DNA of 64,000 nt from an uncultured delta proteobacterium (GTDB lineage: Bacteria > Myxococcota > Myxococcia > Myxococcales > Anaeromyxobacteraceae), in assembly GCA_963828255.1 (NCBI GenBank), contig CAWHDZ010000017.1, forward strand, positions 32,001 through 96,000, given 5' to 3'. Position numbers and translations under genes: made by a program. Positions 1-64,000 of the stretch are shown one piece after another. Below the pieces are notes generated by a model, which was given only the letters and a program-made list of their open reading frames with translations, made no database searches and was not told where the DNA came from. The number at the start of each line of letters is the position of its first letter. The stretch's first letter is position 1.

Positions 1-363
1 GTGAACCTGGTGCCGCAGATCCAGGCCGGGACCATCAAGGCCTACGCCGTGGCCCTGCCGGCGCGCTCCCCGGCCATCCCGGAGGTTCCGACCACGAAGG
101 AGGCCGGGCTTCCCGAGTTCCAGGTCACCGCCTGGAACGCCATCTTCGCGCCCAAGGGCACGCCGCCCGAGGTCGTGGCCACGCTGAACGGGGCGCTCAT
201 CAAGGCGCTCGAGGATCCGGCCACCAAGAAGCGGCTCCTCGACCTGGGCGCCGACCTCTCCGACACCGCATCGCGCACCCCCCAGGGGCTGCAGAAACTG
301 GTGGAGAGCGAGGTGGCGCGCTGGAACAAGGTCCTCAAGGGCGCCGGGCAGGTCACGCAGTAG
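1..363 (+). CDS. Bug/TctC-family tripartite tricarboxylate transporter substrate-binding protein (C-terminal part, cut by window edge)
   Basis: RSPAIPEVPTTKEAG, WNAIFAPKGTP and ESEVARWNKVLK are typical of the Bug C-terminus. Confidence 0.85.
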   Translation: MNLVPQIQAGTIKAYAVALPARSPAIPEVPTTKEAGLPEFQVTAWNAIFAPKGTPPEVVATLNGALIKALEDPATKKRLLDLGADLSDTASRTPQGLQKLVESEVARWNKVLKGAGQVTQ

Positions 364-439
364 GAGACCTTGACCGGGACGATCCCCCGGGCCGGGCCAC
401 GGGGGATCCTCACCCAGCCGATCGGGGCGGCGCCCGCGG

Positions 440-886
440 CTACTTGTAGTAGCCGACCGCGCAGACCTGATCGCCGACCTTGGTGACGAAGCTCACCTTC
501 TGGACGGGCTCGGTCGTTCCGGGGCGAGGCCACATGTAGGAGACCTCGCCGATCTTCCCCTGCTGCGCGGTCTTGTAGATCTCCTCGCCGAGGGCCTTGC
601 CGGACTTGTCCTTCAGGTCCTTCAGGCTCTTGCCGACGAGGGAGGGGTGGGCGGTGAACATGCCGTCCGGGCCGCCGCAGAACGGATAGAGGTCACGGTC
701 CTTGAAGCCTCCTTCGCCCTTGGTGAACATGGAGAGCGCGGTGGCCTGGTTGGCCTTCAGGGCGACCATGGCCTTCTCCAGCATCGCCTTGGCCTCGGCG
801 GAGGTGCCGAAGTCGGCGGCGAGGGCGGAGGTTGCGAGGGCCAGCGAGAGAACGGCGAGACAACGGACGACCAGCTTGCGGATCAT
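440..886 (-). CDS. Secreted single Cache-domain protein
   Basis: Signal peptide MIRKLVVRCLAVLSLALATSALA, then FKDRDLYPF, AHPSLVGK, DLKDKSGK, SYMWPRPG, VGYYK. Confidence 0.85.
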   Translation of the reverse strand: MIRKLVVRCLAVLSLALATSALAADFGTSAEAKAMLEKAMVALKANQATALSMFTKGEGGFKDRDLYPFCGGPDGMFTAHPSLVGKSLKDLKDKSGKALGEEIYKTAQQGKIGEVSYMWPRPGTTEPVQKVSFVTKVGDQVCAVGYYK

Positions 887-1087
887 GACGGCCTCCTCGA
901 CTACCTTGGTGGGTTGTCCCCTCCCACTTCGGGCTTCGGATAGTCGGTGAAGGGGGGCCAGGAGTGCAAGAGGGCGGCACTCGGCGAGGTGCGACGATAA
1001 GCCGCAGCGCGATCGCTTTCGCAGCAGCCCTCCTCGCCGTAAAAGAGGATTCGTTCTGTCCACTTTGCCCAGGGAGGCAACCCAAAG

Positions 1088-1945
1088 ATGAACCGGATCT
1101 CGATCGCAGCACTCGCGACCATCGCCACGCTGTCCACCGCCTGTGGAAGCAGCACCGACACGGATCCCCAGCCGGTCACCATCGACTTCAAGGCGCTGGT
1201 GGGCAACCAGGCGTTCAGCTGCGCCGACACCGCGGGCTACGCCATCGGGACCGGGACGCTCCCCTGGATCCCGAAGGACTTCCGTTTCTACGTCTCCAAC
1301 GTCCGGCTGGTGGACGCGAGCGGCGCCGAGGCGCCGGTCACCCTCGATTCCAGCTTCTGGCAGGGCTACGGCATCGCGCTGCTCGACTTCGAGAACGGGA
1401 CCGGGAACTGCACGGGGGGCACGCTCGAGATGAACACCTCCGTCATCGGCACCGCCAATCCCGGGACCTACGTGGGCCTCAAGTTCGACGTGGGCGTCCC
1501 CACGGCGTCGAACCACCTGAACTACCAGGCGGCCAACCCGCCGCTCTCCAACTCGGCGATGTACTGGAGCTGGACCAGCGGCTACAAGTTCATCAAGGTT
1601 GACGGGCTCATCAACCGCGCGACTCCCTTCACCTTCAACTTCCACCTGGGCTCGACCGGCTGCACGCTCGCGACCCCTGGCGACTTCTCGACCGCCTTCT
1701 GCACGACGCTCAACGTTCCCTCGGCGACCTTCACCCCCTTCAACGCCAGCACCCAGGCGGTGGCGCTCGACCTCGCGCTGCTCTTCGCGGCCACCAACTT
1801 CGACACCGCCGACGGCGGCGGAGCCCCCGGCTGCATGTCGGGCCCGACCGATCCCGAGTGCGCTCCGATCTTCCCGACGCTCGGGCTCCCCTTCGGCGCC
1901 ACTCCGGCCGGCACGCAGACCGCCTTCCGCGTGGTCGCGAAGTAG
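1088..1945 (+). CDS. mbnP: MbnP-family copper-binding lipoprotein (four-Cys metallo-mystery protein)
   Basis: Lipobox STAC, DFRFYVSNVRL, LLDFENGTGNC, MYWSWTSGYKF (WxW motif), FHLGSTGC, CMSGPTDPEC; adjacent to a di-heme enzyme gene. Confidence 0.85.
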   Translation: MNRISIAALATIATLSTACGSSTDTDPQPVTIDFKALVGNQAFSCADTAGYAIGTGTLPWIPKDFRFYVSNVRLVDASGAEAPVTLDSSFWQGYGIALLDFENGTGNCTGGTLEMNTSVIGTANPGTYVGLKFDVGVPTASNHLNYQAANPPLSNSAMYWSWTSGYKFIKVDGLINRATPFTFNFHLGSTGCTLATPGDFSTAFCTTLNVPSATFTPFNASTQAVALDLALLFAATNFDTADGGGAPGCMSGPTDPECAPIFPTLGLPFGATPAGTQTAFRVVAK

Positions 1946-1963
1946 CAGGATGCCCGGGACGCC

Positions 1964-3094
1964 ATGCGTATCCGACTCGGACTCTCCACCGTCGTCGTCG
2001 CGCTCGTCGCGGCCTGCGGCGGTGGGGGGCCAGTCCGGACCACGTGGCCGGATACACCTGGGATCCTCCCGCGGGATTTCCCACGCCGGCAGATCCCGGC
2101 CAACAACCCGATGAGCGCCGTGAAGGTGGAGCTGGGGCGCCGCCTCTTCTACGACACGCGGCTCTCGGGCAACCAGACCTTCTCCTGCGCCAGCTGCCAC
2201 CTGCAGGAGCTCGCCTTCACCGACGGCCGGGCAGGGGGCTGGGCTCGACCGGGATGCTGCACCCCCGCGGGCCGCAGCCGCTCGCCAACCTCGCCTGCTT
2301 CCGCGCCTTCACCTGGGCCAACTCGGTCGTTCCCGACCTGGAGGTCCAGGCGCTCGTCCCCATGACGGGGAGCGACCCGGTGGAACTCGGCATCGCGGCA
2401 TGGACGTGGACGGTGGCCGCGCGCCTCGGGCCGACCCGGCGTACCCCGCGCTCTTCCGCGCCTCCTTCCCGGAGGAGGTGGAGCTCTTCACCTTCCCGAA
2501 CATCGCCAAGGCCATCGCCGCCTTCGAGCGGACGCTCATCTCGGGGAACTCGCCCTACGACCGGCACCAGCGCGGCGACGCCACGGCGCTCTCCGCTTCG
2601 GCGCGCCGGGGCGCGGACCTCTTCTTCTCGTCCCGGCTGGCCTGCGCAGAGTGCCACTCCGGCTTCGCCTTCACCGACGCCGCAGCGGCGCCGGGTGACG
2701 TCCGGGAATCCCTTCCCGTTCCACAACATCGGCCTCTACGACGTGGACGGGCGCGGCTGCGTACCCGGCCGGCGGGACCGGCCTCGAGGCGCTCACCGCC
2801 CGGCCCGAGGACATGGGCAAGTTCCGCACCCCACCCCTGCGCAACGTGGCGGTGACCGCCCCGTTCATGCACGACGGCAGCGTCGCCACCCTGTCCGAGG
2901 TGATCGACCTCTTCGCCGCCGGCGGACGGGCGCGGATGGAGAACGGGGCGCCGAGCCCGCTCCAGAGCCCGCTGGTCGGGGGATTCGCCATCACCCCCGG
3001 TGAGAAGGCCGACCTCCTGGCCTTCCTGGAGGCGCTGACCGACGAGGCGTTCCTCCGGGATCCCCGCTTCTCGGATCCCTTCGCGAACCGGTAG
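1964..3094 (+). pseudogene. mbnH: MbnH-family di-heme enzyme (cytochrome c peroxidase/MauG superfamily), interrupted by multiple frameshifts
   Basis: [44 protein letters not shown] and [22 protein letters not shown] are spread over three frames; decay or sequencing error. Confidence 0.8.
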
Positions 3095-3108
3095 CGGTCC
3101 GGCCCGCC

Positions 3109-4539
3109 CTACCGCCGCGTGGTGACCTGGGAGACCGGGCGACCGCCCATGGTCCCGATGGTCCCGTATCCCGCCTCCGACGTCCCGGTCATGCAGGTCG
3201 CCCCCATCATGCCGCCGGGGGCGCAGTCCGCGTAGGCCATCTTGTCGATCTGCCCCTGGGTGGGGACCGCCGCCGGATCGGCCGCGTTGACGAAGATCAT
3301 CGCGTAGGCGTTTCCGGGGTTCGCGCCCGGATAGTTGAAGTGGAGCCCCGAGCCGGAGCCAGGCGCCCAGCCGTCGGTGCCGCCGAACTTCGGGTCGGTG
3401 GCCAGCGTGTCGGTCCCGTCGAGCCGGAAGGTGGTGACCAGCCATCCCTCCGCGCCGTCCAGCACGACGGGGCGCGCGGACAGCTGGTTGCCGAGGGTCA
3501 CCCAGGTCATGGTGTCGTCCGGGAAGCCGATCGGGCCGCCGGTCATGGACTCGCTCAGCTCGCCCCGCAGCGCGGAGACGACGCCCGAGCTGGCGTCGTA
3601 CGTGAACGTCCCGATGAAGATGGAATCGTTGGGCTGGGTGTCCGGCTCCCGGAAGGTGGCGACCACGTCGTAGAGGGTGACGATCTCCCCCGGTGCGGAG
3701 GGTGGGCTCGTCCCGGCGGCGTTGGTCGCGGCCACGGAGAGCCGGTACCCGGCGCAGGAGGAGGGGCAGGTGACGGTGACCGGCGTGGTCGCGCCGGTCG
3801 CCGACAGGCCCGCAGGGGTGGAGGAGACGACGTAGCCGGTGATGGGGCTGCCGCCGGCCTGGACCGCTCCGATGCGGACCGTCACGGAGGCCGGACCGGT
3901 CGCCGTGGCGGCGGCGCCGGACGGCGCGCCGGGGGGCGTCACCCCTGAAGGAACGGCGACGGCGATGGCCTGGGACGCCGTGACCTCTCCGGCGCTGGCG
4001 ACGATCGTGCAGTCGCCCGGGGAGAGGGCGGTGAGGAGCCCGGTGGCGGCGTCGACGAAGCAGACCGCCGGGGTGGCGCTGACGTAGGCGACGGCGAGGC
4101 CGGTGCTCTCGACGGCGGTGACGGTCGCCAGGTCGTACACGCTCGGTGATGGAGCGGGCCCGAAGGTGATCACGCCCCGGAAGGTGAAGGTGACGTCCTG
4201 GGTGGCCGAAGGGGCCGCGGCGTACTGCGCGTCCCCGGACTGGCTCGCGGCGACGGTGCAGGTGCCGGACGCGGTGGCGGTCACGACTCCGGTGACCGCG
4301 TCGGCGGAGCAGAGGGAGGGGGTCCGGCTGCCGTAGCGGACCGGGAGGCCAGAGCTGGCCGTGGCCGACACGGTCACGGAGGGCTGGTTGGGCGCGGGCG
4401 AGGGCGCGGGGGCGAAGGTGATGGTCTGCGGGCGCGCCTCGATCCGGGGACCCTCGTCGCACCCGAGGAGCGCCGAGGCCGCCAGCACGGCCAGGGAGGC
4501 CAGGATCGGGTCGCGGGCGGGCTTCGTGGAGGTGTGCAT
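3109..4539 (-). CDS. Lipoprotein with Ig-like repeats, a fibronectin type III domain and a Cys/Met-rich C-terminal domain
   Basis: Lipobox LLGC; QTITF...GTCTVAASQSG Ig-like units; FN3 signature GGSPITGYVV...YRLSVAATNAAGTSPPS; C-terminal YADCAPGGMMGATCMTG. Confidence 0.7.
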   Translation of the reverse strand: MHTSTKPARDPILASLAVLAASALLGCDEGPRIEARPQTITFAPAPSPAPNQPSVTVSATASSGLPVRYGSRTPSLCSADAVTGVVTATASGTCTVAASQSGDAQYAAAPSATQDVTFTFRGVITFGPAPSPSVYDLATVTAVESTGLAVAYVSATPAVCFVDAATGLLTALSPGDCTIVASAGEVTASQAIAVAVPSGVTPPGAPSGAAATATGPASVTVRIGAVQAGGSPITGYVVSSTPAGLSATGATTPVTVTCPSSCAGYRLSVAATNAAGTSPPSAPGEIVTLYDVVATFREPDTQPNDSIFIGTFTYDASSGVVSALRGELSESMTGGPIGFPDDTMTWVTLGNQLSARPVVLDGAEGWLVTTFRLDGTDTLATDPKFGGTDGWAPGSGSGLHFNYPGANPGNAYAMIFVNAADPAAVPTQGQIDKMAYADCAPGGMMGATCMTGTSEAGYGTIGTMGGRPVSQVTTRR

Positions 4540-4562
4540 GCCTGTTCTCGGGATCGGGCGGC

Positions 4563-6794
4563 TCAGAAGGAGAGGTTCAAGGCCACGTTGAACGACCGCG
4601 CCGCGCCGGGGACGGCGACGCCCCAGGGGATGCCGGTTGTGCTCATCGAGGGGCCCTGGCCGACGTAGGCCCCTCCCAGCGGGTTCGCGTAGAGCCGGTC
4701 GAGCAGGTTCTCGATGCCGACGTCCACCCGGATGAACCGCCACTCGTAGCTGCTGCGCAGGTTGAGCACGAAGTAGGCGCCGGTCGGGATCTCGTTCCGG
4801 ACCTGGGACAGGTGGGCCTTGGCCGCGACCGCCAGGAATTCCGCGGTGGTGGTCCAGGTGCCCAGCTGGTGGACCAGCGAGAGCAACCCGTTCAGCGGCA
4901 TGACGTTGAACAGGCCGTCACCCGTGGTGAGGTTGTCGCCCCGGACCCAGCCCAGCGAGAGGTTGCCGGTGAGGCTGCCCCAGGAGCTCCCCTCGGCGAG
5001 CAGCAGCCGGGCCGACAGGTCGAGCCCGTAGAGGCGGGCAGCCTGGTTCACGTACTGGAGGATCACGAAGCCGTCCGTGGCGGTCACGTTCTCCGGGCTG
5101 CACTGGCCGAAGTCGCAGCGGCGCGCGTCCACGTAGTCGTGGACGTGGGTGTAGTAGGCGGTGGCCTTGACGCCCCAGCGCGCCCTGGCCTCGTCGTGCC
5201 AGTCTCCGGTTGCGCTCACGGTGTGGGCGACCTCGGGGTCGAGACCGATGAGCCCGACGTAGCCGTTGCCGTCCCCCAGCAAATTGTTCATGAGCGCCGC
5301 CATGGCGTTGGTGGACCAGGGATAGCGCTGGTAGAGGTTCGGGGAGCGGGACTTGCGCGCGTAGCCCCCCTCGTAGGTCTGCGTGGGGTCCGGCGTGTAG
5401 CGCGCCAGCGCCGAGAGATCGAGGAGGAGGTCGGTGCGCCGGCGCGGCGTGGCGTTGAACGCGGCTGCGTCGATCCCCCAGGCGGGAAGGGAGTCGTCGT
5501 AGCCCTGGACCGGTCCGGCGTCGGTGATGACCGTCTCGCTGCGGATGCCCACCTGGCCGAGCCAGGCATCGGTCCAGCGAGCCTCCCACTCGGCGTACGC
5601 GTCGTACCGCTGCCGCTGCCCGTAGTCCACGTTCCAGAAGGTGTTCGGCCCCATGTTGCCGCCCACCGGCGGCCAGAAGTCGTACAGCGTGTGGGACTGG
5701 TACTCCGCGCCCACCCGGAGCAGGTGCCGGTCGGTCAGGATCACGTTGGCCTTGAGGACCGCCCCCCGGGTCCGCGCCTCGGTGATCATCGGCATGCCGG
5801 TCCCGTAGGAGTAGCGGTCAGGTCCCATGTCCATCTCGTGCTGGGTGTCCTGGTAGCTGAGGCGCCCCTCGAGGTCGCCCCAGGCGAACGACCCCGTGTA
5901 GCGCAGCGCGCCCTGCCAGTTGTCGTTGCCGGTCATGTCCATGCGCTGGTTCGGGAACCCCTCGAACCCCACCTTCTGCTGGCCGGCCTCCAGCTGGAGG
6001 AGGTGCCCCTGGGTTCGAAGCGAAAGCCCCAGCGACCGCCGGACGGTGCCGTGATAGGCCGAGGAGCCGACCACGTCGCCCGGGATGGGTTGGCCTCCCT
6101 CCGTGCCAGGCGTGGCGGGCTTGAAGCTGCCCCCCGCCTTGAAGTTCTCCGACCGCGAGTCGGACTGCCCGAAGGTCAGGTTCACCCACTCCCCGGCGAT
6201 GGTCGCCCGGAGGTTGTACCCGAAGCCGTTTCCGTTGCTGCGGTAGTACGAGCCCACCGTTCCACTGGCGAGGAACGGGTCGGTGGGAGTCGCGAACCGG
6301 GGCGGCGCGGACTTGACCTGGATCGAGCCTCCGATGCTGTCCCCACCCACGCTGACCGGGGTGATCCCGGAGAAGACGGTCACGCTCTCGATGCGGCTGG
6401 GGTCCGCGTAGGAGAGCGGCGAGTTCATGTGGTTGGGGCAGGCAGCCATCAGGTCGGCGCCGTCCACCTGGATGCGGAGCCGGTCGTCGGAGAGGCCGTG
6501 GATCGCCGGGAGGCTCGAGACGCCGCCCGCGCCGCTGAGGGTCACGCCGGGGACGCCGCGCAGCAGGTCGGCGGCGTCGCCCGTGGTGGACCTCCGGGCC
6601 GCCACGTCCGCCTTCCCGGGACCGGAGGAGCCGAGGCTCGCATCCGTGGACTCGACCTTCGGGTTGTCGATCACGACCTCGTCGAGGCGCACCTCGTCCT
6701 TCGGCTCGTCGTCCGCGAGGGCGAACAGCGGCACGAGGAGCAGCAGCGCGGGGAGGGGAATCGCCGGACGGATACGGTGCACCGGTCCCACCAT
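4563..6794 (-). CDS. TonB-dependent receptor, OprC-like (probable copper receptor)
   Basis: Signal peptide, LDEVVI TonB box, plug with ACPNHMNSPLSY (CxxxM), barrel HEMDM (HxM), C-terminal ...LNLSF; start could be the nearby GTG. Confidence 0.85.
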   Translation of the reverse strand: MVGPVHRIRPAIPLPALLLLVPLFALADDEPKDEVRLDEVVIDNPKVESTDASLGSSGPGKADVAARRSTTGDAADLLRGVPGVTLSGAGGVSSLPAIHGLSDDRLRIQVDGADLMAACPNHMNSPLSYADPSRIESVTVFSGITPVSVGGDSIGGSIQVKSAPPRFATPTDPFLASGTVGSYYRSNGNGFGYNLRATIAGEWVNLTFGQSDSRSENFKAGGSFKPATPGTEGGQPIPGDVVGSSAYHGTVRRSLGLSLRTQGHLLQLEAGQQKVGFEGFPNQRMDMTGNDNWQGALRYTGSFAWGDLEGRLSYQDTQHEMDMGPDRYSYGTGMPMITEARTRGAVLKANVILTDRHLLRVGAEYQSHTLYDFWPPVGGNMGPNTFWNVDYGQRQRYDAYAEWEARWTDAWLGQVGIRSETVITDAGPVQGYDDSLPAWGIDAAAFNATPRRRTDLLLDLSALARYTPDPTQTYEGGYARKSRSPNLYQRYPWSTNAMAALMNNLLGDGNGYVGLIGLDPEVAHTVSATGDWHDEARARWGVKATAYYTHVHDYVDARRCDFGQCSPENVTATDGFVILQYVNQAARLYGLDLSARLLLAEGSSWGSLTGNLSLGWVRGDNLTTGDGLFNVMPLNGLLSLVHQLGTWTTTAEFLAVAAKAHLSQVRNEIPTGAYFVLNLRSSYEWRFIRVDVGIENLLDRLYANPLGGAYVGQGPSMSTTGIPWGVAVPGAARSFNVALNLSF

Positions 6795-6939
6795 ACCCGG
6801 GAGGGACCCCCGTGGAGGTGCGGCCAAGTGTCGCAGGAGCTTCCCGCGGAAGACCTGGGCGACTGCGAACCCGCTGCATTCGCGCGCTCCCCGAGCCGGA
6901 GTGGACGGGAGGTTCGCGATGAAGCGCCTTCTCGTCGTC

Positions 6940-7050
6940 CTCGTGGCGCGCATGCTCCACCGGGGCAGCGGCAGGGCCGGCCCGTTCCTCGCGGTCAACT
7001 GCGGCGGGTTCACCGACGGCCTGCTGGCCAGCGAGCTCTTCCGTCACGGA
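6940..7050 (+). pseudogene. Remnant of a sigma-54 activator AAA+ domain
   Basis: LVARMLHRGSGRAGPFLAVNCGGFTDGLLASELFRHG resembles the VARxIH...PFVAVNCG...ESELFGH segment; no Walker A and no GAFTGA. Confidence 0.55.
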
Positions 7051-7128
7051 TGTACCGGATGCTCTGGTCGGCAGGCCTGGAACCGGCCCAGTTCCGCGGT
7101 CGGCCGGTACCCGGGAATACGCAGTAGG

Positions 7129-7419
7129 CTACTTCACGGCCTTCTTGGCGGCGTCGGCGGTGTCGTCGGCGGCCTTCTTCGACCAGTCCGACGTGTCGTC
7201 GGCCGCCTTCTTGGTTGCCTTCGACGTGTCGTCGGCGGCCTTCTTCGACCAGTCCGACGTGTCGTCGGCGGCCTTCTTCGACCAGTCCTTCGTGTCGTCG
7301 GCAGCCTTCTTCGACCAGTCCTTCGTGTCGTCGACCGCCTTCTTGACGTCGTCGGCAGAAGCGGGGCCGGCAAGGGCCAGGAAGGCAACGGCGCACAGCG
7401 CGCTCAGGATCTTCTTCAT
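7129..7419 (-). CDS. Small secreted protein with 11-aa tandem repeats (KKAADDT[K/S]DWS), LEA-like
   Basis: Signal peptide MKKILSALCAVAFLALAGPASA, about six 33-bp repeats, GGAG RBS upstream. Confidence 0.75.
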   Translation of the reverse strand: MKKILSALCAVAFLALAGPASADDVKKAVDDTKDWSKKAADDTKDWSKKAADDTSDWSKKAADDTSKATKKAADDTSDWSKKAADDTADAAKKAVK

Positions 7420-7700
7420 GGTCGATTCTCCAGCCCGTTCTGGACCAGTTGAGGGTGTGCTTCACTCCATCGTGCCGCCCTGGGTCCGGGGCAACGAGAC
7501 TTTCGGGTCTACGGGCGCTCCTGTATGCGCGTCGCCGCGCTCCGACCCCGCGTGCACGGCCCGGCCCCCTCGAACCTCGTCAGCGCCACGAGGCCCTCGA
7601 AGTGAAGGAGGCGTGCCCTCATTCTGATGGGATGAGCCAGTTCCAGACGAGCGCGAAAGGGCTAAGCGCTCGCAAGTAGGGGATTTCGCCGGCGGCCCGG

Positions 7701-8318
7701 ATGCTGCTCTCTCATGACGCCATGAGAACAGCCATGTCGCCAGGACACACCATGGAAGCCCGCAGCGCGCTCCCCGCCCACGTTCCCCAGAAGGGACTGG
7801 ATCCGGCCGAGGTGGCTGCCCTCACCGCTGCCCTCGACGAGGTCCCGTCCTCGGCGTTCGTGATCTGGGCGGACGGAAGTGTCGCGCTCGCCAACGCCGC
7901 CGGCCGCGCGGCGATCGAACTGGCCCCGGAGCGCGTCGCCACGAGCCTCCTGGCGAGCCTGGGCGGACGCGACGACACGTTCCGTGTCCGGCGGATCGAC
8001 TACCCGGGGGCGCCCAGCCACTACGTCGCCGTGCAGCAGGGAAAGGCCGAGGATCCCGAGCCGCGTGTCGCGGCGGCGGTGGCGAACTGGGGTGTCACTC
8101 CGCGTCAAGCCGAGGTGCTCGGCCTGCTGGCTCTCGGGCAGGCGAACAAGACCATCGCAAGCGTCCTGGGGTGTGCGGGCGGGACAGTCGAGATCCACGT
8201 CACCGACTTGCTCAGGAAGTCGGGCTGCCAGAGCCGCTGCGAGCTGGTGTCGAGGTTCTGGTCCCGGCCGATCGCCCCGGTCCCGCAGGAGCGGTCGGGA
8301 CGGGGAGCGCGATCGTGA
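7701..8318 (+). CDS. LuxR-family HTH transcriptional regulator with degenerate PAS-like N-terminus
   Basis: VTPRQAEVLGLLALGQANKTIASVLGCAGGTVEIHVTDLLRK; start uncertain (7701/7734/7752). Confidence 0.8.
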   Translation: MLLSHDAMRTAMSPGHTMEARSALPAHVPQKGLDPAEVAALTAALDEVPSSAFVIWADGSVALANAAGRAAIELAPERVATSLLASLGGRDDTFRVRRIDYPGAPSHYVAVQQGKAEDPEPRVAAAVANWGVTPRQAEVLGLLALGQANKTIASVLGCAGGTVEIHVTDLLRKSGCQSRCELVSRFWSRPIAPVPQERSGRGARS

Positions 8319-9193
8319 AGAACCGGCTCGACGACGGAACGGTCCGCATCCTCGACATGGCCTGTCTCTTCCTGGCGATGCCGGTGGCCTGGTGGGCCCG
8401 GGCGCTTCTCCCCGGGAGCGACCCCGTGCTGGCCCGGATCGAGTACGCACCCTTCCTCGCCTTCACCCTCCTCATGTGGTTCGTCGCCGCCCGCGTCTGC
8501 CTGGACCTCTACGAGGTGGACGGCGCCCGGGCCGAGCTCGGGGACCTCGACGGCCTTCCCACGCTCTCGTTCTCGAGCGCGCCGACCGACGAGGTCGCGC
8601 TGCTCTTCAAGCGTGCCTTCGACGTGCTCTCGAGCGCCGCGGCCCTGCTGCTCTTCTCGCCGGTGCTCCTGGCCACCGCACTCGCGGTCAAGCTCGAGTC
8701 CCCCGGGCCGGTCTTCTTCCGGCAGGTGCGGGTCGGGAAGAATGGCCGGCCCTTCCGGATGTTCAAGTTCCGCAGCATGCGCGCCGACGCCGAGGAGCGG
8801 CTCGAGTCGCTGCGGGCCCGGAACGAGGCCTCCGGTCCGGTCTTCAAGATGCGGAACGACCCACGTGTCACCCGCGTCGGCGCCTTCATCCGCCGGTACT
8901 CCATCGACGAGCTGCCCCAGTTCCTGAACGTCCTCTCCGGGGAGATGAGCGTCGTCGGTCCGCGGCCGCCGGTTCCGGCCGAGGTCCGTCAGTACGAGCG
9001 CTGGCAGCGCCGTCGCCTGAGCGTGAAGCCCGGGATCACCTGCACCTGGCAGGTGAGCGGCAGGTCGGACATCACCTTCGACCGGTGGATGGAGCTCGAC
9101 CTCGCCTACATCGACTCCTGGTCGCTCTGGCGGGACGTGCAGATCTGCTTCCAGACCATTCCCGCGGTGCTGACCTCGCGCGGCGCGCGGTGA
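8315..9193 (+). CDS. Bacterial sugar transferase (polyprenyl-phosphate glycosylphosphotransferase catalytic domain), shortened N-terminus
   Basis: KRAFD, FKFRSM, DPRVTRVG, SIDELPQFLNVLSGEMSVVGPRP, KPGITCTWQVSGR; GTGA overlap with the upstream stop. Confidence 0.85.
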   Translation: MKNRLDDGTVRILDMACLFLAMPVAWWARALLPGSDPVLARIEYAPFLAFTLLMWFVAARVCLDLYEVDGARAELGDLDGLPTLSFSSAPTDEVALLFKRAFDVLSSAAALLLFSPVLLATALAVKLESPGPVFFRQVRVGKNGRPFRMFKFRSMRADAEERLESLRARNEASGPVFKMRNDPRVTRVGAFIRRYSIDELPQFLNVLSGEMSVVGPRPPVPAEVRQYERWQRRRLSVKPGITCTWQVSGRSDITFDRWMELDLAYIDSWSLWRDVQICFQTIPAVLTSRGAR

Positions 9194-9421
9194 TCGGTCC
9201 GCCCCGTCGCGCCAAGCCAGATCCGACAGGGGCCCGTGACGCTGTGCATGGCCCAGAGGTCCCCGTCCGGGCCGTAGGCGAGGGCGGAGAAGGTGGCCCC
9301 GGTCCCGGCGCCGACCGGCTGGGTCCCTGGCGCTGGCACAGGTCCTCATGGCCATTCGCGGCGCCGTTGCCGGAGAACGTGGCGACGACCAGCGGCACGG
9401 GGCCGTCCTGAACTCTTCGGG

Positions 9422-9865
9422 TCAGGCGTGACAGGCGCTGCAGTTGCCGACGTGGACGCGGGCCGCGGCGGCCCCGGCCGGCTTGTGGCAGGAGCCGCAG
9501 GCGCCGCTGGAGGCGGGGCCCGACATCGTGCTGGTCTGCCCGCCGGAGGAGACCGAGACGGTGAGCGGCGGGCTGAGGGGCGCCGACGTGTAGAAGTTGC
9601 CCACCGAGTTGGTGGTCAGCCGGACGGCCGTGCCGGTCTTCGGGACGATGGTCACCACCGCGCCGGCCAGGCCGGGCGCGCTGCTGCCGCCCCCCGCGAA
9701 GACGGTGCCCGCCGCGGTGAAGCGGCCGGCCTCGCCGCCTTGGTGACAGGACATGCAGTTCGAGCCCGGCTGCATGGTGGGCCCTCCCTCGTCCTCGCTC
9801 TCGCCGCCGCAGGCGGTGAGGGTGAGGAGGGCAAGGGCGACGACGGCGGCGCTGACGAGACGCAT
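9422..9865 (-). CDS. Small c-type cytochrome lipoprotein with three CXXCH motifs
   Basis: Lipobox LTAC; CMSCH, CGSCH, CSACH. Confidence 0.75.
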   Translation of the reverse strand: MRLVSAAVVALALLTLTACGGESEDEGGPTMQPGSNCMSCHQGGEAGRFTAAGTVFAGGGSSAPGLAGAVVTIVPKTGTAVRLTTNSVGNFYTSAPLSPPLTVSVSSGGQTSTMSGPASSGACGSCHKPAGAAAARVHVGNCSACHA

Positions 9866-10018
9866 GGTGGCGGGGCTCCTGCAGGATCCCATGTTCGTGG
9901 GCATGAAACCACGGCCTGGCCCGGCGGGCCAGGAGCCCCGTGCCGTTCGCGCCGCAAAGGGGGCGACGGGCCCTTCGTGGCGTTGCGCGGACGCCCCTGC
10001 GGCGACAGAAGAAGTCCC

Positions 10019-10645
10019 ATGACGCGCCTCCTGCCGCTCGCCGCGGCCCTTGCCCTCTGGGCGCTCGCGGAGCCGGCCATGGCCACGGAGAAGCCGAAGT
10101 ACACGGTCGTCCAGCAGGTCGAGGGGCTGGAGGTGCGCCAGTACGCGCCCTACCTGGTCGCGGAGACCGAGGTGACGGGTTCCCGGGAGGAGGCGGGGAA
10201 CGAGGGGTTCCGCCGGCTCGGCGGCTACATCTTCGGCAAGAACCGGGGGGAGCGGAAGATCGCCATGACGGCCCCGGTCGCGCAGCAGGAGGGAACCAAG
10301 ATCGCCATGACGGCTCCGGTCTCCCAGCAGGAGAGGCCCGATCGCGGGAAGTCCGCGTGGGTGATCCAGTTCATGATGCCCTCGGACCTCACCCTGGCCA
10401 CGCTGCCCGAGCCGCTCGACCCGGCCGTCCGGTTCCGCGAGGTCCCGGGGCGCAAGGTCGCCGTGCTCGCCTACTCGGGGAGCTGGTCCGAGGGGCGCTA
10501 CCTCGAGAAGCTCGCCGAGCTGCGAACGGCCATGGCGAAGGCCGGGCTGCGGCCGGAAGGGGAGCCGGTCTGGGCGCGCTACGATCCGCCGTTCATGCCG
10601 TGGTTCCTGCGAACCAACGAGATCCTGGTCGAGATAGCTCCCTGA
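10019..10645 (+). CDS. SOUL heme-binding family protein
   Basis: EVRQYAP, GFRRLGGYIFG.N, KIAMTAPV (twice), ARYDPPFMPWFLRTNEI. Confidence 0.9.
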   Translation: MTRLLPLAAALALWALAEPAMATEKPKYTVVQQVEGLEVRQYAPYLVAETEVTGSREEAGNEGFRRLGGYIFGKNRGERKIAMTAPVAQQEGTKIAMTAPVSQQERPDRGKSAWVIQFMMPSDLTLATLPEPLDPAVRFREVPGRKVAVLAYSGSWSEGRYLEKLAELRTAMAKAGLRPEGEPVWARYDPPFMPWFLRTNEILVEIAP

Positions 10646-11234
10646 CCTGCCTGTCCTGCTTCCCGATCAGGCGCTCCACCGCTTCCAGCTCCTGGCCGAC
10701 GCCCGCGGCCTGGGCCTCGAAGGTGCGCTTCACGGGCACTTCCGGCGTGACGCTGGCGTCGGGGGGCTGAAAGTCCCAAGGCTCCAGGAGCCTCGGGATA
10801 TCCCCCGGATCCGCCGGGGAGGCAGTAGAAGTGGGACTTCTCGGGGAGCGTCTCCACCTGGATGCTATCAGGTCGTCCGGCACGCCACCCGCCGACAGAC
10901 CTCGCGCAGGACGGGATAGGATGTCTTCCAGCGGCGACCTTCCCGTCCGGGCTGATCTTCGAACGACCCGCCGGAAGCCGTGACCGAGTCGTTCTCTGGC
11001 CTGCGTGGAACGGGGCACTCGATGAATCGCTTCAGACACCTCCTCGTGAATCTGGATCTGCAGGGCGCTCACGACTGGTCGGCGGTGCGTTCCGCGGCGC
11101 TGCCGGGGAGCAGGACCGCGGAGGTGGTCCGGAGAGCGCAGATCTTGACGACGGTCGTGAAGCCCAAGGGCGCCGGGCGCTGCCTCCTCGAGTCCGAGGC
11201 GATCCAGGACTGCGTGTCGATACGGACGCAGATT

Positions 11235-12578
11235 TCAGAGACGGCGGACAGCCTTCTCGTAGAGACCGGGGAACCGGCCCGTCGGATCGTAGTCGCGCTT
11301 CAGCGCATCGTACGCCCGGCGGTCGCAGGTGTCCCAGAACGCCTGCTCGTCGAAGGTGCTGCGCGAATACAGGCTCTTCTTGCCGTCGTACCGCGCCACC
11401 AGCCGTTCGACGATCGCGTTGTAATGACCGTCCGGCTGCCGGCTGCGCACGGTGTCCCAGAACCCGAAGTTGACGTACGGCGTGTCCGTCCGCAGCCGGT
11501 ACAGCGGATACCGGTCGGTCGTGACCCTGAACGGGCAGACCCAGACCGGCGTGATGCCGACCTCGGCGTGCAGCTGCGCCAGGAAGGCCGCGGCGTTGGC
11601 GAGCGGGATGTCCACGTCCTGGATCACCGATTCTGCGTGCCGACGCAGGAGCTCGAGCGCCTTCAGAGGATAGCGCTCTGCCGCGCGCATGATCCTCTGG
11701 TAGGTGACGCTCGACAGGAGTCGGGGTCCGGCGAGCAGGCGGACGGGCGCGAGGTGCGCGCCGACGTTCCGGCTGCACCAGAACCAATCCGTGTCCCAGC
11801 GCCACAGGTAATCCCGGGTGGTCAGGTGGTCGTCGGGACGCGCACGCAGACTCCTCCAGAACTGCTGCATCCATTTGTAGTCGCTCGCCCTGAGGCCAGG
11901 CGGCAGTGCCTCGACCGTCGTCGCACGCGTGAGCACGAAGTCGCCGGGGCCGAAGAACACGCCGTCGAGATAGTCGCAGTTCGGGTTCGCGCACTCCGCG
12001 GCGACGGCGGCGAAGAATCGTCCTGCGTCCGCGAATCGCTCGTGCCTCAGGTGCACGAAGGGAGCGACGGGGATGAGCCTGATGGTCAATCGTGTCGCAT
12101 AGCCGAGGCTGCCGTAGGAGTTCGGGAAGCCACGGAACAGGTCCGCGTGCTCCGTCGACGAGCAGCGCAGCACGCGGCCGTCAGCCACGAGCACGTCGAA
12201 CGCGGCGACGGTCTCGTGCACCAGGCCGTGGCGAAACGAGCTCGACTCGATGCCGAGGCCGGTGGTCGCGCCGCCGACGGTGATGCTCTTCAGCTCGGGG
12301 ACGACCGCAGGCGCGAGCCCATGGGGCAGCGTCGCGTCGACGAGGGCGGCGTAGGTCGTCATGCCCTCGACGTCCGCGGTGCGTGCGTCGGAGTCCATCG
12401 AGATCACGTGATCGAGCGTCGTTCCGTCGATGAGGACCCGATCGGCCGCGAGCCGGGGACGGAACAGGTTGCTGGTGCGCTTGCGCAGGCGAACGGGGCC
12501 GGTCGAGCCGCGCAGCGCGGCCGCGAGCCGCTCCACCCGTCCGCGGTGCGATTCGATCGTGGCGGGGGAATCGCTCAT
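11235..12578 (-). CDS. FAD-binding oxidoreductase, TmsA/BfaA/TmpA-like (methylene fatty-acyl reductase; DHCR24-like fold)
   Basis: VRLRKRTSNLFR, VVPELKSITVGGA..GLGIESSSFRHG, FPNSYGSLGY, DYLWRWDTDWFWCSR, KKSLYS; ATGA overlap with the cfa-like gene. Confidence 0.8.
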   Translation of the reverse strand: MSDSPATIESHRGRVERLAAALRGSTGPVRLRKRTSNLFRPRLAADRVLIDGTTLDHVISMDSDARTADVEGMTTYAALVDATLPHGLAPAVVPELKSITVGGATTGLGIESSSFRHGLVHETVAAFDVLVADGRVLRCSSTEHADLFRGFPNSYGSLGYATRLTIRLIPVAPFVHLRHERFADAGRFFAAVAAECANPNCDYLDGVFFGPGDFVLTRATTVEALPPGLRASDYKWMQQFWRSLRARPDDHLTTRDYLWRWDTDWFWCSRNVGAHLAPVRLLAGPRLLSSVTYQRIMRAAERYPLKALELLRRHAESVIQDVDIPLANAAAFLAQLHAEVGITPVWVCPFRVTTDRYPLYRLRTDTPYVNFGFWDTVRSRQPDGHYNAIVERLVARYDGKKSLYSRSTFDEQAFWDTCDRRAYDALKRDYDPTGRFPGLYEKAVRRL

Positions 12579-13705
12579 CTTGCCGGTACGTAGCGCGGGA
12601 CGTCCCCCCGGCTCAGCACGAGCTGCCAGAGATTGAGCGTGCGCGCGCGAAACGCGCCGGCGCAAGAGTTGAGGTAGTAGCGCCACAGCCGGTGGAAGCG
12701 TTCGTCCATCGCCGGGTGCTTGCCGAGCTCCGGCACTGCGGCGCGGAAGTTCTCATCCCACGCGAGCAGTGTCCGGTCGTAGTCCGGCCCGAAGTTGTGC
12801 CAGTCCTCCAGGACGAAGAGCCCTTCCTTGGCCGCGGCGAGCTGCTGCTCGGAAGGAATGACGCCGCCCGGGAAGATGTACCTGGAGATCCACGGATCGG
12901 TCGTCACCATGCTGACGTTGCCACCGATCGTGTGCACGAGGGCGAGTCCGCCGGGCGCGAGCCTCGCCCGCGCCATCTCGAAGAATCGCCGGTAGTTCTT
13001 CGGCCCCACGTGCTCCATCAGTCCGATGCTGACGACCCGGTCGTACGTCTGCGGATCCGACGCGGCCTCCCGGTAGTCCTGCAGGCGGAACTCCACCGGC
13101 AGCCCGTCGCACCAGGCGCGGGCGAACTCGACCTGTTCCCGGCTGATGTTGTAGCTGACGATGCGGCACCCATGGTGAATTGCGAGATGCCGGGCGAGGC
13201 CCCCGAAGCCGCCGCCGAGTTCGAGCACCGACATGCCCGGCTGCAGGCGGAGCTTCCTCGCGATCAAGTCCAGCTTGCGGTCCTGCGCCTCGTCGAGCGT
13301 CTGGTCCGCGCCGTCGGGACCGTAGTAGGCACAGGTGTATTGCATGGTGCGGCCGAGCATCGCGGCGTACAGCTCGTTGGAGAGGTCGTAGTGCTGCCGC
13401 GCCACCCGCTTCGAAAGCCATCGCCCCTGCTGGTTGGCGAGCTTGCTCAGCGCGACCTGGGCCAGCATCCCGGTGGTCACGAGCCGGCGGTCGATCCGCC
13501 CCGCATGGATGCGCACGAAGAACTCGTCGAGCTTCTCGGCGTGCCACCATCCGTCCATGTAGGCCTCGCCGGCGCCCAGGGTGCCGTGCGCCAGCACGCG
13601 CGCGTAGAGGCGTTCGTCCTGAACCTGCAGGTCCCAGGGATTGCCGCCGTTGATCTCGATGCCTGCGGCCCGCAGCAGGACCGCGACGCATTCCTTTGCC
13701 GCCAT
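12575..13705 (-). CDS. cfa: Cyclopropane-fatty-acyl-phospholipid synthase family SAM methyltransferase
   Basis: GEAYMDGWW, HYDLSNELY, YTCAYY, LELGGGFGG, SIGLMEHVG, YIFPGG, YDRTLLAW. Confidence 0.9.
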   Translation of the reverse strand: MAAKECVAVLLRAAGIEINGGNPWDLQVQDERLYARVLAHGTLGAGEAYMDGWWHAEKLDEFFVRIHAGRIDRRLVTTGMLAQVALSKLANQQGRWLSKRVARQHYDLSNELYAAMLGRTMQYTCAYYGPDGADQTLDEAQDRKLDLIARKLRLQPGMSVLELGGGFGGLARHLAIHHGCRIVSYNISREQVEFARAWCDGLPVEFRLQDYREAASDPQTYDRVVSIGLMEHVGPKNYRRFFEMARARLAPGGLALVHTIGGNVSMVTTDPWISRYIFPGGVIPSEQQLAAAKEGLFVLEDWHNFGPDYDRTLLAWDENFRAAVPELGKHPAMDERFHRLWRYYLNSCAGAFRARTLNLWQLVLSRGDVPRYVPAR

Positions 13706-14036
13706 GGATACGGTCCGACCGTCCGATGGGCACCGGCCCCATTCGGTACGAACCACATATCGCTTGCTGCGGCGGCGCGCAATCCGTACCCGGCGTGAAT
13801 CGAGCTGGTCGCAAGGCGGCGGCCGGGTTCCGACCACGCTCCCCTCGGCGACGAGGACGGTCGCCTCACCGGAGGTCACATGCTGCAAAGACTAGTGGTG
13901 AACCCAGTCGCCCGCGCCCGCCGTACAGGCTCGGTCGGGTGCTGGACGCTGCAGTGGTCGCGGGCAGGAGATGCAAGCTGCATCTCGGGTCTGGCGACGG
14001 CCGGTGGGAAGCTCAAAGCTTCCTTCGGGTCGGGTA

Positions 14037-14233
14037 ACCGCAGCAGGTCGGCGCCTTCGCTTGGGTGCGAAGATGCCGTGGTATCGGACGGAGTGGATCC
14101 TCGGCGGCGGCACCAGGGTGGCGAGCCGAGCGAGGAAATCGTCTGGCGCGAGGCGCAGGAGGAGCGAGCCGCCGCGGGGGCGCTTCATCTGGTAGACGAG
14201 TTGCCCGTCCTCGCCCTGCGAGAGCCTTTGAAG
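14037..14233 (-). pseudogene. IS91-family (Y2) transposase C-terminal fragment
   Basis: RLSQGEDGQLVYQMKRP...DFLARLATLVPPPRIHSVRYHGIFAP; rest of gene absent. Confidence 0.75.
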
Positions 14234-14588
14234 AACAGGGGAACGGCAATGCTGCTGGGCAACGGCTCCGGGTGTACGGCCAGGAGGCCACGCAGTTGGT
14301 TGAGTTCCTTTGTCTGCCGTCCAGCCGGGACCAGGGCTCTCCCAGCGCGAGCGGTCTCGAGAGCGGCGGCCTTCCTTCCTGGACCTGCTCCCGGGACGCC
14401 TCGACCTCACGAACAGGGATCAAATCTCGAAGCACGGACATCAACTTCTGCGCTTCGCTCATGAGCCTACGCGCCGTCTTGTCCCGTCCGCTGCTGAGCA
14501 AGGAGCTCCAGAAGAGGGTGTAGGGCGGCCGCTGGTCGAGCCCGTCGCCTCGGCGCGCATCTCGGGCACGCGGGGCCAGGGGGCACGA

Positions 14589-14951
14589 TCAGGCTACCCG
14601 GAGCCCCTGAAGCTCCTCGCGACTGACCCGAGCGAATTCCGTGATCACGTCCGCGTTTCGATCATCCATCATGCGGCGCATCTCCTCCGCGCTGCGCGCG
14701 GGTCCCATGGCGAGGTCGACGACGAACTTCAGCGCCCGGTCGGCACCGTCGACGACGGGCTTCGTGGAGATCAGCGTGATTCGACTGCGCAGTGAGAACG
14801 GGTTCATCAGCTTCGCATGGTCCACCATCACGCTGGCCGGGGCGTTGGCGCAGAGCACTGCCAGCTCGTCCATGAATCGTCCGTAGAGTTCTTCCCGCTC
14901 GGTGGGCCCTGATGCCAGTCGCGCCGCGTGGGCCCGTGAAGTCGTCGTCAT
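14589..14951 (-). CDS. Hypothetical protein, possibly N-terminally truncated
   Basis: Protein-like composition (REELYGRFMDE...FARVSREELQ); no family recognised. Confidence 0.4.
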   Translation of the reverse strand: MTTTSRAHAARLASGPTEREELYGRFMDELAVLCANAPASVMVDHAKLMNPFSLRSRITLISTKPVVDGADRALKFVVDLAMGPARSAEEMRRMMDDRNADVITEFARVSREELQGLRVA

Positions 14952-14983
14952 CCAGGTCGTGGCAAAGGAAGTGGCGCCACCGA

Positions 14984-15426
14984 CCCGACGAGACCGGCGC
15001 GATGCGCAACGTGACCTGGCAGCCGGAGGACGTGCTGCGACGGGCGCTCAAGCGCGCCGGGATCGTCACCGGGTGCAAGCACAAGCGCCGGCGGAAGGGC
15101 TGCGGCCACGAGGAAGCCCACGCCGACGCCAACCCTCGGCGCTGCCCTCGATGCGATTTCCTGCTCTGGCCGAAGGCTCAGGTGCAGGCGACCCGCTTCC
15201 ACGACCTCCGTCACACCTGCGCGAGCGTGCTCCTCATGCTCGGGGCGAACCTCGTGTCGATGCAGAAGGTGCTCGGCCACTCCGACCCGAAGATCACGGA
15301 GCGGCGCTACGGCCACCTGCTGCTTGCCAAAAGGAGAGGCCGGAACCCCTTCGGTTTCCCGAGAGATTCCAGCCTCGTTTGTGGCGGGGAGTACGGGACT
15401 CGAACCCGTGGCCTCCGGCGTGACAG
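14984..15426 (+). repeat. Copy 1 of a 443-bp direct repeat (integrase 3' end, tRNA terminator, 45-bp tRNA-Asp 3' fragment)
   Basis: Matches 22707-23149 at offset 7723, with 3 mismatches seen by eye. Confidence 0.92.
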
Positions 15427-15791
15427 CCGCTGAACCAGGGCTGGCGGGGATGGGTCAATCGTTGCAACCCCCTGCAACTACTCGGTTCGGGAGCCGCTCG
15501 GACTCCAGCGCTTCGCCAGGTTTGGGAGCGTTTTCCCGTCCGCGAGTTACACCTGGGTTACAGTCACCGATCGTGAAATCCGTCGCCTCGGAGCGGCTCC
15601 TGTCGGTTCGCCAGGTGGCTGCGCGGCTCGGGGTCAGCACCTCGACCATCTACGGCCTGTGCCAGAAGGGAAGGCTCCCTCACGTTCGCGTCTCGAACGC
15701 CATCCGCGTGGCACCCGAGGCCCTTGAGGACCTGGTGGGAGGTGGGGCGCGCCCCGGGGGGACCTACAGCGCCGGGCCCCGTCCTCGGTAA
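15324..15791 (+). CDS. ORF reading through the att core into an excisionase-type HTH (probable detached integrase C-terminus)
   Basis: AGSTGLEPVASGVT is the antisense tRNA-Asp; followed by LLSVRQVAARLGVSTSTIYGLCQKGRLPHVRVSNAIRV (HTH_17-like). Confidence 0.65.
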   Translation: MPKGEAGTPSVSREIPASFVAGSTGLEPVASGVTAAEPGLAGMGQSLQPPATTRFGSRSDSSASPGLGAFSRPRVTPGLQSPIVKSVASERLLSVRQVAARLGVSTSTIYGLCQKGRLPHVRVSNAIRVAPEALEDLVGGGARPGGTYSAGPRPR

Positions 15792-16051
15792 GCGCTCCAG
15801 ACTGCGACGACGTAGACACGATTGGCCTCCACCAGAAAGTACAGGTGGTAGCTCGTCCTCTGGAGCAGGAGTCGACGGATGCCCGGCTTCGGCGCGTACC
15901 GCAGGCCCAGTCCGGGCGCGCCTTCAAGCGCGATCAGTGCCTGGTCGAGCTCGTTCACGAAGAGGTCGGGGGCCGCCGGGCGGTTCTCGCGCCACCAGGC
16001 ATCGGCGCGTTCGACCTCGGCCCGCGCTTCGCCGGAAAGCTCGACTTTCAC
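15764..16051 (-). CDS. RelE/ParE-family toxin
   Basis: 95 aa; VELSGEARAEV..ADAWW, IRRLLLQRTSYHLYF, VYVVAVWS; 4-bp overlap with the upstream antitoxin. Confidence 0.8.
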   Translation of the reverse strand: MKVELSGEARAEVERADAWWRENRPAAPDLFVNELDQALIALEGAPGLGLRYAPKPGIRRLLLQRTSYHLYFLVEANRVYVVAVWSAYRGRGPAL

Positions 16052-16302
16052 CGACCGGATGCTCTCGCGCGCAGTTCAGCCATCACCTGGCGGGCATCGG
16101 TCGTGCGTCCCGCGTGAACGTCGGCGAGCCCCCGGTCGATGGAAGCGTGAAGCCGCTCGCGCTCCTCGGCGTCGAGGTAGTCCCCGCCGCTGGTGAGCAC
16201 CTCGTCGAGGGGGACAAGCTCGACGACCTCGCCGTTGGGCAGATCGGTGGGCTCGTCCAGCAGCAGCCGGCCACCTCGAACGTGTGCCTTGAGCGCCCTC
16301 AT
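16048..16302 (-). CDS. Putative antitoxin (AF2212/DUF104-like N-terminus)
   Basis: MRALKAHVRGGRLLLDEPTDLPNGEVVELV...GLADVHAGRTTDARQVMAELR; coupled to the toxin. Confidence 0.7.
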   Translation of the reverse strand: MRALKAHVRGGRLLLDEPTDLPNGEVVELVPLDEVLTSGGDYLDAEERERLHASIDRGLADVHAGRTTDARQVMAELRARASGR

Positions 16303-16590
16303 GGTGCTGATCATCTTAACGCTTCCCGGAGTCGTCCGCAGCCTCGACGGACGGGCCCGAGTGGCGGAACCAGGATCTCCCGGTACCGGATCCGTTCCCA
16401 CCTCATGTTCGAAACGAAGGAGGTTCCGTACCGTCTGCTGGGGCTGATCTCCCGCGACCGGCAAAGGGCTTTCCACGGGCGGGTCTGGTAGCTGGTGGAA
16501 CAGGCCGTTCGCGGCGAGCTTCGGCCTTCTGATTTCTACTTCTACCTCGACTGCTCCCGCCCCGAGGAGCCAAAGCCTAGGTCCTTACCT

Positions 16591-17175
16591 TCACGGTGCC
16601 CTCGCCGAGGTGGCGCGCCCGGACCGGGTCAGGCGTGCGAGCTCAGCCTTGGGCACGAGCCCCCGATGACCCGCCTGCTGGATGGCCGGAAGCAGGAGGT
16701 CAGGCGCGACTCCCGCCGCCAGGCAGTCGGCCAGCGTCCGCCGAACGGCCGTCACCTGGACGGGCCCCACCCACGTTCGATCGACCTTGGGGACGTCTGC
16801 GTAGGCCAGGACCACGCCCTGGGGTACCCGGAGCCGTCGCTGGCTCCAGCTGGACGGCACCGTGAGGTGGACTTGCGCGGGTAGCACGTCCGAGAGTTCA
16901 TGCAGGGAGAGGGCGGTCTCGTGGGAGAAGACCCCGGCGCGGTTCGACCAGAGCCAGACCGCGGCCAGGTCCTCGTGCTCACCTGGCGGGAAGTGGACGA
17001 GTCGGTAGACGCCCCGGCGCACGCGTCGCACCCGGCCGGCGCGGAGGTGCTTCTGGAGAAGCTGGGGGGAGTAGCCCGCCTCGGCCGCCTGCGCGGTCGA
17101 GAAGAGGCCGTCCTGACCGGCGGCCAGGTCGAACAGGTCGTCCCAGTTCGGTGTCGTGGGGCTCGCGCTGGTCAT
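16591..17175 (-). CDS. AbiEi-family (type IV TA) antitoxin/regulator
   Basis: LAAGQDGLFSTAQA, RVRRGVYRL, VFSHETALSLHEL, VTAVRRTLAD. Confidence 0.85.
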   Translation of the reverse strand: MTSASPTTPNWDDLFDLAAGQDGLFSTAQAAEAGYSPQLLQKHLRAGRVRRVRRGVYRLVHFPPGEHEDLAAVWLWSNRAGVFSHETALSLHELSDVLPAQVHLTVPSSWSQRRLRVPQGVVLAYADVPKVDRTWVGPVQVTAVRRTLADCLAAGVAPDLLLPAIQQAGHRGLVPKAELARLTRSGRATSARAP

Positions 17176-17183
17176 GCACGAAT

Positions 17184-17206
17184 ATAAACCTGTGGTGTAT
17201 GTTTAT
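17184..17206. promoter_or_regulatory. AT-rich inverted repeat ATAAAC-N11-GTTTAT just upstream of abiEi (candidate autoregulatory operator)
   Basis: Seen in sequence, 8 bp from the ATG. Confidence 0.4.
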
Positions 17207-17276
17207 GCAAGCTCGCGGATTGGGCATCCGACCCTCGTCTCAGGCGTCCGAAGGGCTGCCTTCCGAGCCGCGCGTC

Positions 17277-19256
17277 TTACCCTGCCGGCACCTCGAGAAA
17301 GACGTATTCGTGCTGGGCGTCGCGAACGAGGAGGGCCCGCTTCCCGTCGCGCTCGGCCACCACGAACTCGAATCCCTCCCGGCAGGGCTCCACGGTCAGG
17401 AACGACGTGGTTCCGTCGTCGTTCTTCCGCGAGGCCACCTTGCTCCGCCACTCGCCCATGTCGAACGTCACTTCCGCTCCGCTGCGGAGCACGTTCACCG
17501 AGCCCAGCGCCTGGCTCCGGTACCCGGGTGCGAGCCTTGCCACCTCGGCGGCGTCGGGCGGTATGACAAGACGCTTCCGTGCCTCGGCGATGGCGGCCTT
17601 CCGCTGCTTCGCGGTCGCGGCGAGGTCGGCGACCGCCTCGGGCTTCCCGTCGAAGAGCACCTCCAGGATCCGGCGCAGGAACGGTCCGCGCAGGCGGTAG
17701 CCAGCGTCCGAGTTGGTCAGGATGACGGCGCCCACGCCGTTCTCGGGGAGCCAGATCATGTCGCTGTGGTACCCGAACATGTCGCCCCCGTGGTGGACGA
17801 CGGGGGTCCCCCAGCGGCGGTTCACCGTGAGTCCCATTCCGTAGCTCACATCCTCGCCTTCCGCGACCTGCGGCTTGCGGCGCTCGAGCAGATTCTCCTC
17901 CGACACGAGCCGCTTGCCGTCCGGGAGCATCCCGTTGGCGAGCTCCATCTGGACATAGCGGGTGAGCTCCCGCGCACTCGTCCAGACACCCCCTGCTGGC
18001 CTGATCGGAACCACCGAGTAGTTGAGCCCCACCGGCGCCGGAAGGGTTCGGCCGTCGACGTCTTCCCCGTGGGGAGACGCGTGGTTTCCGCGGAGCGCCT
18101 GGGCGAAGTCGAAGGTGGACGTCTTCATGCCCAGCGGAGCCAGAAGCTTCTCCCGCATGGCCCGGTCGAACGCCGCGCCGAGCTCGGCCTTCGGGTCGGA
18201 GAGGTGTCCGCCGATGAACCCAGCCGCCGCTGCCATGAGGTTGCTGTACTGGAAGACCTCGCCGAACTTGCTCGTGGGCTGCATGGTGCCGAGCAGTCGC
18301 ATCGTGGACTCGGGCGTCTCGCGGTCGTATTCGAAGAGCCACTCCAGATCCTGCCGGGGCATCCCGGTGCAGGCGCAGACGAGGTGCTTCACGAGCACCT
18401 GCTGTGTGGTCTCGGCGTCCCCGAGCTTGAAGCCGGGGTAGAGCTGCGTCACCGGCTGGTCCCACCCCAGCTTCCCCTCGTCCGCCAGCTTCGCGAGCAG
18501 CAGGGTCACGAGCGCCTTGGTGTTGGAGGCGGCGGGGAAGAGCGTGTCGGCGTCGACCTTGCCCGGCTTCCCCAGTTCCTTCACGCCCAGGCCGCCCACG
18601 TGGACCACCTTCCCGTCCTGGACGAGGCTGAAGGAGAGCCCCGGCACGTCGAGCTGGCGCATCCCGTCCTCGAGGAACCGGCGCACCTGGGCGACGCGCG
18701 CGGCGTCGAGCTTGTGGGCCTTCCTTCCGGCGAAGGTCTCCCGCACGTATCCCTTGGGCCGCAGGCTCGACCAGCCGAGGCTGAAGGGCGAGTTGCGCTT
18801 CTCCCAGGTCGGATCGGTAGCCTCGACGATAGCCACCGTCCAAGTTCCTCCGGCCCGTCGAGCCAGCGCGAACACGGTCATGCGCTCGTTGGGAGAGGTC
18901 TCGTAGTTCACGACGAGAACTTCCTCCCAACCGTCCTTGGGGGCGCGGGGCGTGGAGAGCTTCACCGGCCACTTCGCGTCCGGACGGTAGGCGGCCCACG
19001 CGGCGGCCGCTGCGGCCTCGCCGGTCGGAGCCACGACGTCCACGAACGCCAGATGCGAATCTCCCTCCGGCGGGTCCACCACGACCACGTTCCCGCGACG
19101 GGTGACGGACCATCCGGCCGGCGCGGTGAAGGTCGCGCCGGCCGAGGTGGCCATCGGGGTGTCGGCGGCGAGCCGGTCGGGCGCGGCGCCGTGGGTCGAT
19201 CGGGCCGGGACGGCGACGAGGAACGCGAGCGCTGCCAGGACGACGGTCCGGTTCAC
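17277..19256 (-). CDS. Secreted serine hydrolase, beta-lactamase/AmpC-like family
   Basis: SNTK (SxxK), FQYSN, PAGGVWTS, HGG motifs; signal peptide from GTG 19256. Confidence 0.85.
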   Translation of the reverse strand: MNRTVVLAALAFLVAVPARSTHGAAPDRLAADTPMATSAGATFTAPAGWSVTRRGNVVVVDPPEGDSHLAFVDVVAPTGEAAAAAAWAAYRPDAKWPVKLSTPRAPKDGWEEVLVVNYETSPNERMTVFALARRAGGTWTVAIVEATDPTWEKRNSPFSLGWSSLRPKGYVRETFAGRKAHKLDAARVAQVRRFLEDGMRQLDVPGLSFSLVQDGKVVHVGGLGVKELGKPGKVDADTLFPAASNTKALVTLLLAKLADEGKLGWDQPVTQLYPGFKLGDAETTQQVLVKHLVCACTGMPRQDLEWLFEYDRETPESTMRLLGTMQPTSKFGEVFQYSNLMAAAAGFIGGHLSDPKAELGAAFDRAMREKLLAPLGMKTSTFDFAQALRGNHASPHGEDVDGRTLPAPVGLNYSVVPIRPAGGVWTSARELTRYVQMELANGMLPDGKRLVSEENLLERRKPQVAEGEDVSYGMGLTVNRRWGTPVVHHGGDMFGYHSDMIWLPENGVGAVILTNSDAGYRLRGPFLRRILEVLFDGKPEAVADLAATAKQRKAAIAEARKRLVIPPDAAEVARLAPGYRSQALGSVNVLRSGAEVTFDMGEWRSKVASRKNDDGTTSFLTVEPCREGFEFVVAERDGKRALLVRDAQHEYVFLEVPAG

Positions 19257-19604
19257 GGGATTCCCCTTCGTGCTGCGGGTACGCTGCAACCGCTCCGGTG
19301 GTCCGGGACAAGGGGTGTGCGCGCAGGGGAGCGTCGATGGACCCGGAGTGAAGACCGGGCCGGGACATCCTGCTCCACCGGGTACTCGGATGGCGAGCAC
19401 CCCCGTTGGGGCGTCCCCTCGTCCCGGAAGTACCGCAGCATGGGTGCGCCGGAAGCCCGATGACGGCCGCCGACGTTCCTGGTCGCCGAGTGTGAATCGG
19501 GATCGACCGCCGAGGTGGCATCAGGGTTCGAAGGCGTAACCCCGCGATCAGACCTGCCCCGCCCCGCCGCCCGAGAGGTCGACAGGCAGGTGTCGGGCGG
19601 GCGC

Positions 19605-19658
19605 CAGAAGGCCAATCCCACACTCCCTACCATCATGGGGTGTGGGATCGGCCTTCTG
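19605..19658. repeat. 19-bp inverted repeat (1 mismatch, 16-nt loop), candidate oriT/origin hairpin
   Basis: CAGAAGGCCAATCCCACAC ... GTGTGGGATCGGCCTTCTG. Confidence 0.6.
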
Positions 19659-19960
19659 TCACCTTGAGTGATTCAAAGGACAGAGGGGCGGCGGGGCAGG
19701 GCAAGTCGGAGCAGGGGAGGGATCGGAGTCCAAGTCGGTCCAGCAGGGAGCGAAAGTTGGAGTTTGGGATGGAGGAGGCCAGGGGGAGATGGAGCGGGCG
19801 GGGGTATGAGTTCCAGGCCATCGGTCTCGTTCGGATTGCGGTCACGGACAGTGAGAGGGGCGTGGAGGAGTGCGAAGAGGCGAGCACCGAGGTCTTGCCG
19901 GGAAGCGCTTCGGGAGCGCGGGTGGAGGGGAGCAAGACTGGAACCGGTGAGCATTTCCTC

Positions 19961-19990
19961 TTGACAGGTCGTACCGCGGATGTAATACGT
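19961..19990 (+). promoter_or_regulatory. Candidate sigma70 promoter for the element core operon
   Basis: Perfect TTGACA then an AT-rich TGTAATACGT; overlapped by a CGTAC...GTACG inverted repeat; -10 imperfect. Confidence 0.4.
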
Positions 19991-20001
19991 ACGGCAGCCC
20001 G

Positions 20002-20343
20002 ATGCCTGCCAAGCTCAAGACCCCCGAAGTCGACGCCTTCTCGAGCACCGAGAAGATCATGCAGACCTTCCGCATGCCGCGGGAACTCGTCACCTTCCTG
20101 AAGGAGGAGGCGACCGCCCGCGGCTCCGACCTCACCGGGCACGTGATCCGGCACCTGGACGGGCTCCGCACTTGGTTCGGCCTACCGGGAGCGGCCACGG
20201 CGCTCCTCGAGGCCGATCGCCAGGCGCTCAGAATGGGCCGCTACGAGTACCTGCTCCACCTGCTCTTCCAGCGCAGCCTGGAACTCCGCGAGAAGGGACC
20301 GGGCTTCGAGGCGCCGACCACCGGAGGGACGCGCCGCAGGTAG
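20002..20343 (+). CDS. Small putative DNA-binding protein (ribbon-helix-helix-like)
   Basis: MQTFRMPRELVTFLKEEA beta-alpha pattern; first gene of the rep-xis-int run. Confidence 0.55.
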   Translation: MPAKLKTPEVDAFSSTEKIMQTFRMPRELVTFLKEEATARGSDLTGHVIRHLDGLRTWFGLPGAATALLEADRQALRMGRYEYLLHLLFQRSLELREKGPGFEAPTTGGTRRR

Positions 20344-20355
20344 CGGCGCGCCTCG

Positions 20356-21534
20356 GTGATGCCGGGCCCGGCAGGCTACGTCCGCACGGTTCGGGACGAC
20401 CGGCTCCTCGCCTACCTCGGGATCGCGCGCTACGCCTCTGCCGAGCAGATCCACCGGCTCTTCTTCGACGGCGCCAGCAAGAAGCAGACGTATCGCCGGC
20501 TCGGGAAGCTCTGCGAGCCGGGCGGACAACCGGGGGAGGGGCCCTGCCTTCGCAGGCTCGCCTACAGGCGCCGGGACGGGCTGGAAGTGCCCGTCTGGGC
20601 CCTGGCGCCGTTCGGGCGGTCCATCGCCTCACGGCAAGTGCCCTGGCTTCGGCCACCGGCCGCGACGGACATCGGGGCCAGGTTCCTGGAGCACACCCTC
20701 GTCCTCAACGACGCGCTCGTGGGGATCGTCCTGCCGCTGCGTGCGAATTCGGCGGCGCCGATGCACGACCTCCCGTTCCGCTGGCTCAGCGAGGACGACG
20801 ACTCGCTCGGCTTCCAGGTGCTCCACCCGCGGACCGGTCGATGGCTTCAGTCGGTGCTCAAGCCCGACGCCATCATGACCATCCCGGCCCGGCGGCGGCG
20901 GCTCTTCATCGAGGCGGAGACGGGAAGCCAGTCGATCGCGACGGCGCACCCCGACCGAACGGGCGCCGTGCTCTCGAAGCTCGATCGTTACCGGACTTAC
21001 CTCACCGACAAGGCATCCGACGGGTACGGCACCTGGTACCGGTCCGCCTTCCCCGACGATCACGAAGCCCGCCTCGTCTTCCTCGTTCACTCGGACGAGC
21101 GGCGGAAGAAGGTCGAGCGGGCGGTGAAGGAGCGGCTCGGCATGCTGCCGCCGAGTCAGTTTCGCGTGCTCGTCATGACCTTCGCCGAGGCCCCGAGCCT
21201 GCTCGTGCGCTACGTGCGGGAGGGTGTGGCGGAGCCGGCCAGGCCTCGCCGGGAGCGGGTGGTCCGGGTGGACGAAGCGGTGCTCGAAGAGGCGCGCAAC
21301 GGCTACAACGCGCTCACCGACGCCCTGAGGGCCTGCCGTCAGGTCATCACCGACCACAACCAGCGAGGCGGACCGCAGCTGCAACTCCCGTCCGTTACCG
21401 GCGCCGCCATCAAGGGCCTCCGGGGCTTCGTGATGACGGTCCAGGCTGCAGAGGTGGCACCGGACGAGCCCTCGCCGAGAAATGCGTCGGCGCAACCTCC
21501 CCCAGCGTCATCGGCGCCGTGGGCAAGCCGATAG
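20356..21534 (+). CDS. Replication-relaxation family protein (Replic_Relax)
   Basis: N-terminal wHTH (ASAEQIHRLFF..TYRRLGKL), LEHTLVLND, LKPDA, LFIEAETGS, SKLDRY. Confidence 0.75.
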   Translation: MMPGPAGYVRTVRDDRLLAYLGIARYASAEQIHRLFFDGASKKQTYRRLGKLCEPGGQPGEGPCLRRLAYRRRDGLEVPVWALAPFGRSIASRQVPWLRPPAATDIGARFLEHTLVLNDALVGIVLPLRANSAAPMHDLPFRWLSEDDDSLGFQVLHPRTGRWLQSVLKPDAIMTIPARRRRLFIEAETGSQSIATAHPDRTGAVLSKLDRYRTYLTDKASDGYGTWYRSAFPDDHEARLVFLVHSDERRKKVERAVKERLGMLPPSQFRVLVMTFAEAPSLLVRYVREGVAEPARPRRERVVRVDEAVLEEARNGYNALTDALRACRQVITDHNQRGGPQLQLPSVTGAAIKGLRGFVMTVQAAEVAPDEPSPRNASAQPPPASSAPWASR

Positions 21535-21546
21535 GCGGAGCGAACC

Positions 21547-21891
21547 ATGGACGAGACGAATCGCGACCAGGCGACGTTCGGATGGGCTGGCCAGGCCCCC
21601 GGGAAGGGCCCTCGGAGGCCCGCGCGCGCGTCGCCCGGCGTCGCCCCGGGTCTTCCGGCCTCCAGGGCCGCCAGCGAGCCGCCAAGTCAGTCCGCGCTGC
21701 CACCCGACAACGAGCTCTGGGACGTCCACGCGGCCGCGCGCTTCCTGAAGCGCAGCGTCAGCTGGGTCTACCACAAGGCCGAGGACGGGACGCTTCCGGT
21801 CCGGCGGCTCGGCGGCTGGGGCATCCGGTTTATACCCGGTGAGCTCCGCGCCTGGGTCGAGTCGGGCGGCGCGCGTCGGTCCGGTCGGTAG
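21547..21891 (+). CDS. Excisionase-like HTH protein
   Basis: LWDVHAAARFLKRSVSWVYHKAEDGTLPVRRLG..IRF; immediately upstream of int; true start may lie downstream. Confidence 0.75.
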   Translation: MDETNRDQATFGWAGQAPGKGPRRPARASPGVAPGLPASRAASEPPSQSALPPDNELWDVHAAARFLKRSVSWVYHKAEDGTLPVRRLGGWGIRFIPGELRAWVESGGARRSGR

Positions 21892-21926
21892 AATCGAGGA
21901 CGGACGGAGCACGCGGAGGTTCGAGA

Positions 21927-23181
<1,255 letters not shown>

Positions 23182-23195
23182 AAATCAACGATGCT

Positions 23196-23267
23196 TGGGC
23201 GGAGCAGGTTTCGAACCTGCGACCCTCGCCTTGTAAGGGCGACGCTCTACCCCTGAGCTATCCGCCC
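23196..23267 (-). tRNA. tRNA-Val(TAC), CCA not encoded
   Basis: GGGCGGATAGCTCAG...TCGCCCT TAC AAGGCGA...GGTTCGAAACC...TCCGCCCA. Confidence 0.95.
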
Positions 23268-23289
23268 CCGAGGCGGTGGAGCGGTCGGG

Positions 23290-23318
23290 GTTCTAGCTTG
23301 GCAGGATGCCGGTGTCAA
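23290..23318 (-). promoter_or_regulatory. Sigma70-type promoter of the tRNA-Val/tRNA-Asp operon
   Basis: TTGACA-N17-TAGAAC on the minus strand, 22 bp upstream of tRNA-Val. Confidence 0.6.
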
Positions 23319-23405
23319 TGATCGGCGGACGACCCAAGCGCCCGGTCCTTCCGGGGATTAAATGAATGGTTTCGCGCCGTACGAAGGGGTAGAGGACCGC
23401 TGGGA

Positions 23406-26099
23406 ATGAGCTGGAAGAAGGGGCAGAAGCTCGTCCACCGGGCCCAGCCCGCGTGGGGCGTGGGCATCGTGCTGGAGGTGGGCGAGGACGCCCGCCGCCT
23501 CGCCGTGCGCTTCGCCGGCCGCGAGGGGGTGACGGTGGTCTCCGGGCGGGACAAGGCCCTCATCGCCGTCCCCGACGAGACTCCGCTCGATCAGCCGGCC
23601 GGCGGCCTCCTCGACCGGCTCACCTCGGGCGACGCCGGCCCCGCCAGCGCCTTCGCGCTGCGAACCCGCGTCGTCCGGCTCGAGGCCATGCGCCGCGCCG
23701 ACAGCCTGGGCGCGCTCCTCTCCTCCCGCGTCCACGTCCTGCCGCACCAGGTCGGCGCCGCCGGCCGCATCCTCGCCGACCGGACCCCGCGCTTCGTTCT
23801 GGCCGACGAGGTCGGTCTCGGCAAGACCATCGAGGCCGGCCTGGTCTACGCCGGCCTGCGCCAGCTCGGCCTCGCCGACCGGGTGCTGGTCGTCGTGCCC
23901 GAGCACCTCGCCTTCCAGTGGATGGCCGAGCTCTTCCACAAGTTCAACGCGCTCTTCACGCTCCTCTCCCCCGACCGCGTCGTCGCGCTGGGCGGCCCGG
24001 AGGCCGCGCTCGCGCAGTCGAAGCTCGCCATCCTCTCCCAGGAGCAGCTCGCCTCGGACCCGGCCGTCGCCGCCGCGGCCGCCGCGCTGGCCTTCGACCT
24101 CGTCATCGTGGACGAGGCCCACCACCTGGCCGATGACCGGCTCTTCGAGGCGGTGGCGCCGCTGGCCCGTTCCTCCTTCGGCCTGCTGCTGCTCACCGCC
24201 ACGCCGGTCCGGCTCGATCCGCGCGAGTACTTCCGCCTGCTCTCCCTCGTCGAGACCGTGCCCACCACCACGCTCGAGGACTTCCTGGCCCGGCTCGAGT
24301 CGCACGAGGCCTACGCCGCGGTGGCCCGCGACCTGCTCGCGGGCGGCAAGGTCGAGGACGGGCTCTCCCGGCTGCGAAAGCTCTCCCCCGACGATGAGGC
24401 CTTCGTCGCCCCGGCCGGCAAGAAGAAGGGGCCGTCGCGGGCCGCGCTCCTCGAGCACCTGGCCAGCCGTTACGGCCTCTCCTCGCGCCTCGTCCGGAAC
24501 CGGCGCGTCAAGGTGGGAGCGTTCACCCGGCGTGTGCTGCGTCGCCAGGACGTTCCGGAGGGCGGCAAGATCGAGGCGGCCGCGGCGCTGTGCGGCCGGC
24601 TGGCCCGCGACGGGGAGAAGGTCCTGGTCTTCGGCGGCGACCTGGACCGGCTGCGGGAGCTCCAGGCACGCATCGCCTCGGCGGAGAAGCTCGAGGCCCT
24701 CCTCTACGACGACGCGCCCAGCCTGGAGGCCCGCGACCGGCTGGTGGCCCGCTTCCGCGATCGGGAGGGGCCCATGCTGCTCCTCTCCGGCGAGTCGGGC
24801 GGCGAGGGGCGCAACTTCCAGTTCGCCTCGCACCTCATCTGCCTCGATCTTCCCGACTCCCCGCTCACGCTCGAGCAGCGCATCGGCCGGCTCGACCGGC
24901 TGGGCCAGGCGCGCCCGGTCGAGATCCACGTCCTGCCCGAGCCCGGGGAGGAGGCCTTCCTGGCCGACCTCTACGAGAAGGAGATCGGCATCTTCGACGA
25001 GCCGGTGGGCGGCCTCGACGCCGTGCTGGCCTCGGTGCCGGAGGAACTCACGGCCTTGCGGACCCGGCGCACCGAGAAGGCGCGGCAGGCCTTCAGGAAG
25101 GGGATCGCGGCGCGCGTCGCCGAGGGGCGGCGCGCCCAGCACGAGGGGTACGACCCCCTGCTCGACGTGCGTTCGGCGTCGATCCCGGAGCTGACCGCGC
25201 TGGTCTCGGCTGCCTTCGCGCGGATGGGCGAGGATCCTCCCGAGGACGGGGAGGAGATCGGCGCCTCGCTCTCGACCCTCTCCCGCTGGCTGGAGGAGGA
25301 GCTGGAGGAGCTGGTCGTCGAGGCCGGGCGTCGCGTGGGCATGGACGTGGACACCGACGAGAACGTCCACCCCTTCGAGTCGGCCTTCACCTTCGGGTCC
25401 AGCATGCGCATCGAGGCCCTGCCCGGCATGGAGATGCCGGAGGAGGAGCGCACCCTGCTGGGCAGCTTCTGGCGCGAGACCGCGGTGGTCCGCGAGGAGC
25501 TGGAGTGGTTCGCCACCGGCCACCGGCTCGCCGAGGCGCTGCTCGAGCTGGCCCGCGACGGCGAGGCGGGCCGCACGGCATTCCTGCAGTCCCGCGCCGC
25601 CCCCCGCAGCGGCGGCCTCTACCTGCGCTGGAAGCTTCGCTGGTCGTCGCCGGCCGACCTGGCGCCGGGCGCGCGGGTCCCCTCCCGGCAGGCTTCGCGC
25701 TACCTCGACGAGTCGCCGCTGTCGGTGCTCGTGGACATGGGCGGCGCCCACGCCATCGTCGATGGCGGGGCCGGACGGCTCGAGGAGTCGATCGACCGGG
25801 CCCGCGACGCCAAGGGCGCGCCCCCGCCCGGTGACGTCCTCGGGCCGGCCGCGGAGGCGGCGGAGGAGGCCGCGCGCGCCGAGCTGTCCCGCCGCGTTGC
25901 ACGCGCGGTGAAGAAGCTGGCTTCCCATGCCGAGGCCGAGGAGGAGCGGCTGGTCTCGGCCGCGCTGCAGGGCGGCGCGTCCCGGCAGTCCGTGGAGCGT
26001 GCGCTCGTCGCGGTGCTCCTGCACCGGGAGCTGGTCGAGGAGGCGCTCGGCAAGGTGGCCCTCGAGCTCGACGCCGCCGCGGTGGTCCTCCCGGGGTAG
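23406..26099 (+). CDS. rapA: RNA polymerase-associated SNF2-family ATPase RapA/HepA-like
   Basis: LPHQ, LADEVGLGKTIEAG, DEAHH, LLLTATP, GGEGRNFQFA, EQRIGRLDRLGQ. Confidence 0.85.
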   Translation: MSWKKGQKLVHRAQPAWGVGIVLEVGEDARRLAVRFAGREGVTVVSGRDKALIAVPDETPLDQPAGGLLDRLTSGDAGPASAFALRTRVVRLEAMRRADSLGALLSSRVHVLPHQVGAAGRILADRTPRFVLADEVGLGKTIEAGLVYAGLRQLGLADRVLVVVPEHLAFQWMAELFHKFNALFTLLSPDRVVALGGPEAALAQSKLAILSQEQLASDPAVAAAAAALAFDLVIVDEAHHLADDRLFEAVAPLARSSFGLLLLTATPVRLDPREYFRLLSLVETVPTTTLEDFLARLESHEAYAAVARDLLAGGKVEDGLSRLRKLSPDDEAFVAPAGKKKGPSRAALLEHLASRYGLSSRLVRNRRVKVGAFTRRVLRRQDVPEGGKIEAAAALCGRLARDGEKVLVFGGDLDRLRELQARIASAEKLEALLYDDAPSLEARDRLVARFRDREGPMLLLSGESGGEGRNFQFASHLICLDLPDSPLTLEQRIGRLDRLGQARPVEIHVLPEPGEEAFLADLYEKEIGIFDEPVGGLDAVLASVPEELTALRTRRTEKARQAFRKGIAARVAEGRRAQHEGYDPLLDVRSASIPELTALVSAAFARMGEDPPEDGEEIGASLSTLSRWLEEELEELVVEAGRRVGMDVDTDENVHPFESAFTFGSSMRIEALPGMEMPEEERTLLGSFWRETAVVREELEWFATGHRLAEALLELARDGEAGRTAFLQSRAAPRSGGLYLRWKLRWSSPADLAPGARVPSRQASRYLDESPLSVLVDMGGAHAIVDGGAGRLEESIDRARDAKGAPPPGDVLGPAAEAAEEAARAELSRRVARAVKKLASHAEAEEERLVSAALQGGASRQSVERALVAVLLHRELVEEALGKVALELDAAAVVLPG

Positions 26100-26109
26100 G
26101 TTGCCCGCC

Positions 26110-27516
26110 ATGCCGACGCCGCCCCGCGCCTACCTTCCCGATCTCCTCGTCGCCGGAGGAAGGGTGCACGAGGGGGCAGCCCTGTCGGTGTCCGGCGGCG
26201 CCGTGGTCGCGGTGGGGGAGCCCGCTCCGGGCTTCGCGCCGGTGCGCCTCCCCGGCAAGGCCCTCCTCCCTGGCCTGGTCTCGGCCCACGGCCACTCCTT
26301 CCAGCGGGCCATCCGGGGACGCACCCAGGTGAGACACGCCGGCCGGAGCGACTTCTGGTCGTGGCGCAAGGCCATGTACCGCGCCGCCACCCGGCTCGAT
26401 CCGGAGGACGTGTACGCGGTGGCCCGCATGGCCTTCCACGAGGCGGCGCGCGCCGGGATCACGGCGGTGGGCGAGTTTCACTACCTGTCACGAGATCCGG
26501 CGGGGCGGCGCTACGACGACTCCGAGCTGCTGGCCCGCCAGGTGATCCGCGCGGCCCGTGAGGTGGGGTTGCGCATCGTGCTCCTGCGAACCGGCTACGC
26601 CCGCGGCGGGGCGGGGATCGCCGCCGCGCCGGAGCAACTCCGCTTCGTGGACGGGTCGCCGGACGAGGTGGTGGAGAGCGCCATCCGCCTCTCCGCCCTC
26701 TCCGGGCGCGACCCGGCCGTCACCGTCGGCCTGGCCCCCCACAGCGTCCGGGCCTGCCCGGCGGAGTGGATCGGGACACTGGCCTCGGAGGCCCGCCGCC
26801 GCGGCTGGCCGCTCCACGTCCACGTCGCCGAGCAGCCGGCCGAGGTGGAGCAGTGCCGCGCCGAGCACGGCCTCACCCCGGTGGAGCTGCTCGGGAACCT
26901 TGGCGCCCTCGGCCCGGGAACCACTGCGGTCCACGCCATCCACCTCACCCCCGCCGACGTGGAGGCGCTGGGGCGCAGCGGGACCACGGTCTGCGCCTGC
27001 CCCACCACCGAGCGCGACCTGGGCGACGGGGTGGTCCCCGCCGACGCGTTGCTGCGGGCCGGCGCCGGGATCGCGCTGGGCACCGACTCGTTCGTGCAGG
27101 TGGACCTCCTCGAGGAGGCCCGGGCGCTGGAGGGCAACCTGCGCCTGTTTCACCGGGAGCGTGGGTTGCTCGCGACCGCAGGAGGAGACGGGCGGATCGA
27201 CGCGCTCGCCGCCCGGCTGTACGGGTTCGCCTCGGCGGGAGGGATGCGCTCGCTCGCCCTTCCGGGCGGGACGCTGGCGACGGGCGAGCCGGCCGACTTC
27301 GTGGCCCTCGACCTCGGCGACCCGTCGATCGCCGGCGCCTCCGCGGAGGCCCTCCTGCCGACCGTCCTCTTCTCCGCGGCCCGCACCGCGGTGATGGACG
27401 TCGTGGTGGCGGGGGAGCCGGTGATCCTCGAGGGCGCCCCGCCGGCCGGGCGACCCTCGACGTCCGAGGTGGTGTCGGATTTCCAGCGCACCATGAAGAA
27501 GCTGTGGGGAGGATGA
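26110..27516 (+). CDS. hutF: Formimidoylglutamate deiminase
   Basis: AHGHSFQRA, DFWSWR, GEFHY, APHSVRA, HVHVAEQ, CPTTERDLGDG, GTDS. Confidence 0.88.
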   Translation: MPTPPRAYLPDLLVAGGRVHEGAALSVSGGAVVAVGEPAPGFAPVRLPGKALLPGLVSAHGHSFQRAIRGRTQVRHAGRSDFWSWRKAMYRAATRLDPEDVYAVARMAFHEAARAGITAVGEFHYLSRDPAGRRYDDSELLARQVIRAAREVGLRIVLLRTGYARGGAGIAAAPEQLRFVDGSPDEVVESAIRLSALSGRDPAVTVGLAPHSVRACPAEWIGTLASEARRRGWPLHVHVAEQPAEVEQCRAEHGLTPVELLGNLGALGPGTTAVHAIHLTPADVEALGRSGTTVCACPTTERDLGDGVVPADALLRAGAGIALGTDSFVQVDLLEEARALEGNLRLFHRERGLLATAGGDGRIDALAARLYGFASAGGMRSLALPGGTLATGEPADFVALDLGDPSIAGASAEALLPTVLFSAARTAVMDVVVAGEPVILEGAPPAGRPSTSEVVSDFQRTMKKLWGG

Positions 27517-27517
27517 G

Positions 27518-28636
27518 ATGGACATCGTGGAAACGCTGCAGCAGCTCGTCGCCATCGACTCGACCTCGTCGCGGACGAACCTCCCGGTCCTCGACTGGCT
27601 CGAGCCGCGCGTCCGGCACCTGGGCTTCGAGACCCGCCGGATGACCTGGCTCGATGCGGAAGGCGTCGAGAAGGGCAACCTCATCGGCCGGCTCGGCCCC
27701 GACGAGCCGGGGGGGCTGGCGCTCGTCGGGCACACCGACTGCGTCCCGTTCGACCCCGACTGGGGCGAGGCCCTCTCCGGCACGGTGCGCGACGGAAAGC
27801 TCTTCGGCCGAGGATTGGCCGACACCAAGGGCTCCATCGCGGCCATGCTCCTGGCTGCATCCCGCGTCCGCCCGGCCCGCGCCCCGCTCTGGCTCCTCTT
27901 CACGGCCGACGAGGAGGTGGGGTGCCAGGGAGCCAAGGCGCTCGCGCACGAGGGGCGGATCCGCCCGGCCAGGGCCATCATCGGCGAGCCCACCCGGCTC
28001 GTCCCGGTGCGCGCCCACAAGGGCTACTGCGCGGTGGACGTGACCGTCACGGGGGTCGAGGGGCACAGCGCCTTCCCGGACGTGGGGGCCTCGGCCATCC
28101 ACGCGGCGGTGCGGCTCGTCACCGAGATCGAGCGCATCCAGGCCCGGCTCGCCGCCGAGCACTCCGACCCGGTCTTCTCACCCCCGCACACCACCTTCAA
28201 CGTGGGGATCATCCGAGGCGGCAAGGCCCGCAACGTGCTCGCCGGGGAGTGCTTCTTCACGCTGGAGTGGCGGCCCCTGCCGGCCCAGCCGCCCGAGAAG
28301 GCGCTCGAGATGGTGGACGCCGCGGCCCGCGCGCTCGAGGAGGCGGGCCGGGGCAAGCTCCAGATCACCCGCACGCCGCTGCGGGTCGATCCGGCCGGCG
28401 TGACCTCCCCCGACGCCGAGGTGGTTCGCTTCCTCGAGGGCGAGAGCGGGAACGGCAGCACCGCCATCCCCTTCGGGACCGAGCTTCCCGAGCTCATCCA
28501 CCTGGGCGCGGAGGCCTGCGTGTTCGGTCCGGGCGACATCCGGGTGGCCCACCGCACCGGCGAGTTCGTCCCGCTTCCCGAGTTGCACCAGGCCGCAGAG
28601 ATCTACGGCCGGGCCATCGCCCGTTTCTGCGCCTGA
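27518..28636 (+). CDS. argE: Acetylornithine deacetylase (M20 family)
   Basis: GHTDCVP, GRGLADTKG, ADEEVGC, IIGEPT, AHKG, GPGDIRVAH. Confidence 0.85.
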   Translation: MDIVETLQQLVAIDSTSSRTNLPVLDWLEPRVRHLGFETRRMTWLDAEGVEKGNLIGRLGPDEPGGLALVGHTDCVPFDPDWGEALSGTVRDGKLFGRGLADTKGSIAAMLLAASRVRPARAPLWLLFTADEEVGCQGAKALAHEGRIRPARAIIGEPTRLVPVRAHKGYCAVDVTVTGVEGHSAFPDVGASAIHAAVRLVTEIERIQARLAAEHSDPVFSPPHTTFNVGIIRGGKARNVLAGECFFTLEWRPLPAQPPEKALEMVDAAARALEEAGRGKLQITRTPLRVDPAGVTSPDAEVVRFLEGESGNGSTAIPFGTELPELIHLGAEACVFGPGDIRVAHRTGEFVPLPELHQAAEIYGRAIARFCA

Positions 28637-28659
28637 GCCGATCGGCTAGGATTCCCTTC

Positions 28660-29442
28660 GTGGCCCTTCACTTCTGGAAATACCACGGCCTGGGGAACGA
28701 CTTCGTCGTGGTCGAGGGCGGCGCGCCCATGGCGCCCGGGCGAGCCGTGGCCATCTGCGACCGGCACCGCGGCATCGGCGCCGACGGCGTGCTCGGCGTC
28801 CTGCCGGCCCGTGACGGCGGCGCCGCCCGCATGCACATCTTCAACCCGGACGGCTCGGTGGCCGCCATGTGCGGCAACGGGATCCGCTGCGTCGCGCGCC
28901 ACCTGGCCGAGACCCGCGCGCTCGACGGCGAGATCGTCATCGAGACCGATTCCGGGCCGCGCACCTGCACCGTCCACCGCGGTCCGGCCGGGGTGGACTC
29001 GGTCACCGTGGAGATGGGGCGCGCCCGCATCGAGGGGACCCAGGAGTTCGTGGTCGGCGTCGAGCGGGTGCGCACGCTCCGCGTCTCCATGGGAAACCCG
29101 CACGCCGTGATCCTGGACGGACCCGACGCGGCCCGTGCCGGCGTCCTGGGTCCCGCCATCGAGGCCCTGGTGCCGGGCGGCGTGAACGTCGGGTTCGGCC
29201 AGGCCGCCGGGTCTTCCGTGGACCTCGTGGTCTGGGAGCGGGGCGCCGGTCTCACCGAGGCCTGCGGCACGGGCGCCTGCGCCGCGGCGGTGGCCGCGCT
29301 GCACGAGGGGCGCCTCGACGGATCCGGCCCGGTGACGGTGTGCCTCCCCGGGGGCGCGCTCGAGATCACGGTCGGCCCCGATCTCGCCGTGCGCATGAAG
29401 GGGCCGGCGGAGAAGGTTTTCGAGGGGGAGACGGAGTTGTAG
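28660..29442 (+). CDS. dapF: Diaminopimelate epimerase
   Basis: KYHGLGNDF, GIGADG, MCGNGIRC, SMGNPHAV, WERGAGLTEACGTGACA. Confidence 0.95.
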   Translation: MALHFWKYHGLGNDFVVVEGGAPMAPGRAVAICDRHRGIGADGVLGVLPARDGGAARMHIFNPDGSVAAMCGNGIRCVARHLAETRALDGEIVIETDSGPRTCTVHRGPAGVDSVTVEMGRARIEGTQEFVVGVERVRTLRVSMGNPHAVILDGPDAARAGVLGPAIEALVPGGVNVGFGQAAGSSVDLVVWERGAGLTEACGTGACAAAVAALHEGRLDGSGPVTVCLPGGALEITVGPDLAVRMKGPAEKVFEGETEL

Positions 29443-29466
29443 GCAACAGCCGCGAAGGCGGCGCAG

Positions 29467-29790
29467 TCAGTGCGTCAACCTCCACAGCATGGCGAGTACG
29501 CGGTCGCAGAAACCCAGCGTCCTCGCGGTGGCGTCAGCTCCCAGGTACCCGAACGCCTCCGCCACCCGCAGGCAGGCGACCACCTCGTCCGCGCTGCCCG
29601 CGGCGACGCGAAACAGGTGGAGGCGGTCCTTCCCTTTGCGCCGGCTGCCCTCGCTCACGTTCAGCGGAACGGACGCTGCGGCGCGGCGGAGCTGTCTCGC
29701 GAGGTCCGGGTCTCGCCGGTCCAGATTCGCAAGCGGCCCCTCGAGCGACCGGGCCATCTCGAGAGCGACCTCGAACGCGTGAAATGTCAT
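29467..29790 (-). CDS. Four helix bundle protein (23S rRNA IVP/Avd-like family)
   Basis: [23 protein letters not shown]...[11 protein letters not shown]...[19 protein letters not shown] 6 nt upstream. Confidence 0.9.
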
Positions 29791-29797
29791 CTGCGGC

Positions 29798-29921
29798 TCC
29801 TTTCGGGTGGGGTTTGCCCCATCCGGCGCAGGACCCGTGACAGCCCGACGCGGGATCCACCCTCGAACGACCGCGGGCTGGCGCGGGGCGTGCGCCACCG
29901 AGGCAACCCCACCCGAAAGGA
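29798..29921 (-). promoter_or_regulatory. Leader stem-loop (~20-bp stem, 83-nt loop) covering the RBS of the four-helix-bundle gene
   Basis: TCCTTTCGGGTGGGGTTTGCC (29798-29818) versus GGCAACCCCACCCGAAAGGA (29902-29921): 17 perfect bp, a 1-nt bulge, then 3 bp. Confidence 0.75.
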
Positions 29922-29923
29922 CC

Positions 29924-30091
29924 GAGTCGGAGTCGGAGTCGGAGTCGGAGTCGGAGTCGGAGTCGGAGTCGGAGTCGGAGTCGGAGTCGGAGTCGGAGTC
30001 GGAGTCGGAGTCGGAGTCGGAGTCGGAGTCGGAGTCGGAGTCGGAGTCGGAGTCGGAGTCGGAGTCGGAGTCGGAGTCGGAGTCGGAGTCG
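29924..30091 (+). repeat. Perfect hexamer tandem repeat (GAGTCG)x28
   Basis: Counted directly, 168 bp. Confidence 0.97.
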
Positions 30092-30140
30092 GAAAAAATC
30101 AACTAATAGTGACACGCGTTCGCTGAACGGGCATCCATCT

Positions 30141-30320
30141 CCGAACCCGAACCCGAACCCGAACCCGAACCCGAACCCGAACCCGAACCCGAACCCGAAC
30201 CCGAACCCGAACCCGAACCCGAACCCGAACCCGAACCCGAACCCGAACCCGAACCCGAACCCGAACCCGAACCCGAACCCGAACCCGAACCCGAACCCGA
30301 ACCCGAACCCGAACCCGAAC
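30141..30320 (+). repeat. Perfect hexamer tandem repeat (CCGAAC)x30
   Basis: Counted directly, 180 bp. Confidence 0.97.
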
Positions 30321-30329
30321 CCGCCCCGT

Positions 30330-30632
30330 CTACTCCTCCCCCAGCGCCGCCCTCACGATCGGATTCGTGAGCAGCATCCGGTACTCCGCCGGGCTGAGCC
30401 ACGCCTCCCGGCTTCCTCCCCGGTACGCGAGCGACACCCTCACCCTCCCGTCCCTCGCCTCGACCCGCGCCGGCCAGCCCGCCTCCAGGTCCCTCTCGAT
30501 GGATCTCAGATGTCTGGCGATCCTGACCGCCCGCCTTCCCTCCGGCGACGACAGCGCGAGGAAGTGCCTGTTGCGGCTGAAGCCGCGGTCCTCGCGCATC
30601 CGGCGCACTGCGAGCTCGACGAAGCCTGCCAT
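30330..30632 (-). CDS. Hypothetical protein
   Basis: 100-aa ORF ([29 protein letters not shown]) co-oriented behind the hemerythrin gene. Confidence 0.65.
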
Positions 30633-30653
30633 CGTTCCCGAGGCTACCAGAGA

Positions 30654-31070
30654 TCAGCGGGGGCGGGCCCGCCGGACGAACCGCGCCATGGCCACGTCGG
30701 TGATCCCGATGTGCGTCCGCAGCCAGTCGGCGAGGAACCGATCGACGCGGACCAGTGGGTTCGCCGCATTCCCCCGGCGCCGGTGGTCGGTCTCGATCTC
30801 CAGGACCGCCTCCAGCATCGTGACGTGCTCCTCCCGGTGCCTGGCCAGGTCCGGGAAGCGCTTCTCGGCCATGAACCGCTCCTCGGCCTGGAAATGGAAC
30901 TCCACGTACTCCCGCAGGAAGGCGAGCGTCCGGTCGACCTCCGCGCCATCGTCGCCGGCGGCCGCGGCCCGGACCCGGGCGGCGCACCGGAAGAGCTCCT
31001 GGTGCTGCTCGTCGATGTCACCGATCCCGGTGACGAGCGCCGCCGTCCACTCGAGCCAGGAGGCTTCCAT
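30654..31070 (-). CDS. Bacteriohemerythrin
   Basis: LEWT..LVTGIGDIDEQH, HFQAEE, HREEH, WLRTHIGITD. Confidence 0.9.
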   Translation of the reverse strand: MEASWLEWTAALVTGIGDIDEQHQELFRCAARVRAAAAGDDGAEVDRTLAFLREYVEFHFQAEERFMAEKRFPDLARHREEHVTMLEAVLEIETDHRRRGNAANPLVRVDRFLADWLRTHIGITDVAMARFVRRARPR

Positions 31071-31113
31071 CGCCGGATCCTACCCGAGATGCCCGCCCCG
31101 GTGACAGCCGGGA

Positions 31114-32415
31114 TCAGGCGAGCGGCGAGGCAGCGGCCGCACGGGCCAGCGCCCGCCGGAGCGACCGGGCATCCGGCCCGACCGCGACCGCCACCAGGTG
31201 ACGGCGCCGGAACATGGTGCGGGCCACCCGCTGGACGTCCGCCGCGGTCACCCGCTCGACCCGCCGGCAGCGCTCCTCCAGCGTCTCGTCGGTCCCGAAG
31301 AGCTCCCCGGTCCCGAACCAGCCCACCAGCTCCGACGGGTTGTCGAGGGCGAAGGTGAGGGACATGCGGTGCCGCTCCTTCACCCGGGCCAGCTCGTCGG
31401 CGGGCAGCAGCCCGTCCCAGAGCCCGGCGGCGACCCGGAAGATCTCGCTGGTCACCCGCTCGAGGCGCGAGGGCGTGCAGGCCCCCTCGAAGGTGAAGAG
31501 CCCTCCGTCCTCGAAGGTCTCCAGGCTGGCGTGGATCGAGTAGGCGAGGCCGTGGCGCTCCACCACCTCGAAGGGGAGGCGGGAGGAGAGCCCGTCGTCG
31601 AGGAGGCGCCGGACGACCAGCGCGGCGGCGTGGTCGCGGTGCCACTCGGGGACGGCGGGGAAGGCCAGCGAGAACTCGACCTGCGCGTCGTCGTGCTCGA
31701 CGGCCCGAAGCGTGGGACCGGCCGGCCAGGCCGGCGGCGGGTCGTCGGGCCGGACGACGCCCCGGGGAAGCGCCCCGAGCCGTGGCGCTGCGAGCTCGAC
31801 CACCTCCTCGAAGGAGACCGGTCCGGCTGCAACCAGCACCACGTTGGCGCCGGTGTAGTGGCGGGCGTGGTGGGCGCGGATGGCGCCCCCGTCCAGCCCG
31901 CGGACGCTGCCCCGGGAGCCGGCGATCTTCTGACCCAGGCCGTGGCCGGGATAGGCGGTTCGCTTCACCAGGTTGTCGGGATCGACGTCGCGGCCGCGCG
32001 AGTCCACCTCGTCGAGGATCTCCTCCAGGATCACCTGACGCTCGACATCGATCTCGCGCAGAAGCGGGTGGCTGACCAGGTCCGCGATGACGTCGATGCC
32101 GGTCCCGAGCCCCGCCGGGTGGAGTGACGTGTAGAAGCAGGTGTGGTCGCGGGCGGTCATGGCGTTCATGCTCCCGCCCGCCGCCTCGACCGCCGCGTTC
32201 ATGGCGCGGCTGTCCGGGTAGCCGCGGCTGCCGCGGAACAGCAGGTGCTCCACGAAGTGGCTCACTCCGTTCGCCTCGGGCTCCTCGTGGCGAGACCCCA
32301 CCCGGACGTAGAGCGCCAGCATGGCCGAGTGGAGGCCGGGCGTACGCGCCACCACCACCCGGGCGCCGTTGGCGAACCGGGCGCGCTGCCCCATTGGAAA
32401 TGGGCCCTCCGCCAT
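31114..32415 (-). CDS. M16-family (pitrilysin) zinc peptidase
   Basis: GSRHE, SHFVEHLLFRGS (HxxEH), SSRLPFEVVERHGLAYSI. Confidence 0.9.
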   Translation of the reverse strand: MAEGPFPMGQRARFANGARVVVARTPGLHSAMLALYVRVGSRHEEPEANGVSHFVEHLLFRGSRGYPDSRAMNAAVEAAGGSMNAMTARDHTCFYTSLHPAGLGTGIDVIADLVSHPLLREIDVERQVILEEILDEVDSRGRDVDPDNLVKRTAYPGHGLGQKIAGSRGSVRGLDGGAIRAHHARHYTGANVVLVAAGPVSFEEVVELAAPRLGALPRGVVRPDDPPPAWPAGPTLRAVEHDDAQVEFSLAFPAVPEWHRDHAAALVVRRLLDDGLSSRLPFEVVERHGLAYSIHASLETFEDGGLFTFEGACTPSRLERVTSEIFRVAAGLWDGLLPADELARVKERHRMSLTFALDNPSELVGWFGTGELFGTDETLEERCRRVERVTAADVQRVARTMFRRRHLVAVAVGPDARSLRRALARAAAASPLA

Positions 32416-32471
32416 GGGAGAGCGGCCCCTCAGGGGATCCCGGAACCGCCGCGATCTCGGCTTCGTCGGCT

Positions 32472-33998
32472 TCACGCTGTCACCGTCTCCTCGCTGCCGG
32501 CGACGTCCGCTGGCGCAGGCGGGATGCATACCGAGAAAGTGGTTCCTCGGCTCACCTCGCTTTTGCATCGGATCGTCCCGCCGTGTTCCTTGACGACCTG
32601 CAAGGTGAACGCCAGGCCGAGACCGGTCCCTCCCGACTTCGTGGAAAAGAACGGTTCGAAGATTCTCTCCAGTTGTTCCGCGGGGATGCCCGATCCGGTG
32701 TCCGACACCGTCACCTCGGCGCCACCGTCCGCGGAACGGGCGGTCCGGACGGCGACCGTCCCCCCGCCGGGCATGGCCTCCCGGCTGTTGCGGAGCAGGT
32801 TCAGGAACACCGCCCGCAGCTGCCCCTCGTCGGCCCAGACCGCCGGGAGTTCCGAGGAGAAGTCGCGCGTCACCACCACCCCGGCGGCGGCCATCTCCGG
32901 GGCCACGAAGTCCACGAGCCCCCGGAGGATCTCGTTCAGGTCCTCGCGCGCCATCACCGGACGGGGGAGCCGGGCGAAGCGCAGGTACTCCTCGGCGACC
33001 GCGTTCAGGCGGTCCACCTCGCGGGTGATGGCGCCGAGGAGCGCCCGGGCCTCGGTGGAAGCCCCCGGCTCGAGCTCCTCGGCGAGCAGCTCGGCGTTCA
33101 GCCCGAGGGAGTTCAGCGGGTTGCGGATCTCGTGGGTGATGTGGGCCGAGATCCGCCCCACCGCGGCCAGCCGCTCGGCCCGGAGCAGTTCCTGCCGCTG
33201 CCGGTCCAGCGAGGCTGCCATGGCGTTGAACTCACGGGCCAGGACGCCGAGCTCGTCGCTCCCCCGGACCTCGACCTGCCGGGTGAGGTCGCCGGAGGCC
33301 ACCACCTTGACCCCCTCCGTGAGTGTCCGGATGGGGGCGAGGAGCCGCTGCGAGATGAGCGCCGCCCCGATGCCCACGAAGAGGGCCAGCAGCGCGTAGA
33401 TGACGATGGAGAGAGCCGTTCGCGACTCCTCCCGGCCGGCTGCGAGGACGAGCTCGCTCGTGTGGCTCTCCAGCGCGGCCTGGAGCAGCTTCACGTCGAG
33501 GGCGAGCGCCTTCTCCATGGTCCGGGCGGTCTGGATGGCCGCCTCCGGCGGCGCCTCCCCGGCCTCGGCCGCGTCGAGGAGCGCGCGGGCAGCGGCGTCA
33601 TAGCGGGACCAGGAGGCGTCGAGGGAGTCGAGCCGCCCCACCACCTCGGCGAGGAAGGCGCCCTCGTCGCCGGAGGCCACACCCCTGGCCCGGCCGGCCA
33701 CCGCGCGCCCCTCGGCGATCTTCTCCCGCACCAGCGAGGGGAAGCGGGCGCGGGCCAGCGGGACGAGCGCGCGGCGGGAGGCCGGGTCGAGCACGCCGGC
33801 CTCCAGGACACGCGTGGCAACCCAGTCCTTCACGTCGATCTGGGCGGCGATCCGGGTGAGGGGCAGGTACCCCTCCGACAGGAGCCTGAGCTTCCGGCCC
33901 AGGTCGTGGAGCCGGGAGATCCCGAAAGCCGAGACCAGGGCGAAGGCGAGGAGCGACACCCCGAAGGCGAGGAAGATCTTGGTGGCGACGCTGCGCAA
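32472..33998 (-). CDS. Membrane sensor histidine kinase (HAMP-HisKA-HATPase)
   Basis: Two TM segments, DELGVLAREFNAM, HEIRNPL, NLLRNS, DTGSGI, FFSTKSGGTGLGL; TTG start inferred. Confidence 0.9.
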   Translation of the reverse strand: MRSVATKIFLAFGVSLLAFALVSAFGISRLHDLGRKLRLLSEGYLPLTRIAAQIDVKDWVATRVLEAGVLDPASRRALVPLARARFPSLVREKIAEGRAVAGRARGVASGDEGAFLAEVVGRLDSLDASWSRYDAAARALLDAAEAGEAPPEAAIQTARTMEKALALDVKLLQAALESHTSELVLAAGREESRTALSIVIYALLALFVGIGAALISQRLLAPIRTLTEGVKVVASGDLTRQVEVRGSDELGVLAREFNAMAASLDRQRQELLRAERLAAVGRISAHITHEIRNPLNSLGLNAELLAEELEPGASTEARALLGAITREVDRLNAVAEEYLRFARLPRPVMAREDLNEILRGLVDFVAPEMAAAGVVVTRDFSSELPAVWADEGQLRAVFLNLLRNSREAMPGGGTVAVRTARSADGGAEVTVSDTGSGIPAEQLERIFEPFFSTKSGGTGLGLAFTLQVVKEHGGTIRCKSEVSRGTTFSVCIPPAPADVAGSEETVTA

Positions 33999-34067
33999 GG
34001 CGGGAATGTAACCCGTCGCCGGTCCGCCTTGCCAAGAGGTCGGCCCCGGCGATAGCTTCGTCCCCCC

Positions 34068-34982
34068 ATGACCGGCATCCTCCTCTTCATCTCCCTCGCC
34101 GCCGTCCTCGCGGCCGTCTACTTCTTCGCCTCCCACCGGACCTCGAGCGGCCAGCTGGCCAGCAAGGAGGAGGCGCTCCGCAAGCTCGAGGAGCAGGCGG
34201 CCAGCGCCACGAAGGAGGCCGCCGCCCTCCGGATCGAGGCGAGGGAGCGGCGCGACGAGGCCGCCCAGTTCCGCGATCAGCTGAAGGAGGCCAAGAAGAA
34301 GGCCTTCGACCAGGCCGAGTCGGTGAAGAAGGCCGCCGGCGCGCCGGCGCTGCGCGAGGAGATCGAGAAGCTCTCGACGAGGCTCGCCGACGCGCGGGCC
34401 GAGGCCTCCGCCGCGGCGGAGCGGGCCCGCGCCCTCGAGGCCCAGGCGGCCAGCGCGGCCCGGGAGCTGGAGCGCGGACGCGCCGAGGCTGCTGCAGCGG
34501 TCGAGAAGGCCCGGGCCCAGGCCCTGCAGGCGGCCCAGGCCGCAGCCGAGCCGCTGTCGGCGCCCCCGCCTCCGGCCGGCCCCGACGAGGCGCAGCTGCG
34601 GGCCGACAAGGACCGGGCCGACAAGGCCGAGGCGAAGCTCGTCGAGGTCCGCAAGAAGGCGGCCGAGATGGAGCGCGACCTCAAGGCCGCCAAGGGACGG
34701 CTCGAGACCGACAAGCGCGTCTACATGGTGCAGAAGGGCGAGCTCGACATCGCCAAGGACCGCTACCTGGAACTGAAGCGGCGCCACGACGCGCTCCGCA
34801 AGGAGCACGAGGAGCTCATCGACGCCGTCCGCCAGGCCGCCCGCGAGGAGCGGAAGGCCCAGGAGGCCGCGGGCGCTCTGGCCTCCGTCCCGGCTGCGGC
34901 CACGCCGCCCGCCGCGCCGCCCGTCGTGCCGCCCCCCGCGCCGGCGGAGGCGCTCCCGGCGTCCCCGCCCGCGGGCGAGTAG
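34068..34982 (+). CDS. Membrane-anchored coiled-coil protein of unknown function
   Basis: N-terminal TM, long Ala/Glu/Lys/Arg heptads, Pro-rich tail. Confidence 0.75.
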   Translation: MTGILLFISLAAVLAAVYFFASHRTSSGQLASKEEALRKLEEQAASATKEAAALRIEARERRDEAAQFRDQLKEAKKKAFDQAESVKKAAGAPALREEIEKLSTRLADARAEASAAAERARALEAQAASAARELERGRAEAAAAVEKARAQALQAAQAAAEPLSAPPPPAGPDEAQLRADKDRADKAEAKLVEVRKKAAEMERDLKAAKGRLETDKRVYMVQKGELDIAKDRYLELKRRHDALRKEHEELIDAVRQAAREERKAQEAAGALASVPAAATPPAAPPVVPPPAPAEALPASPPAGE

Positions 34983-35005
34983 GGACAGGGGAAGCCCTTC
35001 GCCCC

Positions 35006-36019
35006 ATGCAGAAGGCGGAGCGACTCCTCGACCTGGCGGCCCTCCTGCTGCGCGCCTCGGAGCCGGTCTCCTGGCGCGAGATCCAGGAGCAGTTCCCCGA
35101 GGACTACGGCGGCAGCGGCGAGGCGGCCATCCGCAAGTTCGAGCGGGACAAGGCCGAGTTGCTCGAGCTGGGGATCCCCGTCCGCTGGCTGGGCGGCGAC
35201 GAGGACCTCCCGGCCGGCTACCTGGTGGACAAGGAGGACTTCTACCTCCCCGACCTCAAGCTGCCCCCCGAGGACCTGGCGCTCCTCTACCTGGCCGGCT
35301 CGGCGGCGCTGGCGCAGCGCGCCTTCCCCTACGCGCGCGACCTGGCCCACGCCATGAACAAGCTCTCCTTCGCGGCGCGCGCACCGGGCGCCTCGGAGGT
35401 CGCGGCGGTGGCCTCGCTCCAGCTCTCTGCCGACGATGCGGACCAGGCCTCCCGGGCCGAGTCCTCGGCGCGGCTCGAGGCCCTCTCCATCGCGGTGGCC
35501 GGAAAGAAGCGGGTGCACCTGGTCTACGCCGGCGCCGAGCGGCAGGCCCGCACCGAGCGTGACGTGGAGCCCTACGGCCTCTACCAGCGGGGCGGCGCCT
35601 GGTTCGTGACCGGGTTCTGCACGCTGCGCCAGGACATCCGCAGCTTCCACCTGGGGCGGATCGTTTCGCTCACGGTGAACCCTGCAGCGCCGCGGACCCC
35701 CGACTTCGAGCCCCGCGAGGGCTTCTCGCTGGCCGAGCTCGCCACCCGCGAGTCCTGGGAGTTCGGCGTCCACGCCCCGGTGCGCTGCCGGGTGCGGCTC
35801 GACGGCCCGGCCAGCCCCGAGGAGCGCGACTCCTTCGGGCCGCGGGCCACCTGGAAGGAGTCGGACGGGCGGTCCGTGGCCGAGGTGATGGCCACCAACC
35901 AGGAGGCCTTCCTGCGCCACGTGCTCTCCCTGGGCGACCGGGCCGAGATCCTGGCGCCCCGTCCGCTGCGCGAGCGGGCCCGCAAGGTGCTGGCGTCGCT
36001 GGCCCGGAGGGTCTCGTGA
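35006..36019 (+). CDS. HTH-WYL-WCX transcriptional regulator, PafB-like
   Basis: KAERLLDL, RKFERDKAELLELGIP, RDVEPYGL...WFVTGFCTLRQDIRSFHLGRI. Confidence 0.88.
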   Translation: MQKAERLLDLAALLLRASEPVSWREIQEQFPEDYGGSGEAAIRKFERDKAELLELGIPVRWLGGDEDLPAGYLVDKEDFYLPDLKLPPEDLALLYLAGSAALAQRAFPYARDLAHAMNKLSFAARAPGASEVAAVASLQLSADDADQASRAESSARLEALSIAVAGKKRVHLVYAGAERQARTERDVEPYGLYQRGGAWFVTGFCTLRQDIRSFHLGRIVSLTVNPAAPRTPDFEPREGFSLAELATRESWEFGVHAPVRCRVRLDGPASPEERDSFGPRATWKESDGRSVAEVMATNQEAFLRHVLSLGDRAEILAPRPLRERARKVLASLARRVS

Positions 36020-36981
36020 CCCGCAAGGCCGCACCGGTCAAGGCCGACGCCCGGGACCGGCTGCGCCGGGTGCTCTTCCTCGTCCCCTACGCGGTCCGCC
36101 ACCCGGGCGTTCCGGTGCGGGAACTGGCCCGCAAGTGCGGGGTCCCTGAGAAGCAGATCCTCGAGGACCTCGACTTCCTGCTCGGGGTGGGCTGCCCCCC
36201 GTTCGCGCCCGACGACTTCCTCGACCTCTACGTGGAGGGGGACCGGGTCCACGTGGCCCTCCACCAGAGCTTCTCCCGCCCGCCGAGATTCACCGAGAGT
36301 GAAGCAGCGGCGCTGGCCGCGGCGGCCCGCGCGCTGGGCGGGGAGGGGACGGAGCGGGTGGTGCGCGCCCTGCGCGAGGCGGTCCCGCGCGACCGGCGCG
36401 CCATCTTCGAGGAGCTGCTCGCCTGCATCTTCGCCGGGTCGCCTCCGGCCAGGGACTCGCTCCTCGGCCGCATCGAGCAGGCCATCGCCGCCCGCCGGGC
36501 CCTGCGCATCCGCTACTTCACCGCCACACGCGGCGAGGAGAGCGAGCGGGTGGTGCACCCGTACACGCTCGCCCAGCGGCTCGGCCACTGGTACCTGTGG
36601 GGGCACGACGAGGGGCGCGGCAAGGCGCTCCCCTTCCGGCTCGACCGCATCCGCGAGTGCGCCGTGGACGAGAAGCGCTTCGAGCCGCCCACCGACGCCG
36701 AGCTGGCGCGGGGCCGCCTCTTCTCGGAGGCCAGCGGCCCCCCGGTCCGGCTGCGGCTCGGACCGGTCGCCGCGGCCTGGGCGCTGGCCCGGCCCGGGCA
36801 GTGGCGGGTGGTGAAGCGCGACCGGAAGGGCGGGGCCGAGGTCGAGGTCCCCGGCGTGAGCGACGAGTGGGCCACGCGCTTCGCCCTGTCGTTCGGAGGT
36901 GACGCCGAGGTGCTGGGCCCCCCGCCGGCCCGGCGCCACTTCGGCGACGCGGTCCGGCGCGCCCTGGCCCGGTATCCGTGA
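36016..36981 (+). CDS. HTH-WYL-WCX transcriptional regulator, PafC-like
   Basis: RLRRVLFLVPY..RHPGV, SRPPRFTESEA, RVVHPY..WYLWG..FRLDRI; GTGA overlap. Confidence 0.88.
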   Translation: MTRKAAPVKADARDRLRRVLFLVPYAVRHPGVPVRELARKCGVPEKQILEDLDFLLGVGCPPFAPDDFLDLYVEGDRVHVALHQSFSRPPRFTESEAAALAAAARALGGEGTERVVRALREAVPRDRRAIFEELLACIFAGSPPARDSLLGRIEQAIAARRALRIRYFTATRGEESERVVHPYTLAQRLGHWYLWGHDEGRGKALPFRLDRIRECAVDEKRFEPPTDAELARGRLFSEASGPPVRLRLGPVAAAWALARPGQWRVVKRDRKGGAEVEVPGVSDEWATRFALSFGGDAEVLGPPPARRHFGDAVRRALARYP

Positions 36982-37091
36982 AGGTCCCGGTCGGGGGGTA
37001 ATCGCCCCGATGGGTGGCCTTCCGGGCCAAACGGGTGACCCCAGGGTGCGCGCGGACCCGCTCAAGCAGGGCGAAATCCCTGTGCTTTATA

Positions 37092-37108
37092 TCGGCACGG
37101 GCCAAGCA
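37092..37108 (+). promoter_or_regulatory. Candidate sigma54 -24/-12 promoter
   Basis: cGGCACGggccaaGCa (GG-N10-GC) upstream of the receiver gene; TT replaced by AA. Confidence 0.35.
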
Positions 37109-37130
37109 CTCGCTCAGGGGTGAGGTGCCC

Positions 37131-37502
37131 GTGGCGCGAGTCCTGATCGTCGATGACGTGGAGATCGTTCGGAGGGCCCTGGTGGTCGGGGTCCAGAAGC
37201 TCGGTCACGAGGCCGAGGGCGCCTCGGACCCGCTGGTCGCCCTGGAACTCGCGCGCCTGCATCCACCCGATCTCGCGCTCGTGGACTACCGGATGCCGGG
37301 GATGGACGGGATCGCCTTCTTCGACGCGATGAAGCACCAGCTGGGCGACAGGTGCCCCAAGGTGCTCTTCGTCTCGGCGACGCCCCTCGACGAGGTCCGG
37401 GAGAAGCTCGTCCCCACGGGGCTCGTGGCGGCCGGCTTCGTGCGCAAGCCCTTCCACCTGGAAGACCTGTGGAAGACCGTGAAGGACGCGCTGGCGAACT
37501 GA
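37131..37502 (+). CDS. Single-domain response regulator
   Basis: VLIVDD, LVDYRMPGMDG, FVSA, RKPF. Confidence 0.88.
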   Translation: MARVLIVDDVEIVRRALVVGVQKLGHEAEGASDPLVALELARLHPPDLALVDYRMPGMDGIAFFDAMKHQLGDRCPKVLFVSATPLDEVREKLVPTGLVAAGFVRKPFHLEDLWKTVKDALAN

Positions 37503-37506
37503 GGCG

Positions 37507-38388
37507 CTACTTCTTCGGAAGCCCCGCCCAGCCGAAGTAGAGATCGGCGACCGCGCACATGTCGTTCGTTCCGTGGCCGGCCTCGATGGCGTCGGCGAAG
37601 AGGCTGCGCACCGCGGCGCTCACCGGCATCTTCGCGCCCTGGTCCGAGGCCGCCTCCTGCGCCAGACGCTGGTCCTTCTCGGCGAGTGCGATGGCGAAGC
37701 GGGGCGTCCAGTCGCGGGCCAGGATCTGCTCCCCCTTCATCAGGAAGAACGGGGAGTGGAAGCTGGAGGCCTGCAGCGTCTCGACCACCTTGGCGACGTC
37801 GAGGCCACCGGAGGCGCCCAGCGCCAGCCCCTCGGCGTAGGCCGCCATCATGGCGCCCCCCACCGAGTTCACCACGAGCTTCATGAGGGCGGCGTCCCGG
37901 GCGTTGTCGAGCTCGATCACCCGCGCCGAGATGGCGCGCAGCGCCGGACGGGCCTTCTCGCGGGCCTCGGCGGGGCCGCCGGCGACGATGGTGAGCTGGG
38001 CCTTCTCGGCGGCGGTCCTGGAGCCGAGCAGGGGAGCCGCGATGAAGGAGGCGCCGCGGGAGCGCACGCGCTCCTCGACCGACTTCGCGCTGCGCACGCC
38101 GGCGGTGGAGACGTCGACGAGCACGGCGCCCTTGCCCAGGCCGGCCAGCGCGCCGCCCGGGCCGTCGAGGACCGCGTCCACGGCCTTCTCGTCGGAGAGG
38201 CACAGGAAGACCAGGTCCTGGCCGGTGGCCGCCTCGCAGGGAGTTGCGGCGCCCTTCGCGCCCTTCTTCACCAGCGGCTCCGACCTCGACGGGGTTCGGT
38301 TCCAGACGGTGACGGTGTGGCCGGACTTGCGAAGGTTGTTGGCCATGGGCGCACCCATGGTCCCCGTTCCAAGGAAGCCAATCTTCAT
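37507..38388 (-). CDS. NAD(P)-dependent oxidoreductase, 3-hydroxyisobutyrate dehydrogenase family
   Basis: IGFLGTGTMGAPMA, VWNRT, MKLVVN, EKDQRLA. Confidence 0.88.
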   Translation of the reverse strand: MKIGFLGTGTMGAPMANNLRKSGHTVTVWNRTPSRSEPLVKKGAKGAATPCEAATGQDLVFLCLSDEKAVDAVLDGPGGALAGLGKGAVLVDVSTAGVRSAKSVEERVRSRGASFIAAPLLGSRTAAEKAQLTIVAGGPAEAREKARPALRAISARVIELDNARDAALMKLVVNSVGGAMMAAYAEGLALGASGGLDVAKVVETLQASSFHSPFFLMKGEQILARDWTPRFAIALAEKDQRLAQEAASDQGAKMPVSAAVRSLFADAIEAGHGTNDMCAVADLYFGWAGLPKK

Positions 38389-38531
38389 GGTTCGACCCTT
38401 GTAGCCCAAGGGAGCGGGCTGTGAAAGCGCGATCCGACGCCCCGGAGAAGGGGAAACCCCTGGCGTGGCGCGGCGCGCCATGCGACGATCCTTGGCCGCG
38501 TCGAGGGACGCGTGGAGGTCGGAAAGCCCAG

Positions 38532-39749
38532 ATGGAATCCAGGGATGTCGTCGTCGTCGGGGGAGGGGTGAGCGGTCTCTCCTTCGCCTGGCACGCGGCC
38601 CGTTCGGGCCGGAAGGCGCTGGTCCTGGAGGGGAGCGACCGGCTGGGCGGCTGCCTCGACTCCCGGCGGACCGCGGCCGGCTACTGGTACGAGCTGGGCG
38701 CCCACACCTGCTACAACTCCTACGCCGGTCTGCTCGAGATCATCGAGGGCGCCGGCCTGCGCGACCGGATCGTCCCGCGCGGCGAGGCCCGCAAGCGCTT
38801 CGCCTTCCTCCGGGGCGGCGCCATCGACATGCTCGGCCCCATCTCGGTGCTGATGCGCTTCGACAAGGCGGAACTGCTGCGCAACGTCTTCCGTGGCATG
38901 CGCGCCTCGAAGGAGGGGGCCACCACCTGTGGCTGGTACTCCGGCGTGGTGGGGAAGAGGAACTACTCTCGCATCCTCGCCCCCTTCCTCTCGGCCGTGC
39001 CCTCGCAGAGCGTGGACTCCTTCCCCGCGGCGGGCCCGGGCTCCCTCTTCAAGAAGCGGCCGCGGCGCAAGGACGTGGTGAAGAGCTTCACGCTCGACGG
39101 CGGCCTCTCCTCGGTGATCGCGGCTGCGGCGGGCAGCCCCGGCGTCGAGACCCGGACCGGCGCGATCGTTCGCGAGGTCAGGACGGTCGGCGGCGGGTAC
39201 GAGGTCCGGCTCGCCGACGGGAGCTCCTTCCAGGCGCCGGTGGTGTCGGTGGCGGTCCCGCCGTCGATGGCCTCGGCGATGCTGCGCGCCGACTTCCCCG
39301 ACCTCTCGTCCGAGCTGGCCCGCGTCGGGATGGCGGCCACCGAGTCGGTCGGCGTGGTGGTCCGCCGCCAGAAGGTGAAGCTCCCGGAGATGGCCTTCCT
39401 GGTCCCGGACGACGACCTCTTCTGGTCGGCGGTGACGCGCGATCCGGTCCCCGACCCGGACTGGCGCGCCTTCGCCTTCCACTTCAAGACCGGGAAGACC
39501 GACGACGAGCGCCGGGCCCGCATCGCCCAGATCCTCCAGGTGGAGCAGGGCGACTTCGAGGAGGTCACCCGCCGGATGACCTTGCTCCCGTCCCCGGTCC
39601 TCGGGCACGACCGCCTCGTGGGGGAGCTCGACCGGATGCTCTCCGGGTCGCGCCTGGCGCTCACCGGGAACTACTTCGACGGGCTCGCCATCGAGGACTG
39701 CGTGCAGCGGTCCCGCGCGGAGTGGGCGCGGGTCTCGGCGGCGACCTAG
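38532..39749 (+). CDS. FAD-dependent oxidoreductase, protoporphyrinogen oxidase (HemY)-like
   Basis: VVVGGGVSG, LEGSDRLGG, ELGAH, GNYFDGLAIEDCV. Confidence 0.75.
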   Translation: MESRDVVVVGGGVSGLSFAWHAARSGRKALVLEGSDRLGGCLDSRRTAAGYWYELGAHTCYNSYAGLLEIIEGAGLRDRIVPRGEARKRFAFLRGGAIDMLGPISVLMRFDKAELLRNVFRGMRASKEGATTCGWYSGVVGKRNYSRILAPFLSAVPSQSVDSFPAAGPGSLFKKRPRRKDVVKSFTLDGGLSSVIAAAAGSPGVETRTGAIVREVRTVGGGYEVRLADGSSFQAPVVSVAVPPSMASAMLRADFPDLSSELARVGMAATESVGVVVRRQKVKLPEMAFLVPDDDLFWSAVTRDPVPDPDWRAFAFHFKTGKTDDERRARIAQILQVEQGDFEEVTRRMTLLPSPVLGHDRLVGELDRMLSGSRLALTGNYFDGLAIEDCVQRSRAEWARVSAAT

Positions 39750-40213
39750 CCGCTCGCCGCGCGCGTCCACTCGAAGAGCCCCGAAAGCCTTCCGGAGAGA
39801 GCGCCCGCGCCGCGGCCGTGGGAGGGAGCCACGAAGACCGTGTCGTCGCCGGCGATGGTGCCGAGGACCCCGGGGAGGCGGGCCAGGTCGATGGCGCGGG
39901 CCACCGCCGGCGCGCTGCCCGGCAGGGTCCGGATCACGACCAGGGAGCCGTTGGTGGCCACCGCCGACACCAGCCCGGCGACGGCGGCGGCGACGGCGGC
40001 CGGCGCCCCGTCTCCGATCTCGTAGAAGGAGCCCTCCGGGCGCGAGACCCGGCGGGCCGAGAGGCGGGCCAGGTCCCGGGAGAGGGTGGCCTGGGTGGCC
40101 CGGATGCCCTGGCGGCGCAGCCCTTCCAGCAGCTCCTCCTGCGTGGAAACCCGTCCGGCCCGCAGGATGCGGGCCACGGCGTCGCGGCGCCGGCTGGCGT
40201 CCCGGGCGCTCAC
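39746..40213 (-). CDS. argR: Arginine repressor
   Basis: TQEELL, TQATLSRDL, VIRTLPGSA, GTIAGDDT. Confidence 0.93.
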   Translation of the reverse strand: MSARDASRRRDAVARILRAGRVSTQEELLEGLRRQGIRATQATLSRDLARLSARRVSRPEGSFYEIGDGAPAAVAAAVAGLVSAVATNGSLVVIRTLPGSAPAVARAIDLARLPGVLGTIAGDDTVFVAPSHGRGAGALSGRLSGLFEWTRAASG

Positions 40214-42306
40214 CGGTAGATCAGGGTCCCCACGCCGCGGTCGGTGAAGAGCTCGGCGATGACGGTGTGGGGGACGCGGCCGTCGAGGACGTGGACCCGC
40301 TCCACGCCCCCGGCCAGGGCCCGCAGGATGGCGCGGGCCTTGTGCTTCATGCCGCCGGTGATGGCGCCGGCCTCGACCCGCTTCTCCAGATCGGGGCCGG
40401 AGATCTGGCGGACCATGCCGCCGTCCGGCGCCGACTCGAGGATTCCGGGCACGTCGGTCAGGTAGATGAGCTTCTTCGCCCCCAGCGCCGCCGCCACCGC
40501 CGCGGCCACGTCGTCCGCGTTCACGGATAGTCCGCGTCCGTCCTCGCCGCTTCCGATGGGGGAGATGACCGGCACGTATCCGGACTTGAGGAGCATCTTC
40601 AGGAAGTCCTTGTTCACCTCGACCACCTCGCCGTGGTGGCCCAGGTCGCGGCCGCTCTCGTGCACGATCCTGCGGGCCTTGAGGAGCTGGCCGTCCTTGC
40701 CGGAGAGCCCCACCGCCGAGGCGTTGCGGGCGTTGAGGAGCGCCACCAGCTCCTGGTTGACCTTGCCGGTGAGCACCATCTCGATCACCGGCAGCGAGGT
40801 GGCGTCGGTGATGCGCAGCCCGTCCACGAACTCGGAGCGCTCGCCCAGCCGCTCCATGGTCCGGGTCACCTCCTGGGCGCCGCCGTGCACCACCACCGGC
40901 TTCAGCCCCACCGACTTGAGCAGCGCCACGTCCTCGGCGAAGGCCTCCTTGAGCGACTCCTTCACCATGGCCGCGCCGCCGTACTTGATGACCGCCACCT
41001 GGCCGGAGAAGGCGGCGATGTACTTGAGCGCCTCGGCCAGGAGCGCCCTCTTGAAGGCCGGCGAGTAGTTGGCCACGTGGTCCTCGCGGGCCACGCCGCC
41101 GTCGGGCTTCTGCACGATCTGCGAGGCGTAGTCGGCGTTGATCTTCACGTAGTCGTAGGAGAGGTCGCAGCCCCAGGCCGTCGCGGTGACGTCCCCGTCG
41201 GCCAGCTCGACCCGCAGGTCGATCGAGGGCTCGCGCATGCGCGCCTTCAGGGCCTCCCGGTCGAACTCGGTGGGGGCCCCGCCGGAGAAGACCGCCACGC
41301 CCTGGAGCAGGACCCTGGCCTTGAAGGGGTCGATGAGCCAGCCGCGGGTCCCGGCCCGCGCACCCACCGTGGCGAGCACCCGCCCCCAGTTGGGGTCGGC
41401 GCCGAAGAGGGCCGCCTTGACCAGCGGTGAATTGGCGATGGAGCGGGCCACGTCGCGGGCGGAGGCGTCGGTGGGGGCGCCGGTCACCACCACCTCGAGG
41501 AGCTTGGAGGCCCCCTCGCCGTCCGAGGCCATGGCCCGGGTCATCTCCCGGAAGAGGTCGGTGACGGCGGTCTCCAGGACCTCCTGGTCGGGCCCGGGCT
41601 CGGAGATGCGCGCGTTCCCGGCCAGGCCGTTGGCCAGGGCCACGAGCGAGTCGTTGGTGGACATGTCGCCGTCCACGGTGAGCATCTCGAAGGTGCCCTT
41701 CACCGCCCGTCCCATCACCTCCTGGAGGATCTTGGGGGTCACCGAGACGTCGGTCACCACCACGCAGATCATGGTGGCGAGCTGCGGCGCCAGCATCCCC
41801 GAGCCCTTGGCGATGCAGGCCACGGTGGCGGCCTTCCCGCCCACCACCACCTCGCGCGACGCCATCTTGGTGCGCGTGTCGGTGGTCATGATGGCCTCGG
41901 CGGCGAAGTCGGCCCGCGCGCCCAGCTGCTCCACCAGCGCGGGGATGGCGTCGAGGATCTTCTGGGCCGGCATCCGCACGCCGATGACGCCGGTGGAGGC
42001 GGTGAGCACGGCGCGCTTCTGCACGCCGAGCGCGTCGGCCACCGCGCCGCGCAGGTTGGCCACGTCCTCCAGGCCGCGCGGGCCGGTGAGCGCGTTGGCG
42101 TTGCCGCTGTTGACGAGCACGGCCCGCATGCCCTCGGCGGGGACCCGGTCGCGCGCATCGGCCACCGGCGCGGCCGCGGCCTTGTTCACGGTGAAGAGGC
42201 CGGCGGCGGCGGCCGGCACGTCGGAGACCACCAGCGCCACGTCGCGCCGCTGCGGCTTCAGCCCCGCCGCGACGCCGGAGAACCGGAACCCCTTGGGGAT
42301 CTTCAC
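40210..42306 (-). CDS. argJ: Fused ornithine acetyltransferase / acetylglutamate kinase (ArgJ-ArgB)
   Basis: NSGNANA, STGVIG, KGSGMLAPQLATM, DGDMSTND, GCDLSYDYVKINADY, then IKYGG, VVHGG, NADD, ELFTDRGVGT in one frame. Confidence 0.92.
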   Translation of the reverse strand: MKIPKGFRFSGVAAGLKPQRRDVALVVSDVPAAAAGLFTVNKAAAAPVADARDRVPAEGMRAVLVNSGNANALTGPRGLEDVANLRGAVADALGVQKRAVLTASTGVIGVRMPAQKILDAIPALVEQLGARADFAAEAIMTTDTRTKMASREVVVGGKAATVACIAKGSGMLAPQLATMICVVVTDVSVTPKILQEVMGRAVKGTFEMLTVDGDMSTNDSLVALANGLAGNARISEPGPDQEVLETAVTDLFREMTRAMASDGEGASKLLEVVVTGAPTDASARDVARSIANSPLVKAALFGADPNWGRVLATVGARAGTRGWLIDPFKARVLLQGVAVFSGGAPTEFDREALKARMREPSIDLRVELADGDVTATAWGCDLSYDYVKINADYASQIVQKPDGGVAREDHVANYSPAFKRALLAEALKYIAAFSGQVAVIKYGGAAMVKESLKEAFAEDVALLKSVGLKPVVVHGGAQEVTRTMERLGERSEFVDGLRITDATSLPVIEMVLTGKVNQELVALLNARNASAVGLSGKDGQLLKARRIVHESGRDLGHHGEVVEVNKDFLKMLLKSGYVPVISPIGSGEDGRGLSVNADDVAAAVAAALGAKKLIYLTDVPGILESAPDGGMVRQISGPDLEKRVEAGAITGGMKHKARAILRALAGGVERVHVLDGRVPHTVIAELFTDRGVGTLIYR

Positions 42307-43342
42307 GCCTGGCCTCCCGGGAGATCGAGGCCGAGGGTCTCGTCCCAGCCCTGCGTCGCGTTGTAGGCCTGGACGGCCTGACCGGCGGCCCCCTTCACCA
42401 GGTTGTCGATGGCCGAGACGGCGATGACGAGCCCGGTGCGCTCGTCGAGCGTGGCGCCCAGGTGGCAGCGGTTGGTCCGGGCCACGTCCTTCACCGCCAC
42501 CCTGTCGGGGTTCACCACCCGGACGAAGGGCTCGGAGCCGTAGGCCTTCTCGAGGGCGTCGCGCAGGGCGGCGGAGGTGGCGCCCGGGGCGGCCCGCAGC
42601 GCGCAGGTGGCCAGGATGCCGCGCCGCAGGGGAACGAGGTGGGGCGTGAAGGAGATGGGCCCACCCCCCCGGCGAAGCGCGCCACCGTCTGCTCGATCTC
42701 CGGGACGTGCTGGTGGCGGCCGATGCGGTAGGCGCGCAGGTCCTCGTCCACCTCGCAGAAGGAGTATTCCTCGCTGGCCTTCCGCCCCGCGCCGGAGACA
42801 CCGCTCATGGCCGAGACGGCGATGCCCTCCCGGGCGGCCAGGCCGGAGCGGACCAGCGGTGCGAGCGCCAGCGCGATGGCGGTGGCGTAGCATCCCGGGT
42901 TGGTGACGAAGGTGGCCCCGCGCAGCGCAGCCCGATCGAGCTCGGGCAGGCCGTAGCGGGCCTGGGCGAGGAGCGGGACCGCCGTGTGCTCGAAGCCGTA
43001 CCAGGTCGGGTAGGCGGCCGGGTCGTGGAGCCGGAAGGCGCCGGAGAGGTCCACCACGGCGACGCCCCGGGCGTGCAGCGCCGGGCCGAGCGCCAGCGAG
43101 ACCTCGGCCGGCGTCGCCAGGAAGGCCACGTCCGCGGAGAGCGCGGGCGCCTGGGCCTGCGGCAGGTAGCGCAGCGCAGCCGCCGGGGCGGGGAGGGGGA
43201 GCCGCGAGCCGGCCGACTCGTCGGCCCAGCGGTCCGAGTAGATCGAGGCCAGCCGGAGGCCGGGGTGGCGGGCGACGATGCGGGTGAGCTCGAGGCCGGA
43301 GTATCCGGATGCCCCGACGACGGCGACGGTGCGCGTATCCAT
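42303..43342 (-). CDS. argC: N-acetyl-gamma-glutamyl-phosphate reductase; one frameshift near 42660-42670
   Basis: GASGYSG, NPGCY, SGVSGAG, HQHVPEI in one frame; FTPHLVP, IDNLVKGAAGQA in another; break at a C7 run, likely a sequencing error. Confidence 0.9.
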
Positions 43343-43344
43343 GA

Positions 43345-43364
43345 AGTTGCATGAATATGCAACT
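43345..43364. promoter_or_regulatory. ARG box (ArgR operator)
   Basis: Palindrome AGTTGCAT-GAAT-ATGCAACT 2 bp upstream of the argC ATG. Confidence 0.75.
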
Positions 43365-43397
43365 CGGGGCGGCCGGTCAACGGCCGCCCCGGAATCA

Positions 43398-43484
43398 TGG
43401 TGCCCAGGAGAGGACTCGAACCTCCATGGCCTTTCAGCCGCTAGACCCTGAATCTAGTGCGTCTACCAATTTCGCCACCTGGGC
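43398..43484 (-). tRNA. tRNA-Leu(CAG)
   Basis: GCCCAGGTGGCGAAATTGGTAGACGC, CTAGATT CAG GGTCTAG, long variable arm, CCA end, 87 nt. Confidence 0.96.
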
Positions 43485-43497
43485 GGAGGTGGGCCCC

Positions 43498-43527
43498 TCT
43501 CTAGCGGGGGGAGCGGCCCGGTGTCAA
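43498..43527 (-). promoter_or_regulatory. Candidate sigma70 promoter of tRNA-Leu
   Basis: TTGACA-N18-TAGAGA. Confidence 0.45.
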
Positions 43528-43558
43528 CGCCATTCGGAGCGGCTAGGATGCCATCCCC

Positions 43559-44191
43559 ATGACCCTCCCCACCGCGCTGCTGGCCCTCGCCCTTGCGTCC
43601 GCCCCCTCTCCCCAGGCCCCGGTCACGCTGGTGGGCGCGGGAGCGCTCGGACCGGGGGGCGCCGCCTGGCTGACCGAGGTCGGCTATCCGGGGTTGGCGC
43701 TCACCTACGCCCAGGGGCTCGACGAGTGGAACGACCTGGGCGGGACCGTGGGAATGGGATGGACCACCGGGGAGATGGTGCTCGGGCTGGTGTGGCGGCG
43801 GGAACTGGCCGGGGACGCCGGCAGCCGGGCCGGATTCCGGCTCGTGGCCGGGCCGTGGTTCAACTTCGGCGCGACCTGGATCTACCCGGAGAACCGCTCG
43901 AACCTGGGGCTGCTGGTCGCGCCCGGAGCGGGCTGGACCGCGTCGGCAGGCCAGGGACTGGTGAGCGTCACGCTGGATCTCGGGCTCGAGTGGGCCATGC
44001 AGCGCGACATGGGGTTCGGGTTCGTCCCGCGCCTGGGCCTGGCCTACGAGGTGCCGGTGGCCCGGGATGTCACCCTGGGTGCGAAGGCCGGGCTGTGGAT
44101 CCGCTGGGCCACGGGGAGCGCGAAGATCCCGGGCCTGGACGAGAGGCTCCTGGGCGAGCTCGTGGCCCTGGTGACCTGGAAGGTCTTCTAG
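43559..44191 (+). CDS. Putative small outer-membrane beta-barrel protein
   Basis: Signal peptide, alternating amphipathic strands, C-terminal ..TWKVF. Confidence 0.6.
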   Translation: MTLPTALLALALASAPSPQAPVTLVGAGALGPGGAAWLTEVGYPGLALTYAQGLDEWNDLGGTVGMGWTTGEMVLGLVWRRELAGDAGSRAGFRLVAGPWFNFGATWIYPENRSNLGLLVAPGAGWTASAGQGLVSVTLDLGLEWAMQRDMGFGFVPRLGLAYEVPVARDVTLGAKAGLWIRWATGSAKIPGLDERLLGELVALVTWKVF

Positions 44192-44211
44192 GCGGGGCGG
44201 ACGCCGGCCCG

Positions 44212-45585
44212 CTACCAGCGGGTGACGCAGGCGATGGCCGGGCTGCAGGTCCGGTCCACCGACTCGATGTACTTGAGCATCTCCTCGGCATCGACGGCCC
44301 CGGTGATGCGCTGGGGGATCTCTCGCCCCGCCGAGTCGATGAAGACCACCGTGGGCATGCCCACCACGGCGTACTTGTCGAAGACCTTCTGGAAGGCGTC
44401 GGTGTCATGGGTGCCATCCATCTTGAGCGTGACGAAGCGCCCCGCCGCCGCCTGCACGCGCGGATCGGCCCAGGCGGCCTTGTCGAGCTCCTTGCAGGCG
44501 GTGCACCACTCGGCCCAGAAGTCGATGATGACCGGCTTGCCCTGGGCGCGGGCCTGCGCGATGGCCGCCAGCTCGTCCTGGTGGAAGCGCCAGGCGAGAC
44601 CGCCGCCCTGTGCGCGGGAGCGCGCCGACGCGGCGCCGGACGCGTAGACGATCGCGCCCACCACGAGCGCCACGCCCGCCCCCTTGGCGAGCTTGTGGAG
44701 GGCCGAACCCTGGAAGCTGCCGCTGAAGGCGCCCAGCAGCACGCCGGCGCCCGCCAGGCCGGCCGCGGCCAGGGCTGCGGTGCGGGAGGCGAGGAAGAGG
44801 GGCTGGAGGGCCGGCAGCGCGTCCTTCAGGAAGACGCCGGCGGCGGCGAGCAGCGCCACGCCGAAGACGCTCTTCACCGTGTCCATCCAGGGACCGCTCT
44901 TGGGGAGCGACACCGAGAAGGCGCCGATGAGGAAGAAGAGGAGGCCGAGCCCCATGGCGTAGGCGAACATGATGCCCACGCCGAAGGCCACCGAGCCCTT
45001 GGTGGCGACGAAGGCCAGCGCCGCGGCCAGCACCGGTCCCGTGCAGGGCGCGGCGATGACTCCGGAGACGAGCCCCATTCCGAGCGCGCCCAGGTAGCCC
45101 GCTCCGCCCACCCCCTGCAGCCGGGCCTGCATCGACGGGGGAAGCTGAAGCTCGAAGGCGCCGAACATGGACGCGGCCATGGTGGCGAAGACCAGCGCGA
45201 CCCCGCCGATCACGAGCGGGTTCTGCATCACGCTGCCGAAGGCCTTGCCGGTGAGGGCCGCGCCCATTCCCAGCGCCGAGTACATGATGGCGATGCCGAG
45301 GACGTAGAGGCCGGAGAGCGCCATGGCGTGGCGGCGGGACGTGGCCTCGCGGGCCCCGAAGATGGAGACGGTGATGGGGATGAGCGGGTAGACGCAGGGG
45401 GTGAGGCTGGTGAGGACGCCACCCCCGAAGGCCACCACGTAGGCGAGGAACGACCCCTCGGCGAGCAGCGCGCCGAGCCCGAGGTCGGTGGCTGCGCCCG
45501 TGGACCCGCTGGCCGCCAGGTCGGGCAGCCAGGCCACGCCTGCGAAGGTGATGGCCGCGACCAGGATTCTCGTGAGGATCCGCAT
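44212..45585 (-). CDS. dsbD: Thiol:disulfide interchange protein DsbD-like (TM domain plus thioredoxin, no alpha domain)
   Basis: SLTPCVYP, AAPCTGP, PKSGPWM, DFWAEWCTACK. Confidence 0.85.
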   Translation of the reverse strand: MRILTRILVAAITFAGVAWLPDLAASGSTGAATDLGLGALLAEGSFLAYVVAFGGGVLTSLTPCVYPLIPITVSIFGAREATSRRHAMALSGLYVLGIAIMYSALGMGAALTGKAFGSVMQNPLVIGGVALVFATMAASMFGAFELQLPPSMQARLQGVGGAGYLGALGMGLVSGVIAAPCTGPVLAAALAFVATKGSVAFGVGIMFAYAMGLGLLFFLIGAFSVSLPKSGPWMDTVKSVFGVALLAAAGVFLKDALPALQPLFLASRTAALAAAGLAGAGVLLGAFSGSFQGSALHKLAKGAGVALVVGAIVYASGAASARSRAQGGGLAWRFHQDELAAIAQARAQGKPVIIDFWAEWCTACKELDKAAWADPRVQAAAGRFVTLKMDGTHDTDAFQKVFDKYAVVGMPTVVFIDSAGREIPQRITGAVDAEEMLKYIESVDRTCSPAIACVTRW

Positions 45586-45693
45586 GCGTCCTTTCAACAT
45601 AACCACCCGTTGGCCCGGGGGAAACCTTCGTTATAGAACCCAGGCCGGAACGCAGCCGCGAGCCATTCCATTCCATTGGAGACAGGCGGGGCC

Positions 45694-46866
45694 TTGAGGA
45701 TTCCCATCTACATGGACTGCCACTCGACCACGCAGGTCGACCCGCGCGTCGTCGAGGCCATGCTCCCGTACTTCACCGAACGCTTCGGCAACGCCGCCTC
45801 GAAGAGCCACTCCTTCGGCTGGAAGGCCGAGGAGGCGGTCGAGGAGGCGCGCGAGGAGGTGGCCCGCCTCATCGGCGCGACCGCCCGCGAGATCGTCTGG
45901 ACGAGCGGCGCCACGGAGGCGGACAACCTGGCCGTGAAGGGGGTGGCCCGCTTCCACGCCGCGAAGGGGCGCCACCTGGTCACCACCGCCATCGAGCACA
46001 AGGCGGTGCTCGACCCGATGGCGGCGCTCTCGCGCGAGGGATTCGAGGTGACGGTGCTGCCGGTGAGTCCGGACGGCCTCGTCGACCCGGAGGCGGTGCG
46101 CGAAGCCATCCGCCCCGACACCGTGCTCGTCTCGGTGATGCACGCCAACAACGAGGTGGGGACGGTGCTGCACGTGGAGGAGATCGGGCGGATCACCCGC
46201 GAGAAGGGGGTCCTCTTCCACACCGACGCGGTGCAGTCGCTGGGACGGATCCCCTTCGACGTGGAGGCGGTGAACGCGGACCTGGTCTCGCTCTCGGCGC
46301 ACAAGATGTACGGGCCGAAGGGCGTGGGAGCGCTCTACGTGCGGCGTCGCCCCCGGGCGCGGCTCCTCGCGCAGATCGACGGGGGAGGCCACGAACGCGG
46401 CTACCGTTCCGGGACGCTCAACGTGCCCGGCATCGTGGGGTTCGGGAGGGCGGCTGCGCTGGCGCGCGAGGAGATGCCCGCCGATGCGCCGCGCATCCTG
46501 GCGCTGCGGGAGCGGCTGCGGGGGGCCATCCTGGCCGGGCTGGATCGGGTGACCGTGAACGGGAGCCTGGAACGGCGCCTGCCCGGGAACCTGAACCTGA
46601 GCTTCGCCCACGTGGAGGGGGAGGCGCTCATGATCGCCATGAGGGACGTGGCGGTGAGCAGTGGGTCGGCGTGCACCTCGGCATCGCTCGAGCCCTCGTA
46701 CGTGCTGCGGGCGATGGGGGTCTCCGACGAGCTCGCCCACTCCTCCATCCGCTTCGGCCTCGGCCGCTTCAACACCGAGGAGGAGGTGGATCACGCGGCG
46801 CGGCTGGTCGTCGAGAAGGCCACGAAGCTGCGGGAGATGTCGCCCTTTTCAGCGACTTCTACGTAG
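45694..46866 (+). CDS. iscS: Cysteine desulfurase
   Basis: [48 protein letters not shown]; start 45676 or 45694. Confidence 0.92.
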
Positions 46867-47196
46867 TCGAAGGCGCAGGTCTCTCCCACGACCGGATTCC
46901 CCGCATACCGTTCCATGGCCTCCTCCCCGCCCGCAGTCACCCCAAGGAGGGGTTCAACTGGCTGAACCGCGACAGGATTGTCGCAGCTCGCGCCGCGGAC
47001 CTGGAACCGCCTTCTCGGCCTGGCCGCGCCCCTCCGCCGTGCGGGCCTCCAGCGCCAGCACGCCCATGTGCTCCCGCTCCAGTTCGGCCAGGAGTTCGTG
47101 ACGTGACCCCAGGTCCGCGGCGCGGCCCGGTCGGCGCCGAGGAACGGCCTGGGGACAGGCGACGCCGCTGGCCCGTGACGTGCTCCTGCCCCGGCC

Positions 47197-47829
47197 GTGC
47201 GCCTCCTCCTCGCCCTCCTCCTCGCCGTCCCACCGGCGGCTCCCGCGCCGCCGTCGTCGCACCCCGGGCCGCCCGGCGCCGATCCCGCCGCCCTGGCGCG
47301 GCTCGACGGCCAGCGGGTCCTCACCGTGATCGCCGCGGCCGACCCGCCCGTCGCCGAGGTGCAGCGGGCCGCAGCCGACCACGACGGCATCGACCCGGAC
47401 CGGCTGCGCGCCTGGGTGGCCCGCCCCCGCAGCGCCCACTGGCTGCCCCGCGTCTCGCTCGACGCCAGCCGCACCGAGCGTGACACGCGGGTGGTGGGCG
47501 TCACCGGCACGGTCGAGTCCGACTATCTGCGGGTGAACCCGTCCACCCAGTTCGGCGTCCGCCTGAGCTGGGACCTCGACCAGCTGGTCTTCTCCCGCGA
47601 CGAGCCGGCGGCCGCCTGGACGGCCTCCCGGCTCATCGACCGGCGCGCCGAGCGGGTCCGCCGCGCCACCAAGCTCTACTTCCAGCGGCGCCGGTTGCTC
47701 GTCCAGCTGGCGCTCGACCCGCCGCGCGAGGCCATGGGGCGCGCCGAGCGGGAGAACCAGATCGACGAGATCACAGCCGAGCTCGACGAGCTCACCGGGG
47801 GACTGTTCTCCGGAAGGAGGAGACCGTGA
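47197..47829 (+). CDS. Secreted hypothetical protein (weakly reminiscent of TolC-like helices/strands)
   Basis: Signal peptide; WLPRVSL, VRLSWDLDQLVF, LYFQRRRL, ELDELTGG. Confidence 0.55.
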   Translation: MRLLLALLLAVPPAAPAPPSSHPGPPGADPAALARLDGQRVLTVIAAADPPVAEVQRAAADHDGIDPDRLRAWVARPRSAHWLPRVSLDASRTERDTRVVGVTGTVESDYLRVNPSTQFGVRLSWDLDQLVFSRDEPAAAWTASRLIDRRAERVRRATKLYFQRRRLLVQLALDPPREAMGRAERENQIDEITAELDELTGGLFSGRRRP

Positions 47830-49478
47830 AGAAGCGCGCATCCGTTGCCGCCGCCGTGACGCTGGCCACGATGGCGATCGTTGCAATGACGCTGGCCGCC
47901 TGTGGCCCCACCGAGCCCGATCCAGCACCCCGAGTGACGTCGGTGGCGCCGGAGGGGGAGGGGATCGCCCCCGACGCACCTGGGATCTCGGTCCGGTTCA
48001 GCGAGCCGGTCGAGCCGTCCGGCATCGAGGACGGCCGCTTCCTGGCGCTGGCCACCGCGGCCGACGCGAAGTCGGCGGCCACCGCGGCCGGCTCGGCCAC
48101 CGGCATCGGTCCGGGCGTGGCGGTGGTCCCGTCCCGCGTCGTGCTCGGCGAGGGGGGGGCCGCGGCCCAGGTCGTCCCGGAGGCGCCGCTCCAGCCCCTG
48201 GGCGCCTACGCCGTCGTGGTCGGCACCGGCATCCGCAGCGTGAGCGGCCGCGCCGTCATGGACCCCACCGGGCGGAAGCGCGCCTTCGCCACCACCTTCC
48301 GCACCGGGCCCATGCCGGACAGGCTGCCGCCGGTGGCGCGGTGGATATCGCCCCCGCAAGGGCCGGCGCCGTCGAACCTCCGGGAGATCCGCATCGGGTT
48401 CTCGGAGGCGGTCACCGGGTCGCTCACGGTGAATGGCGTCGCGGGCCGGTCCAGGACCATCTCCCCCGACGTCCTCGCCCTGACCCTCGACGGGCCGCTT
48501 CCCTCCGGGCCGTTCGCCCCCGCGCTCGACGGGATCCGGGACGCGGGCGGGAACCGCCCGCTCCCGCTGCCGGCCATCGTGGCCGCCTCCTGCCGCGACG
48601 ACCGGGCGCCCGAGGTGGCGCCGGCCTCGGTGCGGGTCCTCCCGGCCGACACCGCCATCTCCCTGGCCGCCGACGCCTCGGAGGTGACCCGCCTCGGGGT
48701 CGAGGTTGCGGTGGAGCGGCTCGGCGAGGGCTGCGGGTCGCTCCCCGACGTTCCGGGGAGCCTGGTCGCCTGGGGAGAGTTCGCGCCCTGCCCCGGGCAC
48801 GACCCGTGCGGCGCCGCCACCCGCTGCCCGGCCGCGGCCACGGTGACCGGCCTCTGCCCGGGACGGCGAGTGAAGGTCCGCGTCCTGGCCGAGGACCTGG
48901 CCGGCAACGCCGCCGGGCCCGGTCCCTGGATGATGGCGGCCACCGGCTCCGCCGCGGCGCGCCCGGTCGTCACCGAGGTGCTGGCCGACGCGGCCACCCC
49001 GCAGGCCGGCGGGGAATACGTGGAGATCGCCAACCTGGGCAGCGGCGAGGCGGACCTCACCGGATGGAAGCTCGCCAAGCGGAGCGGCAGCGGGGCGGTC
49101 AGCCGGTGCACCATCGAGCCGAAGGGGGGCGCCATCCCTCCCGGGAGCCACGGTCTCGTCGTGGGCGGAGGCTGGGACGGGCGCTACCCCCTTCCGGCGG
49201 GCCTTCCCCTCTTCCAGTGCGGCGCAACGTCGCTCGCGGGAGGGCTCGCCGACGATCGGGCCCCGGCCATCGCGCTCGAGTCGCCGGCCGGGGCCGTGGT
49301 GTCCGGGCTCGGCTGGGCGGCGCCGTCCCTGCGCTGCACCGGCCGCTCGGTCGAGCGGATCCTGCCCGAGGGGGATGATGCGACGACCAACTTCGCCTGC
49401 GCCGGCGCCGCGCCGGGGACCCCCGGGGCCTGCAACGGGAGCACGCCGCCGGCAAGCTGCCCGCGAAGGCCCTACTGA
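47826..49478 (+). CDS. Lipoprotein with Ig-like (Big_5) and lamin-tail domains
   Basis: Lipobox LAAC; ISVRFSEPV; VVTEVLAD...GEYVEIANLGSGEADLTGWKL. Confidence 0.78.
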   Translation: MKKRASVAAAVTLATMAIVAMTLAACGPTEPDPAPRVTSVAPEGEGIAPDAPGISVRFSEPVEPSGIEDGRFLALATAADAKSAATAAGSATGIGPGVAVVPSRVVLGEGGAAAQVVPEAPLQPLGAYAVVVGTGIRSVSGRAVMDPTGRKRAFATTFRTGPMPDRLPPVARWISPPQGPAPSNLREIRIGFSEAVTGSLTVNGVAGRSRTISPDVLALTLDGPLPSGPFAPALDGIRDAGGNRPLPLPAIVAASCRDDRAPEVAPASVRVLPADTAISLAADASEVTRLGVEVAVERLGEGCGSLPDVPGSLVAWGEFAPCPGHDPCGAATRCPAAATVTGLCPGRRVKVRVLAEDLAGNAAGPGPWMMAATGSAAARPVVTEVLADAATPQAGGEYVEIANLGSGEADLTGWKLAKRSGSGAVSRCTIEPKGGAIPPGSHGLVVGGGWDGRYPLPAGLPLFQCGATSLAGGLADDRAPAIALESPAGAVVSGLGWAAPSLRCTGRSVERILPEGDDATTNFACAGAAPGTPGACNGSTPPASCPRRPY

Positions 49479-50185
49479 GCGTGCTCGGCGACCCACTTCC
49501 CGAGGAACTCGTCCTTGAAGAGGAACCCGTCGGCTCCGCAGTCGGCCGCGAGCTGCTCCACCGTCTCCCGCGCCGCGCCGGTGCAGAGGATCACCTTGAT
49601 GCCCCGGAAGCGCTCGTTCCCCTTCACGAAGCGGCAGAACTGCGGCCCGTCGATTCGGGGCATCTTGACGTCGAGGAGGATGAGGTCGGGGCGGGTCTCC
49701 CGGCGGGTCAGGATCGCCGTGGCCTCCTCGGCGTCGGAGGCGTAGAGCACCTCGAACCCCTTCCCGGCCAGGTCCCGGCTGAGGAACCGGGCCACGATCT
49801 CGTTGTCGTCCACGATGAGCACCCGCCGGCGCGCCACCAGCGCCGCGGCGAACCGCTGGGGGATCTCCTCGAGGGGATCGAGGCCGAGGAACCCGTCGGC
49901 GCCGCACCGGGTGGCGAGCTGGGCCAGCTCCTCCGGGGAAGCCACCCCCGTGACCAGCGCCCGCCCGGCGAAGCCCCGGTCGCGCAGCAGGGCGATGGCC
50001 CGGCGTCCGACCCTGGCGTCCACGACCAGTGCGTCGGCCCCGGCCAGATTCGACGCGAGCTGCAAGGGATCCGAGGAGGCCACCGACTGGTGCCCCGCCT
50101 TCGACAGCGACAGCGCGACGGCGTCGCCGACGATCTCGTTCTCGCAGCAGACCAGGACCTTCACCGCCCCGGAACCATACCGCAT
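49472..50185 (-). CDS. Response regulator with two receiver domains (first degenerate)
   Basis: VLVCCENE pseudo-REC; second domain VLIVDD..LLDVKMP. Confidence 0.8.
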   Translation of the reverse strand: MRYGSGAVKVLVCCENEIVGDAVALSLSKAGHQSVASSDPLQLASNLAGADALVVDARVGRRAIALLRDRGFAGRALVTGVASPEELAQLATRCGADGFLGLDPLEEIPQRFAAALVARRRVLIVDDNEIVARFLSRDLAGKGFEVLYASDAEEATAILTRRETRPDLILLDVKMPRIDGPQFCRFVKGNERFRGIKVILCTGAARETVEQLAADCGADGFLFKDEFLGKWVAEHAQ

Positions 50186-50240
50186 CGACCCCCGACAGGG
50201 TCGAATTGCCGCTCCCCGGTGCGTGTGCTAGCCGTGGGGC

Positions 50241-51559
<1,319 letters not shown>

Positions 51560-51563
<4 letters not shown>

Positions 51564-52396
51564 ACCGGACCGTCGAGCTGCACACGCGCCTGGACTACGC
51601 GCGGGCCTGGATCCGCGGTCGCACCGAGCACCGCCCGGTGGTGGGGGTGGTCCTGGGCTCCGGGCTGGGAGCCCTGGCCGAACGGATCGAGGAACGGGTC
51701 ACCATCCCCTACGAGGAGATCCCCGAGTTCCCCGCACCCACCGTGACGGGCCACGCCGGGCGGCTCGTGGTGGGGAAGCTGGGCGCCACGCCCGTGGCGG
51801 TCCTCCAGGGGCGGTCCCACCTCTACGAGGGCGCCTCGGCTGGGACCGTGGCCTTCGGGGTCCGGCTCCTGGCCTGGTTCGGCGTCCGGTCGCTGCTCCT
51901 CACCAACGCGGCCGGCGCCGTGAACCCGGCGCTGGCGCCGGGCGGGCTGGTCCGCATCACCGACCACCTGAACCTCACCGGGGCGAACCCGCTCACCGGG
52001 CCCAACGACGAGCGGCTGGGTACGCGCTTCCCGGACATGGGCGAGCTCTACGACGCCCGGCTGGGCGCCCTGCTCGACGCCTGCGCCGCGCGCCTGGGCG
52101 TCGGGCTGGGGCAGGGGATCTACGCCGGCCTGGCCGGCCCGAGCTACGAGACCCCGGCCGAGATCCGCATGCTCCGGACCCTGGGCGCCGACCTGGTGGG
52201 CATGTCCACCGTCCTCGAGGTGATCGCGGCCCGCCACGCCGGCGTCCGGGTGGCGGCGATCTCGGTGGTGACCAACCTGGCGGCCGGGCTCTCGGCGCAG
52301 GCGCTCTCGCACGAGGAGGTGCTCCGGGCCGGGGCCGGCGCGGTGGATCGGCTCGATCGGCTCGTGCAGGCATGGGCTCCGGAGGCGGCGCCTTGA
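51560..52396 (+). CDS. punA: Purine-nucleoside phosphorylase (trimeric type)
   Basis: [42 protein letters not shown]. Confidence 0.92.
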
Positions 52397-52686
52397 CCGG
52401 CCAGCACCGCCTCCACGTTCTGGTCCGCGACCCGGCCGCCGGGGGCTCCTTCGAGGAGTGGAGGGGCTGGCTCGACGGGGAAGGCATGCACTTCACCATG
52501 AGTCATCCTCCGGCGCGGCGGCTCGAGCTGCGCTTCCTGCTCCCCGGCGCCGGCGTCGAGACCCGCGCAGGCGGGGAGGTGCTCCGGGTGGACCGGAGCG
52601 GCGACGCCTTCCTGGCCCACGCGCGCCTCGACGGCATGGACGGGGCGAGCCGGGCGGCCGTGGAGAAGTTCCTGGAGGAAGCGTGA
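52393..52686 (+). CDS. Small degenerate PilZ-like protein
   Basis: [18 protein letters not shown]...[14 protein letters not shown]; overlaps both neighbours by 4 bp. Confidence 0.5.
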
Positions 52687-53102
52687 AGGCACGCGACCTG
52701 GTGCCGGCCGCGCGGGCGGCGCGCCGGCGGGCCTACGCCCCCTACTCGGATTTCCGGGTCGGAGCCGCGCTGCGCGCCGGGGGCCGGGTCTTCGAGGGCG
52801 CCAACGTGGAGAACGCCAGTTACGGGCTGACCGTCTGCGCCGAGCGCGCCGCGGTCCTGGCGGCGGTCCTGGCCGGGAGGCGCACCCTCGAGTCCCTGGC
52901 CGTGGCCAGCGGGACCGTCCCGCCCACGCCCCCCTGCGGGATGTGCCTGCAGACCCTGGCCGAGTTCGCCGGACCCGGACTCCCGGTGACGCTGGCCGGG
53001 GCCCGCGGGTCCCGCGTGGAGACCACGCTGGGAGCGCTCCTGCCCCGGGCCTTCGGCGCGGCGCAGCTCGGCGGCGCCCGGCCCGTGAAGGTGCGGCCGT
53101 GA
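52683..53102 (+). CDS. cdd: Cytidine deaminase
   Basis: [37 protein letters not shown]. Confidence 0.94.
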
Positions 53103-54070
53103 GGGTCTTCCACGGCCTGGACGGCGCCACCGACCTGCGCGGCTGCGCCGTGGCCATCGGCAACTTCGACGGCGTGCACCTGGGCCACCTCCGGCTCCTC
53201 GAGACGGCGCGGGCCCGCGCCGCCACCCACCGGGCGCCCTCGGTCGCGCTCACCTTCGAGCCGCACCCGGCGCGGGTGCTGCGCCCCCGCATGGCGCCCC
53301 CGGCCATCACCCCGCCCGCCCGGAAGCTCGAGCTCCTCGAGGAGGCGGGCATGGACGCGGTGGTGGTGCTGCCCTTCGACATGGCCTACGCGGCCACCCC
53401 GGCCGCCGCGTTCGTGAAGCGCGACCTGTGCGCCCGCCTGGGAGCGGCCGACGTGGTGGTGGGGTACGATTTCACGGCGGGTCACGAGCGGGCCCGGGTG
53501 GACGCGCTGCGGGAGCTCCTCCTCGCCTGCGGCATCGGGCTCTCGGTCATCCAGCCGGTCACCGCCGACGGCCTCACCGTGAGCTCGACCAAGGTCCGGG
53601 AGTTCCTGCTCGAGGGCAACGTCGAGGGTGCGGCGGTCCTGCTCGGGAGGTCGCACGACGTCGAGGCGGTGGTCGAGCGGGGCGCGGGGCGCGGGCGGAC
53701 CATCGGCTTCGCCACCGCCAACCTGCGCCCGGAGGGGCTCCTCCCCGCCCTGGGCGTCTACGCGGCCCGGGCCCGGGTCGGGGTGGGGCTGCGCCCCGAC
53801 GGGGTGTCCCACACGGCGGGGGCACGGGCCCTCGACGCGGTCTGCAACGTCGGCGTGAAGCCCACCGTCGAGGAGTCTGGCCCGGTGGGGCTCGAGGCGC
53901 ACCTCCTCGGCCACGACGGAAGCGACCTCTACGGGGAGCGCGTCCGGGTCGAGTTCGTCGGGCGCATCCGACCCGAGAGGCGCTTCCCGTCCATCGAGGC
54001 GCTCCGCTCCCAGATCGCAGCCGACGCCGGCGCGGCCCGGGACCTCCTGGCGCGCTCCCGCGATCGCTGA
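53099..54070 (+). CDS. ribF: Bifunctional riboflavin kinase/FAD synthetase
   Basis: [44 protein letters not shown]. Confidence 0.94.
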
Positions 54071-54122
54071 CCGGCGCGCACGAAAGCCGTCCTGATTCCG
54101 GGGGCTTGTCCCCCACCGTTCC

Positions 54123-54152
54123 TTGACCCCCCCGGAAACGCGATGCTACCGT
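54123..54152 (+). promoter_or_regulatory. Candidate sigma70 promoter of the pil operon
   Basis: TTGACC-N18-TACCGT with an extended -10 TG. Confidence 0.4.
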
Positions 54153-54195
54153 CGAATTTCTTCCTGCGCGCTCGATCCCGGGAGAGAGTGACCAC

Positions 54196-55899
<1,704 letters not shown>

Positions 55900-55909
55900 G
55901 AGGACGATC

Positions 55910-57010
55910 GTGGCCAACCTTCATCAACTGCTCAAGGCGATGGTCGAGAAGGGCGCGAGCGACCTGCACATCACCACCGGCTCGCCGCCCCAGCTTCGCA
56001 TCGACGGCAAGCTGGTGCCCCTCAAGACCAACCCGCTCACGCCGGTCGAGACCAAGCAGCTCTGCTACTCGATCCTCACCGACGCCCAGAAGCACCGCTT
56101 CGAGGAGGAGACCGAGCTCGACCTCTCCTTCGGGGTGAAGTCGCTCTCCCGCTTCCGCGCCAACGTCTTCCTGCAGCGCGGCGCCGTGGCCGGGGCCTTC
56201 CGCACCATCCCCTTCAAGATCCTCTCCTTCCAGGAGCTGGGGCTCCCCCCGGTGGTGACGGAGCTGGCCAAGAAGCCGCGCGGGCTGGTGCTGGTCACCG
56301 GGCCCACCGGCTCGGGCAAGTCGACGACGCTGGCCTCGATCATCGACAAGGTCAACACCGACCGTCACGAGCACATCATCACCATCGAGGATCCCATCGA
56401 GTACCTCCACCCCCACAAGAACTGCCTGGTGAACCAGCGCGAGGTGGGGGCCGACACCCAGTCCTTCAAGAAGGCGCTCAAGTACATCCTGCGCCAGGAC
56501 CCGGACGTGGTGCTCATCGGCGAGATGCGCGATCTGGAGACCATCGAGGCTGCGCTGGTGGTCTCCGAGACCGGCCACCTGGCCTTCGCGACCCTGCACA
56601 CCAACAGCTGCGTGCAGACCATCAACCGCATCCTCGACGTCTTCCCGCCCTACCAGCAGCCGCAGGTCCGGGCCCAGCTCTCCTTCGTGCTCGAGGGGGT
56701 GCTCACCCAGAACCTGCTGCCCCGTGCGGGCGGCCCCGGGCGCGTCCTGGCCCTCGAGATCATGGTGCCCAACCCGGCCATCCGGAACCTCATCCGCGAG
56801 GACAAGGTCCACCAGGTCTACTCCCAGATGCAGATCGGCCAGACCAAGTTCGGGATGCAGACCTTCAACCAGAGCCTGGCCGGCCTGGTGCAGAAGCGCC
56901 TCATCACGGTGGACGAGGCGCTGGGGCGCTCCAGCGACGCCGACGAGCTGAAGAACATGCTGACCAGCGGGACGGGGGTGCGAACCACCGCGCCCGCGCC
57001 GCAGCGGTAG
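55910..57010 (+). CDS. pilT: Type IV pilus retraction ATPase
   Basis: ASDLH, GPTGSGKSTT, EDPIE, AIRNLIRE, GMQT. Confidence 0.96.
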   Translation: MANLHQLLKAMVEKGASDLHITTGSPPQLRIDGKLVPLKTNPLTPVETKQLCYSILTDAQKHRFEEETELDLSFGVKSLSRFRANVFLQRGAVAGAFRTIPFKILSFQELGLPPVVTELAKKPRGLVLVTGPTGSGKSTTLASIIDKVNTDRHEHIITIEDPIEYLHPHKNCLVNQREVGADTQSFKKALKYILRQDPDVVLIGEMRDLETIEAALVVSETGHLAFATLHTNSCVQTINRILDVFPPYQQPQVRAQLSFVLEGVLTQNLLPRAGGPGRVLALEIMVPNPAIRNLIREDKVHQVYSQMQIGQTKFGMQTFNQSLAGLVQKRLITVDEALGRSSDADELKNMLTSGTGVRTTAPAPQR

Positions 57011-57092
57011 TCAACGGTAGGTGGATGTGAGGATCGACGCGGGACGGTCCCTGTCCTAGACTCGGGGGACGGGATCCGGGAGCGAGGGGCTC

Positions 57093-58355
57093 ATGGCACA
57101 GGCGGCAGCAACCAAGATGGGAACCAAGAACGCTCCGGCGGTGCGCAAGCTCCCGGTGTGGAAGTGGGAGGCCAAGACCCGGCAGGGAGAGGTGCGCGCC
57201 GGCGAGATGGAGGCCGCCGACGACGCGGCGGTGAAGGCGCGCCTCACGCAGATGGGGCTCGACCCCACCAAGGTGAAGAAGAAGCCCAGGGAGCTGCACC
57301 TCAAGATCCCCGGGACCGGTGGGGTCACCACCAAGGACCTGCTGGTCTTCACCCGGCAGTTCTCGGTGATGATCGACGCCGGCCTGCCGCTGGTGCAGGG
57401 GCTCGAGATCATCGCCGCCCAGGCCGACAACCGCGAGTTCCGGCGCGTGCTCACCGACGTCAAGCTGCGGGTCGAGTCGGGCTCCACCTTCGCCGACGCG
57501 CTGGCGGTCCATCCCAAGGTCTTCGACGAGCTCTTCACGCAGCTGGTCCGCGCCGGCGAGATCGGCGGCATGCTCGACACCATCCTGCAGCGGCTCGGCG
57601 CCTACATCGAGAAGAACGAGAAGCTGAAGCGGCGCGTGAAGGGCGCCATGATGTACCCATCCATCGTCCTCGTGGTCGCGGTGGGCGTGACCCTCGTCAT
57701 GCTCATGTTCGTCACCCCCACCTTCGAGAAGATGTTCAAGGACTTCGGCGGGGCCATGCCGGCGCCGACCCAGTTCCTCATCGACCTGTCGCACGCCCTG
57801 ACGACCTACTGGTACCTGCTCGTCGGGATCCCGGTGGCGCTGTTCATCGCCTGGCGCGCCTGGGTGGGAACGGCGGCCGGCAGGATGCAGTGGGACGCCT
57901 TCGTCCTGAAGGTTCCGGTCGCGGGCTCGCTGGTCCGCAAGATCGCGGTGGCCCGCTTCACCCGGACGCTCGGCACCATGCTCTCCTCCGGCGTGCCCAT
58001 CCTCGACGCCCTCGAGATCGTCGCCAAGTCCTCGGGGAACAAGGTGATCGAGCGGGCCATCCTCACGGTTCGGTTGCGCATCGCCGAGGGGAAGAACATC
58101 GCCGGTCCGCTCGCCGAGACCAAGGTCTTCCCGCCCATGGTGGTGCAGATGATCGGGGTGGGCGAGGCCACCGGCGCCATGGACCAGATGCTCAACAAGA
58201 TCGCCGATTTCTACGACGACGAGGTCGACGTCGCCGTGGGCGCGCTGACGAGCGCCATCGAGCCCGTCATGATGGTTTTCCTGGGCGGTATGGTGGGCGG
58301 GTTCATGGTGGCCATGTACCTCCCCATCTTCAGCGTCGCCGGGAACATCAAGTAG
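57093..58355 (+). CDS. pilC: Type IV pilus inner-membrane platform protein
   Basis: FTRQFSVMIDAGLPL, AGEIGG, GEATG, AMYLPIF. Confidence 0.95.
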   Translation: MAQAAATKMGTKNAPAVRKLPVWKWEAKTRQGEVRAGEMEAADDAAVKARLTQMGLDPTKVKKKPRELHLKIPGTGGVTTKDLLVFTRQFSVMIDAGLPLVQGLEIIAAQADNREFRRVLTDVKLRVESGSTFADALAVHPKVFDELFTQLVRAGEIGGMLDTILQRLGAYIEKNEKLKRRVKGAMMYPSIVLVVAVGVTLVMLMFVTPTFEKMFKDFGGAMPAPTQFLIDLSHALTTYWYLLVGIPVALFIAWRAWVGTAAGRMQWDAFVLKVPVAGSLVRKIAVARFTRTLGTMLSSGVPILDALEIVAKSSGNKVIERAILTVRLRIAEGKNIAGPLAETKVFPPMVVQMIGVGEATGAMDQMLNKIADFYDDEVDVAVGALTSAIEPVMMVFLGGMVGGFMVAMYLPIFSVAGNIK

Positions 58356-58360
58356 CCACC

Positions 58361-59938
58361 ATGGCGGAGTGGATGACCGACCCGGCGCGGCGCAAGCTCG
58401 CCTGGGTCATCCTGTTCCGGCTCGTGCTCGACACGGTCCTGCTGGGCGGGACCGCCTTCTGGCAGGTCGGGGCCGGTGGAGCCACGCCGGCGCTGGCCAC
58501 CGCCCTCTACGGCATCGTCCTCGGGACCTTCGTGGCGTCGCTGGCCTTCGCGGCCTGGCTGACCTCGGGGAGATGGCTTCAGGGCCTGGCCTGGGCCCAG
58601 ATCGCCGCCGACGTGGCCATCGCCACGGCGGTGGTGGCCGTCACCGGGTGGAGCGACAGCGTCTTCGTCTTCATGTACTCGCTGGCCATCGTGGAGGGGG
58701 CGATCCTGCTCTTCCGCGTCGGCGCCGCAGGCGCGCTCGGCCTCTCGCTCGTCACCTACGTCTCGCTCATCGCCCTGGTGGCGCCTGGCCGGCCCGCCGT
58801 CCTGTCCCTCTTCGCCCACGCCGGCGCCTTCGTGGCCTCGGGGGCGCTCGCCACCTACCTCGCCGAGCAGCTCCGGCGGACCGGCGAGAAGCTCGAGGCC
58901 CGCGAGTCCGACCTGGCGGCAGTCACGGCGCTGCAGGAGGCCATCGTCCAGTCGGTGGCGGCGGGACTCGTCACCCTCGACGCCGCCGACCGCGTCACCT
59001 TCCTGAACCGGGCCGGCGAGCAGATCACCGGGCTCCGGGCCGAGGACGTGCGCGGCCAGCCCGCCGCACAGTGGTTCTCCGGCATGCACGAGCAGACCGG
59101 CCGCGACGAGACCGACTTCGAGAACGTCCGCGGGGAGCGGCTGCGCCTGGGCTACACCCACTTCGCGCTGCGCGGACGCGACGGAAAGCCCATCGGCCGC
59201 GCCGTCATCTTCCAGGACCTCTCCGGGCTGCGGGCCATGGAGGAGCGGGTGCAGCGCAGCGAGCGGCTCGCCGACATCGGCCGGGTGGCGGCCGGCCTGG
59301 CCCACGAGCTGCGCAACCCGGTCGCCGCCATGTCCGGCTCGATCGAGCTCCTGCGCGCGGGCCTCGAGCTGGCCCCCGACGAGGCGCGGCTCATGGACAT
59401 CGTCACCCGCGAGGCCTCGCGCCTGAACGAGCTGGTCACGCGCTTCCTGGAGTACGCGCGCCCGGCCGTTCCCCGACGCGGCCACACCGACCTGGCCCGG
59501 CTCGCCTCCGACACCCTGGATGTCTTCGCCAACGACCCGGCGGCGGCCTCCATCCGGATCGATCGGGAGCTCGCCCCGGCGGGCTGCCGGTGCGACTCCG
59601 ACCTCATGCGGCAGGTGCTCTGGAACCTGCTCGCCAACGCCGCCCACGCGGCGCGCTGGCACGACACGACCAGCCGGGACCGGGGGCGGGTGACGGTCCG
59701 GACGGGCAAGGACGAGGACGGCTGGACGCGGCTCGAGGTGGAGGACGACGGCGCCGGCATCCCGGCCCAGGACCTTCCTCGCCTGTTCACGCCGTTCTTC
59801 ACCACCAAGGAGCGCGGCAGCGGCCTCGGGCTGGCCACCGTCCAGCGGGTGGTGGACGCCCACCACGGCACCATCGTCGCGGGAGCCGGGGGCGACGGCG
59901 GCGCCCGCTTCGTGGTCAGGCTGCCGCCGGAAGGTTAG
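58361..59938 (+). CDS. pilS: Sensor histidine kinase PilS-like
   Basis: Multiple TM helices, PAS, HELRNP, NLLAN, FFTTKERGSGLGL; position after pilC. Confidence 0.85.
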   Translation: MAEWMTDPARRKLAWVILFRLVLDTVLLGGTAFWQVGAGGATPALATALYGIVLGTFVASLAFAAWLTSGRWLQGLAWAQIAADVAIATAVVAVTGWSDSVFVFMYSLAIVEGAILLFRVGAAGALGLSLVTYVSLIALVAPGRPAVLSLFAHAGAFVASGALATYLAEQLRRTGEKLEARESDLAAVTALQEAIVQSVAAGLVTLDAADRVTFLNRAGEQITGLRAEDVRGQPAAQWFSGMHEQTGRDETDFENVRGERLRLGYTHFALRGRDGKPIGRAVIFQDLSGLRAMEERVQRSERLADIGRVAAGLAHELRNPVAAMSGSIELLRAGLELAPDEARLMDIVTREASRLNELVTRFLEYARPAVPRRGHTDLARLASDTLDVFANDPAAASIRIDRELAPAGCRCDSDLMRQVLWNLLANAAHAARWHDTTSRDRGRVTVRTGKDEDGWTRLEVEDDGAGIPAQDLPRLFTPFFTTKERGSGLGLATVQRVVDAHHGTIVAGAGGDGGARFVVRLPPEG

Positions 59939-59946
59939 AAGAGGGC

Positions 59947-61320
<1,374 letters not shown>

Positions 61321-61340
61321 CCGCCGACCCCGGTTCCTGG

Positions 61341-64000
61341 CTACTGGCAGGCGGTGCCGGTCTTGCTGGCGTCGTGCCGGCAGTCGTGGAGCTGGCGCGG
61401 AACCTCCAGCCAGTAGACCGGCTCGGCGATGTCGCTGCGGGTGCCGGGCTGGATCGACGTGGGAGAGGCGCCCGGGTCGATCTGCAGCGACGAGTAGCCC
61501 ACCTCGCCCTTGGCGCTCACCGCCACCCGGAAGATCCCGCCCGAGGGCGGGGCCACCGTGTCCCGCTGGGAGGCCCGGTAGAGGAGGGGGTCGGGGGAGG
61601 CGCTGTATCCGCACGAGCCGCTCGGGACGCCTGACACGTAGTTGGCGGCATATCCGTAGACGAGCGGCGTGCCGACACTCCCACTGCACGGGTCACTTCC
61701 CGACTGCGCGCCCACGGGGACGAAGCCGTTCCAGACGGTGCACCCGAAGACGATGCTGGCCTGGGAGCCGGTCTTCTCGTTCTTGCAGGCCGAGAGATCT
61801 CCACAGTTGGCGGCTCCGACCGGGCAGGTGTCCCCGTACTCGTAGAACCAGCCCGGGTCGTCGGGCGTCGCCGAGCACGACGTCGGGACGACCCCGTCCG
61901 GGCGCGTGGAGCAGGTGGGGGTGGGCTCGCCCACCCGGGTCACCGCCCAGGTGGTGTCCACGAGGTTGCATCGGCCCGGGGTGGACGTGCAGGCGCCGGA
62001 CTGGACGAACGAGGTCGCCGTGTCGGTGTAGCGGTTGGCCTCGAACACCCTGGCGCTCGCTGCGTCGTCGAAGATCTTCTCCGCGTAGCGTCCGTAGGCG
62101 AGCACGCCGAAGAAGCGGTTCTTGGGGCACTGGCCCGCGAACGAGGCGACCACCGAGGCGTCGCCCACGCTGGTGAGCGTGCCGCAGAGCCCGTCCACGT
62201 CGCAGGAGAGGGTCCCCGTGTCGGTGCGCGCGGGGACGTTCGGGCAGGTGAAGCCGAGCGTGACCGTCGAGGTGAACGCATTTCCCGGGCTGGCCGCGCA
62301 TTCCGCGGTTCCCGTGCAGGTGCTCGTGACGGAGTCGCGCATCATCTTCCCGGATTCGCAGCGGAAGTGGTTGGTGAACCCGCACGCACCGTATCCGTCC
62401 ACGGAGGTGGCGTCGGTCACCGAGCAGCCGCCGCGGCAGCACCCGAGCAGGTTGTCCGGCCCGCAGGCCTCTCCCTGCTGCATGATCCGCTCACGGTTGC
62501 CGCTTCCCGTGTAGACGTGCAGGGCCCGGTTCTGGGGCTCGAAGGCGTTGGCCGTCATGAAGAAGAACGGGGCGCGCCCGGACGCGTACTGCAGGTCGTC
62601 GCTCCTCCGCTGCTGCTCGAAGGTCCGCGCGGCGTGCCAGTTCGTCACCCGGCCGGTGGCCGGGTTGATGCGGCCGGGCTCCAGGAAGCGGGCCACGAAG
62701 AGGCTGCCGCCCATGTCGCCCCAGGTGGCGGTGTCGAAGTAGCCGTCACCGTCGAAGCTGGGCTGGGCCGGGTCGCCGATGTCCATGAGCGCCACCGCCG
62801 CGGGGATGGAATACATGCTGGTGCCGTTCCCGTAGCCGTTCTGGGCCTTGAAGTCGTCGTCGGTGAAGCGCCACACCACGCCTCCCGTCCACACGTCCAC
62901 CATCCAGACCGCGTTGCCGCCCCCGAGGGTGGGGTCGTAGCCGCCGTTCAGCATGGCGATCCAGCGCTCCTCGAAGTCGCGACGGTTCAAGGTGTCCGTC
63001 TGCCCCTCTGGAAGGGCCAGGCGCACCGGTCCAACCGGCGCCGGACGGGGGAGAAGTCGGACCAGGACTGTCCCATCCACTGGACGTCCTCCGAGCCCGG
63101 GGGAGGGAAGGTCCAGAGCATCCGCGGCGCCTCCACGTCGGTCACGTCGAGGGCGATGAACTGCGTCCCGCCGGCCCGCTCGGAGAAGATGGCCACCGAG
63201 TGGAACTCGCTCCTCTCCTTCGTTCGATTGGTGTTGGCATCCACCCAGACGTCGCGGGACATGATGTTCCCGTCCACGGTGTACTGGTGCTTGTCGCCCA
63301 TCAGGTCCTTGAGCCGGGGCAGCATGTCCGGGGGGACGAAGGCCCAGCGCTCCTCGCCCGTTCCGGTGGTGTAGGGGACGTTGCAGTTCAGGTCCCGCGT
63401 CGCGGAGAGGACCGGAGAGCCGGCGTCGAAGGCGTGCAGCATCCCGTCGTTCGAGCCGACCAGGAGGACGCGCCTCCGGTCGCGGTTGTCGAAGCGCCAG
63501 GCCTCGTAGGCGTCCACCTCCAGGTCCTGCAGGCCGTGTAGCTCTCGTAGGCGGTCTGCTGGCGGAGCGCGGGGGGGCTGTGGATGGTGGCGACGCACTG
63601 GTTGTCGTAGCCGGTGTCGCAGACCGCCTCCAGGACGGGGGGCTTCACCACGACCGGGGAGGAGTGGAAGATGTCCCCGAGCTTCCAGAAGACCGGGGTG
63701 GTGCGTGCGTCGTTGGGGCGGTCCCGCTCCTCCCCCAGGATGCCGGAGGGGCAGGAGGTCGGGTTCCGGGTCGTCCCCGTCCACCCCCGGTCCGGGCCGT
63801 AGCAGCTGTTGCCGTTGTTGTCGGTGACGTCCCACCCGCGCACGAAGTGGATCACCTGCCGCGCGCAGAGGTTCCGGAAGTCGGTGGCGTCGGTGGGGCA
63901 GGGCGGGACGCCAGCCTCGCCGGTTCCGCACACCTTGGCCCGGGAGTTCAGCATGTTCGTGCACCAGGCCGTGGTCAGGTTCATGAACGGCGCGAGCTTG
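61341..64000 (-). CDS. pilY1: PilY1-like pilus tip adhesin (beta-propeller), 5' part outside the window, frameshifts near 63050 and 63530
   Basis: KLGDIFHSSPVVV, VGSNDGMLHAF, GEERWAFVP, YTVDG, ALDVTD, GQSWS, DGDGYFDTATWGDMGG over three frames; Cys-rich. Confidence 0.82.

Follow-up and report, generated by a model that had tools for sequence, protein, structure and literature searches.

We found that the four-helix-bundle gene beside dapF in the 64,000-nt stretch of DNA analysed here (the window) is part of a repeat-armed cassette which is present in six full-length copies in this 4.3-Mb genome (tblastn search) and which, judged by the occupancy of its sites in relatives, is mobile in the comparative sense. 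We give a probability of about 0.5 to the reading that it is a multi-copy, transposase-less selfish cassette which is gained, lost, inverted and exchanged at gene ends, with a hairpin predicted to block read-through translation and a protein that would bind the leader or the repeats. An earlier interpretation of the window (the sequence-only reading) had taken the cassette for a stand-alone unit, which the six copies contradict.

The cassette occupies 887 nt on the minus strand, between the stop codon of a host gene for a hypothetical protein (30330) and that of dapF (29442). In minus-strand order it consists of an outer array, (GGGTTC) x30.5 (CCGAAC on the plus strand; 30141..30323), which begins 6 nt past the host stop codon, an AT-rich spacer (30094..30140), an inner array, (CGACTC) x28.3 (GAGTCG on the plus strand; 29924..30093), a 133-nt leader with a conserved hairpin (29791..29923), the 107-aa open reading frame (29467..29790) and a 24-nt tail (29443..29466), in which the mirror-image downstream array of many relatives is missing. 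Both arrays are 100% perfect, and the spacer measures 47 nt between the called arrays or 49 nt if partial units are counted. The coordinates, the perfect repeats and the profile scores given below confirm that twin hexamer arrays and a four-helix-bundle gene lie between dapF and a hypothetical gene. This upstream gene (30330..30632, minus strand) encodes 100 aa and is present in 50 of 61 relatives; its product has no match in a Pfam profile search and a single, uninformative match, at 0.76, in an Atlas search. On the other side, dapF (28672..29442, plus strand), identified by profile matches, is convergent with the cassette gene.

The array lengths are assembly values, and public reads were compared with the array-free part of the locus. 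Genome G010, which belongs to another species, has both arrays at this site, separated by a spacer that resembles the one in the window and with the outer array in a shorter version, so that the arrays are not an artefact of one assembly. A one-unit stub of the outer array is found in the empty allele of a 97%-identical population. The two arrays are predicted to pair with each other at five of six positions as RNA and at four of six as DNA. We detected no sigma-70 consensus in the spacer and no intrinsic terminator at the cassette. In one of four RNA runs, contigs of relatives, mostly less than 95% alike, cover the open reading frame and the leader, a coverage that does not demonstrate transcription. 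We also considered the arrays as coding sequence, as a Ser-Asp frame enters the open reading frame here. We rejected this, because leader lengths differ by single bases among copies and the open frames range from 123 to 894 codons. The spacers inside the arrays (window 30094-30140; L052; L047-L050; L220) often hold a TCAC-N4-6-GTGA palindrome, which also occurs in a distant subfamily and may be a protein-binding site.

The 107-aa protein matches PF05635 (E 9e-15) and TIGR02436 (E 1e-15), both past the curated cut-off (57.8 against 24 bits and 55.2 against 33.8 bits). It is related to XCC0516 (2GSC) and BT_0352 (2RLD) of the same family, with a sequence match to 2GSC (E 1.4e-6), and its predicted structure consists of four helices (pLDDT 95) in the fold of 2GSC, 2RLD and Avd (TM 0.74-0.84). 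The gene is under strong purifying selection, as indicated by a median dN/dS of 0.19 over 429 pairs; the window copy and its G010 orthologue differ by a dN of 0 and a dS of 0.14. Among 128 family sequences, 93-99% have the residues Q33, R36, S40, N44, E47, G48, A63 and E69, and the polar ones among them (Q33, R36, S40, N44, E47, E69) are near-invariant. Close homologues are assigned to Anaeromyxobacteraceae by their sources. Viral contigs held neither a protein relative nor the leader pattern, and plasmids gave a single weak match, in Nostoc.

The match to Avd (4DWL; TM 0.74) might hint towards an orphan accessory module of a diversity-generating retroelement or towards an RNA that is retro-mobilised by a reverse transcriptase acting in trans. 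An assembly artefact may be added to this group of explanations, with which the loss of the 5' part from the copy in G006 would be in line. The identity to Avd is only 9%, however, no match to the reverse transcriptase profile PF00078 was found in this genome or in seven of nine carrier genomes of the genus, and the arrays recur in independent assemblies. We regard these possibilities as largely refuted. An Avd-like partnership with a reverse transcriptase is not supported. The observation that neither rRNA nor a reverse transcriptase is present holds; the window contains three tRNAs and no rRNA. According to the available text of a preprint, Avd forms a pentamer with a positive charge and binds to a stem-loop of RNA (bioRxiv 10.1101/2023.10.23.563531). 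Sharing its fold, Avd provides a model for the proposed leader binding. The Avd target described there is a tetraloop stem of about 9 bp, whereas the leader forms a long hairpin with internal mismatches, and the cassette genome has no linked reverse transcriptase.

A hairpin of about 20 bp over the ribosome-binding site (RBS) had been noted before. The stem is real, but it is merely the base of a hairpin of about 133 nt that spans the whole leader (folding z -5.6, 0 of 200 shuffles). This basal stem (29923-29905 with 29814-29795) covers the Shine-Dalgarno sequence (29803-29797), while the core (29896-29878 with 29843-29825) is asymmetric and invariant and has three near-invariant mismatches, kept in 36, 42 and 41 of 43 leaders. 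The leader covaries: among 43 distinct leaders, 95.4% of cells are paired and 15 of 29 pairs have two-sided changes, and none of 500 shuffles and no slid register comes near. Rfam covariance models gave two chance-level matches, neither of them on the leader. Of 191 family genes, 61 are preceded by a match to the core pattern, some of them in distant subfamilies, compared with 23 of 3000 background windows. In some copies the core is deleted and the RBS stem alone is kept.

In this genome the leader is confined to the six cassettes, and over 61 genomes a covariance model of the leader gave matches in 11. The listed matches are all at cassette genes except three, two of which are near contig ends, one of these running on into unrelated sequence, while the third is an ORF-less remnant. 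Intact leaders are always coupled to the gene, and the leader occurs only with the four-helix-bundle gene or its remnants. The proposed module of a protein and a cis-RNA is supported as a module of a protein and a cis-element, given the covarying leader found only with the gene and the enriched repeat flanks; as to RNA, the wobble pairs (7 G-U against 9 A-C) show no preference between RNA and DNA. The predicted unpaired probability is 0 at five of the seven Shine-Dalgarno positions in the whole leader, and the Shine-Dalgarno sequence is predicted to be partly free in a transcript that starts at the 3' arm. On these folding predictions the leader likely silences read-through translation. By analogy to Avd, it may also bind the protein.

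It is conceivable that the leader represents two sigma-54-like promoters arranged back to back, a remnant of an ancestor with two divergent genes, and that the pairing is a by-product of palindrome correction. Such promoters have the consensus GG-N10-GC. The alignment shows GG-N10-GC in the antisense arm and GT-N10-GC in the sense arm, divergent gene pairs exist, and a start near 29816 is predicted to free part of the Shine-Dalgarno sequence. However, the sense arm is without GG and the GC is forced by the pairing. Across the genome there are 27 intergenic matches, compared with 13 and 14 for shifted spacers, and the GT form occurs 2 times compared with 1 and 1. We consider this origin highly improbable.

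Each of the six copies has the leader and an upstream array, and all six lie between protein genes. Compared to the window copy, the leaders are 87-97% and the open reading frames 73-84% identical, so that the leader is more conserved than the gene. Two copies in this genome differ by a dS of only 0.02. Perfect arrays of at least 30 nt (period 1-12) are found seven times in the genome, six of them inside cassettes. The repeat units vary from copy to copy, although two other copies carry the exact reverse complement of the inner array of the window; 62 of 74 distinct units contain CCG or CGG, to which GC-richness contributes. Scoring the flanks of the family revealed a strong enrichment for tandem repeats: a periodic flank is present in 60 of 105 Myxococcota clusters at 90% identity, compared with 2 of 600 genes in the control set and 11 of 732 windows at distal positions, and in 13 of 36 clusters at 60% identity, where the clusters are kin and the counts are not independent. 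Mirror-image arms, with the downstream flank being the reverse complement of the upstream array, were found in 9 of 30 scored copies (scores 59-201). The window copy scores 9 and is without terminal inverted arms. The arrays reach the host stop codons and have no fixed end sequence.

Among 151 Myxococcota genomes, 54 contain the family, with copy numbers from 0 to 29 or more, and some genomes have 27-29 or more copies. In many myxobacteria the gene is arranged as convergent or divergent pairs (L047-L050, L107, L166-L169, L172-L180, L046, L183), and where the two genes are divergent, the RBS of either one can pair with the leader of the other.

An empty dapF site was indeed found in relatives. 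We retrieved 30 loci with the upstream host gene, 14 of which could be scored beside dapF, as dapF was not seen adjacent in the other 16. Four of the 14 sites are filled, eight are empty (gap -4 to 17 bp, one of them scored by eye) and two hold another gene. Public DNA-run contigs, one of which is 97% identical over 533 nt of dapF, show the host stop codon about 15 nt past dapF, and one such empty-site contig retains a single array unit. Among the four filled sites, one has lost the leader and the start codon, one has a shortened hairpin and one is divided between two contigs. Copies with truncations or frameshifts are also present. A clade of the four filled genomes is rejected on the host tree (p-AU 0.0012).

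The distribution over the genus is similarly patchy, with close copies in 9 of 14 genomes. By mapping the flanks we identified seven sites that are common to several species, and the same sites are filled, empty or oppositely oriented in congeners, with both orientations occurring at four of the seven. This genome has no cassette at one site, which in the sister species is interrupted by arrays. In a tree of 31 open reading frames the copies group by genome and not by site, and AU tests reject one clade per site at all seven shared sites (p 2e-71 to 0.004). In two genomes, G010 and G002 (L039, L007), flanks that belong to different sites in other species are found together, which may be due to recombination or rearrangement through cassette copies or to mis-assembly. 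On a longer host tree the carriers form two well-placed groups and the base is not resolved. Hence repeated insertion explains the pattern no better than an old insertion with subsequent conversion, inversion and loss, and since the carriers may form one clade, new insertions may be rarer than the patchiness suggests. Overall, the suspected mobility is supported by the empty sites, the inversions and the insertion sequence (IS) carriers described in the following.

Three other myxobacteria (G101, G142, G087) carry the gene, together with its repeats, inside transposase-bearing ISs bounded by CTAG/TA. In G101 (L150, L151, L153, L329) an IS5-type element (PF13340/PF01609) holds the gene between short inverted arrays. 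The right end of this element is followed by TA in 17 of 17 loci, the left end was seen in 14 and the transposase is inside in 4; the remaining loci hold transposase-less forms, including ones with two right-type ends, and one copy is located exactly at a host TAG stop codon. In G142 (L159-L165, L334-L343), a bin with 9% contamination, an element with PF13751 and PF05598 has scrambled internal parts and, at 13 of 18 loci, is flanked by CTAG at either end. In G087 (L455-L457) the gene follows an HTH_29/HTH_32 transposase, and at all three loci each end of the element lies in CTAG; a 77-aa piece of this transposase gave no Pfam match. From their domain sets we take the elements of G142 and G087 to be of the IS1182 and IS630 type, respectively. 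Since the arrays flank the gene inside the IS of G101, it appears that the IS captured the gene rather than gave rise to it. The IS-borne proteins sit in another part of the protein tree than those of the window's lineage, and monophyly of the IS5- and IS1182-borne proteins is not rejected (p 0.09).

In the window's lineage, no copy has a terminal inverted repeat, a target duplication or a linked transposase. Searches for PF13751, PF01609, PF01797, PF13340 and PF05598 in five genomes each found none adjoining a copy of this lineage. As to a cognate transposase in this genome, we found one broken IS5 whose own ends are unlike the cassette, and the other DDE loci are likewise unlike it. Hence, IS delivery is only an analogy for this lineage. 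The ends of the broken IS5 (L441) resemble those of the G101 carrier, and it has no passenger. Targeting of TAG or CTAG was considered for the window's lineage and rejected, as TAG is present anyway in 157 of 202 close convergent junctions and a preference could not be told from background.

The cassette could also be a self-mobilising element, with the four-helix-bundle protein as a mobility or repeat-generating factor acting on the hairpin and the arms in the absence of a transposase or reverse transcriptase, and the ISs having merely captured it. Several multi-copy genomes do lack PF13340 (G001, G036, G063) or PF05598 (G001, G036), and the constant coupling of intact leaders to the gene, the near-invariant polar residues and the purifying selection also speak for it. 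Moreover, an old hypothesis, cited in the available text of Warrier et al. (PMC4990558), regards the ORF of intervening sequences as a mobility component. However, the fold is that of 2GSC, 2RLD and Avd, none of which is described as an enzyme in the texts consulted, the cassette has no defined ends, new sites are few, and the transposase survey covers three transposase families and Y1 in five genomes each. Taken together, we consider self-mobilisation possible but doubtful.

Mobilisation in trans was considered for a REP-like element, whose hairpin would be recognised as single-stranded DNA by a Y1 (RAYT-type) transposase. Each of the five genomes tested has one such gene (one of them at L200:1114-1872), and the hairpin is without RNA-strand bias. 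The Y1 gene is single-copy and weakly scoring, though; the nearest cassette is some 26 kb away, and the surroundings of the Y1 gene contain no leader match. Unlike REP/RAYT systems, the leader is found only at the six cassettes, the Y1 gene is unlinked and the swarm of short ORF-less copies typical of REPs is missing. A movement of this kind appears very unlikely.

The insertions are accompanied by a codon footprint on the adjoining host genes. Where host genes read into arrays, the third positions of the last ~80 codons are depleted of C and enriched in G. Eight host genes that end next to an array were compared between filled and empty genomes. Over the final 20 codons, the mean of G/(G+C) at third positions is 0.80 in filled and 0.49 in empty genomes (8 of 8 ends), after exclusion of genomes with remnants or a replaced insert from both groups, and it falls to 0.52 and 0.43-0.44, respectively, by codons 60-100. 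As the species are kin, this is a pattern over eight sites and not a formal test. The skewed ends are that of the window (30330-30450) and seven others (L384, L404, L428, L324, L344, L364); in the window's host gene (30330-30632), the last 40 codons have 28 G and 9 C at third positions. High or intermediate values were found in genomes with remnants or a replaced insert, and little or no skew at two gene ends without an adjacent array. The gene divIVA, which is not among the eight ends, is weakly shifted. Five of the 30 most skewed among ~2994 called gene ends of this genome abut a cassette.

Two candidate causes of the skew are that pairing to array sequences is avoided and that the antisense strand is kept C-rich for termination by Rho. 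Break-resection was rejected as a cause on a single divergent flank that has no shift (3 filled against 4 empty genomes), which is a weak test. We found no paper on a codon skew of host gene ends at such inserts.

The footprint bears on the question of whether the cassette is a domesticated host device, in which the arrays, the hairpin and the protein would terminate or insulate where two genes converge, the turnover being incidental. Convergent gene ends enclose 5 of the 6 copies here and 6 of the 7 shared sites, compared with 601 of 2954 junctions genome-wide (rough gene calls). The adjoining gene ends shift their codon letters while a gene transcribed away does not (one case), and the twin arrays are predicted to be able to form a long duplex. 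Nevertheless, very close relatives have no cassette at the same site, 5 of 14 genomes of the genus are without a close copy, the repeat units and their orientation are not conserved, and the cassette has no detectable intrinsic terminator. Such a role is, in our view, improbable. The repeated use of the same seven sites, together with the slowness of the codon skew, indicates a long residence, which is also expected of an element that is useful to the host.

Among known systems, the ORF-bearing 23S rRNA intervening sequence (IVS) comes close to the cassette. The IVS of Coxiella burnetii with its S23p protein is described, in the available text of the report, as a small selfish insert of sporadic distribution with a 28-bp stem and a poorly accessible RBS (PMC4990558). 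As far as described there, the cassette shares the protein family, the small and, on the preferred reading, selfish nature of the insert, the sporadic distribution and the poor access to the RBS, and also an ORF enclosed by inverted repeats, here only in two-armed copies. It differs in that it lies outside rRNA, has microsatellite arrays as arms instead of a 28-bp stem, has a separate covarying leader, is multi-copy at gene ends and has an ORF under purifying selection rather than decay.

Established mobile classes also include passenger-carrying ISs, mobile insertion cassettes and MITEs of the IS5, IS1182 and IS630 type. The likeness to these is that true IS ends enclose the gene in G101, G142 and G087, with full and transposase-less forms in G101, and that dispersed copies with empty sites in relatives occur in the window's lineage. 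In this lineage, however, there are no IS ends or target duplications, and a cognate transposase was not found in the genome. From the comparisons listed, we conclude that the cassette behaves as an ORF-bearing IVS would outside rRNA and, in some lineages, as a passenger of ISs, without belonging to either class.

The arrays resemble those of Xanthomonas and Nostoc (PMC4692102) and of Beggiatoaceae (PMC4679880), where intergenic 6-7-mer arrays, dispersed and often in inverted pairs, have been reported as being of unknown origin; as far as the main texts go, they are alike in being short-unit, dispersed and intergenic. The main texts of these two papers contain no mention of a helix-bundle or S23 gene. 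A full-text literature search, mostly of papers outside subscription and including PMC10053308, PMC8700078 and PMC10910872, found no description of repeat-armed TIGR02436 cassettes or of their carriage by ISs.

Taking the preferred reading of a transposase-less selfish cassette, new sites would be reached as a passenger of ISs of the carrier type or by recombination, and resident copies would be overwritten by homologous gene conversion. Mirror-image arms would drive inversion and clean loss, and the window copy would have lost its downstream arm. The basal stem would silence the gene on host read-through, while an internal start would free the RBS. The protein, putatively a pentamer by analogy with 2GSC and Avd, would bind the invariant core or the CCG-periodic repeats and might thereby regulate or stabilise its own cassette. 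One may go further and propose a distinct mobile class without transposase or reverse transcriptase. Here a small pentamer would recognise the hairpin motif and the CCG-periodic repeats, bring about the spreading or maintenance of the cassette that encodes it and give rise to intergenic microsatellites. Unrelated IS families would have acquired it as an accessory factor, and host gene ends would be forced into a C-to-G recoding over ~250 nt. We regard this wider proposal as speculative and rather unlikely.

The function of the IVS/S23p/TIGR02436 family has been an open question since the early 1990s, and the locus gives concrete handles on it. The covarying hairpin with its three invariant mismatches is a candidate ligand, the near-invariant residues can be mutated, and natural alleles exist in which the site is filled, empty or inverted. 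In addition, the IS5 that occurs with and without transposase allows the effect of the passenger on transposition to be measured. Moreover, the cassette suggests a source of the puzzling intergenic 6-7-mer arrays. The C-to-G gradient is a measurable mark of a 0.9-kb insert on housekeeping genes, among them smc, polA and hemN. It could help to find and date lost insertions.

Other features of the window include a tyrosine integrase (PF00589) at 21927-23267, whose frame overlaps a tRNA-Asp (23105-23181) and adjoins a tRNA-Val; this region is likely the edge of an integrated element. A RapA-like SNF2 helicase is encoded at 23406-26099 and a PafBC-like WYL/WCX gene pair at 35006-36981.
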